A stretch of 64,000 nucleotides of DNA from Pseudomonadota bacterium (GTDB lineage Bacteria > Bdellovibrionota > FAC87 > UBA2466), in NCBI GenBank assembly GCA_043718025.1, contig JAYSWN010000068.1, positions 32,001-96,000 on the forward strand, given 5' to 3'. Below the pieces are notes generated by a model. That model saw nothing but the letters and a program-made list of their open reading frames with translations, was not told where the DNA came from and made no database searches. Made by a program: the position numbers and the translations under genes. This document shows, one piece after another, positions 1 through 64,000 of this stretch; the stretch's first letter is position 1, and the number at the start of each line of letters is the position of its first letter.

Positions 1-5
1 CTGTC

Positions 6-1826
6 ATGTCTTTGACGTGTGAAACCAAAGGGCCATACCTCCGGGTTTGGTTTGACACTCCCAATTCTGAAATTAATATTTTCGACCATCCTACCGCTGA
101 AGCACTAACCAAAATTTTGGCAATCGTTGACCCTAGGATTCACAAAGCGGTTCTGTTTCTTTCCAGCAAACCGGCAAGTTACATCAACGGAGTTGGGCTG
201 CTTTTGGCCAGCGCAATTAAGAACGCCGACGAGGCGATTAAGTTAACCGCACCCACTCGCCAGGCCTATCTAGCGGTTAAAAATTGCATTGTTCCAACGG
301 TGGCCGTGGTCAAGGGCAGCTGCTTTGGATGCGGAGTTGAATTCATTTCACATTGCACGTACCGGGTGGCCGTCGAATCATTAGAAACTACTTTCTACAT
401 GACAGAAATTCCTGAATACATTTTTGTTCCTGCATTCGGAGGCACTCAGCTTCTTCCCCCCCTGGTGGGCTTAGAGAAAGCTACCGATCTGATTTTGTGG
501 GGTGAAAAGTGGGACACGCCTACCGCGAAGAGATTTGGTCTGCTCAATGAAACTGTCCCTCTGCTGAATTGGGAACGAAATTTAGAAAAACTTTTGCCAA
601 AACTAATCGAAAAAAAAATGGAGAGAAAGAAAGCGCCGAAGAAGACGCACGAGTCTTTGTGGACCAAGACCGAAGGGCGCATTCTTTCGTTACCGCCTTC
701 CTACCAAAAACCGTATCATGACGCCTATCACCTACTCCAGATTGGCGCGGCGGCTGACGCTTTTAACGAACTCACTTCGCGACGAGAACTTAAGGCGTCG
801 ATGGAAAGCGTGATGCGAAACGAGAGCAAGATGGCGCTCTCATTTTTCTTTGTGCGACAGTCTGCTCGCCTGATTGCAGAAAAAGGGCGCCTCGATAACC
901 AACGGGCAATTCTAAATCTGCGATTGCCCAAGGCCGCTATGGCTTGGGGCAGGTCATTGGTAAACCAGGATCCCGAGAGCTTTAGCTTCAAACTTCAGAG
1001 TTACGTGCCCGGCCGGGCGGCTGGCGTTTTTCTTGAAACCGGAAACAGTGAGTCCATTCCCTTCTACGTAGGTAGCGCTCCTTTAAACCAAAGGCGAAAC
1101 GAAGTTCCCCGCCACGGCGTTTACTGGCCCGGCTATCAGAGCCAATGCAAACTGGTCGAGATCCGCAACGTGGTTTCACCCTTGGCCCGGGCCGAGGTGG
1201 CGTTTTGTTTCCATAAAATGGGTTTTACGACGGTAGTTTCCCACGGCGAAGGGGGATTTTTTCTAGACGAGCTGTGGAAAAATACGGTTGGGGGGTTGGC
1301 GTCTCTTTGTGAGCATTCGGTCTCTCCTGAGGAGGTCATCGAATCGCTGTGCGATTTTGGCTTCCTTGATTTTCCGGCAACTTGGGCCAAGCGCTTTGGA
1401 ACATCGCTTACTTCATCCATTTCAAGGGCGGCGGCCGGCAATCAGAGGAAGGATCCACAAACCGGAGACAAGGTGCGGGCTTGGGCGGAGCGTTTGCAAA
1501 AGTCTCCGCGGCAGGTCGCCAAGACGGGAACCAGCATTAACCCAATTGTCGTTAAAACCCTCGTGGCCTGGTGGATGAGTGTTGTGGTGAAAACGTTCTC
1601 GGATTCAAAGATCGCCCATTTGGCGTTTGCCGATGTGGCGGCCCGCGAAATGTTGGGTTTCCCCCTGTCGCACTTAAGTCTTTCGCGTTTTGCTACCAAG
1701 AAATGGCTTAGAAGCGAGGTGCTGGCTTCGCATGAAGTGCTAGGGCAATTGCCGCCGGAAGTGGCTGACCCTCTTCGCTATTACACTGATTTCGAAACGG
1801 TGCGATCGCCGCGTCAGAGATCGTGA
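6..1826 (+). CDS. Enoyl-CoA hydratase/isomerase (crotonase) domain protein with FadB/FadJ-like architecture and a degenerate C-terminal dehydrogenase region
   Basis: PTVAVVKGSCFGCGVEF...MTE...PAFGGTQLLPPLVG matches the crotonase core of FadJ/FadB, with both catalytic Glu kept. Later LVEI and GGFFLD remnants resemble 3-hydroxyacyl-CoA dehydrogenase, but there is no GxGxxG. Confidence 0.75.
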   Translation: MSLTCETKGPYLRVWFDTPNSEINIFDHPTAEALTKILAIVDPRIHKAVLFLSSKPASYINGVGLLLASAIKNADEAIKLTAPTRQAYLAVKNCIVPTVAVVKGSCFGCGVEFISHCTYRVAVESLETTFYMTEIPEYIFVPAFGGTQLLPPLVGLEKATDLILWGEKWDTPTAKRFGLLNETVPLLNWERNLEKLLPKLIEKKMERKKAPKKTHESLWTKTEGRILSLPPSYQKPYHDAYHLLQIGAAADAFNELTSRRELKASMESVMRNESKMALSFFFVRQSARLIAEKGRLDNQRAILNLRLPKAAMAWGRSLVNQDPESFSFKLQSYVPGRAAGVFLETGNSESIPFYVGSAPLNQRRNEVPRHGVYWPGYQSQCKLVEIRNVVSPLARAEVAFCFHKMGFTTVVSHGEGGFFLDELWKNTVGGLASLCEHSVSPEEVIESLCDFGFLDFPATWAKRFGTSLTSSISRAAAGNQRKDPQTGDKVRAWAERLQKSPRQVAKTGTSINPIVVKTLVAWWMSVVVKTFSDSKIAHLAFADVAAREMLGFPLSHLSLSRFATKKWLRSEVLASHEVLGQLPPEVADPLRYYTDFETVRSPRQRS

Positions 1827-1834
1827 AGGTTTCT

Positions 1835-1861
1835 TAACTTTTGCCCGCCAAATACCGATAG
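1835..1861 (+). promoter_or_regulatory. Putative sigma28 (FliA-type) promoter
   Basis: TAAC-N15-ACCGATAG versus consensus TAAA-N15-GCCGATAA, followed by RBS GAGGA (1871-1875) and GTG start at 1884. Confidence 0.55.
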
Positions 1862-1883
1862 GGAACATTAGAGGACCCTTATC

Positions 1884-4800
1884 GTGTTACAGCAAACCAC
1901 CGATACTGCGCAGGAAACTCTCCCTGCACTTGGCGAAAATCTTTCGCTGATGTGGGAGAGAATTTCCCGTTTCGCGCAATCTGATCCTAAAAGAGTCGCT
2001 TTGAGCCGTCTTTCGGCTCGCGGCGGTGAATTTACTGAAGACACTATCACCTACGGAAAATTGGAGCACGAAGCTCTCTCATTGGCGGTCTACTTTAAAT
2101 CGCGCGGCTACTCCAAGGGGTCGTGTGTTCTTATGCTCGTTGAAGACCCCATTGATTTTGTCACCACACTTCTGGGGTTAACCCGGGCGGGTCTGGTGCC
2201 GGTTCCGCTTCCTCCCTTTCGCGGATTCGGGCGGATGCCGGCTTTTGAAGAGCGCTTGCAGGGAGTGGTGCGAGTCTGCCGGCCATGCCTCGTGGTTTCC
2301 GATGACACTCATTCGTGGAAAAAGAACAAAGACGAGATGGTGGCGCAGATTCCCTGCGAACACATCAGTCACGTTCGCGCTGAGTCTCTCATCCGCGAGA
2401 AACTTAAGGAAGATCGTGACCTTCCCTTGCCCACCAAAGACGACATCGCCTTTTTACAATTCACCTCGGGGAGTACCGGAGAACCCAAGGGCGTTGTCAT
2501 CACTCACGAAAATTTAGCGGCCAATCTAACGGCGATGGGTCTGGCGACCGAATTTCGAGCCGATTCCGATCGTGTCGTGTCTTGGCTTCCTCTCCATCAT
2601 GACATGGGCCTAGTGGGAGGCCTGTTATTCCCCCTTTATTGGAAAGTGCCCACCTACTTGATGTCACCTTTGAACTTCGTGGCTCAGCCATCGAGCTGGC
2701 TCTGGGCAATTCACCGCTATCACGCCACGATGACGGTGGGCCCTAACTTCGCCTATTCAGTGTTGGTAAAGCGGGCTCCGGACTGGGAACTAACTGGTCT
2801 CGACCTTTCTACATTGCGCTTGGCTTTCTGTGGCGCCGAACCCATCGATAGCAAAGTGATTACCCAGTTCAATCGGCGATTTTCTGCCTTCGGAGTCCGT
2901 TCCAGCGCCTTCTTTCCGGTATATGGAATGGCCGAAGCCACGCTCGCCGTAACTTTTCCTCCGTTGAATCAAGAAGCAGTTTATGAAAACGTGAATCGGG
3001 CTCACCTCATTGAGAATGCCGAGGCCATCGTTTCTTTACAGGATTCTACCATTCCTTGCGTTTCTGTCGGCCAGCCTTTGCCAGGTCACAAGGTGAGCAT
3101 TCGCAGTTTAGAGACTGATGAAGTGCTTGGAGATCGAAAGGTCGGTGAGATCGTCGTGTCCGGCCCCTCGATCAGTCGCGGCTATTTTGGTTTACCGCTG
3201 CGCTCTGGAGAATTGAAAACCGGCGACATTGGCTATCAGGCCAACGGAACTCTTTTTGTTATCGATCGCAAGAAAGATCTGATCATCATTGCCGGTCAGA
3301 ACTATTATCCCTCAGATTTGGAGCGTCATCTGGCGATGGTGGCTGGCATTCGCACGGGACGAGTCGCCACTTTCTCAGTCTCTAACGGTAGCGAGATTGA
3401 AGAGCTGGTAGTCGTAGCGGAACTCGGCCCTCATTCCTTCTCGCAACGCGATCAGATCCGACGCGAAATTGAAGGTAAAATTCATGAAACGTTTGGTCTT
3501 TCGGTCGCAAAAATAATTTTCGTCATGCCTGGCCGTCTCCCCAAAACCACAAGCGGGAAGATTCGTCGGAAAGAGTGTGCCGAAATTTACGAACGCGGCG
3601 GATTCGCGAACCAATTTACCAAAGCACAAAGGGCATCACTGGCGGTTAAGAGCGGGCTTCGGCGTATCGTAATGCGACTCGTTCGCCTCAAAGCAGATGG
3701 CTGGAAACAGGTTTTCGACCAGGTCATGGAAGTCATCGAGTATTTTGTGCCGCCCGCGCTTCGCCAGGCCGATGCCGAGACCAAACGCCGCGCCAACTTG
3801 GTCGTCTTCTTTGCCTTTGCGGTTTCATTTTGGGCACCGGTATATGGCGCCGTATACGCTTTTGTATTGGAACTCCCGGTTGTTGGTTTCGCTATCTTGC
3901 TCGCCGGGGTCGGTGGCGCCGTGGTGCCGATATTGTTGCGCTTCACCGGGCGCATCAACCTTGCCGGTAATCTGTTAACCTTTCATTTGTTTTGGATCTT
4001 GTCTTACGCCGCGTGGTACAGCGGGGGACAAGGGTCGGCCCCTTTGATGTGGATGGTAGCGGTTCCCATGGTTGCCATTTGCATGTCCGGAACGAAGGCC
4101 GGAGTCCATTGGGGCGTAGCCGCCCTGGTCGAGCTTTTGGCCTTTTTTTGTTTCGATAAATTGGGCTGGGGAAGTCCACATGAATTGAGCGTGGATAAAG
4201 CGCGCTTTTTAAATACTTCGGTACTATGCGGATTGCTCACTTTGATTACTACGCTGACGTTGCTCTATGAAGCGATGAAAAAAATGGCAATGCAAACGAT
4301 CGAGGCCAACAATAAAGCGATCGCAAAGGGCCACGCTCGTTTGGGAGCCGTTTTAGATCACGCGCCAAACGGCATTGTTACCGTGGACCAGTTTGGCGCA
4401 ATCGAAACCAGCAATCGGGCTGCGGAGCAAATGTTTGGTTTCACGAGCGGCGAGCTTAAAGGAAAACCTTTCAATTCTTTGTTGGTGCGGCTTTCTCTAG
4501 TTCATGGCGAAGAGACAATCGAGGTGCCGGCTTTTCGCGATCTGTTCAAATCAGGCGGTAAACATTTTGAGGCGGTGGCCACCAACCGGGCCGGCAGCAC
4601 CTTTGCGGTGGAATTCGGGGTGAGTGAGGCTGCGCTCGACCATTGGCGAATTTATACCATCATAATTGAAGATGTTACTGACCGTAAGCGTGCGGGTATG
4701 GAGTTGTTGAGGGCAAAAGAAATTGCGGAGGCCGCAAATATAGCAAAATCTACGTTTCTTGCGAATATGTCGCACGAGCTGCGCACGCCGATGCACGGTA

Positions 4801-5462
4801 TCATCAGCTACGCCACATTCGGTCGGCGCGAATATCAAAAAGCATCTCCAGAAAAAATCTCGGGCTACTTTCAACACATTTTAGAAAGCGCCCACCGGTT
4901 GCTTAGTCTGCTGAATAATCTATTAGATCTTTCAAAATTCGAAGCTAATAAAATGAGATTTCAGCTCATCAAGGCAGATTTGGCACGGGTAGTGGAAATG
5001 GTTCATGGAGAATTGGCCGGCTACGCTAAAGAAAAAAGCGTGGAAATTTTATTCGAAAGACCAGCCAAACCGATAGCCTGTGCGTTTGATGACGAAAAGA
5101 TATCCCAAGTGGTCCGTAATCTGTTTTCGAACGCGATCAAATTTTCAAATCCGCAAACTGCGATTAAAATTGAAATTGGTTATACTGAACTGCCGCAGCG
5201 TGGAGTCTATTTTGCAATCACAAATCAGGGTGTCGGAATTCCCGCCAACGAATTAGAACTTATTTTTGATAAGTTTGTACAAAGCAGTAAAACCCATTCT
5301 GGTTCCGGTGGTACGGGCTTAGGCCTGGCGATATGCCGCGAAATTTTGAATGGGCATAAAGGCAAAATATTTGCGTCGAATGACAATGATGGACGAACCC
5401 GATTCACATTCATTCTACCTGCACAAGTTGAAGTCCTTGCAAAAAATCTGGAGGCAGCATGA
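1884..5462 (+). CDS. Fusion protein: fatty acyl-AMP ligase (FAAL) + multi-TM sensor domain + PAS + histidine kinase (HisKA/HATPase_c)
   Basis: FAAL motifs LQFTSGSTGEPKGV, SWLPLHHDMGL, YGMAEATLAV plus insertion, KTGDIG, PKTTSGK; 5-6 hydrophobic helices with SGG..SAP..W; PAS (NRAAEQMFGF); H-box ANMSHELRTP, N-box NLFSNAIKF, G-box GGTGLGLAI; all in one frame. Confidence 0.9.
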   Translation: MLQQTTDTAQETLPALGENLSLMWERISRFAQSDPKRVALSRLSARGGEFTEDTITYGKLEHEALSLAVYFKSRGYSKGSCVLMLVEDPIDFVTTLLGLTRAGLVPVPLPPFRGFGRMPAFEERLQGVVRVCRPCLVVSDDTHSWKKNKDEMVAQIPCEHISHVRAESLIREKLKEDRDLPLPTKDDIAFLQFTSGSTGEPKGVVITHENLAANLTAMGLATEFRADSDRVVSWLPLHHDMGLVGGLLFPLYWKVPTYLMSPLNFVAQPSSWLWAIHRYHATMTVGPNFAYSVLVKRAPDWELTGLDLSTLRLAFCGAEPIDSKVITQFNRRFSAFGVRSSAFFPVYGMAEATLAVTFPPLNQEAVYENVNRAHLIENAEAIVSLQDSTIPCVSVGQPLPGHKVSIRSLETDEVLGDRKVGEIVVSGPSISRGYFGLPLRSGELKTGDIGYQANGTLFVIDRKKDLIIIAGQNYYPSDLERHLAMVAGIRTGRVATFSVSNGSEIEELVVVAELGPHSFSQRDQIRREIEGKIHETFGLSVAKIIFVMPGRLPKTTSGKIRRKECAEIYERGGFANQFTKAQRASLAVKSGLRRIVMRLVRLKADGWKQVFDQVMEVIEYFVPPALRQADAETKRRANLVVFFAFAVSFWAPVYGAVYAFVLELPVVGFAILLAGVGGAVVPILLRFTGRINLAGNLLTFHLFWILSYAAWYSGGQGSAPLMWMVAVPMVAICMSGTKAGVHWGVAALVELLAFFCFDKLGWGSPHELSVDKARFLNTSVLCGLLTLITTLTLLYEAMKKMAMQTIEANNKAIAKGHARLGAVLDHAPNGIVTVDQFGAIETSNRAAEQMFGFTSGELKGKPFNSLLVRLSLVHGEETIEVPAFRDLFKSGGKHFEAVATNRAGSTFAVEFGVSEAALDHWRIYTIIIEDVTDRKRAGMELLRAKEIAEAANIAKSTFLANMSHELRTPMHGIISYATFGRREYQKASPEKISGYFQHILESAHRLLSLLNNLLDLSKFEANKMRFQLIKADLARVVEMVHGELAGYAKEKSVEILFERPAKPIACAFDDEKISQVVRNLFSNAIKFSNPQTAIKIEIGYTELPQRGVYFAITNQGVGIPANELELIFDKFVQSSKTHSGSGGTGLGLAICREILNGHKGKIFASNDNDGRTRFTFILPAQVEVLAKNLEAA

Positions 5463-7048
5463 GCAATGAATTGCCGAAACTTGGAAGTGTCTTGGTCGTC
5501 GATGACGATCCCCGTAACCTCGATATCATCTGCCATCTGCTGGAAGATCTGGTGAAGGAAGTGGTAACCGCAGCCGATGCTAAGGAAGCCATTCAAAAAT
5601 TGGAAACTTTCGATGCGGACCTGGGACTGTTCGACATCATGATGCCTGGCATGAACGGTTACGAACTTTGTCAGTTGGCAAAAGAGAAATATCCGCACCT
5701 TAAAGTAGTATTAGTTTCGGCCAAGGCCTCTTTAGAAGAACGCATGGCCGGCTATGACGTGGGGGCGGACGACTACATTCCCAAACCTTTCGATCACGAT
5801 GAGTTTATCGCCAAAGTACGGGTACTCATTAAACTGCAATTGGTTGAGAAGGAGCTGCGTCAATTCAACCAGGATTTAGAAACGCGGGTGCTGGAGCGTA
5901 CCCAAGAAGTACAGAACATGTACCAGCAGCTTCTCTTGTCATCGAAACTGGCTTCGTTAGGTGAGCTGTCGGCAAGTATCGCCCACGAAATTAACAATCC
6001 CCTTACCATTCTCAAAGGGAACGTTGATTACCTGCGCGAAGTGCTTGAAAAGAAAGGCTCTAAAGAACTGATTGCGGTTTTAGACCAACAAGACAAGGCG
6101 ATTGTGCGGGTGGTGAACATCATTCAGGGGCTTCGTCGCCATGCCCGCCACGATGACGCGGAAGTCGTTAGCTTTAATGTGCACAAATCAATTGAGGAGA
6201 CTCTTTCGTTGATTCGTCCCTTGCTCAGTGGCGACAACGTCGCGTTGGTTACGAATTTATCCGCCGATTCACCCTACACCCGGGGGGTTCCGACGCGATT
6301 TCAACAAATTCTGATGAATTTGGCGACCAACGCCCGTGATGCCCTTAAAGGAGTCGCTGGAGCAACAATTGAAATTTCTACCCGCAGCGTAAAAGACAAA
6401 TTAGAGATCGCGATCTCAGATAATGGCTGCGGCATTCCCGATCCAGTACGAAATAAGATCTTTGATCCGTTCTTCACGACCAAGGCAGTTGAACAAGGCA
6501 CTGGTCTAGGTCTTTCGATTGTGGGTTCGATTATTTCTGAAATGAATGGCACGGTGCAGGTGAGTTCGTCGCCCAATCGGGGGACCACTTTCACGCTATA
6601 TTTTCCCTGTCTTCGCTCGGAAGAGGTGCTGTTCCAAAAAGAGGCGGGGAGCGGGGCGGCCCCGGCCGAGATTCAGCTTAAAGGAAGAGTTTTGGTGGTG
6701 GAGGACGAAGAGGTGATTGCCCACTTGGTCAGTCGCTATTTGCAGGACCTGGGGTTAGACGTCTCCACGGTACTTAATGGCGAAGACGGTTTAGAAAAAT
6801 TGAAACACGAAACGTTCGATTTAGTTCTCACCGATATGCAGCTTCCCCATCTGAAAGGTAACGAGTTGGTGGCGGAAGCCAAGCGGCTGGGACGATGGGG
6901 TAAAACTCGGGTCGTGGCGGTTACCGGACAGGTCGATCCGGCGCTGGCGCCTAAGGATGGAAAAAGAGGGGTGGTTGGTTTTGACGGCCTGCTTTCCAAG
7001 CCGTTCTCGAAAGGCGATGTTTATGCGATCGTTCGAGACCTTTTATAG
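5459..7048 (+). CDS. Hybrid sensor kinase/response regulator (REC-HisKA-HATPase-REC)
   Basis: VLVVDDD..FDIMMPGMNG..DYIPKPF; SIAHEINNPL; FFTTK..GTGLGL; second receiver VLVVEDE..LTDMQLP..LSKPF. ATGA overlap with the upstream gene. Confidence 0.93.
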   Translation: MSNELPKLGSVLVVDDDPRNLDIICHLLEDLVKEVVTAADAKEAIQKLETFDADLGLFDIMMPGMNGYELCQLAKEKYPHLKVVLVSAKASLEERMAGYDVGADDYIPKPFDHDEFIAKVRVLIKLQLVEKELRQFNQDLETRVLERTQEVQNMYQQLLLSSKLASLGELSASIAHEINNPLTILKGNVDYLREVLEKKGSKELIAVLDQQDKAIVRVVNIIQGLRRHARHDDAEVVSFNVHKSIEETLSLIRPLLSGDNVALVTNLSADSPYTRGVPTRFQQILMNLATNARDALKGVAGATIEISTRSVKDKLEIAISDNGCGIPDPVRNKIFDPFFTTKAVEQGTGLGLSIVGSIISEMNGTVQVSSSPNRGTTFTLYFPCLRSEEVLFQKEAGSGAAPAEIQLKGRVLVVEDEEVIAHLVSRYLQDLGLDVSTVLNGEDGLEKLKHETFDLVLTDMQLPHLKGNELVAEAKRLGRWGKTRVVAVTGQVDPALAPKDGKRGVVGFDGLLSKPFSKGDVYAIVRDLL

Positions 7049-7775
7049 CTTTTCACAACCCTTACCCCCCCTACTCCAACTCGAGGAGGGCGAGGTTCAA
7101 GTGGTTCGTTTGAATATTGAGGAGCTGCGTCCTTTTCTGCGCGAGCTTCATGGCATTTTGACGCCTGAAGAACTTAAGCGCGCCACGCTCTTTCGCTATC
7201 CCAAAGATGGCGATGGCTTCATTTTGGTGCGTGGAGCGCTGCGGTTGATCTTGGGCCGTTATGCGGGGGTACACCCGCAAGAGATAGAGTTTGATCACAA
7301 CTCCCAAGGTAAACCGCGTCTGGTTAAGTCGCAAAACGACATGGGTCTGGAATTTAATGTCTCGTTTTCTGGTTCCATTGCCATTTACGCGTTTGCAAAG
7401 GGGATTTCCCTCGGAATTGATGTAGAGCAGCGCGATTCAAAACTAGATTTTAAAAGCGTAAAAGATCGGTTTTTGGACAAGATCGATTTCAATTTTTTGG
7501 AAGGGTTGCCGGAACTGCTCAAACGGGATGGCTTCTTTGCGTTGTGGACCCTGCGCGAGGCGGCCGCCAAAGCGGAAGGGGAAGGTATTTTTTTCAAAGC
7601 GGTAAACCGCCCCCTCCCACTCGATCACTGGACGGCAGTTTCCTTTTTTCCGGGCGCTGGTTACTCCGCCACTTTAGTGATGGAGCAGAAAGCCGAAGGT
7701 GGCAGCCGCCACGTTACTTTTTGGAGTTGGTCTAACACCGCCGTCGGCCTCTCGCACGGACCTGATCTTGAATAG
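7017..7775 (+). CDS. Sfp/HetI-type 4'-phosphopantetheinyl transferase
   Basis: GKP, FNVSFS, LGIDVE and WTLREAAAKAEGEG motifs. Start uncertain (6957, 7017 or 7023). Confidence 0.88.
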   Translation: MFMRSFETFYSFSQPLPPLLQLEEGEVQVVRLNIEELRPFLRELHGILTPEELKRATLFRYPKDGDGFILVRGALRLILGRYAGVHPQEIEFDHNSQGKPRLVKSQNDMGLEFNVSFSGSIAIYAFAKGISLGIDVEQRDSKLDFKSVKDRFLDKIDFNFLEGLPELLKRDGFFALWTLREAAAKAEGEGIFFKAVNRPLPLDHWTAVSFFPGAGYSATLVMEQKAEGGSRHVTFWSWSNTAVGLSHGPDLE

Positions 7776-7784
7776 GAGTTTTCT

Positions 7785-8912
7785 ATGCCCGAGATGATTA
7801 CCGAAAGACCCCGAATTCTTCTGGTGGATGACGAGAAGGAGATCGCCCAAGTGATCTCTCGCCTTCTGGACATTCATGGTTTTGATGTCACTCTGGCCCA
7901 CACCGCGCAAGAGGCGTTGGACAGTATGGAGACCCAACTTCCCGAGCTGGTGCTTTCCGATGTGGTGATGCCCGGCAAAGATGGTTATGCGCTCTGTGGA
8001 GAGATTCGTCGGCGCTATGAAGATAAAGTGGTTCCCATCATCCTGATTACGGGTAAGGACTGGAGCGGTGAACGGGCTCGTGGCCTAGAAGCCGGCGCTG
8101 ACGACCTCATTACCAAACCCATTGATAAGAATGAACTGCTTAACCGAATTCATTCCCTCGTAAAAATGAAAACGTTGCACGATTCCGTGGAGTCGCAAGC
8201 GCACAAACTTGCCGCCAAGGGGGCCGAACTCGAGACTAAAGTTAATGTGCAAACCAATCAGTTGGGTCAGCTAAAACGGTTTTTCTCCCCGCAGATTGCC
8301 GATTTTGTGCTTTCGCACGCTTCCGAAGCAGTTTTTCAATCGCGTCGAAAAGACGTAACCGTAGTTTTTTTGGATCTGCGTGGCTTTACCGCCTTCGCCG
8401 AAAAGGCGCTCCCGGAACAAGTAATGGAGGTTCTCGGTGAGTATTATGCAACCGCTGGCGATATCGCCCTTAAATTCAATGGCTCGATCGGTCGTTTGGC
8501 CGGGGATGGCATGATGTTTTTCTTGAATGATCCGGTTGAGATTCCCAACCACGCGGTGCGAGCGGTGGAAATGGCTTTGGCCATGCGCGAAGCCATGATT
8601 CGCTTGCGCGGCCAATGGGTTCCCAAAGGGTATGAGTTAGACTTTGGCATCGGCATGGCCACCGGCCGTGCCACTATCGGTGCCGTCGGCTTTGAGAAAT
8701 ATTGGGATTATACCGTCATCGGGTCGGTTACCAACTTGGCTTCCCGTCTTTGCGATGAAGCGAAATCGGGTCAAATTCTCGCTTCCGAGCGTTTTTTGGG
8801 CGATACCGCCAATGGTTTTCGCACCCAACCGTTGGGCGTCGTGCCGCTCAAAGGGTTTGGTAATCCGGTTAAGATCTTTAACATCTTGGCTAAAAAGACT
8901 GACGAAAAATGA
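7785..8912 (+). CDS. Response-regulator receiver + class III adenylate/guanylate cyclase
   Basis: REC (LLVDDE, LSDVVMP, ITKP); cyclase motifs FLDLRGFT, AGDG, DYTVIGSVTNLASRL; RBS AGGAG. Confidence 0.92.
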   Translation: MPEMITERPRILLVDDEKEIAQVISRLLDIHGFDVTLAHTAQEALDSMETQLPELVLSDVVMPGKDGYALCGEIRRRYEDKVVPIILITGKDWSGERARGLEAGADDLITKPIDKNELLNRIHSLVKMKTLHDSVESQAHKLAAKGAELETKVNVQTNQLGQLKRFFSPQIADFVLSHASEAVFQSRRKDVTVVFLDLRGFTAFAEKALPEQVMEVLGEYYATAGDIALKFNGSIGRLAGDGMMFFLNDPVEIPNHAVRAVEMALAMREAMIRLRGQWVPKGYELDFGIGMATGRATIGAVGFEKYWDYTVIGSVTNLASRLCDEAKSGQILASERFLGDTANGFRTQPLGVVPLKGFGNPVKIFNILAKKTDEK

Positions 8913-9655
8913 AAGCCCAACGTAAATTGAAGTTAGCTCCGCCGCCCGCAATTGCGGGGCAAGAGATCGTTCCCTCTCCTGGCGAAGATCGATTCATTCT
9001 CGCGGCGGCGTTAGTGGTTTCGTTTTCTGGCGTGGCCTACGAACTTCTGCTCGCTACTTATGCCACCTACCTATGGGGAGGTAGTATTTTCCAGTACAGC
9101 CTGGTTTTTTCGTCAATGATGCTTTCGATGGGGGTAGGCTCTTGGCTATCGGACCGCGGAAAGGCAAGCCCCGGCGTTCGCTTCGTCGTCATTGAATGCT
9201 TTTTGGCCGCGCTCGGGGTTGTTTGTTTGCCCTTGCTCTACACGGCATACTGGAAAGGCTTTGCCCCACTGTTTTTCACCTTCGGATTTAGCTTAGCTTT
9301 TGGCTTTTTAGTCGGGGTTGAAATCCCTTTATTAAACCGCTGGCTGGGGCGAGAGAAAAAAATCTCCGAATTATTGTCGGTCGACTTTGCCGGGGGCTTC
9401 TTAGGCGGAATCCTATTCCCCCTTTTTTTAGTTCCTCATCTGGGCCTTTTTCGCGTGGCGGCATTGGTCGCGCTGCTCAATGCAATGGTGGCCCTTCTGG
9501 GATCCAGGCTAGCGATAGTGCGCGCCGCAACTTCAATTCAAAAAAGCCATTGGCTTCAAGTCTTCGCCATTGCGGTCTGTCTTTTTGGGTTGGGATTTTT
9601 GTTTTGGGCCAATGAGATCCAAAGTTGGATGCAGTACCGCTTCTTTGGTTTCTAA
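8909..9655 (+). CDS. Membrane protein resembling the N-terminal TM domain of membrane-bound spermidine synthases (no catalytic domain)
   Basis: SGVAYELL, SMGVGSWL, LVGVEIPLL and D..GG.LGG.LFP.FL.P motifs; about 7 TM helices. Confidence 0.75.
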   Translation: MKAQRKLKLAPPPAIAGQEIVPSPGEDRFILAAALVVSFSGVAYELLLATYATYLWGGSIFQYSLVFSSMMLSMGVGSWLSDRGKASPGVRFVVIECFLAALGVVCLPLLYTAYWKGFAPLFFTFGFSLAFGFLVGVEIPLLNRWLGREKKISELLSVDFAGGFLGGILFPLFLVPHLGLFRVAALVALLNAMVALLGSRLAIVRAATSIQKSHWLQVFAIAVCLFGLGFLFWANEIQSWMQYRFFGF

Positions 9656-9666
9656 AAAGGAAATTA

Positions 9667-11250
9667 ATGCTCACGCCTTTGCAAATATATCTTCTCTGTG
9701 TCGCGGTCAGCGGTAGTGGCTTTGTCGCACAGACCCTCATTTCCGGATTTTGGTCCACGGTATTCAACGAGGATTCAGTCTACTACTCCGTAAATCTGGC
9801 TTTCTACTTCGGTGGCATGGGGGTTGGCAGCTTGATTGCCGGCTGGTTCGGAAAGGCTACGGAAAAGCTGGTGTTAAAATTCGTTTTGGCACTTCTCGTT
9901 TTGGTTGCCCTCATGATTCCATTGCTTCGGGTAGGCGTGAGCTGGCTCGGCAATCGGGAATTCCTCCCGCTGTTCTTAGTGATCGCAGCCGGAATCTTTG
10001 CCGGCGCAACTATTCCTTTGGTAATTCGACTTCGAAGTCGTGGCAATCAGACAAGCTTGGGTACCGTCTTTTTCTTAGATTACTGTTCGGCGTTTGTCTT
10101 TTCGTGCCTCTTTAATCTTTTCCTCTTGATGCGTTTGGGCTATCTGCAGACCGCTTGGCTTTGCTTTTTTGCGGGGTCTACTCTTTGTCTACCTGCGGTT
10201 TACCAATTGGGAAAAAGGAAGGGAGTCTTGGCCTATGTGACCTCGTTCGTCGTGGTCGCACTGACCTCCTATCTCCTTTCGTCCCACGGTATGAATCCGG
10301 ATCCCCAATCCCGGGCGGAATTTAAAGTGTTGGTTGATCGTCAGTCGCCGTATCAGAAAATTGTGATGACCGAAGAGATTGGCCACGGGTCTCTTTTTCC
10401 CGGCGCAATTCACCAGGTGATGTACTTAGATGGCATGGTGCAATTCTCGAGTCTCGATGAGACCAGCTATCACATTTGCTTAGCCAATATTCCAATCACC
10501 GCGGTTGAGTTCTTTGGGGGAAAACCTCGGCGCGCCCTTATCTTAGGCGGCGGCGATGGACTCGCCGCCCGAAATCTTTTGGCCTACCCCTCGGTTGAAG
10601 CGGTTAAACTGGTTGAGTTGGATCCGCTAATGATCAGTCTTGCTCAGCATGACCCCCATTTAGTTAAAATGAACGCCCGGTCATTCTACGATCCCCGTTT
10701 TTCGTACGTCGAGGGCGATGCCTTTCGGTGGATTAAGGAGAGCGAAGAGAAGTTTGACGTAATCCTTCTAGATTTTCCGCACCCGAAAAATTTATCGCTC
10801 GCACGTCTCTACTCAGCGGAATTCTATACTCAGTTAAAGAAACGATTGACCGCCGATGGTTTCATTTCGATTCAGTCGGGCCCAGCCTTTTCGCCGCAGG
10901 ATACTGAGCGCAACACGCTTAGCGAAATTTCATCCGCGATTTTGGAGACGGTGAGGAGGGCGGGATTGAAGGCAGAAATTTATTTGAGTCCGGCGGATCA
11001 AGAGGCCTTTGTGATAGCCACGGCTCGAAAGGATTTTGACATGAACCGTTTTGCTACGGCAATGAGCATGACCGGAGCTGATGGCCTGGGTTTTCTTTGC
11101 CAATTTATCCCGTCGTGGAAGCGGCCGCCGGCCAGCGTTAATACGCTAAATGATCTTTCGCTCGTGACTTACATGGACCGTTGGAATCGCGGTGGCGCCC
11201 GAAAAAATTACGACTTTAGGGGGTCGCGTTCCGTTTTCTTACCCCGTTAA
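9667..11250 (+). CDS. Membrane-anchored spermidine-synthase-like aminopropyltransferase/SAM-dependent enzyme
   Basis: TM N-terminus, then SPYQKI, YLDG.VQFS..DE..YH, LILGGGDG, VELDP, GDAF, DVILLDFPHP, LYS.EFY. RBS AAAGGA before ATG 9667. Confidence 0.85.
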   Translation: MLTPLQIYLLCVAVSGSGFVAQTLISGFWSTVFNEDSVYYSVNLAFYFGGMGVGSLIAGWFGKATEKLVLKFVLALLVLVALMIPLLRVGVSWLGNREFLPLFLVIAAGIFAGATIPLVIRLRSRGNQTSLGTVFFLDYCSAFVFSCLFNLFLLMRLGYLQTAWLCFFAGSTLCLPAVYQLGKRKGVLAYVTSFVVVALTSYLLSSHGMNPDPQSRAEFKVLVDRQSPYQKIVMTEEIGHGSLFPGAIHQVMYLDGMVQFSSLDETSYHICLANIPITAVEFFGGKPRRALILGGGDGLAARNLLAYPSVEAVKLVELDPLMISLAQHDPHLVKMNARSFYDPRFSYVEGDAFRWIKESEEKFDVILLDFPHPKNLSLARLYSAEFYTQLKKRLTADGFISIQSGPAFSPQDTERNTLSEISSAILETVRRAGLKAEIYLSPADQEAFVIATARKDFDMNRFATAMSMTGADGLGFLCQFIPSWKRPPASVNTLNDLSLVTYMDRWNRGGARKNYDFRGSRSVFLPR

Positions 11251-12242
11251 ATTTTTTCACATCGTAATCGCAGATTGATGGTCATATCGCTGTTTGGGTA
11301 GCGGAAGCTTGAGGTGATTTTCCGTTTTTCAAAAGGGGAGAGTCGGAGCACGTTGGGGCTTGGTTTTTCAAGATCACCCATTCTAAAGAGTGTTTCGCAC
11401 TTTTTCTCTACGGCCTCGTGGTTAATCACATCGTAATGCATTTCCAGCACCTGGGGTGCCCCTTCCAGCGTGAAGCGACAAAAGACACTTTCGGTCGAAG
11501 TCTTATTCTCGTTCGTGCAGCGAAATGAAGGGATCTTCGACTTCTCGCGAATGTCCAAATACAAGAAGGCAACGGTGGCTAAGCACCAGAGCAGGAAAAC
11601 GCGAACTGCAGTGGTACGCCCCTTTTCGCTCGGCCGGTGCCGAAGTATCCAGGGCTTAAGGGCAAGTCCAATTGCCAGCGAGAGAAGGCAAATGAACGCG
11701 GTAAAGAGAACTGAGTAGATCGGGCCTCTCATCCATTCCGCCCCGGGCATGCAGGTGCGGTGGATGCAATTCACATTTTGGTTTTCGGGAAAAAGCCAGG
11801 ACACGAAGAAGATCCCGGCGTGTACCAACGCTTGTTTTGGCGCCGGCAGCCAACGTTGATCTTTGGTGACGAATAGGTAGGTAATGCCCACCGGCAAAAT
11901 GTAAAAGTGATAGTGGCTCAGCAGGAATTCATCGGTCGGGTTGCCGGGCTGGTACATGAACTCAACCAACCCGAAGAGATTTCGGCCCGTAAAAATCCGC
12001 CAGAAGTTATCCGTGATCCAAAATGTTTGGGTCGCTAGGGCTACCGAAATCCAGCCGAGTCCCCATCCCCAGTGGTCAAATACCAGTACGGCTCCTATCG
12101 ACCCTAAACACAAATTACAGAACCACCAGTACATCCCTTCGTCCCAGCCATAACGCGTAAAACTCAAGTAGGTATTTGCGGCGGCCCAGAGGAGAAAAAG
12201 GTAGCCGATAGTTTTAAAAAACTGGCGTTGGGTGAAAGGCAT
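11247..12242 (-). CDS. Polytopic membrane protein with C-terminal soluble domain (WFCN...H...NVN pattern; possibly YwaF/TMEM164/ADTRP-like)
   Basis: 331-aa ORF with RBS GAGG next to the ATG and about 7 TM helices. Family call is inference only. Confidence 0.6.
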   Translation of the reverse strand: MPFTQRQFFKTIGYLFLLWAAANTYLSFTRYGWDEGMYWWFCNLCLGSIGAVLVFDHWGWGLGWISVALATQTFWITDNFWRIFTGRNLFGLVEFMYQPGNPTDEFLLSHYHFYILPVGITYLFVTKDQRWLPAPKQALVHAGIFFVSWLFPENQNVNCIHRTCMPGAEWMRGPIYSVLFTAFICLLSLAIGLALKPWILRHRPSEKGRTTAVRVFLLWCLATVAFLYLDIREKSKIPSFRCTNENKTSTESVFCRFTLEGAPQVLEMHYDVINHEAVEKKCETLFRMGDLEKPSPNVLRLSPFEKRKITSSFRYPNSDMTINLRLRCEKI

Positions 12243-12437
12243 CCTCTATTGTCCCACGACCTTCCCTTTTCCTCTGCTCTTCCATTAATATTCTATAAAT
12301 ACAATGATTTATCGAAAGAGTGAACGGGCGTATAAACTCTAGGCTGAATTTCTTTTTTGCTTTCAATGCTTAACGAAGCTGGCCCGCCGGGCCGTATAAA
12401 CCTTGGTCATAAGTCGCAAAGGTGGCCGCTGATCATA

Positions 12438-12453
12438 TGGCATCCGGTGTGCA
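12438..12453 (+). promoter_or_regulatory. Putative sigma54 promoter
   Basis: TGGCAT-CCGGT-GTGCA, with GG-N10-GC spacing. Confidence 0.5.
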
Positions 12454-12466
12454 CTCTATTTGTCAC

Positions 12467-13390
12467 ATGAACCGACAAAATTACTTTTCAGTACGACATC
12501 TTTTCTCTGTGGCACTGTGGTCGTTTTTGGCGATCGGGGTAGTGATGTCGGGCGGTTGTAACCAGGGGAGCAGTCGCTCCACTTTGGGTGACGACAAAAC
12601 CAAGGAAGATGTTTTCAAAGACTTTAATGACCTGGGCAATAATGGAAAAGGGAAGTCGCTCGGCGATATCGGGGCCGGTGGTGGTGTCGCGCAGCCTAAA
12701 CCTGGCAGCAATTCTGACGGCTCTTTCTCAGGATTAGACAAACAGGCGGTCAACAACGCCTACTCCGAAAACCAGCAAGTGGCCCCAACCGGCAAAATAG
12801 AGATTTTTACCGACGAGCTTAAGGCTCAAGCAAAAGAGATTTTGGCGCTCCAACGGCAAAAAAAGGACACGGCCGTAAAAAAACTTTTGTTCATGGCGGC
12901 AATGCTTAAGCGTTGCGGCGAAGTCGTGGCTAAATTCACCCCAATCGCGGGCCAGCCGTTGATGGGAAAGTGGAATGGACAAGGCGCTTGTAGTGTAAGT
13001 TTTGACGTGGCCGGAAACGGAGCCGGCGGTAAATACGCGGTTACCGGAGGCAGCAAGGGCACTTTAACTGCCGACACTCAGGGAAAAGGCGCGATTCAGG
13101 CCGATCCTTTCTCAGGTAACGTGGTGGACTCGCCGCAATCCGGAACCGGGCAGGTGGTCTATCCAGGTTTCTTCAAAACCAAAGCTGGGACGTCTGACTG
13201 TGTGCTCGGCATCCGCTTGGCCGAACCAACCAGCCCCATTCCGGCTAACTACAAAGAAGGCATGACCGTGATGGGTGCCTGCCTTCGTAATACGGCTCTG
13301 TTTATCAGTCCGGTGTTCGACAGGATGTTCCAGGACATGAATCCTGCCGTCTCTGAACAGCTACAAAAGAAGTTCTTAAATATTGAGTAA
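12467..13390 (+). CDS. Putative lipoprotein, unknown function
   Basis: Hydrophobic signal ending VMSGG-C, Gly-rich linker, further Cys residues. ATG 12467 preferred over GTG 12422. Confidence 0.7.
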   Translation: MNRQNYFSVRHLFSVALWSFLAIGVVMSGGCNQGSSRSTLGDDKTKEDVFKDFNDLGNNGKGKSLGDIGAGGGVAQPKPGSNSDGSFSGLDKQAVNNAYSENQQVAPTGKIEIFTDELKAQAKEILALQRQKKDTAVKKLLFMAAMLKRCGEVVAKFTPIAGQPLMGKWNGQGACSVSFDVAGNGAGGKYAVTGGSKGTLTADTQGKGAIQADPFSGNVVDSPQSGTGQVVYPGFFKTKAGTSDCVLGIRLAEPTSPIPANYKEGMTVMGACLRNTALFISPVFDRMFQDMNPAVSEQLQKKFLNIE

Positions 13391-13448
13391 GGTCACTCCC
13401 CATTTAAGTACCAAATCAGCCCGCATCTCATTCCCAATGACGACTTCT

Positions 13449-14318
13449 CTACTCGAAGGTGCCAAAGGGAACCAAGTCATCCGCTACGATTTCGAAGGAA
13501 TTTGCCTTAGGTTTGGCTTCCGTGGCGCCGGATTGATGCCGCTTGATCATCAACTCGAGGTAATTTCTCAGATCACTAATTGCCAACCCCGCCGGCGCGC
13601 GAAAGGGCGGGGCAAATTCAAAACATTGGGGAATGATACGGCGCCCCTCTTTGCGAAGACGGCTATAAGTGGCAAGTGCGTTCTGAAAGGTGGTACCCGA
13701 CTCACGCGAATACTCGGGCAAAAAGCGGAGAACGGCCGCATCACAACAATGCACGCGAACCCACACCTGGGTATTTTTCTTTCCGTTGCGCACGTTATCC
13801 AAATCAGTAAGTTCGATGAAGTAGACCAGGCCTTCGTTTTTAGCGTTCACCGCGAGGTGCACCACTTGGACGGGAATAGCGCCGTCGCCGAAATCTAGTA
13901 AATAGCGCTGAATTTGGTCGCCGCCGATCGCAAAGGGCACGGCATCCCGTATCTCTTCGGGAAATAGGGTCTTGTATTGCAAAACGTATTGCGCTTTTTC
14001 CACTTTCCCGAGGGCATTACGAACAAAATCCTTAAATTGCATACGAACCCGAACCGCCGGTTCGAGGCCCGAGCTTTCCTCGACCAAAATACGACCGGCC
14101 GTGGCAAGCGTAAAGCCACCGGTGGAGCGTTCGATTGATTTGGTTACCCCTTTTTCAACTAAGCGATTCAAATCACCAAGACTCGAAGCGGTAGGAGGCG
14201 TTTGCAGGTCTCTGCCCGAAACTTCATAGAAAACCAATTTATCAGAGATTTCATTCGCGGCTCTACCCTCGCGAAGCGGATCTAAAGTGTCAGCACACGT
14301 GGTTACCCCGGCTTTCAT
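13449..14318 (-). CDS. Hypothetical protein
   Basis: Long ORF; ATG 14318 preceded by AAGGGGG; no recognised motif. Confidence 0.6.
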   Translation of the reverse strand: MKAGVTTCADTLDPLREGRAANEISDKLVFYEVSGRDLQTPPTASSLGDLNRLVEKGVTKSIERSTGGFTLATAGRILVEESSGLEPAVRVRMQFKDFVRNALGKVEKAQYVLQYKTLFPEEIRDAVPFAIGGDQIQRYLLDFGDGAIPVQVVHLAVNAKNEGLVYFIELTDLDNVRNGKKNTQVWVRVHCCDAAVLRFLPEYSRESGTTFQNALATYSRLRKEGRRIIPQCFEFAPPFRAPAGLAISDLRNYLELMIKRHQSGATEAKPKANSFEIVADDLVPFGTFE

Positions 14319-14343
14319 ATTGGCCCCCCTTAAGCCTAAAGGG

Positions 14344-14360
14344 TGCAAGCGAGGGTCCTA
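14344..14360 (-). promoter_or_regulatory. Weak putative sigma54 promoter
   Basis: Minus strand AGGACCCTCGCTTGCA: GG-N10-GC with TTGC, but the -24 box is imperfect. Confidence 0.3.
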
Positions 14361-14481
14361 AAGTTCACCGATGAGTACTTTCTGTATACAGGGCAGAAGT
14401 GTAGATCTCGTCGTTTTTTGTCTTTTTCTTAGGCGGCCACTCGGCCGTGGGTGCTTCGTTTTCAAAGGCTGGCCAACAAAT

Positions 14482-14507
14482 AAAAAAAGCCTCCTCAATG
14501 AGGAAGC
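14482..14507 (-). terminator. Rho-independent terminator after the ArsC/Spx gene
   Basis: Minus strand GCTTCCTC-ATT-GAGGAGGC followed by T7. Confidence 0.75.
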
Positions 14508-14534
14508 CGTTTTAAAAAACATCTTAAAATTTAT

Positions 14535-14936
14535 TTACGGAAGAACGGTCTCTTGGAGAGCCGCTTCTTTAGTGGCCGCAACCACTTCCTGAGTTACGAA
14601 ATCGAGAAGAGTCTTCTCTTCGTAACCTTGATAAGCCTTGTTCTCTTTAATAATGAGAGGGCGCTTAATCAAATTTGGATCTTTCAGCATCAAACGAATC
14701 GCTTCGTTCTTGGTTGTACGGCGTTTTCCTAAATGGTTTTCGCGGTAGGTCGTGCTGCGCTGATTAAGGCTGGCGTAAATGTTTTCCGCCTTGATCACCT
14801 TTTCGAGCAAACTGCGCGGGGGCGGTTCGTGAACGATGTCTTTCAGCTGGTAAGAAATTCCCTTCTTATTCAACAGCGAAATGGCTTTCTTGCACTGAGC
14901 ACAACTTTTTTTCGCATACAGAACAATGTCAGCCAC
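14535..14936 (-). CDS. ArsC/Spx family protein
   Basis: YAKKSCAQCKKA (CxxC) and LIKRP; RBS GAGGAGG before GTG 14936. Confidence 0.88.
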   Translation of the reverse strand: MADIVLYAKKSCAQCKKAISLLNKKGISYQLKDIVHEPPPRSLLEKVIKAENIYASLNQRSTTYRENHLGKRRTTKNEAIRLMLKDPNLIKRPLIIKENKAYQGYEEKTLLDFVTQEVVAATKEAALQETVLP

Positions 14937-15217
14937 CGAAACCTCCTCAGCAATTAGACGAAGCTTGTAACACAGGCCCCCCACCGTCACAAGACTGAAG
15001 TTGGTTAATAGGATGGCGAATTCCTTGAAGTTGTTCACGCTGCTGTCTTTACTTACCGACGAGATCCTCCCGGTCCAGAATTCAATGGGAAAAAAAATCG
15101 ATTTGGATTAAACCCGTTGCCTCAGCGCCGGGCCCCTAAAGCCAGGCCTGCAGCACCTAGAAACTCAAAAAATATCAGGACCTTGGTATCTGAGGTCATT
15201 AAGAGGTTACCGCCCGT

Positions 15218-16357
15218 ATGAACGTAGAGTTGCAAATTTTTACCATCGGCAATCAAGGTCAAGGCGTGGGGCGTGACCCAGAAGGAAATACCTACTACGT
15301 GTCGGGCGCGCTTCCCGGCGATCGCGTTGAAGTGGTGACAAATGAAGAGGGGCGTCACCGCGAAGGCACCGTGCATCACCTTATAGAGGCTTCGGCGGAG
15401 CGAGTGGCTTCGCCCTGCCGCTATTCGGATTCGTGCGGCGGTTGTGATTGGATGGGGTGGAAATATGAAGCACAAACGGCGGCGAAAGAGCGCTTGTTGC
15501 ACCACTCACTTCAGCGTTTTGACCTTGTACCCAAAGTGAATCACCCGTTTATTCCGGCCGAATCCAACCTGCAATACCGGTCGCGTATTCAGCTTCGCGC
15601 TGAAAACGGTAAGCTTGGTTTTTTGAAACGCGGTTCCCATGAAGTGGTGGACATTGAATCTTGCGCGGTGGCGGTCGAGCCACTCAATAAAAAAATTGCC
15701 GAGCTTCGCGCTGAACTAAGCGGTGCAAACGCCGACGTGGATGACGGTGGCGAGCCATCGGACCGCCAAAAGATAGAGCTGGGCGTATCCGATGACGGGC
15801 AAGTCTGGAGCGCCATCAATCAACCGCACGCGGCCATGGGTTTTACCCAAGTGCATCCGGCACAAAATGAAAATCTGAAACAGATTGTAGCCAAAGCCGT
15901 CGCTAATTCCTTCGGGCAAAACGTACTTGAGCTCTTTTGCGGAGACGGCAACCTTACCTTTGCGGCCGTAGGCCCCACCAAACGCTGGCAAGGAGTCGAA
16001 GTGGATGCGGCGTCGGTCGGCCGTGCGAATCAAAAGGCGATGGAGCTAGGCTTTGAACCGCAGCGGCTTAAATTCGGTCGTGCTGATCTCTTCTCAATGG
16101 GGGCTGCCAAACGCTGGCGTGAGATTGGCTATGATACACTTGTCTTGGATCCGCCCCGCTCGGGCATGGGTAAAACTTTGACCCATTTTGTACACCCAAA
16201 ACTCAATAATATTATCTATACCTCATGCTCATTACAAAGCTTCATCACCGATGTCGTTCCACTGAAAAACGATTTTGTTCTGGAAGAGGTCTGGGCCCTC
16301 GATATGTTTCCTCACACCCGGCATTTCGAAATCGTCGCCCGCTTCTCGCGGCGCTAG
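15218..16357 (+). CDS. RlmD/TrmA-family RNA m5U methyltransferase (TRAM domain + Fe-S)
   Basis: ALPGD, CxxxxxCGGC, FTQVH, LELFCGDG, LDPPRSG, YTSC, DMFPHTRHFE. Confidence 0.9.
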   Translation: MNVELQIFTIGNQGQGVGRDPEGNTYYVSGALPGDRVEVVTNEEGRHREGTVHHLIEASAERVASPCRYSDSCGGCDWMGWKYEAQTAAKERLLHHSLQRFDLVPKVNHPFIPAESNLQYRSRIQLRAENGKLGFLKRGSHEVVDIESCAVAVEPLNKKIAELRAELSGANADVDDGGEPSDRQKIELGVSDDGQVWSAINQPHAAMGFTQVHPAQNENLKQIVAKAVANSFGQNVLELFCGDGNLTFAAVGPTKRWQGVEVDAASVGRANQKAMELGFEPQRLKFGRADLFSMGAAKRWREIGYDTLVLDPPRSGMGKTLTHFVHPKLNNIIYTSCSLQSFITDVVPLKNDFVLEEVWALDMFPHTRHFEIVARFSRR

Positions 16358-17253
16358 TTTTTTTCGTTTTTCTTGCCGCCTCGGCCGGCGCGGCCGACAA
16401 AAGCCTATTTGCTACCCTGCGCGCTTCAGATCTTCGTAAAGGGCCTGAAGAGGCGGCCGCGGTGATAGGACGGGTGCCAAAGGGCACCGTCGTGAAATAT
16501 TCAGGCAAGGCAAAGGGCGAATTCCTTGAAGTGGAAGTAGAGCTCACCCAGGGCAGCGTGCAGGGGTGGATCCCACTTTTTGCGGTGCCTCGTCGTGTTC
16601 GTGAAGACGCCGGGGTAAGCGACTCTCAGTCAAGTGGGCCAGACACTCGCCCCGAAATTCGCCGCACCGAAGAAGATCAACTGGAAGAGAGTTACCGTCC
16701 AATTCGCCGCGTAAAAATCCCTTCTGACGAAGGCATTCTGATTCGCCGCGAACCCAGTTTCTTTTACGGGATTCAGGCCGGCGGGGGAGTGGCGCTGATG
16801 AGCGCGCCGGCGGTGAGTAGCAACTTCTTCATGGGGCCGGCGATCTATACCGGCGCTCACGTAGGCTACTTTCTTTCGCGCGTGGTACCGATTCGCTTCG
16901 AGGTGAACTATGCGCTGATGAGTGGAACCGAACCTACGGGCAAAATTAACCCGATTTCCATCGGTTTTATTCAGACCGGCGTTTCGATTTCGTATTACTT
17001 AGATCAATTTGAGCTTTACGGTGGTGCTTCATTTGGACTTGGGGTTAGCGTTAACGATATTGATCCCAAGATAAAAATTGCAACGCCGATGGATTTTTCA
17101 GGAGCCTTTTTCCACGCGGGAATTGGCTATCTGTTTCCCCTAGGCGACATCAGTAACTTAGCCATCCGCATTCGCTACGATTATGGCGGCAATCAGAGTT
17201 TCGTAGCCCCCCAGGCAGTCTCTGGCCTGATCTATCTAGAATTCCGGGGTTAG
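16225..17253 (+). CDS. Exported protein with SH3-like N-domain and C-terminal outer-membrane beta-barrel-like region
   Basis: Signal peptide (LLAALVFFVFLAASAGA), LRKGP..IGRVPKG..QGWI SH3b pattern, aromatic alternating strands. Start uncertain. Confidence 0.6.
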   Translation: MLITKLHHRCRSTEKRFCSGRGLGPRYVSSHPAFRNRRPLLAALVFFVFLAASAGAADKSLFATLRASDLRKGPEEAAAVIGRVPKGTVVKYSGKAKGEFLEVEVELTQGSVQGWIPLFAVPRRVREDAGVSDSQSSGPDTRPEIRRTEEDQLEESYRPIRRVKIPSDEGILIRREPSFFYGIQAGGGVALMSAPAVSSNFFMGPAIYTGAHVGYFLSRVVPIRFEVNYALMSGTEPTGKINPISIGFIQTGVSISYYLDQFELYGGASFGLGVSVNDIDPKIKIATPMDFSGAFFHAGIGYLFPLGDISNLAIRIRYDYGGNQSFVAPQAVSGLIYLEFRG

Positions 17254-17438
17254 TGCTTCTCATCGCAAGGCTAGCCAGTCGCGTTTAACGACGCCGCAAC
17301 CCCTTCACAATTGCAGCGCCACCGTTTGCCCTAACTATCAAAAGGTTTACGCCCAGGGGCGTATTCTGGAATTGTCTGATTAGTATGCAATCGAGCGGGA
17401 TCCGGGTGTCCAAAACTTAGGCGAAGATTTCCATTAAA

Positions 17439-17451
17439 AATCAAATGCTTA
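17439..17451 (+). promoter_or_regulatory. IHF-binding consensus site
   Basis: AATCAAATGCTTA matches WATCAANNNNTTR, about 90 bp upstream of a sigma54 promoter. Confidence 0.45.
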
Positions 17452-17540
17452 TTGTTTTTCGGCGGGTTGTGTGTGAATCGACTACTCACTTAAATGGAGC
17501 CGGCGCCCCTTTTCGTCACGCCTTCAGTTCAAAAGGCCTT

Positions 17541-17556
17541 TGGCACACGCGATGCA
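17541..17556 (+). promoter_or_regulatory. Putative sigma54 promoter
   Basis: TGGCAC-ACGCG-ATGCA, exact GG-N10-GC spacing. Confidence 0.7.
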
Positions 17557-17566
17557 ATTACTTAGA

Positions 17567-17774
17567 ACCAGGAACCCGACAATAGGACACGGTACAGAAT
17601 AGAAACAAAAACTATATACATAAATATCAACATCACGATTCAACTAGATTTCATCTTGTACGACAGCTTAGAACACGACCTGAACGCAACTAGATAGCAA
17701 CTCGAAAACACAACATTAGAAAAACTATTCTTGCCGAATTTAAAGGGACTGTAGCAATACAGTCCCTTTTTTTT
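17567..17774 (+). ncRNA. Candidate ~200-nt A/C-rich small RNA
   Basis: Bounded by a sigma54 promoter and a plus-strand terminator; no ATG inside; repeated TAGA-containing motifs. Confidence 0.55.
17742..17774 (+). terminator. Rho-independent terminator (probably bidirectional)
   Basis: AAAGGGACTGTA-GCAA-TACAGTCCCTTT, with the T-run continuing on the plus strand. Confidence 0.85.
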
Positions 17775-19890
17775 ATTCTTTTTCTGAACTTAATTCTTTC
17801 TGTTCCTTTTTAACCAGGTGCGATTCAAAAAATCGCGTCATCGTTCGTGCCTGCTCTAAAATATTGCGCAGCTTAGTATTGCCGTGACCCTCGTCCGCAA
17901 AAATTTTCAGCTCTACTTCCACCCCTTTTTCTTTAAGCGAGGCGGCAATCTGTTCGGATTCCCCAACGGGAACTCGCGGGTCATTCGCGCCGTGAAAAAT
18001 GAGCAGCGGTGTCTTAATCTGCTCGACATAAGTCATGGGCGAAATCGACTTTAAGAATTCTTCGTCGGTTAAAGGGCCATATTCCGCTTCGCGCAGGGCT
18101 CGGCGGTAGGGTTTGGTATTTTGTAGGAAAGTCACAAAATTGGAGATCCCCACCGACTCAGAGGCCGCCGCGAACAGCTGCGGTTCAACCTGGATCATTC
18201 TCAACACCATGAATCCTCCGTAACTTCCGCCGTACAAAGCCAACTTTCCGGTGGAGGTGTGGCGCTTTTCAAGTAGCCACTTGGCGGCAAAAACACCGTC
18301 CTGAACGCTGTCCATCCGTTTTTTGTAGTCGTCCGCCATCGTAAAATCGCGGCCGTATCCGGTGCTTCCGCGCACGTTGGGGGCAAGAATGCCAAAGCCA
18401 TTTTGAAGAAAGTACTGAAACGTCTTGTTGAAGGTTGGCCGAAACTGCCCCTCGGGGCCTCCGTGAATGTAAACGATAAAGGGGATGTCGCGGACGGCAC
18501 CCTGCGGTCGGTACAGAAAGGCTGGAATCTCTTTGCCGTCGAAAGAGGGGTACGATACGAGCTCCTCCTTCAGAAAACAATTTTGGTCGAGATTTCCATT
18601 GGTAGATTGAGTCCACAAAATTGGTTTACCCGTCCCTTTGCTCTCCCATGCGTCCCAGGTGCGGCGTGAGTTTGAAAAGTTGTAGAAAATCGAATTGCCT
18701 TCGCCAAACCGGGCGGTGCCGATGACTCCGGTTTCTGTTTTAAGCTCTTGCCACTTGGACACGGTGGCGCCTTTGGCAGTAATATTCGCCCAACTGAAGG
18801 TGGCGTACCCGTCACGATTAATTGAAATGCCGATTCGTTCGCGTTTGTCGTCAAGCACCAGTTTTTCAATCTCACTTTTTTCCTGGGCGATCTGTCGCCC
18901 GGGGTATTTTTCGCCCATTCGATGAAGGAAAACTTCTCGTTTTCCGTTTGCCGCGTCGGAGATCAGAAAAAGTGATTTTGAATCAGCCGAAAAGCGCGGG
19001 TTTTCATTGTTTTGTGGGCCCGAATGTTGCGAGGGAATAGATATCTTTCTGTCGTCGATAGAAAACAATAGAATGTCAGAGTCGGTGGCGCTTTGGACCG
19101 CCTCTAGCGCGATCCATTTTTCATCTGGCGAGATATCATTGATGCGGTTAGATCCCTTGAGTTCCATCAGCCGCGTTGCCTTTAACGACACCATATCGAA
19201 GCGATAGAGATCCATGTCGGTGCCATTTCGCTCATTCGAGGTGAATGCGAACCAGCGCCCTGACTTGGCCCACAAGAGTGTTTCAACCCGCTTTTTGGCG
19301 TTCATAATAAGCGGCGTTACGGTTTTCTTCGTGGGCTCGATCATCTGTATGTCGTACTGTTCACTGCCTCCGGCATGCGTGGCCACCAAAACCCGATTGC
19401 CGTCGGGGCTGGGTTCGAAATAGGCAATGCCGTCGGGAAAGAAGGTGATCTGCTCGGGCCAATGGTTCGGCGACCTCATGTAATAGAGCTGCGGGGTCTC
19501 TCTCAGGTCAGAAATAAAGAAGAGGCCACCTTTTTTAGAGGGGTATGGCTGCTGCACAGCGGTAATTTGCATATAGGTTTCAACTGGGGGGCGAGCCTGG
19601 CAAACACCCGCCGGAAGGCTACCGACTGGTTCTGGCGCCCCGGTTAAAGGTGCCGTTTCTTTTGGGCCGGCTGACGCGCTCGGTTGGGGAGCTTCTATGA
19701 ACGACTCTTCGTCCTTTTTAGGTGCCAAGGGCCTTTTAATGGCGACGGGGGGCTTCTTTCCCTTGGCGGGGGAAGAGGGATTTTTTAGGTCGGCCGGGAT
19801 CGGCACGAACCCTTTTTTATGCTTGGGCTTTTCAGCCAGTAGCGCCAGGGGTAGAAGCACCAGAATCAAAAAAGTGAAAAGAGTTCGCAT
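17773..19890 (-). CDS. S9 family (prolyl oligopeptidase/acylaminoacyl peptidase) serine peptidase, exported
   Basis: Signal peptide, beta-propeller, IHGGPE, PNVRGSTGYG, GGSYGG nucleophile, GANDPRV, DEGHG. Confidence 0.93.
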   Translation of the reverse strand: MRTLFTFLILVLLPLALLAEKPKHKKGFVPIPADLKNPSSPAKGKKPPVAIKRPLAPKKDEESFIEAPQPSASAGPKETAPLTGAPEPVGSLPAGVCQARPPVETYMQITAVQQPYPSKKGGLFFISDLRETPQLYYMRSPNHWPEQITFFPDGIAYFEPSPDGNRVLVATHAGGSEQYDIQMIEPTKKTVTPLIMNAKKRVETLLWAKSGRWFAFTSNERNGTDMDLYRFDMVSLKATRLMELKGSNRINDISPDEKWIALEAVQSATDSDILLFSIDDRKISIPSQHSGPQNNENPRFSADSKSLFLISDAANGKREVFLHRMGEKYPGRQIAQEKSEIEKLVLDDKRERIGISINRDGYATFSWANITAKGATVSKWQELKTETGVIGTARFGEGNSIFYNFSNSRRTWDAWESKGTGKPILWTQSTNGNLDQNCFLKEELVSYPSFDGKEIPAFLYRPQGAVRDIPFIVYIHGGPEGQFRPTFNKTFQYFLQNGFGILAPNVRGSTGYGRDFTMADDYKKRMDSVQDGVFAAKWLLEKRHTSTGKLALYGGSYGGFMVLRMIQVEPQLFAAASESVGISNFVTFLQNTKPYRRALREAEYGPLTDEEFLKSISPMTYVEQIKTPLLIFHGANDPRVPVGESEQIAASLKEKGVEVELKIFADEGHGNTKLRNILEQARTMTRFFESHLVKKEQKELSSEKE

Positions 19891-20041
19891 AGATGTCGTC
19901 CTCAAAGCAGATGAAGAGTAGCCAAAAAAAAAATCGTACCTAAACTGTAAGTCTACCATTAGTGTGGCGAGCTTTTGGACGCCCGCCGAAGCTCATGTGG
20001 CTTAAAAAGAGGCTCAACGAACGGAAGGTTTGAGAAGCGGT

Positions 20042-21004
20042 ATGGATAAAGATCTTTATGAAATTTTAGGCGTCAAACGGGACGCTAGCGAAAGCGATGT
20101 TAAAAACGCTTTTCGCAAACTTGCCAAGCAGCACCATCCCGATAAAAACCCCGGCGACAAGGCGGCCGAGACCAGATTTAAAGAGGCGAACTTGGCGTAT
20201 GAGGTATTAAAAGATCCGACCAAACGAGCCCGCTATGATCAGGCTCGTATTTATGGGGGGGGCCCCGGCACGGGCGCCGGTGGTGGTCAGTGGAAGAGTT
20301 CGCCCGGTTTTAAGCCCGAAGACATGTTTCAAGACTTTGGTTTGGGTGACCTTTTTCAAGAGATTTTTGGCGGCGGTGGCGGCGGCGGCTTCAATGCTGG
20401 CCGCGGTGATATGGGGCGCGATTTTGGCGGCGGGTTTGGTGGTAGTGGACGGCGCGGTTTTGGAGCCCGGCGCGGATCCGATTTTGAAGCTCAATTGGAG
20501 ATTAGTCTTCCCGACGCGGTGCGCGGCGCCGAAAAAACGGTAAACGTGAGCGGTGGAAAGCGGCTTACGGTTAAAATTCCCGAGGGAATCGACGAGGGCG
20601 CAAAGATTCGGCTCAGTGGTCAGGGGCAGCCGGGTGCCAACGGTGGCCCCGCCGGTGATCTCATTGTGCAGATCCAAATTGCGTCTCATTCGATTTTTCG
20701 ACGCGAGGGCGACAACTTAATTGCCCGACTTCCCATTTCATTCTCGGAAGCGGTTCTCGGTGGCGAGGTGGGGGTGCCCACGATCGACGGCCAAGTAACC
20801 ATGCGAATTCCCGCCGGTGTCTCAAGCGGCCAAAAGCTAAAGTTGTCAGGTAAAGGGGTTAAAAACTCGCGCACGGGCCAAAAGGGCGATCAGCTTGTGG
20901 AGCTAATGATTCGCGTTCCATCCGTGAGCGATCCGCTTTACGTGGAAGCGGCGGAAAAGCTGCGCGGGAGTTCATTCGATCCGCGTGAGAATTTAATCAA
21001 ATGA
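20042..21004 (+). CDS. Class B J-domain chaperone (DnaJ/CbpA-like, no zinc finger)
   Basis: J-domain with HPD, G/F-rich linker, DnaJ_C domain; no CxxCxGxG repeats. Confidence 0.92.
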
Positions 21005-21564
21005 GCAAGGCGTTTACCAAAGAAGGAAACGAAGAGCCGGTCGATTTAGAAGATCAGACTGTTGAGACAGATCCTCTCCCCGCCGGCGCAAAGAACTATA
21101 TTACACCGGCCGGGTTGAAGCGATTGGTCGATGAGCACAAGCATCTTTTAGATGTAGAGCGCCCTAAAGTGGTCGAAGTCGTGGCCTGGGCGGCCGGCAA
21201 CGGAGATCGTTCTGAAAATGCCGACTACATTTACGGTAAGCGTCGTTTGCGGGAGATCGATCGTCGCGTGCGCTTTCTTGGCAAGCGTATTGAAGCGGCG
21301 GAGCCGATCGATCCCATCCAGCAAAACAACGACTCAGTTCGTTTCGGCGCCACCGTTCGTGTCGCCGACGAAGACGGAGTGGAAAGAACTTACGCCATTG
21401 TGGGAATTGACGAGTCGAATCCCAAATTAGGTCACATCAGTTGGATCTCGCCCCTTGGTAAAGCTCTGCTCAAAACCAAGGTGGGAGATAGCATTACGGT
21501 AAGGATGCCCAAGGGAGAACAAGATCTCGAGATTAGGGCGATTGAATATAAGAGCCTGGTTTAA
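21001..21564 (+). CDS. greB: Transcription elongation factor GreB
   Basis: [31 protein letters not shown] and ISWISPLG. Confidence 0.95.
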
Positions 21565-21581
21565 GCCCTGCGACTAACGTC

Positions 21582-22508
21582 TTATTTATTGTAGCTGCCT
21601 TGGGTGAGATTTTGGCCGCGACTACGATTCAGTAGGGAATCTGCTTGCGGTGAAGCCAACTGGCGTTGTCCACGAAATAACAAACTCTTTCCATCCAAAA
21701 AGCCGCGCAGTGGTTTTAGGTATCGTTCAAAAAAGGAAAATAGGGCGTCGCCTTCTTCATGAATTAAGTTCTTCCCCTTGATTTTTTCAAAGGCGATGAA
21801 TTTGGGGATGCTGTCGTGCGAATTACGCTCCGGATGTGGAAAAAGCTCGCTCAAAATTTTACCTTGAAAGATCTTTTGGGCGGGATCATCAATCACTACC
21901 GAATGAAAAACCACGTCGGTCTGAGGATTTGCTTTTAAGTAGCTCTCAATTAGCGTGCGGTACTCTCGGCAACTGGAACACCAGCTCGCCGAGAACAGAA
22001 ACAAGTTAAATTTTTCTTCGTCCTGCTCTTCCATAAACGATTTAATAAATCGAAGTTGTTTGAAGTCGGCCAGAACATCCGGATTTTTGCCGCGAAGTAG
22101 GTCATTAATTTGGATTCGGTCGGGAATCGAAAGCGTATCGAGAGCGCTGCGGGTTAGACTGATTTTGTGGCTCACTATGCGCGGCGCCACGCGAACTCTT
22201 TCGCCCGTAGCCACCACGGTTGATAGCAACAAGCTTCGTTTGCGCCAACTATCTCGTATGCCGTCCCATTGGCGATCAATTGCACTGAGATCATCGGCGG
22301 AGAGCAATTGGCTTGCCTCATTGGTTAGGCCACGAAAGGGAAGAATGTCATTTTGGGTTCGGCCTTCGCGAAAATCGATGCTGAAGGGCAGATAATAGAG
22401 GCGGTACATATACAACAACTTGTTTACAGATTTGGGCGCCATTTCACTACGCGCGGGGGCGGCCAAAATCATCAAACTGAGAAATAGTATGTGGATGCCG
22501 TACTTCAT
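21582..22508 (-). CDS. Exported protein with thioredoxin-like CxxC domain
   Basis: Signal peptide; FSASWCSSC; SIPKF cis-Pro-like loop. Confidence 0.65.
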   Translation of the reverse strand: MKYGIHILFLSLMILAAPARSEMAPKSVNKLLYMYRLYYLPFSIDFREGRTQNDILPFRGLTNEASQLLSADDLSAIDRQWDGIRDSWRKRSLLLSTVVATGERVRVAPRIVSHKISLTRSALDTLSIPDRIQINDLLRGKNPDVLADFKQLRFIKSFMEEQDEEKFNLFLFSASWCSSCREYRTLIESYLKANPQTDVVFHSVVIDDPAQKIFQGKILSELFPHPERNSHDSIPKFIAFEKIKGKNLIHEEGDALFSFFERYLKPLRGFLDGKSLLFRGQRQLASPQADSLLNRSRGQNLTQGSYNK

Positions 22509-22531
22509 TGGGTTGCTCTATGGATAAGGAG

Positions 22532-22547
22532 TGCAAGGTTAGTGCCT
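22532..22547 (-). promoter_or_regulatory. Putative sigma54 promoter
   Basis: Minus strand AGGCAC-TAACC-TTGCA, near consensus. Confidence 0.65.
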
Positions 22548-22685
22548 TGTTAAGTAATTGAAATTAAATGTGTATTCATTCTGTCCAGGGTTGGAAATCG
22601 TGCTTTTTTTGGTCGGATGTAAGGGCAGATGACAGATAGCAATTTATTTACCCGCTTTGCCTTAATTCCACTAAAACAGTTCCCG

Positions 22686-23828
22686 ATGACCTCTCCCCTT
22701 CAGCACGCGCGTGGCTTTGGTTTGTATCTTCATTTTCCCTATTGTCGCCATCGCTGCTCGTATTGCGATTTTTTCTCCTCGGTGGAATACAGTGACGATT
22801 CATTCCAAACCTTCGGCGCAGCCATTTGTGCCGAGATCGATCGCGAAGCGGAGGCGCTTAAGCCAAATTTTTTGATGGGTGAAGTGACCTCAATTTTCTG
22901 GGGCGGGGGGACGCCGTCACTTTTCCCCTCGTCGGTTATGGAAGTGATTTCAAAAAAGCTCTCCCAACGATGGAAATTTAGCCCAGAGTTAGAATTTACG
23001 ATCGAAGCTAATCCCGAAACGGTCACCCAAGAGAAAGCCGACGCCTGGCGCGCAATCGGAATTAACCGCGTGAGCCTCGGCGTGCAAAGCACTTCGCAAA
23101 AATACCTCGACCTCTTAGATCGCCGCGTATCGCTGGAGTCCATCCCCCGCGCCGTTCAGTTTCTCCGCCAAGCGGGTCTTCGGAACTTCAGCTGCGATTT
23201 GATTTTCGGTATTCCAGATCAGACCGAAACCGAAATTGAAGCCGATATCGTAGCGATTGCTGAATTAAATCCTCGCCACATTAGTAGTTACAATCTGACG
23301 CTCAAGCCCGGCCACCCCCTCTATAAAAAGCTGCCCGATAACGATCGCTCCGCTGCGCTTTACATTAAGGTGATCCAATCTTTAGTTGAGCGGGGGTATG
23401 CCCAATACGAAATTTCTAACTTTGCGACTCCCGGATTCGAAAGTCGGCACAATTTACTTTACTGGTCGGGCGGAGATTTTTTAGGTTTGGGCCCCTCCGC
23501 CTCAACGCGTTTTTTTAAAGGCGGACAATTTCATCACCGTAAGAATGTTTCTGATCTTAAAGCTTACTTCGATGGCAAAACGCCGCCCACTTTTGAGCCC
23601 ACCAGCGGTCAGCAAGCCGTGCTCGAATCATTATTTCTAGAACTTCGCAAAAATGAAGGGGTAAACCTGCACGATTTTAAGAGTCGTTATGGTTATGCTC
23701 CGGATAAGGCTTCTAAATTTGCCCTTTATCAACGCCAAGGGCTGCTGGTCGTAGACGGAGATTTTTTACGCCTTACCGATCGCGGAAGAATGCTGGCTGA
23801 TTCAGTGACGCCGGGATTATTGGATTAA
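22686..23828 (+). CDS. hemW: Radical SAM heme chaperone HemW (HemN-like)
   Basis: YLHFPYCRHRCSYCDF, GGGTPS, EANP, YEISNF, HNLLYW. Alternative start at 22629. Confidence 0.92.
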   Translation: MTSPLQHARGFGLYLHFPYCRHRCSYCDFFSSVEYSDDSFQTFGAAICAEIDREAEALKPNFLMGEVTSIFWGGGTPSLFPSSVMEVISKKLSQRWKFSPELEFTIEANPETVTQEKADAWRAIGINRVSLGVQSTSQKYLDLLDRRVSLESIPRAVQFLRQAGLRNFSCDLIFGIPDQTETEIEADIVAIAELNPRHISSYNLTLKPGHPLYKKLPDNDRSAALYIKVIQSLVERGYAQYEISNFATPGFESRHNLLYWSGGDFLGLGPSASTRFFKGGQFHHRKNVSDLKAYFDGKTPPTFEPTSGQQAVLESLFLELRKNEGVNLHDFKSRYGYAPDKASKFALYQRQGLLVVDGDFLRLTDRGRMLADSVTPGLLD

Positions 23829-23870
23829 AAGACCGGATCACCGCTAAGTTGTTTTATATGTTTAGTAATA

Positions 23871-23925
23871 TGGCGGAAGAGGCGAAGAGACAGTCCTCTT
23901 GAGAACAGCTCACTGCGCCCCTTCC
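23871..23925 (-). other. tRNA(Ser/Sec)-like minihelix element ending in G-CCA
   Basis: GGAAGGGGCG pairs with CGCCTCTTCC, followed by GCCA; two internal hairpins; too short for a tRNA. Confidence 0.4.
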
Positions 23926-23968
23926 ACATTATGCTTGCTTGAAATTCAAATCCGCGTCGTCGGGTCGA

Positions 23969-24436
23969 TTAAAACGGAACTTCGTCGTCGCTGATAGGGC
24001 TTTGGGCCTTCTGAAAGCCTGTATCGCTTGGTGTTTCAAAAACTCCGCCGCCCGCAGGGGGTTGGTATTCAGAGTTACCAGCTCCGGCTCCAGCACGGTC
24101 ACCCGGTCCTCCTAAGAACTGAACGTTGGAGGCCACAATTTCGGTGGTGTAGCGTTTGCCACCCTCTTTGTCGGTCCACTCACGGGTCTGTAGCTTACCT
24201 TCCAAGAATGCCTGGCGCCCCTTGGATAGGTATTGGCCGCAAAGTTCGCCCAACTTTCCCCAAACGACAACGCGGTGCCATTCGGTGCGCTCTTGCTTCT
24301 GACCGGCTTTGTCCAACCAGCTTTCGTTCGTTGCCATATTGAAATTGGCAACGGCACCGCCGTTAGTGGTGTACCGCACTTCAGGGTCGTTTCCTAAACG
24401 ACCTAAGAGAAACACTTTATTCAAACCGCTAGCCAT
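23969..24436 (-). CDS. ssb: Single-stranded DNA-binding protein
   Basis: [22 protein letters not shown]-terminal DDEVPF; RBS GGAGG. Confidence 0.97.
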
Positions 24437-24522
24437 GGAACCTCCAAAAAAACTGTACAATAATAAAACGACACTATCGCTTCATCGTTTTTTTTCCGTC
24501 AATCGAATAAGGAGAGCTTCCT

Positions 24523-25014
24523 TTGAAACTCGAAGACGACCTCGAAATCCGCCGCACCCCAATACTGACGGGCCACGCCGAGTGTCCCGTGATGAGCCGT
24601 TTCATCGCCCGCGCTATCGATGCGTTGGTGATATCGGCCGTCTATTTGTTACTTTCGGTGATTGGCCGGCCCCTGGCCATTGTCACCGCCGCGCTTTATG
24701 CGGTGCTTCAAGATTCGTTTGGCGCAGGCCAGAGCATTGGCAAGCGGATAATCGGCTTGAGGGTGATCGATGACGCGACGGGTCTACCCTGTTCCTTTGC
24801 CGCATCCTTTTTTCGTAACGTGCCGTTCTTATTGTGGGTCGTTTTTGCCACCATTCCCACGCTTTGGGGGTTCTGGGTGTTATTGGCCTTGCCGCTAGTG
24901 GGGTTTGAAATTTACCTACTGTTCGTCTTGGACTCAGGCACTCGCTTGGGCGACGTGCTTGGTAATACCCGGGTGAGCGAACAAGTTGATCTGCCGTTGA
25001 CGCCGCACGCCTAA
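24523..25014 (+). CDS. RDD family membrane protein
   Basis: RFIARAID, GQSIGKRIIGLRV, RLGD..GNTRV. Confidence 0.88.
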   Translation: MKLEDDLEIRRTPILTGHAECPVMSRFIARAIDALVISAVYLLLSVIGRPLAIVTAALYAVLQDSFGAGQSIGKRIIGLRVIDDATGLPCSFAASFFRNVPFLLWVVFATIPTLWGFWVLLALPLVGFEIYLLFVLDSGTRLGDVLGNTRVSEQVDLPLTPHA

Positions 25015-25194
25015 GCTTTTGCCCCATTTCTGTTCTGCGCCAGCTTCCCCATTTAGGCTATACTTAATGGCGAGGCCTTTCGGGCCGTTTTTCGGACGTT
25101 TTCAAACTCCTTTTTTTAAGCAATCCAAATCGATTTGAAAAATAGCGGATTTTTAGGTTCGCAATTTTTTTTGCACCTATGAGGGTTTTTTACT

Positions 25195-26283
25195 TTGGGA
25201 ATTTTTGGTTCTTGGTTTGAAAAACGTCTGGTGGGTCTCGACATCGGCGTTTCCGGGATCAAAGCCGTAGAGCTTTCTGGTCGGGCCGATGCCCCCCGGC
25301 TTGCGGCCTACAACCGTATCCCTTTGCCGTGGGACGCGATTTCTCCCGAAGGCGAAATACGTAAGCGCGAGGCGGTGGTCAAGGCTTTGAAAAAGCTTTT
25401 TGAAAGCCGCAATTTCAGCTCTCGTTTCGTGGCGGTGGGCGCTTCAGGCAATGCCATCATCACGAAAAAAATTTCGGTTCCTAAGATGACCGAAGGCGAA
25501 TTGAGAGACCAGCTTTACTGGGAAGCCGAACAGTACATTCCGTTTCCGGTGAACGATGTAAATTTAGATTTTGCGATAATTGGTAATAGCCAGAACACCT
25601 CCCCGGAAGGGGCCGCCCTCATGGACGTGCTGCTGGTTGCCGCGAAAAAAGAGTACATCCAGTCGATGTCCGCGCTAATTCAGGAGGCCGGTCTGATTCC
25701 CAAAGTAATCGACAACCAATCCTTTGCGCTCGGTAATTCTTTTGAATTCAATTACGGCGTGCTGATCAGCGAACACGCGGGAATGTCGACCAACGTCATT
25801 ATTGATTTCGGAGCGGGCAGCACCAAACTCTCGATTGTGGAAGGGGATAAAACCACTTTTACCCGAGATCTTCCCCAAAGCGGAATTGGCTGCACCATGT
25901 TGCTTAGTGAGAGACTAGGAATTTCGATCGAAGATGCCGAGCGTTTAAAAATTCAGCAACCTGATCAAGAGGCGGTTGAAGCGGTCCTTAACGACTATAA
26001 CCGCGGCATTGTCGATGAAATTGGACGGACCATGGATTTTGCCATTTCTCATAACCACGAAGCCGGCATTCAAGGAATTTACATATGCGGCGGAGCTTCG
26101 CGAACCTTGGGATTGATCGAATTATTGGCCGAATCCTTACCCGCGCCAGTTCGTCCGTTAAATCCGGTGCAAGGCATCTCGGGCACGGGCCGAAAAATGA
26201 GTGCGCAGGCGATACGTGAGCTTTCGTACCTTGGAGCGGTGGCCATCGGCTTAGCGTTGCGCATGCCGGGAGACGCACGATGA
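25195..26283 (+). CDS. pilM: Type IVa pilus assembly protein PilM
   Basis: VGLDIG, EAEQYIPF, LLVAAKK, IDFGA; first gene of pilMNOPQ. Confidence 0.95.
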   Translation: MGIFGSWFEKRLVGLDIGVSGIKAVELSGRADAPRLAAYNRIPLPWDAISPEGEIRKREAVVKALKKLFESRNFSSRFVAVGASGNAIITKKISVPKMTEGELRDQLYWEAEQYIPFPVNDVNLDFAIIGNSQNTSPEGAALMDVLLVAAKKEYIQSMSALIQEAGLIPKVIDNQSFALGNSFEFNYGVLISEHAGMSTNVIIDFGAGSTKLSIVEGDKTTFTRDLPQSGIGCTMLLSERLGISIEDAERLKIQQPDQEAVEAVLNDYNRGIVDEIGRTMDFAISHNHEAGIQGIYICGGASRTLGLIELLAESLPAPVRPLNPVQGISGTGRKMSAQAIRELSYLGAVAIGLALRMPGDAR

Positions 26284-27128
26284 TACGCATCGATTTAGGC
26301 ACCGAAGACCTCGGCGGGAAAGGATCTAAGAATCCGTTAAAGAAACTGTTCGACCGTTTGCGCATGCGCAATGCCAAACCGCGAGCCAGTGCCGATCCTT
26401 TTGCTTCCAGCTCGGCCGGCTTGCTCACTAAGCTGTCCGGAGTCGGCACCTTATTGCTGGTCTTAGTTGCCTTAGCTGGCGCCGTCGTGCCGCACATCTT
26501 TTATGCGCAATACCGAGACTTCGTCGTAAAAAAGAATGAGGAGTCTAAGAAAGAGCTTGAGTCAACTCTGGCCGGCTTAACCAAAGAGATTTCGCGCCTG
26601 GTGCCGTTTCAAAAAGAACTAGAGAGCTATGAAGCCCAGAAAAAACTTTTACGCGAACGGCTCGATCTGATTCAGAACCTGCTGTCGTCTCGAGGCACCC
26701 CGGTAAATGTATTAGATGCCGTTGGCCAAAGCCTCCCCGTCAAGGCGTGGTTGACCTCAATTGATTTCGACGCCAGGCCGGCGCGTCCGCTCATCACGTT
26801 AGTTGGTCAGGCAATCACTAACGACGAAGTGGCTGACTATCTCGATAAACTGGGCGAGTCGGTTTACTTGAATGAAGTGGCGCTTGATTCACTTACCTTC
26901 ACCAAGGGGAGTGGAACCCTTTCCAGCAGCGACGTGAAGAGCTTTCAACTGTCGCTGTTCCCCAAAGGTTTGGCTTCGGCAACGCAGCGGGCGATCGCGA
27001 AAGTACCCACTCCGGCGCCCGTTTCGGTTCCGGTGGCGGAGACCGGGGCGGCGGTGGAAGGCGGTGCGGCGAAGGATGGCGGCACAGTGGTGAAAAAAAC
27101 TAACTTGTTTAAGAGGAGAAAACAGTGA
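26280..27128 (+). CDS. pilN: Type IVa pilus assembly protein PilN
   Basis: MIRIDL N-terminus, TM helix, coiled coil, P..WLT; synteny. Confidence 0.88.
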   Translation: MIRIDLGTEDLGGKGSKNPLKKLFDRLRMRNAKPRASADPFASSSAGLLTKLSGVGTLLLVLVALAGAVVPHIFYAQYRDFVVKKNEESKKELESTLAGLTKEISRLVPFQKELESYEAQKKLLRERLDLIQNLLSSRGTPVNVLDAVGQSLPVKAWLTSIDFDARPARPLITLVGQAITNDEVADYLDKLGESVYLNEVALDSLTFTKGSGTLSSSDVKSFQLSLFPKGLASATQRAIAKVPTPAPVSVPVAETGAAVEGGAAKDGGTVVKKTNLFKRRKQ

Positions 27129-27694
27129 AGGCCAAACTTCTCTTCTCACTCATGATCTTTTTGGGCGGCGTTGGATTTGCAGCCTACGAGTACTATGAAT
27201 TCGTAAATACCGAAGTGGCCGAAATGGAAGTTGAGCAAGAGGCGATCAAGAAAAAGGTCATGGCAAAGCAGGCCGACTATAATCGCCTAAAGGGGTTCGC
27301 GCAGAATATTGAGACCGTAAAGCAAGAGCTTCGCGAATTGAATCTTCAACTCGAATCAGCGCTGGAGCATTTGCCCAAGACCTTTAACCTGTCGGCGTTG
27401 TTGCGCAAACTCACCAGTCTGGCGCAAAATTCAGGGGTTGAACTGGCGAGTTTTAAACCCGAAAAAAGTGAAACTCGGGGAGAAGGGCAGTTTTTCTCAT
27501 CCATAAAAATTGATTTTGAACTTAAAGGCACCTTCGCTCAGAGCTTACTATTTTTTGACCAACTAACCAGGCTCAAGCGAATCGTAAACTTAGAAAATCT
27601 TAAGATCAGCTCTCGCGAAGTGGCTTCCAATAAAGGTTCAGTCACGGTGGCAGAGCTTTCCGGTAGCATGCGCACCTACCGTTTTACGGAGTGA
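27125..27694 (+). CDS. pilO: Type IVa pilus assembly protein PilO
   Basis: TM helix, coiled coil, LP....LL, RIVN, TYRF; synteny. Confidence 0.9.
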   Translation: MKAKLLFSLMIFLGGVGFAAYEYYEFVNTEVAEMEVEQEAIKKKVMAKQADYNRLKGFAQNIETVKQELRELNLQLESALEHLPKTFNLSALLRKLTSLAQNSGVELASFKPEKSETRGEGQFFSSIKIDFELKGTFAQSLLFFDQLTRLKRIVNLENLKISSREVASNKGSVTVAELSGSMRTYRFTE

Positions 27695-27698
27695 AACG

Positions 27699-28211
27699 TT
27701 GAGCATACCCAAAAACAGTTTGGCCCTCGTAGTGCTTCTATTACTGATGGGTTCGCGCGTGTCGATGGCACTGAACGACACGTCTAACCGGAGCCAAATC
27801 TATTCTCCAATCGGAAAGCGCGACCCATTTAAGCAACCCTCCACTTCGGTGGGAAAAGAGGTACTGGCCTTAAATCCGCTGGAGCGGTTTACCGTCGAAC
27901 AATTTCAGCTACGAGCAATTTTGAAGGGGATGGGAAAGTCGCGCGCCATGCTTGAAGACCCCGAGGGTCGCTCCTATATTATCAGTGAGGGTGACCGCAT
28001 CGGCCGCGAGCGGGCCACGGTGAGTAAGATTCTGGTCAATGAAATTATCGTGACGGAAAAGACGTTCAACTATTTGGGTAACGTTAGTCTATACGAAAAA
28101 ATTCTCTCCCTTCCTCCCGATAAAGAGATTTCTCAGGCCGCTCCAGAACGTGCGGGCGCTAGTTCCGATACTGACGCCGGAGCTAGAAGTTCCGGTTCCA
28201 AAAAACCTTAA
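27699..28211 (+). CDS. pilP: Type IVa pilus assembly protein PilP
   Basis: YSPIGKRDPF, PLERF, G..IG; synteny. Confidence 0.88.
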   Translation: MSIPKNSLALVVLLLLMGSRVSMALNDTSNRSQIYSPIGKRDPFKQPSTSVGKEVLALNPLERFTVEQFQLRAILKGMGKSRAMLEDPEGRSYIISEGDRIGRERATVSKILVNEIIVTEKTFNYLGNVSLYEKILSLPPDKEISQAAPERAGASSDTDAGARSSGSKKP

Positions 28212-28229
28212 CGGGTTACGAGGTAGCTG

Positions 28230-30266
28230 ATGACTCTAAAAAAATCCCACCACCGTTGGTTGCCGCTGCTGGTCTTTCTATTTGCTCTTTCCACCTTTTT
28301 CTCCGGGCGGCAAGTGGCGACGGGAGAGCCCGCGGGCGACGAAGACGCTCTTGATCTTGAAGACATTATCAAGCCAAGTCCGCAAAGTCCGGCCACGGCC
28401 GTAAAAAATTCAGCCTCGGCTGACGATGAGTCTTTAAAAGATTTGGAGAAAATGATCGACGTTCAAGAGACCAGCGAAAGTCGAAAAGCCCCTGCGCAGG
28501 CCGCTCGCCAAGAACGTTCACGTCCGGTGGATGACGATTTTGACGACGGCGGCGGCAAAGACCGCGAACCAACTCAAGCCGAATTTCCCACGTCCGAGGA
28601 AGAGGGCGGAGCTCCTCCTACGCAAAGGGTTGCCACCGCCGGTGATCCCTACGTGCGAAACGTAATTAATAATCTAGAATTTCGCCAAGACGGGCAAAAG
28701 TCTCGCATCATCGTCACTTCACGCTCGCCACTACGCTATCGAGAGGTCAAGAACCCCACGATGAAGCAAGTGATCTACTTCTTCGAAAATACCGAAACCC
28801 CCGAGCGATTGCAGAAGGCTTATGACACTTCCGAGTTCATCAGCCCCGTCGCCCTATTCACCTTGTTGCAAATGCCAAAAGAGACGCCGCCGAACTCCAA
28901 ACTCATCGTTCAGATGCGTGAAGACGCTTCGCCCGCGGTAATCACCTCAGAACGTGGTCTCTACATCGAGTTCGGCGCCCCGGCCACTTCGGGGCCCGAT
29001 GGCACCGGCATCCGTTTATTGTCGGCCAATAAAGAGCGTTCGGGCAGCGCCGAAGAAAATCTCTATTTGGGCACCCAAACGTATAGCGGGCGGGTGATCA
29101 ATAAGTTGGAAATTAAGAATAGCGACATTCAGGACGTGCTGCGTCTCATCGCAAAGACGAGTGGCTACAACATCGTGGTTGGCGATGACGTTACCGGCAA
29201 AGTAGGGACAATGAGCCTGAATAACGTGCCTTGGGATCAAGCCTTTGCGTTAGTTTTGCAGTCAAAAAAGCTTGGCTACATAAAAAACGGCAATGTGATT
29301 CGGGTCGCTACCCTAAACTCCCTAAAAACCGAAAAAGATGAAGCATTGGCCAGCGAAAATGCCCGTATTAAAGTTGAAACTCTGCGCACCGTGCTAATTC
29401 CAATCAGCTATGCCAAAGCGTCGGAACTGGCGCCACAGGGAAAAAGTTTTCTTACCGAGCGCGGTTCGATCGACTCGGATCCCCGCACCAACACGATCAT
29501 CGTTAAAGACGTGGATCGCGTGGTGACGCGCGTGCAGAAATTATTTGCGGCGTTAGACACTCAACCCCCTCGCGTAGCCATCTCGGCGAAAATTATCGAG
29601 ATGAAGACCGAGTTCTCGCGTAGTTTTGGGTTCAATGCGTTGCGCGCGTCTACCGATTTCTCCGGCATTAATTTGTCGGCAAGTCAGAATCTGACGTCGT
29701 CGGGCTCCAACGTGTTCACGCTTCGCGCTCCGCAGTTTGCGAGTTTAGAAACGCAATTCCAAGTGGCCGAATCAGAAAGTAAGGCAAAGACTTTAGCAAA
29801 TCCGTCGGTCAGCGTCGTGGCAAACCGGCAAGCGAGCATTTCCCAGAGTTTGTCATTCTTTGTGCAAGATAGCTCGGTGGCCGGTGGCGTCGTCATTCCC
29901 ACGTCGCGTCAGGTCACGACCAACCTTACTATGGATGCCACACCAATCGTCGCCGGCGACGGTTCAATTTTCTTAACGCTTAATCTCAAAAATGAAATTC
30001 CTAATTTATCCGGAGCCTCCACGACCATCGATTCAAGGACGGTGAACACTCAGGTGTTGCTTGAAAATGGAGATACCGCAGTGGTGGGCGGCGTCTTTAC
30101 TAATAATTTAAATACGGGCCAAGACGGCATTCCGTTGTTGATGCGAATTCCCGTCTTGGGAAATCTCTTCTCGCGTCATACCCTCATCGATCGTCGCAAC
30201 GAGATCTTTGTCTTCGTGACTGCTAAAATTACCAATGCTGAAGAATCTTTTAAACGTAACTTGTAA
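28230..30266 (+). CDS. pilQ: Type IVa pilus secretin PilQ
   Basis: AMIN-like region, NVPWDQA, D.RTN, NGDTAVVGG, GIP.L..IP.LG.LF secretin motif. Confidence 0.93.
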   Translation: MTLKKSHHRWLPLLVFLFALSTFFSGRQVATGEPAGDEDALDLEDIIKPSPQSPATAVKNSASADDESLKDLEKMIDVQETSESRKAPAQAARQERSRPVDDDFDDGGGKDREPTQAEFPTSEEEGGAPPTQRVATAGDPYVRNVINNLEFRQDGQKSRIIVTSRSPLRYREVKNPTMKQVIYFFENTETPERLQKAYDTSEFISPVALFTLLQMPKETPPNSKLIVQMREDASPAVITSERGLYIEFGAPATSGPDGTGIRLLSANKERSGSAEENLYLGTQTYSGRVINKLEIKNSDIQDVLRLIAKTSGYNIVVGDDVTGKVGTMSLNNVPWDQAFALVLQSKKLGYIKNGNVIRVATLNSLKTEKDEALASENARIKVETLRTVLIPISYAKASELAPQGKSFLTERGSIDSDPRTNTIIVKDVDRVVTRVQKLFAALDTQPPRVAISAKIIEMKTEFSRSFGFNALRASTDFSGINLSASQNLTSSGSNVFTLRAPQFASLETQFQVAESESKAKTLANPSVSVVANRQASISQSLSFFVQDSSVAGGVVIPTSRQVTTNLTMDATPIVAGDGSIFLTLNLKNEIPNLSGASTTIDSRTVNTQVLLENGDTAVVGGVFTNNLNTGQDGIPLLMRIPVLGNLFSRHTLIDRRNEIFVFVTAKITNAEESFKRNL

Positions 30267-30284
30267 TAATTATTGGGAGCCTTT

Positions 30285-30701
30285 ATGGAAACGCTAGGAA
30301 TTGTTGTGGTGTGGTCGCTTGCTATGATCACGTCGCTGCTAGTTTTTCGCGCGGTGACGCATTTCAAACAATTTGCCAAAGAGATGCGCGCCGAGTTCTC
30401 CCGACTAGAAGGCCGCCTAGTTGAAATTGAAGGCCAATCCGAAAGTCTTCGCACCGATGCCGAAATTCAACTCCGCGCGTTGTCTAATATCGCGATGGAA
30501 GCCCGTACGGTTCTTGAAAGAGCTCGGGCGGTGACGCAAATCTCTCCCACCCTTGAAGGGGATCAGCTGCGTCGGCTCTTAGAGGCCAAAAAGCACGAAA
30601 ATCTGGATCAAAAAACCACGCCCGCGTCATCAGAAATGCAGCACGTTGTTAACACTCCTATTGAAGACAGAGCAACGACTGTGCGCGGTCTATTCTCCTA
30701 G
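30285..30701 (+). CDS. Hypothetical protein (N-terminal TM helix + coiled coil)
   Basis: RBS GGGAG, ATG 30285, follows pilQ. Confidence 0.6.
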   Translation: METLGIVVVWSLAMITSLLVFRAVTHFKQFAKEMRAEFSRLEGRLVEIEGQSESLRTDAEIQLRALSNIAMEARTVLERARAVTQISPTLEGDQLRRLLEAKKHENLDQKTTPASSEMQHVVNTPIEDRATTVRGLFS

Positions 30702-30817
30702 CACCCCCCCCACCCGATCCCTCCGAAGGCCTGAAAATCGTGGCTGAATCAGCCTTTTTTTTTCAACGCGCCCTTTTAACAAGTTTCGTCATTTTCCTTA
30801 TCCCAGCCCTAAATATC

Positions 30818-30846
30818 TTGACAGAGAGAGTCACTTTTCTAAGAAT
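30818..30846 (+). promoter_or_regulatory. Putative sigma70 promoter
   Basis: TTGACA-N17-AAGAAT. Confidence 0.45.
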
Positions 30847-31061
30847 CGGGATTCAAATCGACCAGGCATTTGGCTGATGCCTGTGAAGTGGGTTGGGGGG
30901 AGTAGAAAAGCCGGGGTCTTAAAAAGCTCTAAAAACTTTTCTTTCCAAATGCCTTCTTCATTCTGTCTGTGTTCGGTTTAGCCTACGCTCCGGTTCGATT
31001 ATGGGTTTCGATCCCGGAATTTAGGGCATTAGGGCAACGTTCAATTAGGTTGGGGGTAATT

Positions 31062-31478
31062 ATGGAGAAGGCAAAAATCATTAAGCGTTATCAAAACAGG
31101 AAGCTCTACGATACGGATGCGAGCTGTTACGTTACGTTGGATGAAATAGCAGAAATGATTCAGCAGGGCGAAGAAGTGTCGGTGGTGGACAATCGTAATC
31201 AGAAAGACATCACGGCTGCAACTCTGACCCAGATCATTTTTGAGCGTCAGAAACGTTCGGAAAGCCCGGTCCCTCTGTCCACGCTTCGCCACATCATTCA
31301 GCAAGGCGATGGTTCCTTCAGTTCCTACTTGGCGAAAAGCGCCCACGGGGATCAGTTGGAAGTCATCCGCGCTCTGGAAAATCAGGTGAAAGACCTGGCT
31401 GGAAAGCTCGATGCGGTTGAACGGCGTCAGCCGGCAGGCGCAAAAGAAGTTGGCGCTACTAAGTCTGTGGAAATATAA
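31062..31478 (+). CDS. PhaR-like (PHA accumulation regulator) DNA-binding domain protein
   Basis: IIKRYQNRKLYDT..SCYVTL, DIT..TLTQII. Confidence 0.88.
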   Translation: MEKAKIIKRYQNRKLYDTDASCYVTLDEIAEMIQQGEEVSVVDNRNQKDITAATLTQIIFERQKRSESPVPLSTLRHIIQQGDGSFSSYLAKSAHGDQLEVIRALENQVKDLAGKLDAVERRQPAGAKEVGATKSVEI

Positions 31479-31521
31479 GATAATTTCAAGTTAAAAATTG
31501 CGATACTCTTTGGTTTGGGGC

Positions 31522-31550
31522 TTGGCCTGGTGAGGGGAATTTGCCATAAT
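31522..31550 (+). promoter_or_regulatory. Putative sigma70 promoter of 6S RNA
   Basis: TTGGCC-N17-CATAAT with extended TG, 8 nt upstream of the RNA 5' stem. Confidence 0.55.
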
Positions 31551-31558
31551 ACTGGTAC

Positions 31559-31744
31559 GGTTCCCCTGTGCGGTTGGTGAGTTTTAAAAGTATTCTCTAA
31601 CCTACAAGTATCTTAACCAGGGGCTCTTACTTGCTGCGGTGTGCATGCCTAAGAAATTGAGGAAGCCTAAAGTAGCAACAGAGCTTCCACCTAATTTAAT
31701 TTAGGGTTAGGAATCTTCATTACCACGGCCATTACGGGGGAACC
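31559..31744 (+). ncRNA. ssrS: 6S RNA
   Basis: About 185 nt; closing stem GGTTCCCCTGT/ACGGGGGAACC; 6S-like blocks GGTGTGCATGCC, GAAGCCTAAA, CCACCT..AGGGTT; T-run after. Confidence 0.85.
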
Positions 31745-31813
31745 TTTTTTCCCTGCCCCAGCCAAAGGGTGTCAGTTTTTTTAGTCTCACTTTTTGCTGG
31801 CGGTTGTACCTCT

Positions 31814-32329
31814 ATGGAAATCAGTGTTCATTCGCTTCGCTGGGTAGAACGTCTTGCTGAACAAGAAAGTGGTGTTCAGGCTGGAGAGCGATCCCAGGTT
31901 GATCTCTATCAGGTGCGCGAAGACGTTCTACAGCTCGAGAGCTCCCAATTTTTGAAAGAACTTCGTACGACGCTCGAGACCCTATCGACCCTGTTCAATC
32001 AGCAGATGGCCGCTGACGAAACCAAGATTCAGCTTCAATCCTTATCCGAATCCCGCGATGGTTTTTACCTTTCCCGTCTAAATATCCGCATTCAGATTGA
32101 GTCAGCGCGGCCCGGGGTGATTCAGGTTCAGACTAAACGCATTGCGGTTGAGAACCCCATTCACCTTTCCACCGCAACTTTAGAAGCTAATTTTGGGGCT
32201 TTTGATGAGGTGACTTGGCTGTTTCTGGGAGAAAAAATTAACTCAGAGCAGGTGGCTCGCCATTTCTTAACTGAATTGGTCCAAAACACGATGCGGACCT
32301 CGCGTCCTTCAGCTCCTGCACAAAATTAG
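31814..32329 (+). CDS. Hypothetical protein
   Basis: ORF fills the gap after 6S RNA; no recognised family. Confidence 0.65.
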   Translation: MEISVHSLRWVERLAEQESGVQAGERSQVDLYQVREDVLQLESSQFLKELRTTLETLSTLFNQQMAADETKIQLQSLSESRDGFYLSRLNIRIQIESARPGVIQVQTKRIAVENPIHLSTATLEANFGAFDEVTWLFLGEKINSEQVARHFLTELVQNTMRTSRPSAPAQN

Positions 32330-32379
32330 TGGGGGCTGCTTTCCAGAACCCATTTCTGGGTTCCTAACCCTAGTTCTGA

Positions 32380-32832
32380 CTAATAATTTTCTACTTCAAT
32401 CAGCTCTTCATCTTCACGAAGGCGGTAGACCAGAGCCGTTTCGATGGTCTTTGGCTTGAACGCCTTTTTTAATTCTTTGTAGATCAAATCCGGATCAAAA
32501 TCTTTGCAGCTGTAGCAATCGAAGGTGAAAAACGGCTTAAAGATTCGCCGTTGAACGCCGCGTGGCTTTGGCTTTCCATCTTTTTGCCCGTGCGGGAAAG
32601 TGTGGATGGAAATGTGCGAGGTGGCGATAATCGTCGTGCCGGTGATGCCGATATCTGGGTGGTCTTCGGGGCGTACTTTGTAGACAATGGGCAATCCCAT
32701 GCGCTGCATTCCAATTACGTCTGGCAAACGTTTCAAGAAAGAATAAACCGCATCGAACGACATGAGCGCGCGCTTATCGCAATCAAATCCAGAACACATT
32801 AAGTGGGGCCAACCGCGGTAATCCTTTTCCAT
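32380..32832 (-). CDS. speD: Pyruvoyl-dependent decarboxylase proenzyme, SpeD/SpeH (AdoMetDC) family
   Basis: GITG..IIATSHISIHTFP and DCYSCKDFD; RBS AGGAG before ATG 32832. Confidence 0.8.
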   Translation of the reverse strand: MEKDYRGWPHLMCSGFDCDKRALMSFDAVYSFLKRLPDVIGMQRMGLPIVYKVRPEDHPDIGITGTTIIATSHISIHTFPHGQKDGKPKPRGVQRRIFKPFFTFDCYSCKDFDPDLIYKELKKAFKPKTIETALVYRLREDEELIEVENY

Positions 32833-32997
32833 CGTGCGCTGTTCTCCTTGAAATGAACAATTGCATGTACCGAACATTATTCAAAAGATCCAATTAAATC
32901 TTCGGCATTCCTCTCTCTCCGTGGCTGGAAATCCACGTCGGGAGTCCGATTTTTGGAGCAAGCAATGTATTTCCGCGCTTTCCCCAGGCTGACCAGT

Positions 32998-33013
32998 CGG
33001 CACGAGTCTCGCA
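32998..33013 (+). promoter_or_regulatory. Putative sigma54 promoter of the Flp pilin
   Basis: CGGCAC-GAGTC-TCGCA, GG-N10-GC. Confidence 0.6.
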
Positions 33014-33025
33014 CTTGAGCATCGT

Positions 33026-33310
33026 ATGAAAAAAATTCAAAGCCAGGTCATTAAAAAAAACCGAAAGCTCAGGCGAAAAAGCAGTCGGGGGCAGGGGTTG
33101 ATGGAGTACCTAATTCTCGTCTGCCTCATCGCCGTTGCCGCAATTACGGTGGTAAGTACGGTGGGCAAAAACCTAACCGAGCAGTACGCCAACATTTCAA
33201 ATGCTCTTCAAAATAAGAAAGCCATCAAACTTACGCCCGTCGATAAGAAGGCCTACGAAGCTCGGGGGATGGATAGTTTCATGGAGGGGGCTCAGACCAG
33301 TGGGCAATAG
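33026..33310 (+). CDS. flp: Flp/Tad pilin
   Basis: Basic leader, G|QGLMEY motif, hydrophobic helix. Confidence 0.9.
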   Translation: MKKIQSQVIKKNRKLRRKSSRGQGLMEYLILVCLIAVAAITVVSTVGKNLTEQYANISNALQNKKAIKLTPVDKKAYEARGMDSFMEGAQTSGQ

Positions 33311-33710
33311 GTCACGTCGCCGTGGGCAACGGGGACAAGTGTTCGTCGAGTTAATCTTCGCCTTGCCTTTCCTACTCTACCTTTCCGGTCTTGCCCTGGA
33401 TCTGGTTCGTTGCGCCGAATACCACATGGTTTTTCATCACGTTGCCTGTTCGACGGTAAGACGCCAGTCCTTGGGAATAGCGGGCGGCGGCGAGAGGGAG
33501 GTACGCCTGGGGTTAGCCCGGTTTTTTGGTCCAGGCTTTCCCCGCGCTGGCCGATTCGAGGTTGAACATACTTGGAGCTCCTCAGGTCGCGGGCGGATGC
33601 GTACGGTGGGCCTGCATTACCGTTACCCCCAATTCTTTCGGTTTCCACTGGGTGAACAAACTAAGCACCATATGGAGGTAAGCGCCCAGTGCTCTTTTCC
33701 TATTGGATAA
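33300..33710 (+). CDS. TadE/TadG-like pseudopilin
   Basis: RG|QVFVE followed by a hydrophobic helix; GTG 33300. Confidence 0.75.
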   Translation: MGNRSRRRGQRGQVFVELIFALPFLLYLSGLALDLVRCAEYHMVFHHVACSTVRRQSLGIAGGGEREVRLGLARFFGPGFPRAGRFEVEHTWSSSGRGRMRTVGLHYRYPQFFRFPLGEQTKHHMEVSAQCSFPIG

Positions 33711-34264
33711 CCCTGTTTTTGCCGGTATTTGCCTTTCCTCTGATTTCTCACCGTCACCACGCTGAAATTTTTGCGATTGAGCGCAATGGGATTGCCGCCG
33801 ACAACGCGGGAATACGTTTGGGCGAGGGAGAAGTGGCGTGGCTTAACTACCTCGACGAGCAGAATGAAAAATTAAAAAAGTGGGAATTGGCTCACCATCC
33901 GGTTCACGCCTGTCAGTTAATTCCCGTAATCGGAGCGAAGTGCCGGGCCGCAGACCAGCTGTGGGAGGGCGCAATTCGTATCCAACACGCGCGGGTGGGG
34001 CTTGAGCTTCAGGCACGCTGGCGGCGCGCCCACACTGCAGCGGCGCTTGAAATTGCCCGGGTTGGCGGGGTGGGGGTTTCTATTCAGCGCTTACCGTTTG
34101 CACCAGTACGGTCGAGTCAATGTCCGGTGTGCCGACTTTCAGTCAGCTGGGTCTTGGTCAAACCACCGCCCTCGGTGGTTTCTGTGCTCAACAATCAACT
34201 GCAGACGGTGAACGTCATGATAACTCCTCGTCAAGGGCAGAGGTACGAATATGAGTTCCGCTAA
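33689..34264 (+). CDS. Hypothetical Tad-cluster protein
   Basis: Overlaps both neighbours; hydrophobic N-terminus; four Cys including CPVC. Confidence 0.55.
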   Translation: MLFSYWITLFLPVFAFPLISHRHHAEIFAIERNGIAADNAGIRLGEGEVAWLNYLDEQNEKLKKWELAHHPVHACQLIPVIGAKCRAADQLWEGAIRIQHARVGLELQARWRRAHTAAALEIARVGGVGVSIQRLPFAPVRSSQCPVCRLSVSWVLVKPPPSVVSVLNNQLQTVNVMITPRQGQRYEYEFR

Positions 34265-34433
34265 AAAACGTGAGCTCCAGGCGGGAGTCGTTTTTTGGGA
34301 GTTACTGGTGTGGACCGGTTTAATTGCGATGAGCGTATTTGGGTTCCAGACCAAGCTCTCTTCTTACTGGCGTGAAAAATTGAACGACCTGCAGAAATTA
34401 AGAATTCCGTACACGGGGAGGGCCCTAAAGTGA
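34251..34433 (+). CDS. Small prepilin-like protein
   Basis: AG|VVFWE plus TM helix; overlaps both neighbours. Confidence 0.6.
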   Translation: MSSAKKRELQAGVVFWELLVWTGLIAMSVFGFQTKLSSYWREKLNDLQKLRIPYTGRALK

Positions 34434-35134
34434 CGTCGCTTGCCTCGCTGATTCCCTACTTTTCTGGTTTGGTCAGAAACCGCCGCCTCGTTTGGGGGGC
34501 TGCGTTTACCCTGATTTTTGCCGGAGTCTTCTTTTCGCTAAGGGCTGAAAAAGAGCATGGGCTGTCGCGTCGTTTATTGATTGCCGATCGCGATGTTCCT
34601 GCCGGAAGTCCGGTCACCTCATTTTTCTTTGGGATGATGAGGGAGGTTGTCAGCGGCGAACCAACTCCCTCTGACGCTGTGTCCGACCAAGAGCTGCACT
34701 TATTAAAGGGAACTTTGGTAAACTTGCCGATACGACGCGGGGAAATTTTGAGACGAAGTCATTTGAAGCTCGCCGATCCTCCTAAACGGATGTCTGAACA
34801 GATTCCCTTGGGAAGCCGAGCTTATCTTCTAGAAGTGCATTCAGGTATCACCTCGGTAAAACCTGGCGATAAGGTCGATGTTCTAGTGTCGTCCGCATCG
34901 TCGGCAAGGCTGACCGTCGTGGAAAATATAGTGGTACTTGAAGTTCATGGTGATCGTGATCTTACGCTGGCGGTAACGGTGGCCGAGATGGAGAATCTGG
35001 AATTGGCTCGTGGCCAAGGCACTTTTGGAGTAGTTCTGCGCAACCCAAAGGATTCGAGAAAAGGGAGCGGACGATTTCAAAGGGTGATACCGGGGAAACC
35101 ATCGATACCAGTTTTTTACGAAGGGAGATTGTAA
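34430..35134 (+). CDS. cpaB: Flp pilus assembly protein CpaB/RcpC (SAF domain)
   Basis: IADRDVPAG, IP.G.RA, VKPGDKVDVL, LRNPKD. Confidence 0.8.
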   Translation: MTSLASLIPYFSGLVRNRRLVWGAAFTLIFAGVFFSLRAEKEHGLSRRLLIADRDVPAGSPVTSFFFGMMREVVSGEPTPSDAVSDQELHLLKGTLVNLPIRRGEILRRSHLKLADPPKRMSEQIPLGSRAYLLEVHSGITSVKPGDKVDVLVSSASSARLTVVENIVVLEVHGDRDLTLAVTVAEMENLELARGQGTFGVVLRNPKDSRKGSGRFQRVIPGKPSIPVFYEGRL

Positions 35135-36387
35135 TGGCGAGGCAATTTATAGTGATGGTTCTTGCGGCGTTAATGACACTGCCTAGCCAGGCAAGCATTG
35201 TCCCTCGTGATCGGCCGCTTCGTTTGGGAGTGATTCGGTTCGAAGAGCGCGATGATCGGACCGGAAGCGAAAAAAGTGCGGCCGGTGATCGTCGATTGAG
35301 CCGGTGGCTAGAAAACCTTCGCGACATCTCAATCGAAGCAGAAAGCCTGCCTCCCGTGCAAAAGGGGATAGCGGCGCTCTCGGCGGTGCCGTGCCATAGT
35401 ATTCAGAGCACGCTTTCCCGATGTCAGGTGGCGATGGCGGTTTCAGCTGAACCCCATTCATGGAAGAGAGCTTGTACCGGCCTTTTGACCGCCGCCAACC
35501 GTCTGGCCGAACAGGGGGTGTGCGGTTCTGAAGTACAAAAGGCTTGGGTTTTAGAAAGCATTTTGGCCGGAACCGAGGAACAGTTCGTTCGCCAGAGCAC
35601 TCTGATTCAAAAAGCCGTATTGCATCACCCTAGCGGGTTTCTCACATCACCGTTTGAGTGGGAGAAGGAGCCTCAGGGGTTTGAAGCGGCTAAGTTTTGG
35701 GGCGAGGTTAAAAAAACTAAAGAAGGGTTAATTCGTGATTGCCGCGTGGACGTTAAAGACGCAGAGGCCTACGACGCTTTTTTTGTAAATGGCTTTGTCA
35801 TGGAGCCCACTTCCCGCCTACAGCTGCACCGACAAGGAAAATGGATCATTCAAGCGAAAAAAGGCGAAACCGTTTTCAGGGGCATGGCGAGTTGTCGTTC
35901 GGCACAGGCTTTTCAGAATAGTTTGGACCTCAAGCAAGAGGATCGTCAGTGGTCGATTAAATCGCAGCTCTCGCAGGTGGTCGAAGCACGAAATTTAGAT
36001 TCTTTGTTAGTGGTTCAGCCCGTTCGTGAACAAATTCGCCTTTTCTTATTTCAGAGCCAAGACTCCCGTCTTTTGGAAGTGCCGCTTGAAAAGCCAATAC
36101 TACTCAAAGATTGGGAGGCCCAGCGCACCGAGCTTACTCTGCCGATTGCGCAGGAAAAATTGGTGGCTTTACTCAACATTGGATTGCTCGACGCGTCACT
36201 TGCGGAGGAGCCACCGCTGCCCAACTCGCTCAATACCCAGATTGGTGCAGCTAATAAGCAGTGGTACAATAATAGTACCTTCTGGTGGGTTACTGCGGGT
36301 CTTGCGGCTGGCGTGGCAACCATCTTTCTACTTACACAAAATGGCCAAGTCAGACCAAACCCATCAGTACGCATCGAATTACCCTAA
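35134..36387 (+). CDS. Exported protein with C-terminal membrane anchor (PEGA-like segment)
   Basis: Signal peptide; FFVNG; C-terminal WY...FWWV.AG..AG anchor. Confidence 0.6.
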   Translation: MARQFIVMVLAALMTLPSQASIVPRDRPLRLGVIRFEERDDRTGSEKSAAGDRRLSRWLENLRDISIEAESLPPVQKGIAALSAVPCHSIQSTLSRCQVAMAVSAEPHSWKRACTGLLTAANRLAEQGVCGSEVQKAWVLESILAGTEEQFVRQSTLIQKAVLHHPSGFLTSPFEWEKEPQGFEAAKFWGEVKKTKEGLIRDCRVDVKDAEAYDAFFVNGFVMEPTSRLQLHRQGKWIIQAKKGETVFRGMASCRSAQAFQNSLDLKQEDRQWSIKSQLSQVVEARNLDSLLVVQPVREQIRLFLFQSQDSRLLEVPLEKPILLKDWEAQRTELTLPIAQEKLVALLNIGLLDASLAEEPPLPNSLNTQIGAANKQWYNNSTFWWVTAGLAAGVATIFLLTQNGQVRPNPSVRIELP

Positions 36388-36667
36388 AGCGACCACCTCT
36401 GCCCGCAGCGATAAGTTTCTGGTTGAATGGGTTAAAGGAATAAGCCACAAACATTTGTTTTTCGGCGTCTGGGCCTTGATCGTAATGCTGTTTGTTGGCT
36501 TGATGTCGGGTTACTACCGACGGGTAACGAGAAGAAATTTTAGAAATGATGGTGGCGGTTTACCGCCAGTATTCACCAAGCGAAATCCAAATCCGTTGCC
36601 GGGCTCCCGATCGGGTGCTGCGGTCACCGTGAACTCGAAAGAAAAGGGCACTAAGACGGGCTCTTAG
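36341..36667 (+). CDS. Small single-TM hypothetical protein
   Basis: TM helix with basic tail; start uncertain (ORF open from 36026). Confidence 0.4.
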   Translation: MAKSDQTHQYASNYPKATTSARSDKFLVEWVKGISHKHLFFGVWALIVMLFVGLMSGYYRRVTRRNFRNDGGGLPPVFTKRNPNPLPGSRSGAAVTVNSKEKGTKTGS

Positions 36668-36675
36668 CTAAGCAC

Positions 36676-37002
36676 TTAGTACTCTTCGTCTTCTTTATCC
36701 GTTACCACTTCGATGTCTTCGGTTTCATCCTCATCAGCTAAATCATCCACGCTTTCAAATTCCGACCCAGAATCTCCAGATTCGTCGTTTTGAATCATGG
36801 CCTGCGCTGGCTCTTGGCGTTCTTTCTTTTCGGGCTTGGCTACAATCTTCACCGGCGGCAAGCTGCCGTCGAATTCAACGTGGCATTTTGGGCAGGTAAG
36901 CTCTTTCTTATTGAAATCGTAGAACTTTGCCGCGCATTTGGGGCAGGTTCGTTTAGTTCCTAAATTGTTTTCGGTGGCCACTTTTGCCGTATTTTTTTTC
37001 AT
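36676..37002 (-). CDS. FYDLN_acid family protein
   Basis: LGTKRTCPKCAAKFYDFN..CPKC plus acidic tail. Confidence 0.9.
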   Translation of the reverse strand: MKKNTAKVATENNLGTKRTCPKCAAKFYDFNKKELTCPKCHVEFDGSLPPVKIVAKPEKKERQEPAQAMIQNDESGDSGSEFESVDDLADEDETEDIEVVTDKEDEEY

Positions 37003-37050
37003 GTGCTTTTTGGTCCTTCAATCAAGCGACACGCTTAAGAAAATCGACTT

Positions 37051-37079
37051 CATCTAACGACGTCCCGCACCATCGTCAA
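37051..37079 (-). promoter_or_regulatory. Putative sigma70 promoter
   Basis: Minus strand TTGACG-N16/17-(T)TAGAT. Confidence 0.4.
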
Positions 37080-37103
37080 GCGCTACCCTGAATTATTATT
37101 CTA

Positions 37104-38036
37104 CTACGAAATTTTTCCTTCTTTAGGAAAATGGGTGAGCCTAACAAAGGCCTCAAAACGCTCTTGAAGCTTCTGCGGGGTACAGCTCATCAACGCGGCT
37201 GGACCAAAGTCTTGAACCGTAAAGGAGGCGACTACGCAGCCCATCACAACCGCACGCCGCAACTCATCGGGGTTCGTCCAGTCTCCCGCGCGCGACGCAA
37301 GATATCCCATAAAGCCGCCGGCAAATGAATCGCCCGCACCGGTCGGATCTTTCACGTCATGCAAAGGCAGACCGGGAATTGAAAAGAATTCATTACGGTC
37401 AAATAAGAGTGCACCATACTCACCACGTTTGATTACTAAACGTTGGGGGCCCCAGCTCATGATTGTTTTCGCTACTTCAACGATGGAATGGCTTTTTGCC
37501 AATAACCGCGCCTCGCCTTCGTTGATGATGACCAGGTTCACCTTTTTGATGGTGTTGATGAGCTCTTCACGTTGGCTCGCTATCCAGTAATTCATGGTAT
37601 CGAGCGCAACCAGTTTCGGCGCCGAGGTCTGTTTCATAACCTTCTGCTGAATGACCGGAGATAGGTTACCCAAAAATACATACTGCGAATCACGAAAACT
37701 TTCAGGCAACTCGGGGTCAAACGTTTCAAGAACATTCAGGTGGGTGGCCAGTGTTTCCGCTTCGTGAAGCTCCGAACCGTACTTCCCCGACCAATGAAAG
37801 GTTTTTCCCGCTAAACGAGTGACGCCCGCCAAATCAACCCGCCGTTTTTTCAGCTCTTCGAGGTGGCTTTCCGGAAAGTCCTCACCCACCACGCCTACCA
37901 ATCGAACCGGCGAAAATAGGCTGGAAGCCAAAGCAAAATAATTACCAGATCCGCCTAATATTTTGGGAGCCTTCCCAAAGGGCGTTTCAATGGTGTCAAA
38001 AGCGAGGGTGCCAACAACAAGAAGCGACGACGGCAT
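37104..38036 (-). CDS. PfkB-family carbohydrate/nucleoside kinase
   Basis: LGGSG, INEGE, KRGEYG, DPTGAGDSFAGG. Confidence 0.92.
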   Translation of the reverse strand: MPSSLLVVGTLAFDTIETPFGKAPKILGGSGNYFALASSLFSPVRLVGVVGEDFPESHLEELKKRRVDLAGVTRLAGKTFHWSGKYGSELHEAETLATHLNVLETFDPELPESFRDSQYVFLGNLSPVIQQKVMKQTSAPKLVALDTMNYWIASQREELINTIKKVNLVIINEGEARLLAKSHSIVEVAKTIMSWGPQRLVIKRGEYGALLFDRNEFFSIPGLPLHDVKDPTGAGDSFAGGFMGYLASRAGDWTNPDELRRAVVMGCVVASFTVQDFGPAALMSCTPQKLQERFEAFVRLTHFPKEGKIS

Positions 38037-38041
38037 TGAAT

Positions 38042-38902
38042 TTACTCCAAAATGGTTTCAAGTGCGGCTAACCGTGATTTGGGCCACAACTCTTTGGGGG
38101 TCATTACCGCATGCTCCATCTCCCGCCAACACTTTCCACAGGGAGAGGGGGGGGCCTCGGCCAAACTGTTGATCAGGCGTTGCGAATTTCCCACGTTAGA
38201 TTTTAATACCTTAATAATGGCTTCCACCGAGACGTCGCCGCCGCCAGCATTCCAGCAATCGTAGTCAGTCGCCATGGCAATGGTGTGGTAGCAAAGGCGT
38301 GCCTCACGGGCAAGTCGGGCTTCGGGCAGGGCGGTCATCCCAATCACCACCGCTCGCCGACTGGCATCGCCCAGATTCCACGAACGGTACCAATGCGATT
38401 CCGCCCGAGTCGAGAATTGCGGCCCTTCCATACAAACGTATGTGCCACCGGTATGAGTCTTTATGGAGAGCCCAGAAAGTTTTTTCACTAGATCTTGGCG
38501 AAGACCCGCACAAGAAGGGTCAGCAAAATGTGCGTGGCCAACCACCCCCTCGCCAAAAAAAGTGTTGGGACGCCCGCGAGTCAGATCTAAGTACTGATCG
38601 GGCAGCACAAATTCACCCGGAATAATCTCTTCGCGCAAGCTTCCTACCGCGCTAATCGAAAACAGCACCTTAACGCCCAGTTTTTTCAGCGCGAAGATGT
38701 TGGCGCGAGAGTTTAGCTCGGACGGGGAAATTGTGTGTCCTTCCCCGTGCCTAGCGATGAAGAAAATGGTCGTGCCGTGCAATTCTGCTTTGTGAATAGG
38801 ACTTGAAGGCGCACCGTAAGGAGTTTCAACGACAAGCCGCTCCGTGGGAACGCCAAGGTTGTACAACCCGCTGCCACCGATAACGCCTAAAATTTTTGAC
38901 AT
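38042..38902 (-). CDS. mtnP: S-methyl-5'-thioadenosine phosphorylase
   Basis: GVIGGSGLY, RHG, SAVGSL, MEGPQFSTRAES, GMT..PEA, TDYDCW. Confidence 0.93.
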   Translation of the reverse strand: MSKILGVIGGSGLYNLGVPTERLVVETPYGAPSSPIHKAELHGTTIFFIARHGEGHTISPSELNSRANIFALKKLGVKVLFSISAVGSLREEIIPGEFVLPDQYLDLTRGRPNTFFGEGVVGHAHFADPSCAGLRQDLVKKLSGLSIKTHTGGTYVCMEGPQFSTRAESHWYRSWNLGDASRRAVVIGMTALPEARLAREARLCYHTIAMATDYDCWNAGGGDVSVEAIIKVLKSNVGNSQRLINSLAEAPPSPCGKCWREMEHAVMTPKELWPKSRLAALETILE

Positions 38903-38907
38903 TTTCC

Positions 38908-40491
38908 TTACTCCGGAAGCGTCACTTGAACGAATAACGTACGGCCCTTGCGCTTCACTTCAAGGAAAAGCTTTCGAGACGAGCTCACCTGCTTTTTGTA
39001 CATCGCTAGAGAATCCACAACCTTACGGTTAATGCGCACAATCACATCACCGCTCTCAATGCCGGCCTGCTCGCCGATAGATCCAGGTTGCGTGTTCTCT
39101 ACTATCATCCCATCTTTGGCAGGAGAAGGACTTACTAACAGTCCTAATTTATCCGGCTGACCGTCATTTCCATGTTCAGCCTTAGGGGCCGTAGCCTCGT
39201 CTGGCAGCTTTCCCACTTTTACCGTCACAACGCGGGTCTTCTTGTCGGCGTAAGAGGTGATCTTAATTTTTACCGATTGACCTGGTTTATAGCCGCTAAT
39301 GGTTTTTTGTAGCAGCGCTGGCTCTTTCACGGCCTTTCCATCGACTTCAAGCACCACGTCGCCTGCCTTAAGTCCTGCCTCGGAAGCCGGACTGCTCTCG
39401 ATCACTTCGCGAATGCCCACCCCCTCTTTTACGCCTAATTCCTTAGCGAGATCGGGAGCCAGCGGCTCAATGTAAACGCCCAGCCAGCCGCGGATAATTT
39501 TACCGTCGGTGGCCAATTTGTTGGCTACCTCGCGGGCCAGATTGGCAGGAATGGCAAAACCAATTCCCATGTAGCCGCCACTTCGAGTGTAGATGGCGGT
39601 GTTAATTCCCATTACGCGCCCTTCCAAATCACATAGAGGCCCGCCCGAATTACCTGGATTGATCGCGGCATCGGTTTGTATGAGGTCACCGCCGAAATCA
39701 ACGCCGGTAACGCTTGAATTTCTCCCCCCTTTGGCGCTCACAATACCTACGGTAACGCTTTGACCCAATGCAAAGGGGCTACCAATGGCGATGGCCCAGT
39801 CACCCACTTCAACGGCATCGGAGTCGGCCCATTCTGCGGCGGGGAGATCTTTTCCCCCGACCACTTGAAGTACCGCCAAGTCAGTTTTCGGGTCAGTGCC
39901 GATCACTTTGGCTTTCAGTTCTGTTTTGTCTCCATTTAAATTGATAAGAATTTCGGTGGCGCCATCGACGACGTGATTATTAGTCACAACGATGCCTTTT
40001 TTATCGATAATTACCCCCGAGCCCAAGGAGGTTTGCGGCCCTTGTTCCATAAAGGGAAACGGGTGTCCGAAACGTTCGAAAAAGTCTGAGAAGGGGTCTT
40101 TGCCCATCCCTTGCTCGCCCTCATCTCCTTCGGGAAATGGATTGCGCCGCTTACCCGGCCCTCGAGGGGCACGCTGCAGGCTTTCGCGCTTTGCGCCTTT
40201 AGTGGCCTTAATGTTTACTACCGCCGGCCCCACCTTTTTTGCGACCATACGAAAACTCTCTGAAGTTTTCTTAAGTAGCCCCCCTTCAGGACCAAGCGGT
40301 TTCTCTTCAGCGGCTTTAACGGGATTATCTAATACGGCCTGGCTCGCCATTTTTGGCGACGACAGCTGATAAAGAAACTGCGCGCTAGCATAAATCAGCA
40401 CACTGGTAATTGCGGCAACTACACCGACTACGATGTAGATAGTCCAGCGTGACTGTTTTTTTTCCGACTTACGTTCGAATTCGTCCATCAT
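38908..40491 (-). CDS. degP: HtrA/DegP (Do family) serine protease with 2 PDZ domains
   Basis: TNNHV, TDLA, QTDAAINPGNSGG; two PDZ domains. Confidence 0.93.
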   Translation of the reverse strand: MMDEFERKSEKKQSRWTIYIVVGVVAAITSVLIYASAQFLYQLSSPKMASQAVLDNPVKAAEEKPLGPEGGLLKKTSESFRMVAKKVGPAVVNIKATKGAKRESLQRAPRGPGKRRNPFPEGDEGEQGMGKDPFSDFFERFGHPFPFMEQGPQTSLGSGVIIDKKGIVVTNNHVVDGATEILINLNGDKTELKAKVIGTDPKTDLAVLQVVGGKDLPAAEWADSDAVEVGDWAIAIGSPFALGQSVTVGIVSAKGGRNSSVTGVDFGGDLIQTDAAINPGNSGGPLCDLEGRVMGINTAIYTRSGGYMGIGFAIPANLAREVANKLATDGKIIRGWLGVYIEPLAPDLAKELGVKEGVGIREVIESSPASEAGLKAGDVVLEVDGKAVKEPALLQKTISGYKPGQSVKIKITSYADKKTRVVTVKVGKLPDEATAPKAEHGNDGQPDKLGLLVSPSPAKDGMIVENTQPGSIGEQAGIESGDVIVRINRKVVDSLAMYKKQVSSSRKLFLEVKRKGRTLFVQVTLPE

Positions 40492-40510
40492 GTATCTTAT
40501 TCCTCGTAAC

Positions 40511-43111
40511 TTATTTTGCTTTTCCTGAAGCTACCGCGAAACCAAGTTCCCCTTTTGGGGTCAGCGTTACCGAAATGATGTCTCCCGGCATAAACGCCCC
40601 TTCAAGTAATTTTTGAGAAAGGGGGTTTAAGACGACTTCGGTAATCAAACGTTTAAGCGGGCGGGCCCCGTAAACAGGGTCGTAGCCACGTACTCCTAGC
40701 CACTCTCTAGCTTTAGCGTCCACCACCATACTTAGGTTTTTAGCTTCGAGCAACTTCACTACCGATTGTAGTTGGATACCCACAATCAGGTTGATTTCGG
40801 CCTGAGTTAGGGGTTGGAACAAAATGATCTCATCGAGTCGATTGAGAAGTTCTGGCCGGAAATGGCTGCGCACTTCGGTCATCACTTTTTGACGGGTGAC
40901 CTCGGTGATAGCCTCCCCGTCACCCAAAAACTGGCTGCCCAAGTTAGAGGTGAGGATAATGATCGTGTTCTTAAAATTTACTTTATTTCCTTGGCTGTCG
41001 GTAAGCACTCCATCGTCCAGCACCTGCAGAAGAATATTGAATACGTCTTTATGGGCTTTTTCTACTTCATCAAAAAGAACCACGGCGTAAGGACGGCGGC
41101 GTACCGCTTCGGTCAAGACTCCCCCCTCTTCGTAGCCGACGTAGCCCGGAGGGGCTCCGATGAGGCGCGATACCGAATGCTTTTCCATAAATTCGGTCAT
41201 GTCGATTCGCACCATATTGCTTTCGTCATCAAAGAGAAATTCGGCCAACGTTTTTGCCGTTTCTGTTTTTCCTACTCCGGTGGGGCCCAAAAACATGAAT
41301 CCGCCGAGCGGTTTATTGGGATCGCTGAGGCCGGCTTGGCTGCGGCGTACCGCATTGCAAATGGCGCGAATGGCCGGTTCTTGTCCGATTACCCGACGGC
41401 GCATCTCTTCTTCCATACGCAGCAATTTCTGCTTATCCGATTCGAGCATCTTGCTTACCGGAATTCCGGTCCATTTAGCCACCACCTCGGCGATGTCTTC
41501 TTCATCCACCTCTTCCTTCAACATACGATTCTCACTGGTGATTTGTGCCAACTGCTTTTGGGCTCCCTCTAACGAACGTTGGATATCATTCATTTTTCCA
41601 TATTTGAGCTCGGCGGCTTTACCCAGATCTCCGCTGCGCTCCGCTTTCTCCGACTCAACTTTAAGCCTTTCCATCTGCTCTTTGAGCTGAGAAATTTGTG
41701 AAATCACGGCTTTTTCGGCATTCCAACGGTCCTTTAATCCACCTGACTCAGTTTTTAACTCGAGGATCTGCTTTTTTAGCAATTCCTGTCGGGAGGCACT
41801 GGCCGGATCGCTTTCGCGTTTGAGCCCCTCAAACTCTATGCCTAGCTGAACCAACTTCCGTTCAATAACGTCGATTTCAGTGGGGAGACTGTCGATCTCC
41901 ATGCGCAGCTTAGCGGCGGCTTCGTCAATCAGATCGATGGCCTTATCCGGAAGCTGACGGTTGGTTATGTAACGATGGCTCAGTTTCGCGGCGGCAATCA
42001 ATGCGGCGTCTTGAATGCGAATGCCATGATGCAGTTCGTATTTTTCTTTTAGGCCGCGTAAAATTGAAACGGTGTCTTCCAGGGATGGCTCGCCAACGAA
42101 CACCGGTTGAAAACGGCGCTCCAGCGCAGAGTCTTTTTCAATGTACTGCCGGTACTCATCAAGTGTGGTGGCGCCAACGCACCTTAGCTCGCCGCGCGCC
42201 AACGCGGGTTTGAGCATATTGCCCGCATCCATGCTACCTTCGGCCTTTCCCGCGCCGACCACCGTGTGCAATTCATCGATAAACAGAACAATGGAGCCCT
42301 GAGAGCTGGTGATCTCTTTCAGCACGGCCTTCAAGCGTTCTTCAAACTCTCCGCGAAATTTGGCGCCGGCGATGAGTGATCCCAAATCTAGCGATAACAA
42401 TCTTTTGTTCTTCAGGCTTTCGGGGACGTCCCCCGAAACCATGCGTTGCGCCAATCCCTCGGCGATGGCGGTTTTGCCCACTCCTGGTTCACCGATCACC
42501 ACGGGATTATTTTTTGTGCGACGGGAGAGCACCTGAATCACCCGGCGAATTTCTTCGTCGCGGCCGATCACAGGGTCGAGGCGGCCATTGGCGGCGGCCT
42601 GAGTGAGGTCGCGGGTATAGCGCTGCAAGGCGTTGTATTTTTCTTCAGGGTTTTGATCCGACACTCGTTGGTTTCCTCTTATTTTGCTTAAAGCCTCTAG
42701 AAAAACATTCTTACTCAGCTTATGGCGCCTAAATAATTCGGGCACAAACCCCTCGCGCTGGGCGAAAAAAGCCAAGAACAAATGTTCGGTGCTGATGAAA
42801 TCATCTTTCAGAGCCTTGGCTTCTTCTTCTGCCTGCACCAACAGACGGTTGGTTTGCGCGTTCAAGTAAGGTTGAACGTTACCGTGAACCTGCGGTTTTT
42901 TATTTAAATCGCCTTCGACGTCGGCCAGAATTTTTCCTGACGAACCTGCACTCATCGATTCAAGGCACGGTGAAATTAACCCGTCCTTTTGCTTTAAAAG
43001 CGCGGCGAGTAAATGCTCCGGATCCACACTCTGGTGATTGCGTTTCACCGTCTGGCTCTGCGCGTCAACGACGGCTTCTTGAGCTTTCACCGTAAATTGG
43101 TTTAGATTCAT
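40511..43111 (-). CDS. clpB: Disaggregase ClpB
   Basis: Two AAA+ modules ([16 protein letters not shown]) with the middle coiled coil; 866 aa. Confidence 0.97.
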
Positions 43112-43156
43112 TAGTTACCTCAATAGCTTAGCGATTGGGTCTAAGTATGGAGTGCT

Positions 43157-44977
43157 TTGGCTGAAAGTCAAAAATCAGAGGGCGTGCAAGCGTTCTCCGA
43201 AGGGGAAGAGAACCTACTGAAATCTTTAAGTTTTTGGGCTTTGATCGCCCGGTTTCGGGGGGCTTACTTTAGGGGGATTCTGACGCTATTTTTAGTCGAT
43301 GCGGCGAACGTCGCGATACCCCTGTGCCTAAAAAACGCGATCGATGCCATTAATATTTCGTATCGCGAAAGAGTTTACGTCCTTGGGGCGGCCATTCTGG
43401 CGCTCTATTGTGTTCAAGCGGTGGGGCGGTACCTGTGGCGCATTTTTTTGATCGGCGCCTCTCATCGCATCATCTCGATCTACCGAAAAAAATTCTTCGA
43501 GCACGTGCTTAACGTTCCCGCCCATTCCCTAAAAATGAGCAGCGGAGATCTCTTGTCGCGTGCCACACAAGACATTGAGTCGGTTCGCATGGCGCTTGGG
43601 CCGGGCGTGCTGGTAATTGCCGATTGTGTGATTTTATTTTTCCTAATCCTCCCCGCAATGTGGGGAATCTCTCCTCGGTTAACGCTGGTGTCGCTGGCAC
43701 TCATGCCCTTGGTGCCACTACTCACTTTTTTTTGCGGAAGCCGAATCGATAAACTATTTGAAAAGTTACAAGACCAGACTTCGGTGATGACCGGTTTCAT
43801 TCGCGAACGATTTACTCACGTGCGTCTCATCAAAGCTTTTGCAGCCGAATCAATCTCCACAAATGAGCTTTCAAAGCTCAGCATTGCTTACCGCAACACG
43901 GGTAAGCAGCTCGCCGTAGTAGAAAGTTTTTTTTCGCCCGGTTTAGCATTTCTGACCAATCTGGGTACGGTGCTCATCTTAGTGGTAGGAGGGAATTTGG
44001 CGCTGGAGGGCACTCTAACCATCGGTGCGTTTATCGCGTTCCAAAGACTGTTAGTTCAGCTTTCTTGGCCGATGGAAGCCATTGGTTGGGGGGTCACGCT
44101 CACTCGTGAAGCCAAAGCCGCTCACCGTCGACTTAATCAAGTGCTCGACGTTCCAAGTGATTCAGAAATTGTCACACAAACCCCCGCAGTGAGAGGCCAA
44201 CCCGTTCTAGAAATTCGTGACCTAAACATGCGGTTACCCTTTGCCGGCGGCCAAAATCCACAGCCCGGCAACCAAATGACCCTCCGTGCCCAAGAACTTA
44301 AGGTCGAACCGGGTAAATGGGTTGGAGTAGTGGGGCCGATTGCGAGTGGCAAGAGCACGCTCTTCGATGTCATTTTGCGCATGTGGGATCCCCCCCCGGG
44401 TTCGGTATTCTTAGGTGGTACCGACATCACCAAGATTTCACGGCGGGAATTACGTAACCGGATACGTATTGTCGACCAGCCGATTACCCTGCTCGGTGAA
44501 AATTTATTTGCGAACGTAAGTCTGTCATTAAACGGCAACATGAACTCCGAAATGTTAGCCGCCTTGAGTAGGTTGGCTTCACTCAACGTGCATGAACGGT
44601 TTGGGGACAGCGCAATCGACGATAAACTTTCTGAACGCGGTAGTGACCTGTCCGGGGGGCAAAAACAACGTGTGGCTTTAATCCGCGCCTTGGCCACGAA
44701 ACCTGATTTGTTGCTCCTCGATGATCCTTTCTCCGGCATCGATCTCATTACCGAGCGAGCCATATTTTCAAATATTCGACGCGAATACCCAATGACCGCG
44801 GCACTTTTTATCACTCACCGTTTTGAACTCATGGAAGAGATGGATGAGGTTTGGGTATTTGAACACGGGCAGTTGATCAAAAGCGGCACCCACCGCAGCT
44901 TGCTTCAAGAGACGGAGCTTTACCGGCGATTGGCCCAGATTCCCGAACCCCATGCGCGGCCAAGTGGAGGACTATGA
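43157..44977 (+). CDS. ABC exporter ATP-binding/permease subunit (MdlA-like)
   Basis: TM domain, GPIASGKS, LSGGQ, LLLDD (degenerate Walker B). Confidence 0.9.
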   Translation: MAESQKSEGVQAFSEGEENLLKSLSFWALIARFRGAYFRGILTLFLVDAANVAIPLCLKNAIDAINISYRERVYVLGAAILALYCVQAVGRYLWRIFLIGASHRIISIYRKKFFEHVLNVPAHSLKMSSGDLLSRATQDIESVRMALGPGVLVIADCVILFFLILPAMWGISPRLTLVSLALMPLVPLLTFFCGSRIDKLFEKLQDQTSVMTGFIRERFTHVRLIKAFAAESISTNELSKLSIAYRNTGKQLAVVESFFSPGLAFLTNLGTVLILVVGGNLALEGTLTIGAFIAFQRLLVQLSWPMEAIGWGVTLTREAKAAHRRLNQVLDVPSDSEIVTQTPAVRGQPVLEIRDLNMRLPFAGGQNPQPGNQMTLRAQELKVEPGKWVGVVGPIASGKSTLFDVILRMWDPPPGSVFLGGTDITKISRRELRNRIRIVDQPITLLGENLFANVSLSLNGNMNSEMLAALSRLASLNVHERFGDSAIDDKLSERGSDLSGGQKQRVALIRALATKPDLLLLDDPFSGIDLITERAIFSNIRREYPMTAALFITHRFELMEEMDEVWVFEHGQLIKSGTHRSLLQETELYRRLAQIPEPHARPSGGL

Positions 44978-46701
44978 AACGGTTTTTCGAAAAATGGCCT
45001 TCTCCGATAAAAAGTGCGCTCGTGGCCATGAAGTTTCGTTTCGGAATTGCGGGAGCGCTTTTACTCGTCTCAACTGGCATCGAAGTATTGCTACCTTTAT
45101 TACAAGGTAAAATTGTTGACCTCATTCTGAAATCGTTCGGCAAAGAATCACTAAGCCGCGTTGTCTATTGGTTTCTAGGGGCGATAGTTCTTAAAGGGGT
45201 ATCCGATGGGGTGCAGGCATACGTGGTTCAATCCATCGGACAGGACTTTACCCACAATCTGCGGACGGAGATGTTTCGTCGGATGCTCCATTTTCCGGTG
45301 ACCTATTTCGATAAGATCGCGTCGGGTCGCTTGGTTACGCGAATCATCACTGATCTGAGGTCAATGGGTGAACTATTTTCGGCCAGTATCTGTGTGGCGG
45401 GATTAGACGTTGTTGTCATCCTGGCTTCCGTAGTGATCATGGTTTGGCTTCAGCCGGTGCTTGCTATGGTACTGCTGCTGCCCGTACCTTTTGCTTTTTA
45501 CCTTATCCACCGCTACGGAGAAAAGGTGGCCGTGGCCTTTCGTATTGCGCGTTCGCGACTGGGAACCATTACCGGCTTTCTCGGGGAGAATTTTGGGGCC
45601 TTAACCACCATTCAGCGTCTGGCGGGAGAAAAAGCCCAAAGTAAAAAGTTTTCGCGGCTGGTGCAAGATCACCAAGACTCTCAGATGAATGCCCTGCGCG
45701 TTTTTGCCATGGCTCAGCCGATAATCAACGCCACAAACGGCTTAACCTTCAGTCTCTTGGTCATCTTCGGGGGGCTGGGGGTCATCGATAAAAGGTGGTC
45801 CCTCGGCGTGTTAGTGGCTTTTTTGGGCTACCTAAAGAATCTTTTCCAACCACTTCGCGATCTTATCGAGAAATACAACACCATCCTTGCCGCGCGGGTG
45901 GCGTTCGAACGCGTGTTCTCGATTTTTACTGAAAAGCTAGAGAGCGACTTGACGATAGGCAAAGAGATTTCCAAGACGAGCGAGTTTTCTATCGAGTTTG
46001 AAGATGTCACCTTCCGCTACCCTGAGGGTAAGGGCTTGGTGTTAAACCAAGTGTCTTTTACGGTGGCGGCCGGAGAGACCGTGGCGATTATCGGGCCTAC
46101 CGGCGGCGGAAAATCGACTATATTTCGCCTGTTGCTCGGTTTTTACCGGCACTCCTATGGTCTGATTCGAATTGCCGGCGTAGATTTGAGTGAACTAAAC
46201 CTCGAAAGTTTACGGCAAAAGATTGGTTTCGTGGCCCAAGAGCTGTTTCTGTTTCGCGGTACGGTCAGAGAAAACCTGACGGTGGGAAGTGAAAAATGGT
46301 CTGAGGCTCAGATGCTTTCTTCATTGGAGACGGTTGGCCTCTGGGAGCGGATCAAAGAGCGCGGCGGCCTCGGCCTCTTTCTCGAAGAGGGGGGAGAAAA
46401 TCTTTCGCTTGGCGAGCGGCAGCTACTTGCCATGGCCCGAGTCTTTTTAAGTAATCCGCCGTTGCTTTTGTTCGACGAAGTGACCTCGCAAATTGACGCG
46501 AAAACCGAGAGCATGATTTTAAATGCGCTGGAGATCCTAAGGCGGGGAAGAACCTGTTTGTTCATTGCTCACCGACCGAAAGCGGCCGAGCTGGCCGACA
46601 AAGTGATTGAGATTCGTGAAGGAAAAGCCTACACCAAGGTTCAAAGCTCCTTGGTCGATAAAGGCAAGCCATTGCCGGTTATTCCGTCGCTGACGACTTA
46701 G
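44974..46701 (+). CDS. ABC exporter ATP-binding/permease subunit (MdlB-like)
   Basis: TM domain, GPTGGGKS, LSLGE, LFDE, AHR; likely heterodimer partner of the upstream gene. Confidence 0.9.
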   Translation: MKRFFEKWPSPIKSALVAMKFRFGIAGALLLVSTGIEVLLPLLQGKIVDLILKSFGKESLSRVVYWFLGAIVLKGVSDGVQAYVVQSIGQDFTHNLRTEMFRRMLHFPVTYFDKIASGRLVTRIITDLRSMGELFSASICVAGLDVVVILASVVIMVWLQPVLAMVLLLPVPFAFYLIHRYGEKVAVAFRIARSRLGTITGFLGENFGALTTIQRLAGEKAQSKKFSRLVQDHQDSQMNALRVFAMAQPIINATNGLTFSLLVIFGGLGVIDKRWSLGVLVAFLGYLKNLFQPLRDLIEKYNTILAARVAFERVFSIFTEKLESDLTIGKEISKTSEFSIEFEDVTFRYPEGKGLVLNQVSFTVAAGETVAIIGPTGGGKSTIFRLLLGFYRHSYGLIRIAGVDLSELNLESLRQKIGFVAQELFLFRGTVRENLTVGSEKWSEAQMLSSLETVGLWERIKERGGLGLFLEEGGENLSLGERQLLAMARVFLSNPPLLLFDEVTSQIDAKTESMILNALEILRRGRTCLFIAHRPKAAELADKVIEIREGKAYTKVQSSLVDKGKPLPVIPSLTT

Positions 46702-47608
46702 TCGAGTTCAGAATCTGGTGTTTTTCCAGCGCCAGAAAGAGCCTCTCCATTCCGATTGCCACCCCGGCTACCGGTCCTACGTTCTGTTTGGCTGCTTCGA
46801 TAAGATCTTTAGGAAAGGGGTGGCGTGTCTTTCCCGCCGCTTCACGCGTTTTTGACTCTTTTTCGTAACGCTTTTGCAGTTCAGTTGGAGACCAAAGCTC
46901 GGTGCAGCCGTTAGCGATTTCCATTCCGTGCCAGTAAATTTCAAAACGCTCGGCAAATTGACCATCACTTCCGGGCTTGGATAATGGCGAAACTGCGATT
47001 GGGTAATCGATAAGGGCGGTTGGCACACGGTGGGGAAGCACGGTCTCTACTTCATCCAAAACCAACTTAAAAAACAGATCCTCCCAAGAATCAGTTTGGG
47101 CAACCGATTGGTTTCCACGGCGCATCGCCTCTTGGTAAAAAATGTGAGTATTCGACATCTTGCTTAGTTCAATGCCAGTGTTTTCTTTGAGAAGCTCAGA
47201 TATCGAATGTGTTTCAGCATGCAAAGGAGTCGGGCCACAGAGATGCCCAAAAAAGGCAAAGGTTTCGCTTAAAAGCTCCTTTGCGGAAAAGCCCACTCGG
47301 TAGAATTCCAGCATCGAAAATTCTATCTTATGAATAGGGGTGTCGGGATCATCGCGGAATGAGCGGCATATTTGGTAGATTGATTGCGGATTGGTTGCCA
47401 ATAGACGTTTCATCGCAATCTCTGGGGAGGTGTGCAGCTCAGCTTCACCTCTGCTCCAGGCAACCTTTAGGCAGTCCAGAGTGCTTTCGAACGCACCCAC
47501 CGGCACCAGATGATTGGTGGTCACTTCAAGGTAGCCGCGAGCATCCAGAAACTCTCGAGTTTGCTTGAGAAACGCCGCCCATTCCCTAATTTTTGTTGGT
47601 CCATCCAT
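46679..47608 (-). CDS. epmA: EF-P lysine aminoacylase EpmA (GenX/PoxA)
   Basis: LHTSPE..MKRLL, FRD, EFSMLEFYR, ERFE....EIANG, GVAIGMERL; no anticodon domain. Confidence 0.9.
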   Translation of the reverse strand: MDGPTKIREWAAFLKQTREFLDARGYLEVTTNHLVPVGAFESTLDCLKVAWSRGEAELHTSPEIAMKRLLATNPQSIYQICRSFRDDPDTPIHKIEFSMLEFYRVGFSAKELLSETFAFFGHLCGPTPLHAETHSISELLKENTGIELSKMSNTHIFYQEAMRRGNQSVAQTDSWEDLFFKLVLDEVETVLPHRVPTALIDYPIAVSPLSKPGSDGQFAERFEIYWHGMEIANGCTELWSPTELQKRYEKESKTREAAGKTRHPFPKDLIEAAKQNVGPVAGVAIGMERLFLALEKHQILNSTKSSATE

Positions 47609-47658
47609 CTGCCCGCAGGTTATAGTCTAACGCGAAGGGCAAAGCTACTGAGACCAAA

Positions 47659-48537
47659 ATGCGGATAGACAAGTACTTACAAATTCAATTTCCGGGCCTC
47701 ACACGTCGACAGATTGAAGAGGCCATTGCGGGTGGCTTGGTTGTCTTTCCTAGCGGAAAAAAGATTTCGAAGGGCGAACGGGCTTTTAAGGCTGAAGACC
47801 TAAACCTTGATCTTCTTCACGCCCATTTGCTAAAGCTCACTCACGGAAATACTTCTCTGATCATCTACCAGCTTGAAGATCACGCTGACTTTTGTGTGGT
47901 GGATAAGCCCGCCGGCACCCCATCTCATCCTATTTCACTACTCGATTTTGACACGATTTCTCATTGGGCCCTGGCAAAGTATCCGGAAATCGCAAAAGAG
48001 TTTTCGGAATGCCAACCCACGGTTACTCCGCACCGGTTAGACACAGGCACCTCCGGCGTGTTGGTGGTCGCCAAAACGAAAAACTCCTTTCTTAAATGGC
48101 GCGAGCATTTCTCCGCTAGAGAGATCACCAAGAAATATCTGGCCTGGTGCTGGGGGAACCCGAAAGAAGTGAGTTTCGTTGTCAAAAATCATTTGGCGCA
48201 TGACAACGCCGACGCAAGAAAAATGCGTGGGGGCAAAGAGGGCGATAAGGGGGTGCGCCCTCCTTTTCTCGCTGCCCACTCCACGATGCGGGTGGAAAGG
48301 CGGCTTAAAAATAAATTTTTGATGAGTATTGAGTGCAGCACGGGAGTGACTCACCAAGTTCGAGTACATTGTGCAGAGCTGGGCTTTCCGTTGGTGGGCG
48401 ATTCTTTATATGACCCGGAATTTAGCGACCGTTTGGATAAACCAGCTTGGCACGAGCTTAGGGCCGTGGCCGTCATCGGCCCCGCTTTTTCTTTCAAGGC
48501 CCCCGACGCTGATTTCTGTAAGAAATATCAGGACTAG
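47659..48537 (+). CDS. RluA/RluD family pseudouridine synthase
   Basis: DKPAG, HRLDTGTSG, TG.THQVRVH, GD.LY. Confidence 0.92.
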   Translation: MRIDKYLQIQFPGLTRRQIEEAIAGGLVVFPSGKKISKGERAFKAEDLNLDLLHAHLLKLTHGNTSLIIYQLEDHADFCVVDKPAGTPSHPISLLDFDTISHWALAKYPEIAKEFSECQPTVTPHRLDTGTSGVLVVAKTKNSFLKWREHFSAREITKKYLAWCWGNPKEVSFVVKNHLAHDNADARKMRGGKEGDKGVRPPFLAAHSTMRVERRLKNKFLMSIECSTGVTHQVRVHCAELGFPLVGDSLYDPEFSDRLDKPAWHELRAVAVIGPAFSFKAPDADFCKKYQD

Positions 48538-48540
48538 AAG

Positions 48541-50625
48541 TTGGACATAAAAGCGCAAAATCCAATCGAGAAGCAGGTAATTTTGGTGGGGGCTGGCAAT
48601 GCTCACCTTGTTTTCATAAAAAAATGGCGCATGAAGTCCAGCCCGCGTGTTTCGATCGTGCTCATTAACGAATCGGCTGAAATGCCCTACTCCGCAATGA
48701 TTCCCGGATTTTTGGCCCGGGAATACTGGCTAAATCAAGTTACTGTAGACTTAGTTCGCCTCTGTCGCTCAGCGGGAGTTCGTCTAATTGCAGGCAATCG
48801 GGTAACCGAGATCGATCTTAACGCAAAGCAGGTAGCGCTCTCCGCTCGGCCGACCCCTATGCCTTTTGATTTTCTGTCGTTGAACGTCGGTAATGTAGCT
48901 GGTGAATCCGCGGGAGTGGCTTCCTCTGTTTTTCCTTTGCGTCCTCTCTCTCTTTTTCTTTCACGGCTTCCCGAACTCGATGAATTGGCAAAACGAGAGA
49001 AAACGATTGCCGTAGTGGGTGCGGGTCCATCGGGCTGCGAGGTGGCACTTGGCTTGGCTAACCGTTACCGCGATAGACCCGTCCGGATCGAAGTGTACGA
49101 GAGCGCTGACCGGGCCGTTCCCGAATTTCCTAAAAGGGCAGCAGACTGGTTTCAGCGGCGGTTTCGAAAAAACCAAATTCTATTTTTTCCAAACCGACAG
49201 TTAGATGAAAAATCTTATAAAGATTTTGGCGCAGTCATAATCGCCACTTCGCCGAGGCCAGAGACTTGGTTCACGCACTCGGGCCTAGATTGCGATGGCC
49301 GCGGGTTTGTAAAAGTTGGGCCAACTTTACAGTCAGTGTCTCACGAGTTTGTTTTTGCGGCGGGTGATGTAGCCGCGGTGCAAGGGGTTCGTCCCTTTGC
49401 GAAGAACGGTGTTTACTCGGTTCGCATGGGAGAAACCCTCTATCATTCGATCTCGGCCGCATTGCAATCTCAACCATTCCCAAAATTCCGCCCCCAGCCG
49501 AGGTATCTTGCGCTAATGAACGGAGGGCAGGGCGACGGCATGTTTAGTTATGGCGCGTTCACGCTCTATGGTCGCTGGGCGCGCAAATTGAAGTCACGCA
49601 TCGATGAGGCTTGGGTATCGAGTTTTTTGAGTCCCGCGATGGCCGAAGATGAAGTGCCAGAGCCCATGCGCTGCTTAGGTTGCGCAGCAAAGGTGTCCGG
49701 CGCAGTGCTGAACGATAGCCTCGATAAGCTATCGCTCCTAGAGCGCGAAGACTCTACGATTGAAGAGCATGCAGACTGTGAAAAGGTATCTCTAAAGTCG
49801 GTAGATTTTCTTTCTTTGTTTTTGGATGATCCCTTCACGTTTGGAAAAATCGCCGCGCTTCATAGCGTAAGCGACATCTACGCTATGAATGGTTCGCCGC
49901 AAACCGCGTTGGCCATTCTTACGGTTCCCTGGTCGGCCGAGAGGATCCAGAAGCAGTGGATTTTAGAAGTGATGAATGGTGCCGCGGAGATTGCTCGCCA
50001 AGAGGGGTTTGCGATCAACGGAGGTCACACTGGTGAGGCTGACCGACTCTCTTTTGGCTTGAGCGTAAGTGGCGAGGCCTTCAAATCGAAGTTGTTTTTA
50101 AAAAGCCAACTCCAGCCCGGCGATATTTTGGTGCTCACGAAAAAGTTGGGAGTCGGAACTCTCCTCGCTGCGTGGATGCGATCAATGGCCACCGCCGGTG
50201 AAATGAAAGAAGGTCTCGATGAAATGCTGAAGAGTAACTCTCTGGCCAGAATGGTCTTCGATGCAGTCGGAGTTAAAGCCGCCACTGACGTGACCGGTTT
50301 CGGTTTGGCCGGCCATCTTGGTGACATGCTCGATAAAAGTGGAGTCTCGGTTCGATTTGAATTTGACGCTTCGTTCGCGTTGTCTAGTTTTCAACGGCTG
50401 AATGGATTAGGAATTCACAGCACGATTTATCCTGAAAACAAGCGATACGGTTCCCGCTTTTGCGAAGCCCTGCCTGAAATCTTTTTTGATCCACAGACTT
50501 CCGGGGGGCTCTTAGGAGCTATTCCCAGCAATAAGTGGAATGCTTTTGAAAAATTATCGGTTGATAGAGGGCTGTTTTATTCGAAACTGGGGATCGTAGA
50601 ACCCCCTAAATCGGCTTTAAATTAG
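48541..50625 (+). CDS. selD: Selenide, water dikinase SelD fused to an N-terminal pyridine nucleotide-disulfide oxidoreductase domain
   Basis: LVGAGNAH, VVGAGPSG, FAAGD; then RCLGCAAKV, SDIYAM, GGHT, TDVTGFGL, DPQTSGGLL. Confidence 0.9.
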   Translation: MDIKAQNPIEKQVILVGAGNAHLVFIKKWRMKSSPRVSIVLINESAEMPYSAMIPGFLAREYWLNQVTVDLVRLCRSAGVRLIAGNRVTEIDLNAKQVALSARPTPMPFDFLSLNVGNVAGESAGVASSVFPLRPLSLFLSRLPELDELAKREKTIAVVGAGPSGCEVALGLANRYRDRPVRIEVYESADRAVPEFPKRAADWFQRRFRKNQILFFPNRQLDEKSYKDFGAVIIATSPRPETWFTHSGLDCDGRGFVKVGPTLQSVSHEFVFAAGDVAAVQGVRPFAKNGVYSVRMGETLYHSISAALQSQPFPKFRPQPRYLALMNGGQGDGMFSYGAFTLYGRWARKLKSRIDEAWVSSFLSPAMAEDEVPEPMRCLGCAAKVSGAVLNDSLDKLSLLEREDSTIEEHADCEKVSLKSVDFLSLFLDDPFTFGKIAALHSVSDIYAMNGSPQTALAILTVPWSAERIQKQWILEVMNGAAEIARQEGFAINGGHTGEADRLSFGLSVSGEAFKSKLFLKSQLQPGDILVLTKKLGVGTLLAAWMRSMATAGEMKEGLDEMLKSNSLARMVFDAVGVKAATDVTGFGLAGHLGDMLDKSGVSVRFEFDASFALSSFQRLNGLGIHSTIYPENKRYGSRFCEALPEIFFDPQTSGGLLGAIPSNKWNAFEKLSVDRGLFYSKLGIVEPPKSALN

Positions 50626-50637
50626 CGTTTAAAAGGC

Positions 50638-50673
50638 AAAAAAAAGGCCCGGCAGCAGAGCTACCGGGCCTTT
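50638..50673 (-). terminator. Rho-independent terminator after rpoC (bidirectional with selD)
   Basis: AAAGGCCCGGCAGC-AGA-GCTACCGGGCCTTT with an A-run on the left. Confidence 0.85.
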
Positions 50674-50687
50674 AAAATGTTTGTGGC

Positions 50688-53600
50688 TTACAACTTCGCT
50701 TCTGCGTTCAACGCATCTTCGTCGTCTAAAGACGTCGGAATATCAAGCAGCTCTTCTTCGGTCTGCTCGGCTTCCTGCACGTCGATCATGACGCGTCGGT
50801 AAATGTCGATACCCGTACCGGCTGGGATGAGACGTCCCATTATGACGTTCTCTTTCAGGCCGCGGAGGCGATCGACTTTTCCTTGAATAGCCGCTTCGGT
50901 AAGAACCTTTGTGGTCTCTTGAAACGAGGCCGCCGAGATAAAGCTCTCGGTGCTCAAAGATGCCTTGGTAATACCGAGTAGTAACGGTGCGGCTTCCGCT
51001 GGGCGCTTGCCCAACTTCTTGACGCGTTCGTTCTCTTCCTCAAACTTCCACTTCTCGATATGCTCGCCAAGTAGAGTGTCGGTATCACCTGGGTCGGTGA
51101 CGCGAACTCGCTTCAACATCTGACGCACAATCAATTCGATGTGCTTGTCATTGATGCGCACACCTTGCAGACGATAAACTTCCTGCACTTCGTCTACTAG
51201 GTACTTTGCTAAGGCCTTGTCGCCCAAGATCTGAAGAATATCGTGCGGATTTGCCGCGCCATCCATTAAGGCCTCACCAGCACGCACGTGGTCACCCTCG
51301 CGTACGCTGATGTGCTTACCCTTAAGGATCAGATATTCCTTTGGCTCGCCGTGTTCAGGAGTAATCAGCAGCTTGCGCTTACCTTTACTATCCTTACCAA
51401 ACGAAACCACGCCATCAACTTCAGCAATCGCCGCAGTGTCTTTCGGTTTCCGCGCTTCAAAAAGCTCAGCTACACGAGGGAGACCGCCGGTAATGTCCTT
51501 GGTCTTGGTGGTTTCTCTAGGAATCTTAGCAATTGCGTCACCCGGAAGGATCTCTTCTCCATCCGTTACAACGAGATTCGCGCCCATGGGAATAAGGTAA
51601 CTCACTTTTGGCGTCTTCTTAGCGTCCTTTTCCGGTAGATTCGGGTCGATAATCAATATGCGAGGTCGCAAATCGCCATCTCGTGAATCGATAATGGTAC
51701 GCCGGCTTAGGCCAGTAACCTCATCCACTTGCTCGCTGAGCGACATACCTTCGGTAATATCGACGTAAGCAATTTTACCGCCCTGCTCGGTAAGAACAGG
51801 AATGGTATAAGGATCCCAGTTAGCAACAACTTGACCGCGCTTCACTCGCTCGCCGTCATTGACGTTTAAGCGGGCACCGTAAACCAACGGATACCGTTCA
51901 CGCTCGCGACCTGTGTCGTCAAGAATGGCGATTTCACCATTTCGGTTCATTGCGGTAAAGGTTCCATGTCTGTCTTTCACGGAGTTGACGCGAATCAACT
52001 TCACGACACCATCATGGCGCACTTCAAGAGAACTCTGCTCAGCTCTTCGGCTCGCCGTGCCACCAACGTGGAACGTGCGCATCGTTAACTGAGTGCCGGG
52101 TTCACCAATACTCTGTGCTGCAATAATACCGGCGGCTTCGCCAATATTTACTAAATGGCCGCGAGATAAATCGCGCCCGTAGCAGTAACAGCACACACCA
52201 ACTTTTAGTTTGCAGGTTAAGGCTGAGCGAATGATGACTTTTTCAATGCCGGCTTCTTCAACCAAGCGCATTTTTTCTTCGTCAATCATCCCGTTCATCT
52301 CAACAAGCATTTTGCCGGTGTAGGGATCGTTGATGTCATCCAAAGCCACACGGCCAAGGATACGGTCACCAATTGGTTCAATTACCTCGCCGCCTTCAAT
52401 CAGCGCCGAAATCTCGATACCATCAGTGCTCTTACAATCTACTTCGGTCACTACGATATCCTGCGCTACGTCGACTAAACGACGAGTGAGGTATCCGGAA
52501 TGCGCGGTTTTAAGTGCTGTATCAGCCAAACCTTTTCGCGCTCCGTGAGTTGAAATGAAGTACTGAAGGGCATCTAGACCCTCGCGAAAATTCGCGGTGA
52601 TCGGAGTTTCAATGATCGCGCCCGAGGGGCGTGCCATTAATCCACGCATACCTGCAAGCTGACGAATCTGGGCCGCGCTACCGCGGGCACCGGAATCGGC
52701 CATCATGTAGATCGAGTTCAAGCTGGTCATCGCGACCATCTTGCCGTCTTTGTCCTTCATCTTTTCGGTGGACAACTCTTCCATCAACTCTTCGGCAATC
52801 TGCTCAGTTACCTGCGCCCAAATGTCGATGACTTTGTTGTAACGTTCACCGTCCGTAATCAAGCCTTCAATGTACTGATTCTGAATCTCTTGGACTTCCG
52901 TGTAGGCTCCATCGAGCAGCTCTTTCTTGCGTTGCGGGATTTTCATGTCCTGCATGCAAATACTAATGCCGCCTTTAGTTGCGTACTCAAAACCCAACGT
53001 ACGTAGCCTGTCCGCCAGCATTACCGTGCGTTTATTGCCGGTCGAGCGGTAGGTGTTGTCCATCAAAGCCGAGAGGGCTTTTTTGTTCATCACGCAGTTG
53101 TAGGTATCGAATGGAATCTCGATAGGGCAAATTTCACGGAGAATTAAACGACCCGGAGTCGTTTCATACCGTTTCATCACGCCATCTTTATCAATTACGC
53201 GACAAGTAATCTTAGCGTGAAGATCGAGCTCACCAATCTCATGCGCATAAATTGCTTCATGTGGATTTGCGAAAGTCTTGCCTTCACCCTTTTGATTAAT
53301 GCGCTGCTGGGTCATGTAATACACGCCCAACACAATGTCCTGCGTAGGATCGATAATCGGTTTACCGAATGCGGGCGAAAGGATGTTGTTCGTAGACATC
53401 ATCAGCACGCGGGCTTCCAATTGGGCTTCCACGCTCAAAGGAACGTGAACGGCCATCTGGTCACCGTCGAAATCGGCATTAAAAGTGGAACAGACCAAAG
53501 GATGCAACTGAATCGCTTTTCCTTCGATAAGAACCGGCTCAAAGGCCTGAATTCCCAAACGATGCAATGTCGGAGCACGATTCAGCAGAATCGGATGCTC

Positions 53601-54854
53601 TTTCACCACTTCTTCGAGAATGTCCCAAACTTCTTCTTTTTCCTTCTCCACCATCTTCTTTGCGCTTTTGATGGTGGTTACGTAGCCACGCTCTTCAAGT
53701 TTGTTGAAGATAAAAGGCTTGAACAACTCAAGGGCCATTTTCTTTGGCAAACCGCACTGGTGTAGCTTCAGTTCAGGACCAACGACGATTACGGACCGAC
53801 CAGAAAAGTCGACGCGTTTTCCAAGTAAGTTCTGACGGAATCGACCCTGCTTGCCTTTAAGCATGTCAGAGAGCGAACGAAGCGGACGTTTGTTCGGACC
53901 GGTAAAGGTGCGACCACGACGACCATTGTCAAAAAGGGCATCTACCGCTTCTTGCAGCATTCGCTTTTCATTATGAATAATGATTTCAGGGGCGTTTAGC
54001 TCCTGGAGGCGCTTCAAACGGTTGTTTCGGTTGATCACGCGGCGATACAGGTCATTCAAATCGGAGGTCGCAAAACGACCACCATCCAAAGGCACCAGGG
54101 GACGTAAATCCGGAGGAATGACCGGAATCACATCAAGCATCATGTTTTCTGGGCGGTTTCCCGAGTTCTTAAAGGCTTCAACCACCTTTAAGCGCTTGGC
54201 CAACGCCTTTTGGATCGTCTCGCTAGAAGTCTTTGCCAATGCGGCACGAATGTCGCGGGCCAACACTTCAACGTCGATCTCTTTCAACATGTCGCGAACG
54301 GCTTCGGCACCCATCGCGGCTTTGAAATCTTGTTTATATTCTTTTCGAGCGGCCGTGTGTTCATCCTCAGAAAGGACTTCGCCCTTTTTCAGGAGAGTGG
54401 ATTTGCCCGGGTCCATTACAACGTATGCTTCACAGTAAAGAACTCGTTCTAAGTTCTTCAGGCTGATATCGAGCATCGCGCCGATTCGGCTTGGAAGTGA
54501 TCGCAAGAACCAAATGTGAGCAACTGGAGTTGCCAATTCAATGTGGCCCAACCGCTCGCGGCGAACCTTGGATTGGATAACCTCAACCCCACACTTTTCG
54601 CAAACCACGCCTCGATGCTTCATGCGTTTATATTTTCCGCAGATGCATTCGTAGTCTTTTACAGGTCCGAAGATTTTGGCGCAAAAAAGCCCATCTCGTT
54701 CCGGTTTGAAGGTTCTGTAGTTGATAGTTTCCGGCTTTTTCACTTCGCCGTAGGACCATGAGCGGATCTTCTCTGGGCTAGCCAAAGAAATTTTTACCGC
54801 TTTAAAAGAAAGTGGATCCTTCGGTTTATCGAAAAAGTTTAAGAGGTCTTTCAT
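50688..54854 (-). CDS. rpoC: RNA polymerase beta' subunit
   Basis: [17 protein letters not shown], zinc-binding N-terminus; 1388 aa. Confidence 0.99.
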
Positions 54855-57800
54855 AGTGCTCCGTCCTCCATAAGCTCGATATCGAGGCCCAAGCTCTGAA
54901 GTTCTTTTACTAAGACGTTAAACGACTCGGGTAAGCCTGGCTCGAGCACATTCTCACCCTTAACAATGGTTTCAAACATTCGGATACGCCCGGCGACATC
55001 GTCTGACTTCACCGTGAGCAGCTCTTGCAAGCAGTAAGCGGCGCCATAAGCTTCAAGCGCCCAAACTTCCATCTCTCCAAGTCGCTGACCACCGAACTGC
55101 GCTTTACCACCCAGCGGTTGCTGCGTGACTAAAGAATAGGGGCCAATGCTTCGAGCATGAATCTTTTCATCGACCAAATGATGGAGTTTCAAAACATACA
55201 TCACCCCTACGGTGACATCATGTTTGAAAGGTTCACCGCTACGGCCGTCGAATAAGATCTGCTGTCCGTTGGTGTTCAAACCAACCGCACTCAGCGCCGC
55301 TTCGATTTCGAGTTCCTTGGCGCTATCAAATACTGGACTTGCCATGTGCAAGCCACGCTTCAAGCGCAAGGCAATCGTTTTCAAGGCGTCGATGCTCAAG
55401 CCATCCAACTCAGCCGAAAGATTTTTCGAAGTGAAAATTCGTTTCAACATTTCGCGAATAGATTTGGCGTTGGTTTCGTTCCAAGCGCGCAGAGCCTCGG
55501 TCATTTGACGACCAACTTCAAAGCCAGCGCGGCCAAGATGCGATTCCAAGATCTGTCCGACGTTCATACGCGAAGGAACGCCGAGGGGGTTCAACACGAT
55601 TTGAACAGGGGAGCCATCTTCCATGTACGGCATGTCTTCCATCGGAAGAACGCGGGAAATAACCCCTTTGTTTCCGTGACGACCAGCCATCTTATCGCCC
55701 ACCGCAATGCGGCGTTTGATCGCAACATAGACCTTAACCATCTTGATGACGCCGGGAGGTAGCTCATCACCCTTTTTCAGTTTTTTCACTTTCTCGTCAA
55801 AGATAGTGCGAATGGTCTGAATCTGAGCGTCAACGGCAGAAAGGGTTGTCCCCACTTGATATTCCGCGTCCGAGGACAATGGAATATGGCGGAGTAGATC
55901 ATAGTGTACGGATTCATATTCCGCCTCAGTGATCTCTTGACCCTTTTTCAACAATTGGTTTTCACCCGAAGAGTCCAGTAGCTTACCCGTGGTGGTCTGG
56001 CCAACGATGAGCGCGGAGACCTTTTTCTTAGCGGCTTCCTGAAGAATTCTAACTTCAGTGCCCTCGTCTTTGCGAATACGGGTCTCTTCGTCTTCGACCA
56101 AGCGAGCGGTACGCTCATCTTTGTCTGCGCCTTCGCGCGAGAAAACTTGAGCACCAATAACCGTTCCGACGATACCCGGCGAAACACGTAGGGACGTATC
56201 TTTAACGTCGCCTGCTTTTTCCCCGAAAATAGCGCGAAGAAGCTTCTCCTCAGGAGAGAGCTGAGTCTCACCTTTTGGAGTGATCTTTCCGACGAGAATA
56301 TCGCCAGGTTTCACTTCAGCGCCGATGCGCACTATTCCTGAGCTATCCAAATTCATCAGCTGTTCTTCGCTGACGTTCGGAATGTCGCGGGTGACCTCTT
56401 CTTTACCGAGTTTGGTATCTCGGGCTACGCATTCAAACTCTTCAATGTGAATGGAGGTGAAGGTGTCTTTCTCTACCAGCTCTTCGCTGATTAGGATCGA
56501 ATCCTCAAAGTTGTAACCACCCCACGGCATGAATGCCACGAGGATGTTTTGGCCCAAGGCCAATTCGCCCATGTCCGTTGCGGGACCATCGGCAAGAACC
56601 TGACCTTTTTCCACCCGCTCACCCATCTTAACGATAGGCTTCTGATTAACGCAGGTGTTCTGGTTCGAACGACGATACTTAATTAAATTGTAGATATCGA
56701 CGCCTGGACCCTTAGTGGTCTGGCCTTCGGTGCGCACCACGATCCGGGTGGCATCTACGAAATCAATGATACCGTTACTCTTGGCCACTACGGTTACCCC
56801 GGAGTCGCGAGCCACGAGTTTTTCCATACCCGTTCCGACAATCGGAGCGTGAGTACGAACTAATGGTACGGCTTGACGCTGCATGTTGGAGCCCATCAGC
56901 GCGCGGTTCGCATCATCGTTCTCGAGGAACGGAATGAGCGAGGCGGCAATGGACACCAGCTGGTTCGGCGAGACGTCGAGAAGATCGATATCTTCACCAC
57001 GGGCCAAGATGGTTTCACCTTGGCGACGCGCCGGAACGAAGTCCGGAATTACGCGGCCTTCTTTAACCGGAACGGTTGCCTGAGCAATCGTGTGGTTTTC
57101 TTCCTCAAGGGCCGAGAAAAACACCACCTCTTCAGAAACTTCTCCGTTCACCAGTTTTCGATACGGGGTTTCAATGAAACCGTAATCGTTCACCCGGCCA
57201 AAAGTGGAGAGAGACGAAATAAGACCAATGTTTGGACCTTCAGGGGTCTCAATCGGACAGATACGACCGTAATGGGTAGAGTGTACGTCACGGACTTCAA
57301 AGCCAGCGCGTTCACGAGTCAAACCTCCGGGCCCGAGGGCGCTCAGACGACGTTTATGCGTCACTTCTGAAAGCGGATTGGTCTGATCCATAAACTGTGA
57401 AAGTTGCGAGCTACCGAAGAACTCTTTAACCACTGCCGATACCGGCTTGGCGTTAATAAGATCATGCGGCATTAGCGTTTCAACGTCTTGCAAGCTCATG
57501 CGTTCACGAATGGCGCGTTCCATGCGAACCAAGCCGATGCGGAACTGATTTTCTAAGAGCTCACCAACCGCGCGAACGCGGCGATTGCCTAAATGGTCAA
57601 TGTCGTCAATCTGGCCTTTGCCATTTTTCAAATCGACGAGGTACTTCACCACCGCCACAATGTCTTCTTTAGTCAAAGTGGTGTGTTCGAGAGGAGTAGT
57701 GAAACCAAATTTATGATTGATCTTTAGTCGCCCCACACGGGACAATTCGTATTTAGTGGGGTCGAAGAATAAGCCGTCAAAAAGCACTTGCGCGGTTTCA

Positions 57801-58963
57801 AGCGTTGGGGGATCCCCGGGACGCAACCGACGGTAAATTTCGATAAGGGCTTCTTCTTTGGTAGAAATCTTATCTTGCGTAAGAGTGTCGCGCAGGTAAG
57901 TGCCTACGTTAATTCGGTCAGTATAAAGAATTTTGAATTCGGCAATTTTACGATCCGCAAGAAGGTCTAGCTTATCGTCATTGATTTCTTCGTTGCACTC
58001 AAGAAGAACTTCGCCTGTTTCTAAATCTACAACGTCAACGGCGCAGAATTTTCCAATCAGCTGTTCCCGTTCGATTGGAAATTTTTTGATCTTAGCTTCA
58101 TCAATTTTCTTAATTAGGCTTTGAGTGAACTTTTTGTTCTTCTCAACGATGACCTTTCCGTTCTCATCCATCCAATCAAAGTTGGCTCTTTGGCCACCGT
58201 ACAGTTTAGGCTCGAAGGTTAGGAGCATTTTACCGCCCTTACCAATCGACACGGTCTCGTGATCGTAGAAATAGGAAAGCAGCTCTTCAACCGAAAAGCC
58301 TAACGCTTTTAGAAGCACAGTGACATGCAGTTTTCGGCGGCGGTCGATCCGCACATAAATGATGTCTTTATGATCGAATTCGAAATCCAACCAAGATCCG
58401 CGATAGGGGATAATGCGGGCAGAGTAGAGCAACTTTCCGCTGCTATGAGAGGTGCCTTTATCGTGGTCAAAGAATACGCCAGGCGAACGGTGTAGCTGAC
58501 TCACCACAACACGCTCAGTGCCATTGATGATGAAGCTGCCACGGTCGGTCATGAGCGGAATTTCACCCAAATAGACCTCCTGCTCTTTTACGTCCTTAAT
58601 GGAGCGGGTCTGGGTCTGTTCGTCGACATCCCAAACTTCTAGGCGAACTGTAACTTTAAGGGGCGCGGCGTAGCTCATGCCGCGGCTACGACACTCATCC
58701 ACGTCATACTTCGGCGTTTCTAGAGTGTAGGATTCAAACTCAAGCGCAGCCGTGTTGTTGAAGTCATGAATGGGGAAAACCGACTTAAACACCCCTTGCA
58801 GGCCAGTATTGCTCCGCTCAGGCGCAGTCGTTTCTGACTGCAGAAATTTTTCGTACGACTTTTTTTGGACTTCAATGAGATCCGGAATCTCGATCCGGGG
58901 AGGAAATTTACCGAACTCTTTTCGAAAACGCTTTTGGTCAAAAAAGCGTGTGGTCGTCGACAT
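54851..58963 (-). CDS. rpoB: RNA polymerase beta subunit
   Basis: [35 protein letters not shown]. Start 58963 or 58981. Confidence 0.99.
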
Positions 58964-59042
58964 GCAATAACCCCATTTCAAGGATCAGCCGTTGCGAGAA
59001 AACTAACGGCCTAAAAATTACTTTAAGACACAAAAAGACATA

Positions 59043-59102
59043 TGGAGAACCAAGATAGATCGATCCCTCAGTTTTTTAAGGAATTGATATTTTGGTTCTC
59101 CA
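59043..59102 (-). terminator. Long hairpin / possible attenuator between rplL and rpoB
   Basis: TGGAGAACCAAGATA...TATTTTGGTTCTCCA inverted repeat, followed on the minus strand by a T-rich tract. Confidence 0.55.
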
Positions 59103-59128
59103 CCTAAATTGGCTAAATCGAGGGAAGA

Positions 59129-59506
59129 TTACTTCAACTCGACTTTGGCGCCTACTGCTTCAAGCTTTTTCTTGATCTCTTCAGCTTCTTTCTTGCTAAT
59201 GCCCTCTTTCAAGGTCTTAGGCGCGCTTTCTACGAGATCTTTAGCTTCTTTCAATCCGAGCGTGGTGAACCCACGGATCTCTTTAATGACCTGCACCTTT
59301 TGGGGGCCGCCATCCGTCAATACGACGTCAAAAGCAGTTTTTTCTTCAACGGGGGCTGCAGAAGCAGCACCGGCGGCAACTCCAACCGAAACTGGAGCGG
59401 CAGCGCTAACGCCATAACGAGTTTCAAATTTCTTAACGAACTCGGAAATGGTTAACAGGTTTGCACCATCAAAAAACTCAAATACCTGATCCTCTGTGAC
59501 TGGCAT
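59129..59506 (-). CDS. rplL: 50S ribosomal protein L7/L12
   Basis: [19 protein letters not shown]. Confidence 0.98.
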
Positions 59507-59542
59507 GGAATACTCCTTCTTCTCTTCTTCAATAATTAAAAA

Positions 59543-60076
59543 TTAAGACTGGGACTCTTTCTCTTTTTTAGCCTTCAAGTCACCCAATACGTATCCCAAG
59601 CGTTGGGGAGCATCTTTGAGGGCATAAAGAAACTTTGTGGGCGAAGATTTGAGGGCCCAAAGGAAAGAGACGAGCAATTCGTTTCTTCCTGGGAGCTTCG
59701 AGAGTGCCTGGTACTGGCTCTCGCTCATTAACTGGCCCATTGCTGCGCCAGCCTTCACCTTTAGACTAAAACCTTCTTTGGAGGTCCATTCAGCTACGGC
59801 CTTGGCCGTAAGAACGGCATCACCTTTGCTGTAGACAACCATTGTGGGGCCGGTCAAATGCTCGCCAACGGCAGCAAATGGGGTCTTTTCAAAAACTCGC
59901 TTGGCGAGTGTATTTTTGACGACCTTGACCCGTACATTTTGTTTCGCCAAACTAAGGCGAAATTGGGTCATCTGGTCAACCGTGAGCTTGTTAAAGGAAA
60001 CAAGGGCAAACGACTCTGCCGTTGAAATGCCATTCGTAAATGCAGAGACAAACGTCTCTTTTTGTGCCCGGTTCAA
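59543..60076 (-). CDS. rplJ: 50S ribosomal protein L10
   Basis: VVKNTLA, LSKLP; synteny. Confidence 0.96.
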   Translation of the reverse strand: MNRAQKETFVSAFTNGISTAESFALVSFNKLTVDQMTQFRLSLAKQNVRVKVVKNTLAKRVFEKTPFAAVGEHLTGPTMVVYSKGDAVLTAKAVAEWTSKEGFSLKVKAGAAMGQLMSESQYQALSKLPGRNELLVSFLWALKSSPTKFLYALKDAPQRLGYVLGDLKAKKEKESQS

Positions 60077-60139
60077 AGCAAACTCCCCGAAATATAAACT
60101 GCCATTTAAATCCTCAATTCTTTATTACGTCAAGCAGCA

Positions 60140-60853
60140 TTAAACTGCTTGAGCGGCGTTAACTAACGCACTGGAATCCAAAATAATTCCTGGGCCCATG
60201 GTAGGGGCAATTGCGATCTTTCGAATGTAGATACCCTTAGACGTGGTTGGTTTGGCCTTAAGCACGGCATCAAAGAAAACCATGAAGTTTTGTTTGAGTT
60301 TTTCGGGGCCAAAAGATTTTTTGCCGATGATGGCATGGAGCACGCCGGCTTTTTCTACCTTGTATTCCACCTTGCCGAGCTTTTGTTCTCTGACGGCTTT
60401 ACCGATTTCGGCGGTAACCGTGCCCGTTTTTTTGTTCGGCATTAAGCCCTTGGGGCCCAAAGTTTTTGCAAGCTTGGTAAGGTCTTTGAGGCTATCAGGC
60501 GTGGTTAACACGCGATCAAACTCGAGCCAGCCACCGGCAATTTTTTCCATCAAATCGTCATTGCCAACGTGATCGGCCCCGGCTTCTCGAGCCTCTCGCT
60601 CGGCATCACCGCGAACAATACAAACGATACGTACGGGCTTACCCAGACCATTTGGAAGGGTGGTTGCACCGCGAACCATCTGATCAGATTGTTTGGGATC
60701 GACGCCAAGGTTGATGCAAACTTCAATAGATTCATCAAACTTACGGTTTTGGAATGAATCGACGATGTTAAGAGCGTCGTCGAGGCTATATTTTTTACCC
60801 AACTCTACTTTTGCCGCGTTGGCGCGGTAGATTTTTCCTGCTTTGTGTTTCAC
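60140..60853 (-). CDS. rplA: 50S ribosomal protein L1
   Basis: KFDES, LGPKGLMPN, TMGPG. Confidence 0.98.
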   Translation of the reverse strand: MKHKAGKIYRANAAKVELGKKYSLDDALNIVDSFQNRKFDESIEVCINLGVDPKQSDQMVRGATTLPNGLGKPVRIVCIVRGDAEREAREAGADHVGNDDLMEKIAGGWLEFDRVLTTPDSLKDLTKLAKTLGPKGLMPNKKTGTVTAEIGKAVREQKLGKVEYKVEKAGVLHAIIGKKSFGPEKLKQNFMVFFDAVLKAKPTTSKGIYIRKIAIAPTMGPGIILDSSALVNAAQAV

Positions 60854-60865
60854 TACTTACCTCAA

Positions 60866-60897
60866 TCAGGTGCAAACGACTGGTTAGGTCTCCCTGA
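60866..60897 (-). promoter_or_regulatory. Putative L1-binding mRNA operator upstream of rplA
   Basis: Minus strand TCAGG-GAGAC...GTC...CCTGA: a stem with an internal loop carrying GGAG, directly before the rplA RBS. Confidence 0.45.
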
Positions 60898-60904
60898 GCG
60901 TTAA

Positions 60905-61330
60905 TTACATTCCAGAAACTTCTAAACCCATGCTACGGGCAGTGCCCGCCACTTGGCTCATCGCCGATTTCAAATCAATGGTGTTCAAATCAGGCATCTT
61001 GGTCTTGGCGATCTCTTCGATCTGGGCCTTGTTTACCGTTCCCACCTTATTCTTATTCGGAATGCCCGAGCCCTTTTCGATATTGGCTGCCTTTTTAAGG
61101 AGCTCAGAGACCGGCGGGGTCTTTGTAATAAACGTAAATGAACGATCTGCAAAGATGCTAATTACGACTGGAATTACCATGCCGCCCGCATTTTGCGTTC
61201 GGGCATTAAAAGCCTTACAAAATTCCATGATGTTTACGCCATGTTGGCCAAGCGCGGGACCAACTGGGGGAGACGGATTGGCTTTGCCTCCCGGTATTTG
61301 CAATTTCACCATTGCGGTTAACTTTTTCAT
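60905..61330 (-). CDS. rplK: 50S ribosomal protein L11
   Basis: [28 protein letters not shown]. Confidence 0.99.
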
Positions 61331-61355
61331 TTCTGCTCCTCAAAAAACCAGCGTT

Positions 61356-62036
61356 TTAATTCTTTTCAACCTGCACGAAATCGAGCTCGACCGGAGTAGA
61401 ACGTCCGAAAATGCTGACCATCACGCGCAGTTTGCCTTTATCAGGCTTAACTTCTTCCACGACACCATTAAAGTTGACGAACGGCCCATCGATAACACGG
61501 ACGCTTTCGCCTTCCTCAAATTGAACCTTGGGACGGGGTTTTAATGTGCCCTGCGTCATTTGGTTCGTGATGCGGGCAACCTCTTCTTCCGGCACCGGAG
61601 GAGGGGTTAATGCATTTCCCACAAATCCAGTGATTTTGGGAGTGCTTTTCACCAAATGCCAGGTGTTGTCGTTCAAAATCATCTTCACCAGCATGTAGCC
61701 GGGAAAAAATTTGCGGCTGGTGGTCTTCTTTTCACCGCGAACCAACTCAATTACGTTCTCTGATGGTATTAGCACTTCAGCGAAGAACTTTTCGGCCTTC
61801 TGCTGTTTGACTCGCTCTTTTAGCGCTAACCGAGCCTTTTGCTCAAAACCGCTATAGGTATGGACAACGTACCAACGAACGCTCTCATCATTGCCCGCGG
61901 TGCCGATAGTCTGCACTTCGGCGGAAGGCGATGTCGCGATCGTTACCTCGGCCGCCGCTGGAGTCTCTTTGGCGGTTGAGATTTGATCGTCAGGTTTGCC
62001 CGACTCTGGATTCTGATTGTTTTCTTGGGTACTCAC
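61356..62036 (-). CDS. nusG: Transcription termination/antitermination factor NusG
   Basis: [19 protein letters not shown] motif [22 protein letters not shown] before GTG 62036. Confidence 0.97.
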
Positions 62037-62080
62037 CAAACTGTTCCTTAACCTTCGGTCCTTAAATAAATCAGACTCGC

Positions 62081-62455
62081 TTACGTGTTTAAGAGATAAC
62101 CAATGACTTGCCCCCACAGGAGGTCAAATCCGGCGAGAATAAAGCTGGCGATCAAAATGCAAATGAGCACCACCGTAGTGGATTTCATTACGTCATCTTT
62201 ACTTGGCCAGGTCACCTTTCTCAATTCACTGACGACCTCATCCATGACCGTATTGGCCCTGGGGTGTCGAAGCAAAATCGTAAAGAGGGCAATTCCCAAG
62301 ACTACGGGAAGCATTTCCCTCAGCACGCCTACGGCGGCATAACGGCGGATGGCGTAGAACGTGTGGTACGTCCACTCGATGAACGAGCGGGATAAGAACC
62401 ATAGCACCGCGCTACAGACCATATAGAAGGCCAAGATGAGTTTTCTATTGTCCAT
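62081..62455 (-). CDS. secE: Preprotein translocase subunit SecE
   Basis: ELRKVTWP motif, 3 TM helices, upstream of nusG. Confidence 0.95.
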   Translation of the reverse strand: MDNRKLILAFYMVCSAVLWFLSRSFIEWTYHTFYAIRRYAAVGVLREMLPVVLGIALFTILLRHPRANTVMDEVVSELRKVTWPSKDDVMKSTTVVLICILIASFILAGFDLLWGQVIGYLLNT

Positions 62456-62583
62456 GATTGCGGGGTACTCTGCCCCAGAGTGTTAATTAATTCAAGAAAA
62501 TGAATGATTAAATGAGTTCCGGTTAGGATTTTTTTTGAAGTCGCAACCAAGGGCAGTTACCCTCGGGTTTTGCGGGGTTAAAC

Positions 62584-63411
62584 TTGTCATCAAAGATCAT
62601 TCTCCAAGTCCGGAAACTAGCAGCCTCTGCCGGAGAGGTCGCCTACCTTTCTTTGAACCGTCCCGATGTCTCCAACGCATTGGATGGAGAAATGATCCGC
62701 GAGATGGGGCAAGCTATTAAAACTATAAAAGAAATGGGCTTAAGGTGCCGCCTTTTGGTGCTACGTGGGGTGGGCAAAAATTTTTGCGCCGGCGCCGATC
62801 TGGAGTGGATGCGACAGTCTAAATCGTTAGGTTTGGAGCAAAACCGCAAGGAGGCCTCAGAGCTTTCCGCTCTATTTCGAAGTCTTTACGACTTGGAAAC
62901 GCCCACATTGGCGTTGGTTCAGGGGGCGGCCTACGGTGGGGCGGTGGGCCTAGCGGCTTGCTGCGATATCGTTTTGGCGACTGAAAACAGTAAGTTTTGT
63001 CTAAGCGAAGTGAAAGTGGGCTTGGTTGCGGCGGTGATCTTGCCATTTCTCCACCTTAAGATTCACCCCGGTCACTTGCATCGCTTTGTTTTAGGAGCCA
63101 CCGTTTTTGGGGGGGAGGACGCTCGGCACGCTGGTCTGGTGGCCCGAGTGGTGGACGAAGACAAGCAGGACGAAGCGCTCTTGCACGAAATCAATTCGAT
63201 CTTGGCCGGAGAGCCAAACGTACAACGAGCGTTTAAGAAAAACCACCGTCTGCTATTGGAGCGAGACTCGGCCTGGTGGCAAGCGCAGTGTGAAATTGGG
63301 GTGGAGACGATTGCCGCGGCAAGAATCTCACCCACCGGACAAGAAGGCATTTCCGCCTTTTTTGAAAAGCGCAAACCCAATTGGGCCGCCAAAGTTGAGG
63401 AGATCGGATGA
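62584..63411 (+). CDS. Enoyl-CoA hydratase, methylglutaconyl-CoA hydratase (LiuC/AtuE)-like
   Basis: [49 protein letters not shown]. Confidence 0.88.
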
Positions 63412-64000
63412 GCAGCAAAGACTCGGCAAAGGAAATTAAGGAGACCGACCCCCGCATTCTTAATCGTCAGGCCATGGACACGTTACTGGCCCGTCTTGAT
63501 GGGGCCCTTCAGTTGGCGAATTTGGGCGGAGGAGAAAAATATAACGACCGCCATGTGAAGCGCGGAAAGCTATTGCCGCGCGAACGGATCGATCGACTCC
63601 TGGATCCCGGCTCATACTTTTTGGAGTTGATGCCGCTCGCGGGCCATGAAATGGCGGGCGAGCTGACCGGTGCTGGCGTTATTGGTGGCGTCGGTCTGGT
63701 GGCCGGATCACCGTGGCTTATCGTCGCCAACGAATGCACCGTGAAAGCCGGAGCCATTAGCCGCGTGGGCGTGCAGAAGCTGTCACGCTTAGCCGTCGTG
63801 GCGATGGAGAATCATTTGCCGGTTATGTATTTAGTAGAGTCGGCCGGTTTGGAATTGCCGACGCAGGGAGAAACTTTTGTGCCGACCGGACGAGAGTTTC
63901 GGGATTTGGCGCGGCGGTCAAAAATGCGTTTACCGACGGTGGCGGTGGTGTTTGGGACGTCGACGGCCGGAGGGGCATACCTTCCGGGAATGTCCGACTA
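63408..64000 (+). CDS. Acyl-CoA carboxylase carboxyltransferase subunit (MccB/AtuC-like), truncated by window end
   Basis: Own translation from ATG 63408: [51 protein letters not shown]. Confidence 0.9.

Follow-up and report, generated by a model that had tools for sequence, protein, structure and literature searches.

Seven co-oriented open reading frames are found at positions 6–11250 of the forward strand of the window, which is the entire 64,000 nt stretch of DNA analyzed. The frames are separated by 57, −4, −92, +9, −4 and −31 nt (negative values are overlaps). The raw calls are 6–1826, 1884–5462, 5459–7048, 6957–7775, 7785–8912, 8909–9655 and 9625–11250. Comparison with same-genus orthologues places two starts probably further downstream, that of the phosphopantetheinyl transferase (PPTase) at 7023, which gives a 26 nt overlap with the hybrid kinase gene, and that of the last gene at 9667, which leaves an 11 nt gap. 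The predicted domains, in gene order, are ECH; AMP-binding, PAS, HisKA and HATPase; REC-HK-REC; ACPS/HetI; REC with guanylate/adenylate cyclase; and two PRK03612-like proteins. The gene arrangement, short spacing and domains given in the first-pass annotation are thus all confirmed. The features are as follows.

30392–31636 of G000 C199 (18392–19636 of L001; outside the window), +, cytochrome P450 (Pfam p450, E 1e-50)
31636–31941 of G000 C199 (19636–19941 of L001; outside the window), +, dedicated acyl carrier protein (ACP) with Ser49 (weak PP-binding and ACP matches)
1–5, +, end of the spacer that follows the P450 and ACP genes (64 nt from ACP end to crotonase start)
6–1826, +, FadJ-derived crotonase (E112, E134, C109; shrunken dehydrogenase half)
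1884–5462, +, FAAL-sensor-PAS-histidine kinase fusion (K559, H964)
5459–7048, +, REC-histidine kinase-REC hybrid (D59, K109, H176)
7023–7775, +, Sfp/HetI-type PPTase (longest frame from 6957)
7785–8912, +, REC-class III adenylyl cyclase (D59; D197, D241, T310, N317, R321)
8909–9655, +, membrane protein resembling the PRK03612 N-terminal domain (passenger module)
9667–11250, +, membrane spermidine-synthase-like protein (passenger module; longest frame from 9625)

The 5′ end of the operon is outside of the window, where the P450 gene is followed by the ACP gene and then by the crotonase; the gene ahead of the P450 is divergent. An ACP and a ketosynthase had been predicted to lie upstream. The ACP is present, behind the P450, but the operon starts at the P450 and contains no ketosynthase. 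A single contig from run X1 spans window positions 1–12500 with 0 differences, although X1 may be the source run and is therefore not independent. Promoter and terminator scans gave numbers close to chance (8 vs 8.5; 24 vs 18.1 ± 4.9). A look-up of RNA data sets listed none that contains the locus, a result that carries no information about expression.

The P450-ACP-crotonase-FAAL cassette

The P450, ACP, crotonase and FAAL genes constitute a widespread and undescribed four-gene lipid-tailoring cassette. The ACP is found 5′ of the crotonase in all 68 metagenome loci that have room upstream. Metagenome cassette loci with enough room also carry an enzyme of oxidative or radical type in 34 of 36 cases and a FAAL in 29 of 33. 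Ser49 of the ACP is invariant in 74 aligned members. Members of the cassette crotonase family are found in named strains of Pyxidicoccus and Myxococcus. The PPTase has the same position in G001–G003 and G313, and one other PPTase is present elsewhere in the genome. A literature search by title and abstract start, which covered few subscription papers, found no description of this system.

In Binatia-type loci the cassette neighbors are glycosyltransferase, desaturase, SDR and metallo-hydrolase genes, which is compatible with envelope-lipid modification. No thioesterase or acyltransferase recurs in or near the cassette across loci, and no exporter was observed with it. As a guide to P450 specificity, no solved relative scored better than E 2e-23. 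CqsA and LqsA, of the CqsA/CqsS and LqsA/LqsS systems, are PLP-dependent synthases. Paralogues of such synthases are present in all five genomes searched, but none is within the cassette. For a recurrent secreted neighbor, the Atlas leads, which pointed to allene-oxide-cyclase/dirigent barrels, all stayed below 0.9.

The crotonase has 606 residues in two parts, and over its length it matches FadJ/trifunctional enzyme alpha best, in sequence as well as in fold (TM-score 0.67 with 6ysv). It shares with these proteins the overall fold and both hydratase glutamates, with which E112 and E134 align; the two are invariant in 46 members. Unlike FadJ, it has changed oxyanion loops (a loop Gly is replaced by an invariant C109), a constant ACP neighbor, and a shortened dehydrogenase half which has lost the catalytic His position and gives no 3HCDH Pfam match. 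The score with the FadJ family model is 103 bits against a cut-off of 869, the family is a clade apart from FadJ in the tree, and a longer FadJ-type paralogue is present elsewhere in the same genome. On these comparisons the cassette crotonase is a remodelled FadJ and not an RpfF.

The locus resembles the DSF system in that it combines a crotonase for fatty acyl chains with a ligase, a sensor kinase of several helices and a cyclic-nucleotide enzyme (PMC9864630). An equivalence of the crotonase and the ligase to RpfF and RpfB is not supported. In the DSF system, RpfF acts on 3-hydroxyacyl-ACP and also breaks the thioester, the CoA ligase RpfB serves signal turnover, and the output is a c-di-GMP phosphodiesterase (PMC9864630). 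The crotonase here has the two dehydration glutamates but is a FadJ-derived two-part protein of about 600 residues, not of the single-domain RpfF type, and it is accompanied by a FAAL, an ACP, a PPTase and an oxygenase of its own. This FAAL is of the ACP type and is fused to the sensor. The operon has neither an RpfB-type CoA ligase nor a c-di-GMP phosphodiesterase regulator, and displays REC-HK-REC and adenylyl cyclase genes instead. The AasR/AcpR pair of rhodobacterial sphingolipid synthesis is similar in that the ligase loads a dedicated ACP with free fatty acid (PMC9386255); unlike that system, the cassette has no serine palmitoyltransferase and has an oxygenase and a crotonase.

FAAL-kinase fusion, membrane sensor and downstream signalling genes

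The gene at 1884–5462 encodes a fatty acyl-AMP ligase (aa ~25–575, K559), a basic linker, a six-helix sensor (aa ~612–818), a PAS domain and a histidine kinase (H964). The best matches of the ligase are FAALs, E. coli FAAL 3pbk being the first, and the insertion region aligns with 3pbk; the score is under the NCBIfam cut-offs (384 vs 600 bits). K559 is invariant, adenylation motifs are present and the cognate ACP is two genes upstream. FAALs, like AasR-type ligases (PMC9386255), load a cognate ACP.

The fusion is genuine. It is found in five full-length proteins and in one partial sequence (L117). P0002, P0003 and P0004 align across the junction at 79, 70 and 47% identity, P0320 is a further full-length fusion, and the linker aligns gap-free in the four proteins compared. 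P0192, P0300 and P0248, long proteins with the sensor domain that were considered as further fusions, are tandem kinases. The basic tail at the end of the ligase is similar in kind to that of stand-alone members and the FAAL and kinase genes overlap in G313, thus read-through would be an easy event. An assembly error, or neutral read-through with no functional link, is nevertheless very improbable given the divergence of the fused proteins, the gap-free linker and the X1 contig that crosses the junction without differences. A frameshift or lost-stop artefact is rejected on the same evidence. With six helices the ligase and kinase should be on the same side of the membrane, and the fusion would keep the biosynthetic step close to the receptor.

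The sensor is predicted to be a hexahelical adenylyl-cyclase-type membrane module. The model displays six helices (pLDDT 95) and fits the Cya membrane module (7yzi) with Z 16.0 and rmsd 2.4 over 180 residues at 13% identity. The matches to 6r3q and 8sl3 have Z 12.8 and 11.7, and the next non-adenylyl-cyclase row is at Z 8.1. Similarity to MASE6 is E 0.16 in the window and 20.7 bits, against a cut-off of 27.4, in two relatives; Atlas look-alikes carry several MASE families, and there is no PDB or NCBIfam sequence match to the domain. The fold is thus that of Rv1625c/Cya and mammalian AC5/AC9, but here the module would drive a PAS-histidine kinase and sits by a lipid cassette, a candidate source of ligand. 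The module is common (2275 representatives), and a shared fold implies no ligand.

CqsS and LqsS share the six-helix design and bind lipophilic autoinducers (PMC4821796). As in those systems, a six-helix short-loop receptor is joined to a histidine kinase and a lipophilic ligand would be expected; the likeness is one of design. Fatty acids alter mammalian membrane cyclases (PMC12414865) and a cation-binding pocket was also found in the Cya module (PMC9433096); a review states that no ligand site of membrane cyclase modules has been mapped (PMC12414865). A lipid-receptor role of these modules is under discussion (PMC4821796, PMC9433096, PMC12414865), and a sensor accompanied by a possible ligand pathway offers a way to test it.

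The linkage of these genes is conserved, as the first-pass annotation had anticipated. It is kept in all three same-genus genomes (3/3). In G313, which belongs to another family of the same phylum, the FAAL and sensor kinase are overlapping separate genes followed by REC-HK-REC and PPTase; P0171 is a second unfused sensor-kinase orthologue. In the second phylum, the Myxococcota, the cassette is found in 9 of the 401 genomes sampled, and the sensor kinase is right after the FAAL in all nine, once across a contig break. The cassette-adjacent sensor is the best of 6, 5, 2 and 5 paralogues in G726, G411, G506 and G801, respectively, as ranked by a profile for which only sequences of the window's lineage and of loci close to it were used. 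In 37 cassette loci the sequence extends past the FAAL, and 13 of these have the sensor. The sensor-bearing loci stem from few lineages, so that the counts overstate independence. The trees were quick ones (38 of 178 rows, and 48 rows). The sensors of each phylum form one group, but the best tree does not place the two groups as sisters (AU p 0.054), and the same is true of the sensor-linked crotonases (AU p 0.27); a single origin of the cassette-sensor link is neither demonstrated nor rejected by these trees.

In the REC-HK-REC hybrid, D59, K109 and H176 are invariant in four loci, and such a gene also follows the sensor kinase in L110 and G313. Alignment of the cyclase with CyaB 3r5g shows that the two metal-binding Asp, the Asn/Arg pair and the Thr are kept. 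These residues are those of a class III adenylyl cyclase, with the adenine-specifying Lys replaced by Arg237 in the window; the Lys is kept in G001–G003, whose orthologues are 73–82% identical. Neither the G313 operon nor the Myxococcota loci contain the cyclase. Among the operons compared it was found in this genus alone, and the cyclase output is a genus-level addition.

Proposed make-and-sense function and alternatives

The conserved cassette and the membrane sensor kinase likely form a make-and-sense lipid system that ends in a phosphorelay; the probability is judged to be slightly better than even (about 0.55). Enzyme and sensor are fused here and adjacent as separate genes in the second phylum, thus the unit likely makes and senses a modified fatty acid. 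The proposed route builds on gene content and order, the fusion, folds, retained catalytic residues and linkage in two phyla, and its steps are inferred. The PPTase would prime the ACP at Ser49, the FAAL would make acyl-ACP from free fatty acid, and the P450 would oxidise the ACP-tethered chain. The crotonase may then dehydrate or hydrate the chain and free it, as RpfF does with 3-hydroxyacyl-ACP; that the crotonase itself performs the release is assumed, since the cassette has no recurring thioesterase or acyltransferase. The lipid product would bind the six-helix module, and the hybrid kinase would receive phosphate from His964 at its Asp59. From His176 the phosphate may then reach either the receiver at the C-terminus of the hybrid kinase or that of the cyclase, leading to cAMP in this genus.

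The kinase could instead read incoming free fatty acids (e.g. prey-derived) or turnover by the fused ligase, and activate the cassette to modify lipids of the cell itself, with no released signal. Ligase and kinase do share a polypeptide and a membrane side, and ligases of the AasR type recover free fatty acids by loading them onto a dedicated ACP (PMC9386255). A FadL-type outer-membrane transporter gene lies next to the cassette in G313 and in the near-duplicates L114/L115, which agrees with this reading and with the make-and-sense one alike. This type of flux sensing is rather unlikely, however, since the sensor is kept beside the cassette when unfused, which indicates that the membrane domain can work without a tether, and no product-using acyltransferase recurs near the cassette. 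It is also unlikely that the cassette product is a structural lipid or a small metabolite and that the kinases are recruited general regulators which sense an unrelated cue (stress, ions). In both phyla a member of this sensor family comes directly after the FAAL, where it is the paralogue with the best match, and at least six sequences have it fused to the enzyme. Such recruitment would nevertheless agree with the 24 of 37 cassette loci that have no sensor, with the envelope genes that flank Binatia-type loci, and with the other signalling genes, which differ by locus (7TM kinase, chemosensory cluster, LuxR, GGDEF); nor is a single origin of the link established.

A tentative extension of the make-and-sense reading, itself doubtful, is an undescribed class of lipid quorum or prey sensing in predatory and sediment bacteria. 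The P450 and the repurposed FadJ would turn a fatty acid tethered to the ACP into a diffusible oxylipin-like molecule, to be read by the adenylyl-cyclase-type six-helix receptor, and the kinase would bear the signal's loading enzyme, which would place synthesis and perception in one protein. If true, an orphan receptor fold would thereby gain a natural ligand. Known lipid quorum systems are defined by synthase-plus-sensor pairs, but the chemistry here differs (FAAL, ACP, oxygenase and a remodelled FadJ), and some lineages unite the biosynthetic enzyme and the sensor kinase in a single polypeptide. The four-gene cassette is in itself an uncharacterised lipid pathway.

Polyamine decoration of the product had been suggested from the last two genes. 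These are a separate passenger module: at E ≤ 1e-20 it is found in 17 of 41 genomes. Of the 21 same-family genomes that lie outside the genus, 9 have the module, and the cassette crotonase was not seen in any of these nine. The two genes thus travel without the cassette, and polyamine decoration is unsupported. The PRK03612-like proteins score 144.8 and 298.9 bits, below the family cut-off of 472. In the last gene, the second Asp of what is taken to be the amine-binding acidic pair is replaced here and in most relatives shown, but is kept in L225.

Extent of the operon and the FAAL-kinase fusion

The seven open reading frames and their domains claimed in the first-pass annotation were recovered as described by ORF calling and domain search. 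The window corresponds to positions 32001–96000 of contig C199 in genome G000, and reading of the upstream contig adds two genes:

P450: upstream of the window on contig C199, co-oriented with the operon
Acyl carrier protein (ACP), 101 residues: ends 64 nt before the crotonase gene, co-oriented with the operon

The ACP had been predicted at this location. The ketosynthase predicted with it was not found there; a P450 is present instead, and a divergent hybrid kinase comes next. The operon is therefore nine genes long. The crotonase-to-cyclase part is also present in the Bdellovibrionota locus L031, with protein identities of 48–77%. Records repeating one stretch were counted once.

On the minus strand at C199 27865–30574 (L001 15865–18574), divergent from the P450, are a hybrid kinase with a receiver and a receiver protein, and the same-genus genome G001 has a hybrid kinase at the same position. 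The kinase may be part of the same circuit as the operon. Two same-genus genomes display a 275 aa gene between the crotonase and the fatty acyl-AMP ligase (FAAL) (L031 1642–2475; L026 734–1555), the product of which is methyltransferase-like by eye and gave no family match. An SDR gene occupies this gap in G313, a genome from another family, and in locus L032.

The fusion of FAAL, membrane sensor, PAS domain and histidine kinase in one chain is real. Three further full-length ligase-membrane-PAS-kinase proteins (identity 79, 70 and 47%) were found with query residues 400–900 among 7995 candidates scored, and a second search with the 47% protein as query gave one more, P0320. The second search missed the first three, thus the searches undercount fusions. 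A sixth, in L117, is truncated at the contig end, and in the same-genus genomes G002 and G003 the reading frame stays open across the junction. The ligase has kept the adenylation motifs and K559, and its alignment with E. coli FAAL extends across the insertion region. His964 is invariant in the kinase alignment, as are the kinase boxes.

The cassette and its crotonase

Counts for the P450-ACP-crotonase-FAAL cassette are from 73 of 74 metagenome loci, the weakest (L182) being excluded. An ACP of one family is upstream of the crotonase in all 68 loci with at least 250 nt of upstream sequence. A P450, diiron-type or radical SAM enzyme is found in 34 of the 36 with 1500 nt upstream, and FAAL in 29 of the 33 with 600 nt downstream. 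The layout suggests an ACP-tethered fatty acid tailoring pathway, by analogy with FAAL and AasR/AcpR (PMC9386255).

The crotonase family comprises about 48 proteins, which form a clade apart from FadJ in the tree, and the predicted structure matches trifunctional-enzyme alpha subunits. As in FadJ, both hydratase glutamates are retained. Unlike FadJ, there is an invariant Cys at the position of the oxyanion Gly, the first oxyanion loop is altered, and the dehydrogenase half is shorter and is missing the catalytic His. The family is patchy: in the window's phylum, 4 of 401 genomes reach E ≤ 1e-60, and the fragmented G003 adds a further one; the Myxococcota sample (the phylum of G401) has it in 9 of 401 genomes and the phylum of G402 in 1 of 201.

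The P450 is replaced by a probable ferritin-like diiron protein, judged from motifs by eye and an only weak R2-like match, in L157, L159–L163 and L165–L167 (e.g. L165 8228–9660); most of these loci also have a START/SRPBCC protein, and the crotonase is shorter. A B12-type radical SAM enzyme precedes the ACP in L032, L135, L140 and L143 (e.g. L135 8022–9740), and in L032 and L135 the FAAL is followed by a chemosensory cluster. L114 (6239–10670) has a different sensor set after the cassette, a 7TM kinase and a REC-kinase, and a FadL-type transporter before it. A small secreted protein is near the cassette in nine loci and four Myxococcota genomes (e.g. L155 6350–6862; L213 13849–14475) and weakly suggests a relation to allene-oxide-cyclase/dirigent barrels. 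Next to the P450, some loci share one or other of two small proteins that are unannotated (L124, L125, L131, L156; L133, L144, L145, L155). These had no family match; they presumably resemble STAS/SEC14-like and DUF2378-like small-ligand domains.

The sensor domain and its linkage

Residues 612–818 of the fusion form six helices in a confident model (pLDDT 95), which places ligase and kinase on the same membrane side. The domain is common (2275 representatives), has no PDB sequence match and resembles MASE only weakly. P0192, P0217, P0248 and P0300 are tandem two-kinase-module proteins bearing it. Comparison of the model with the membrane module of the adenylyl cyclase Cya gave a Foldseek E-value of 0.063 with TM 0.55, and Z = 16.0 with an rmsd of 2.4 over 180 residues; AC9 (Z = 12.8) and AC5 (11.7) rank after Cya, and the next is at 8.1. 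Published work describes hydrophobic and charged pockets in Cya, with no known ligand (PMC9433096), and modulation of mammalian cyclases by lipids, with no site mapped (PMC12414865). It also describes CqsS and LqsS as kinases of the same six-helix design with lipophilic autoinducers as ligands, and a cyclase module replaceable by CqsS (PMC4821796). From the Cya fold and these parallels, a lipid ligand for the sensor is plausible.

In G313 the gene order is P450-ACP-crotonase-SDR-FAAL, membrane-PAS kinase, REC-PAS-HK-REC and PPTase, and the cassette faces a FadL-type transporter. The membrane-PAS kinase is a separate gene in this assembly and overlaps the FAAL stop codon by 7 nt; another orthologue without the fusion, P0171, has a start of its own. 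In all nine cassette genomes of the Myxococcota sample, which look like kin, the gene directly after FAAL encodes a hybrid kinase that shares this membrane domain (in G801, across a contig break). Using a profile from fused proteins only, the FAAL-adjacent sensor was the top match among 2 to 6 paralogues in the four such genomes checked. Against this linkage, the sensor is present in only 13 of the 37 loci whose sequence extends 450 nt past the end of FAAL, a set that contains near-duplicates and in which the L139 row rests on a short match. In quick trees the sensor groups of the two phyla are not together (AU p 0.054), and the sensor-linked crotonases are likewise apart (AU p 0.27). The sensor-cassette link may be old, with later losses, or may be due to repeated recruitment. 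Repeated recruitment of one sensor family, if true, would itself indicate functional fit.

Linkage and fusion are solid, yet unexplained; the lipid chemistry and the ligand are putative. The favored reading, with a probability of about 0.55, is make-and-sense lipid signalling. Its logic, the pairing of a lipid-making unit with a kinase in the membrane, is like that of DSF or CAI-1 signalling (PMC9864630, PMC4821796). It does not qualify as a DSF system, however, as three of the four features examined are lacking. The sensor may instead report on substrate or flux, which appears rather unlikely, and a structural-lipid pathway under unrelated regulation is doubtful to a similar degree. That the fusion is neutral is very improbable. 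No description of the cassette or the fusion was found in the literature searched, a scope outside which most subscription papers fall.

Genes downstream of the fusion

The gene after the sensor encodes a REC-kinase in this genus, in locus L110 and in G313; its D59, K109 and H176 are invariant. The operon has no HPt protein, and we therefore infer a direct kinase-to-receiver cascade. The genome yields nine cyclase-domain matches. The one encoded in the operon displays the class III catalytic residues in alignment; all four genomes of the genus carry it within the operon, and it is absent from the G313 operon and the Myxococcota cassette loci.

The last two genes are probably co-transcribed with the operon here. 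Outside the genus, 9 of 21 genomes of the same family have their module, and none of the eight loci examined has cassette genes within 1.5 kb. Since the module occurs there without the cassette, the last two genes give no ground for the polyamine decoration once considered for this operon. At window positions 8909–13390 (also in L222–L229) the module consists of a membrane protein, a spermidine-synthase-like protein and a convergent membrane protein (11247–12242), which a 322 aa protein (12422–13390) sometimes joins; the latter two had no Pfam or NCBIfam match. The module is a separate unit across the family and order.

What the first reader, a model, noticed from the sequence alone, without database searches (positions are those of the whole stretch)
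1884..5462. Fatty acyl-AMP ligase fused in frame to a membrane/PAS histidine kinase
Seen: one uninterrupted 1192-aa ORF. It holds a complete FAAL (P-loop, WLPLHHDMGL, FAAL-type insertion after YGMAEATLAV, terminal catalytic Lys in PKTTSGK), a basic linker, a 5-6 TM domain, PAS and an intact kinase core. Established: FAALs activate fatty acids and load them onto carrier proteins, and are normally standalone or fused to ACP/PKS/NRPS domains; I do not know a characterised FAAL-sensor kinase. Inference: the cytoplasmic FAAL is either an enzymatic sensor (fatty acid/ATP occupancy or acyl-AMP turnover gates the kinase) or it tethers synthesis of a lipid signal to its receptor.
Basis: partly seen in the sequence, partly recalled or inferred. 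Interest (0 to 1): 0.9.

Follow-up and report, generated by a model that had tools for sequence, protein, structure and literature searches.

The report
Fatty-acid ligase fused to sensor kinase
A fatty-acid-activating enzyme is joined in one conserved protein to a membrane sensor kinase, inside a lipid-tailoring gene cluster that sits beside the same kind of sensor in a second bacterial group as separate genes, so the unit likely makes a fatty-acid-derived signal and reads it, and no description of it was found in the papers searched.

Summary
The fusion is real. The 1192-aa ORF is intact, and seven other sequences (42-79% identical) carry the same in-frame FAAL::6TM junction with no indel. 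All 4 genomes of the genus have it. The FAAL keeps its catalytic and CoA-rejection residues. The fusion is not obligatory. The same cassette has FAAL and a same-family kinase as separate adjacent genes in G313 and in 8 of 9 loci from another phylum; G716 pairs the P450 alone with the sensor; 5 loci show no such sensor. The linker is the basic tail that unfused FAALs already carry. Best reading (0.5): an ACP-based lipid-signal pathway with its cognate in-membrane receptor, DSF-like in logic but not an Rpf system, with the enzyme tethered to the receptor. Enzyme gating of the kinase is a rival (0.2). The G1 box has Asn for Asp. No structure model was obtained and no ligand is known. The scan's index held only this same stretch.

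The parts
1884..5462 (+). FAAL::6TM-PAS-HisKA-HATPase fusion gene, 1192 aa
   Evidence: four other full-length fused proteins
1956..3599 (+). Fatty acyl-AMP ligase domain (aa 25-572): P-loop TSGSTG, W234/P236/M241, FAAL-specific helix 262-268, F289, FAAL insertion, TGD, hinge R462, A10 Lys559
   Evidence: listed residues invariant in 8 of 8 fused sequences
3600..3743 (+). 48-aa basic linker; its first ~35 aa correspond to the basic C-terminal tail of unfused FAALs of this cassette
   Evidence: (186 nt from A10 Lys to F[IV]P in 6 of 6 fused DNA loci)
3744..4283 (+). Six-TM integral membrane sensor domain, MASE6/7/11-like, short outer loops
   Evidence: (MASE6 in 6 of 6 rows, best E 1.6e-6, own row below cut-off)
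4284..4688 (+). Signalling helix and PAS domain
4743..5426 (+). HisKA (His964) and HATPase_c; G1 box NxGxG instead of DxGxG
6..1826 (+). FadJ/TFE-alpha-like enoyl hydratase, both catalytic Glu kept (E112, E134), no 3HCDH Pfam match in the C-terminal half. Preceded just outside the window by a P450 (G000:C199 30392-31636) and an ACP (31636-31941)
5459..7048 (+). REC-HisKA-HATPase-REC hybrid kinase, start overlaps the fusion's stop; likely phospho-acceptor
   Evidence: directly after the kinase in L016, L099, L109, L126
6957..7775 (+). Sfp/HetI-type 4'-phosphopantetheinyl transferase
   Evidence: same place in 3 of 3 genus relatives and in G313
7785..8912 (+). REC-class III nucleotide cyclase with catalytic motifs present; likely output in this genus
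   Evidence: after the PPTase in G001, G002, G003, not after it in G313

Best explanation
The protein is a fatty acyl-AMP ligase joined in frame to a six-helix membrane sensor kinase, and it likely starts the synthesis of a fatty-acid-derived signal that the attached sensor would detect within the membrane. Shown: the fusion, intact FAAL motifs, the operon, and the repeated pairing of the P450-ACP-hydratase-FAAL cassette with this sensor family, fused in one lineage and split in others. Inferred steps: the PPTase primes the ACP; the FAAL adenylates a fatty acid and loads the ACP; the P450 oxidises and the hydratase dehydrates or releases the acyl chain; the product partitions into the membrane and binds the 6TM domain; His964 passes phosphate to the receiver of the next hybrid kinase and, in this genus, to the REC-cyclase. 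The covalent link would serve to hold the enzyme at the membrane next to its receptor in fixed ratio; it is an upgrade of a coupled gene pair, not a requirement for sensing.
For: Cassette followed directly by a same-family TM sensor in 15 of 21 cassette loci examined: 6 fused, 9 split; 1 ends inside the FAAL, 5 have none within the locus. Split loci span two phyla samples. G716 has a P450 of the same subfamily (46-47% to the L099 and G313 enzymes) directly upstream of the sister sensor. FAAL CoA-rejection residues and the ACP + PPTase point to ACP loading. The sensor family is a promiscuous N-terminal input domain on kinases, GGDEF and MCP proteins. Some sensor positions are shared by both cassette-linked groups and rare elsewhere (P720 17 of 17 vs 14 of 90; V780 15 of 15 vs 8 of 90). 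Precedent for crotonase + acyl ligase + membrane kinase making and sensing a fatty acid: DSF system (PMC4504480, passages).
Against: No ligand, product, expression or activity data. 5 cassette loci lack the sensor; two of them sit among radical-SAM, desaturase-type and glycosyltransferase-type genes (my reading), so the cassette can serve plain lipid biosynthesis. The two cassette-linked sensor groups are not sisters in the quick tree; a joint clade is not rejected (p-AU 0.157) but not shown, and 7 of 90 other family members are closer to the split group than the fused group is. Over 2000 relatives of the sensor exist and the 7 loci of more distant family members checked show no P450 or FAAL within about 1.5 kb, so the family has no general link to lipids. 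No exporter or thioesterase is evident; release by the hydratase is an assumption. The shared residues may reflect kinship only.
Confidence: 0.5

Rival explanations
1. The FAAL is an enzymatic sensor: its adenylation or ACP-loading state gates the kinase through the linker, and in split forms it does the same as a bound partner.
For: Linker length is fixed (no indel in 8 of 8, identity only 12-40%, synonymous sites saturated). FAAL and PAS/kinase are predicted on the same side of the membrane. The FAAL gene is the one directly before the kinase gene in all 15 paired loci. RpfC binds the synthase RpfF directly (PMC4504480).
Against: Nine split loci; G716 pairs the sensor with the P450 only (genome 71% complete, no close FAAL found). 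The linker is the ancestral FAAL tail and varies far more than either domain, and one fusion event would also give a fixed length.
Confidence: 0.2
2. The kinase senses something else (membrane state, free fatty acid or an outside cue) and controls or accompanies a lipid-biosynthesis cassette; the fusion only gives the FAAL a membrane anchor.
For: Sensor-free cassettes exist in four Binatia-class loci. All unfused FAALs examined end in a basic tail that could bind membrane (16 of 16, net charge +2 to +8). The sensor family is widespread without the cassette.
Against: The downstream outputs are receivers, hybrid kinases and a cyclase; no DNA-binding regulator was recognised in the operon. The same sensor family sits at the same position in two phyla, and L021 has chemosensory genes there instead, which suggests the cassette is repeatedly tied to signal input.
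Confidence: 0.2
3. The cassette destroys or recycles an incoming lipid cue (RpfB-like signal turnover) next to the receptor that senses it.
For: In Xanthomonas the acyl ligase RpfB mobilises free fatty acids rather than making DSF (PMC4504480). The hydratase derives from the beta-oxidation FadJ family. Tethering a sink to a receptor would give local adaptation.
Against: The ligase has FAAL hallmarks that exclude CoA and comes with its own ACP and PPTase, an arrangement typical of biosynthesis; the hydratase's dehydrogenase half has no Pfam match.
Confidence: 0.09
4. The fusion is an assembly error or a recent, neutral loss of a stop codon.
For: A stand-alone kinase start can be read at the junction in relatives (P0123-P0125).
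Against: Eight fused sequences at 42-79% identity from different assemblies, 49-64% GC where DNA was seen, open across the junction despite saturated synonymous change and with no conserved internal start; junction bridged in two runs.
Confidence: 0.01

Closest known systems
DSF (Rpf) system of Xanthomonas: RpfF, RpfB, RpfC, RpfG (PMC4504480, passages read)
   Same: Crotonase-fold enzyme, acyl ligase and a polytopic membrane kinase encoded together; fatty-acid chemistry on ACP; second-messenger output; enzyme-kinase contact has precedent (RpfF-RpfC).
   Different: Hydratase here is FadJ-like, 606 aa, not scored as RpfF; ligase is a FAAL with its own ACP and PPTase, not a CoA ligase; a P450 is added; sensor is 6TM MASE6-like; output is REC-kinase and a class III cyclase, not HD-GYP; covalent enzyme-kinase fusion.
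Fatty acyl-AMP ligases (EcFAAL 3PBK; PMC8460268 sections 6-7 and passages; PMC12820801 section 3.1 and passages)
   Same: Catalytic motifs, insertion, FAAL-specific helix and CoA-blocking residues; adjacent ACP.
   Different: Described partners are ACP, PKS/NRPS, acyltransferases and others; 'kinase' occurs 0 times in either main text. Below the curated cut-off of every NCBIfam FAAL model.
MASE6/MASE7/MASE11 membrane-associated sensor domains (Pfam; bioRxiv 2021.11.05.467447 passages for the MASE concept)
   Same: Integral membrane input domain with short loops, found before HisKA, GGDEF and MCP outputs.
   Different: Own row scores below the Pfam cut-off (12 bits vs 27.4); here it is internal, behind an enzyme; I found no ligand reported for these families in the passages read.
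Kinases with Asn in the G1 box: VanS, ThkA, BA2291 (bioRxiv 2022.12.12.520123 passages; PMC4064291 passage)
   Same: Asp-to-Asn at G1, compatible with activity.
   Different: Unrelated sensors; whether this kinase binds ATP weakly or prefers GTP is untested.
Synthase-receptor pairs for lipid-like signals such as CqsA/CqsS and LqsA/LqsS (recalled, not tested)
   Same: Signal-making enzyme encoded next to a six-helix membrane kinase.
   Different: PLP chemistry rather than FAAL/ACP/P450; separate proteins.

Membership tests
FAAL | ANL catalytic motifs (P-loop, YGxAE, TGD, hinge Arg, A10 Lys) | tested here: met
   invariant in 8 of 8 fused sequences
FAAL | FAAL-specific insertion | tested here: met
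   aligns to the 3PBK insertion with a 2-residue gap
FAAL | CoA-pocket blockers W224, M231, F279 and FAAL-specific helix T252-R258 of EcFAAL | tested here: met
   W234, M241, F289, P262-Q268 by the alignment, using a +1 offset between chain and paper numbering that I inferred
FAAL | Prolines of the alternative pantetheine pocket (P226, P107) | tested here: met
   P236 exact; P107 falls on the VPLPP loop, 1-2 residues off
FAAL | Curated family score (NCBIfam cut-off; CDD cd05931) | tested here: inconclusive
   best FAAL model 384 bits vs cut-off 600; CDD not available
FAAL | Loads holo-ACP and rejects CoA in vitro | not testable with these tools
   needs assay
Class I sensor histidine kinase | H box His, N box, F box, G2 box | tested here: met
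   H964, N1079/N1083, F1128/F1131, G1143/G1145/G1147 invariant in 5 of 5 full-length fused proteins
Class I sensor histidine kinase | G1 box DxGxG | tested here: not met
   NxGxG in the clade; at least 37 of the next 113 hits also have Asn (pattern match with some misses); active kinases with this change are known, so it lowers 'canonical', not 'works as a kinase'
MASE6 | Pfam PF20966 gathering score | tested here: inconclusive
   own row 12.1 bits vs 27.4; 6 of 6 rows match weakly, best E 1.6e-6; some relatives pass; Atlas names MASE6/7/11 on a share of members
Rpf/DSF system | RpfF-type crotonase | tested here: not met
   best matches are FadJ/TFE-alpha; no chain named RpfF among the best 60 of 90 solved matches listed
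Rpf/DSF system | RpfB fatty acyl-CoA ligase | tested here: not met
   ligase has FAAL features
Rpf/DSF system | HD-GYP regulator RpfG in the operon | tested here: not met
   REC-kinase-REC and REC-cyclase instead
Rpf/DSF system | RpfC five-TM input domain | not tested
   no RpfC sequence was fetched for direct comparison

The most novel reading that the evidence does not exclude
An undescribed lipid-signalling system shared by Bdellovibrionota and myxobacteria-related bacteria, in which a FAAL-ACP-P450-hydratase line makes an oxidised fatty-acid signal, a MASE6-like domain is its receptor, and in the fused lineage the synthase's catalytic cycle directly gates the kinase it is attached to.
Probability: 0.2. 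Interest if true: 0.87.

Novelty: new variant of a known kind. Interest (0 to 1): 0.64.

Why it matters
It points to a candidate ligand class for an orphan membrane sensor family with over 2000 clusters, and to a compact lipid pathway whose product is unknown. The natural fused and split versions of the same pair make the question 'does an attached enzyme gate a kinase or only feed it' directly testable, and one split locus lies in a closed 8-Mb chromosome (G1041). A FAAL in signalling would extend a family described so far as a loader for secondary-metabolite and lipid assembly lines.

Tried and rejected
Complex prediction of the split G313 FAAL with its TM-PAS region: no answer, score 0.00 in two runs, no evidence either way. 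No AlphaFold model was obtained, so no fold search was made; topology rests on hydropathy. No RNA holder listed. Runs X3-X7 hold only small shares and say nothing on habitat. Search for short TM-only relatives by word index found none of 8000 candidates, a sensitivity limit as searches show. A 121-row mixed alignment (A6) was misaligned and dropped. Order of events is unresolved: a four-gene enzyme tree nests split G313 among fused loci and rejects one fused clade (p-AU 0.014, LG+G4, uneven composition), but FAAL alone (0.125), kinase half (0.226) and TM domain (clade present, support 40/34) do not. The G313 break lies beside a T6G4 run in a 5-contig assembly and could be a one-base error; the 8 loci are split by longer spacers or a different overlap and do not have this weakness. 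An internal start giving a free kinase is not conserved. P0272, P0343 and P0358, with an internal TM domain, are kinase-kinase tandems, not FAAL fusions. Literature searches for the fusion or the cassette found no description: (5 listed, none on topic by title and abstract); supplement search of PMC12820801 found 0 HisKA/HATPase in 5 files, one cut when stored, and its domain tables may not be among them.
Full report
Observation. The ORF 1884-5462 is one 1192-aa frame with AMP-binding, PAS, HisKA and HATPase_c domains. Its N-terminal half is closest to E. coli FAAL 3PBK among solved chains. Mapping the hallmarks of PMC8460268 (passages and sections 6, 7 read) gives W234, P236, M241, the FAAL-specific helix at 262-268, F289 and the insertion; these and the catalytic motifs are invariant in 8 of 8 fused sequences. 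No NCBIfam FAAL model reaches its cut-off. Averaged hydropathy and Lys/Arg columns over 100 relatives indicate six membrane segments with both ends on one side, so FAAL and kinase are predicted to be cytoplasmic together.

The fusion is real and old. Among 7997 scored candidates of 655-2086 aa, four other proteins cover the whole length at 79, 68, 47 and 47% (P0003-P0006); the next hit covers half. G002, G003 and L100 are open across the junction and end at contig ends. All 3 other genomes of the genus carry it and 0 of the other 30 family genomes searched match the TM profile. Residues 545-660 align without a gap in 8 of 8, the linker is only 12-40% identical, synonymous sites are saturated, and no internal start codon is conserved; the distance from the A10 Lys to the first TM motif is 186 nt in 6 of 6 DNA loci. 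Contigs of runs X1 and X2 span the junction without differences, though they may be this DNA's source. A record carrying the 68% protein is titled Bdellovibrionota bacterium (L020).

The operon. Just upstream of the window lie a P450 and an ACP, then a FadJ-like hydratase with both catalytic glutamates invariant in 9 of 9 and no dehydrogenase Pfam match, the fusion, a REC-kinase-REC, an Sfp-type PPTase and a REC-class III cyclase. The order holds, across broken contigs, in the genus and, up to the REC-kinase or the contig end, in L099 and L100.

The fusion is optional. A profile of the kinase half found stand-alone orthologues P0123-P0125 at 44-46% over 96%. P0124 lies in G313 in the same operon, with an added FabG-type gene and the FAAL stop overlapping the kinase start; that single break could be a homopolymer error. 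Independent of it, 9 of 401 genomes sampled from the phylum of G404 (reached through a record titled Kofleriaceae; Myxococcota by my knowledge) carry the hydratase, and 8 of these 9 loci read P450 (divergent in most)-ACP-hydratase-FAAL, then a separate hybrid kinase with the same TM family; the ninth ends inside the FAAL. G716 has a P450 of the same subfamily directly before the sister sensor, no close FAAL being found in this 71% complete genome. Against a fixed link: 5 of 301 genomes of the class of G401 have the hydratase (the tally includes unpublished G580, not examined), and the 4 examined show no such sensor in the locus; L021 has chemosensory genes after the FAAL (names from my reading of motifs). 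In sum, 15 of 21 cassette loci have the sensor directly after the FAAL, 6 fused and 9 split; kin among these are not independent, so this is two or three lineages, not 15 events. In the window's phylum sample the cassette is rare: 4 of 401.

The linker and the sensor. Unfused FAALs of the cassette all end in a basic tail of 30-45 aa (8 of 8, 8 of 8), so the linker is that tail run into the kinase's N-terminus. The TM domain has 2130 relatives at 50% clustering; in the best 150 it is N-terminal except in P0005 and kinase tandems. Among 52 scanned, outputs are kinases, a GGDEF and MCPs and none shows AMP-binding among the families listed. It is MASE6/7/11-like below cut-off. Whether the two cassette-linked sensor groups share one origin is open, and so is the order of fusion and fission.

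Kinase. H, N, F and G2 boxes are invariant, but G1 has Asn for Asp throughout the clade and in at least 37 of the next 113 hits, while 7 of the 8 split kinases have Asp. Active kinases with this change are known, one of them preferring GTP (bioRxiv 2022.12.12.520123 and PMC4064291, passages). I treat it as active with nucleotide preference untested.

Mechanism. Most likely (0.5) the cassette loads a fatty acid on its own ACP, oxidises and dehydrates or releases it, and the product is read by the 6TM domain, which drives the phosphorelay and, in this genus, the cyclase. Every chemical and binding step is inferred from gene content and family knowledge. The fusion then tethers enzyme to receptor. 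Gating by the FAAL (0.2), an unrelated input with the fusion as membrane anchor (0.2) and signal turnover (0.09) remain. The DSF system is the closest logic (PMC4504480, passages) but three of its defining parts are not met.

Novelty. Searches gave no description of a FAAL-kinase fusion or of this cassette; two FAAL surveys do not use the word kinase in their main text, and their full domain tables may not have been visible. The library lacks most subscription papers. The scan's own index returned only this stretch. Verdict: a real, conserved, apparently undescribed architecture inside an undescribed enzyme-sensor operon; less radical than an obligatory enzymatic sensor, more informative as a candidate signal system. 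Interest 0.64.

Noticed in passing
window 5223-5225 (N1114); P0123-P0128; at least 37 of P0130-P0242: A sizeable kinase subfamily has Asn in place of the G1-box Asp; possible weak ATP binding or GTP use.
   Followed up: partly
window 8909-11250: Pair of membrane genes, the second with a spermidine-synthase domain, follows the cyclase in the window, G002 and G003; may belong to the same transcript, link unexplained.
   Followed up: partly
P0009 (1083 aa, Polyangiaceae by its source name): P450 of the same subfamily fused to a FAAL: a second kind of fusion within the cassette.
   Followed up: partly
L021 3593-17194: Cassette with a radical-SAM-type gene in place of the P450, followed by a CheW-CheR-CheW-MCP-CheA-CheB-like set (names from motifs).
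   Followed up: partly
L016 1642-2475 and L018 734-1555: A methyltransferase-like ORF of about 275 aa is inserted between hydratase and fusion in G001 and G003 but not in the window or G002.
   Followed up: no
L028, L137, L138: Sensor-free cassettes among radical-SAM, desaturase-type, glycosyltransferase-type and metallo-hydrolase-type genes: an undescribed lipid cluster in Binatia-class genomes (names from my reading).
   Followed up: partly
G000:C199 31636-31941 (just upstream of the window): ACP motif reads GFNSL (Asn before the pantetheine Ser) in the window, L099, L100 and G313, and DS in L021, L028, L036, L137, L138.
   Followed up: no
TM positions 701, 724, 750: Polar or charged residues inside predicted membrane helices: E750 in 9 of 9 of the clade, Lys724 in 5 of 9 and 0 of 90 others; candidate ligand contacts.
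   Followed up: partly
window 12422-13390 (+) and 13449-14348 (-): Lipoprotein-like ORF without Pfam match, also next to the operon in G002 and G003, and an unannotated 299-aa ORF.
   Followed up: no
G000:C199 1485-2377: Fragments resembling a group II intron reverse transcriptase/maturase at the contig's start (by eye).
   Followed up: no
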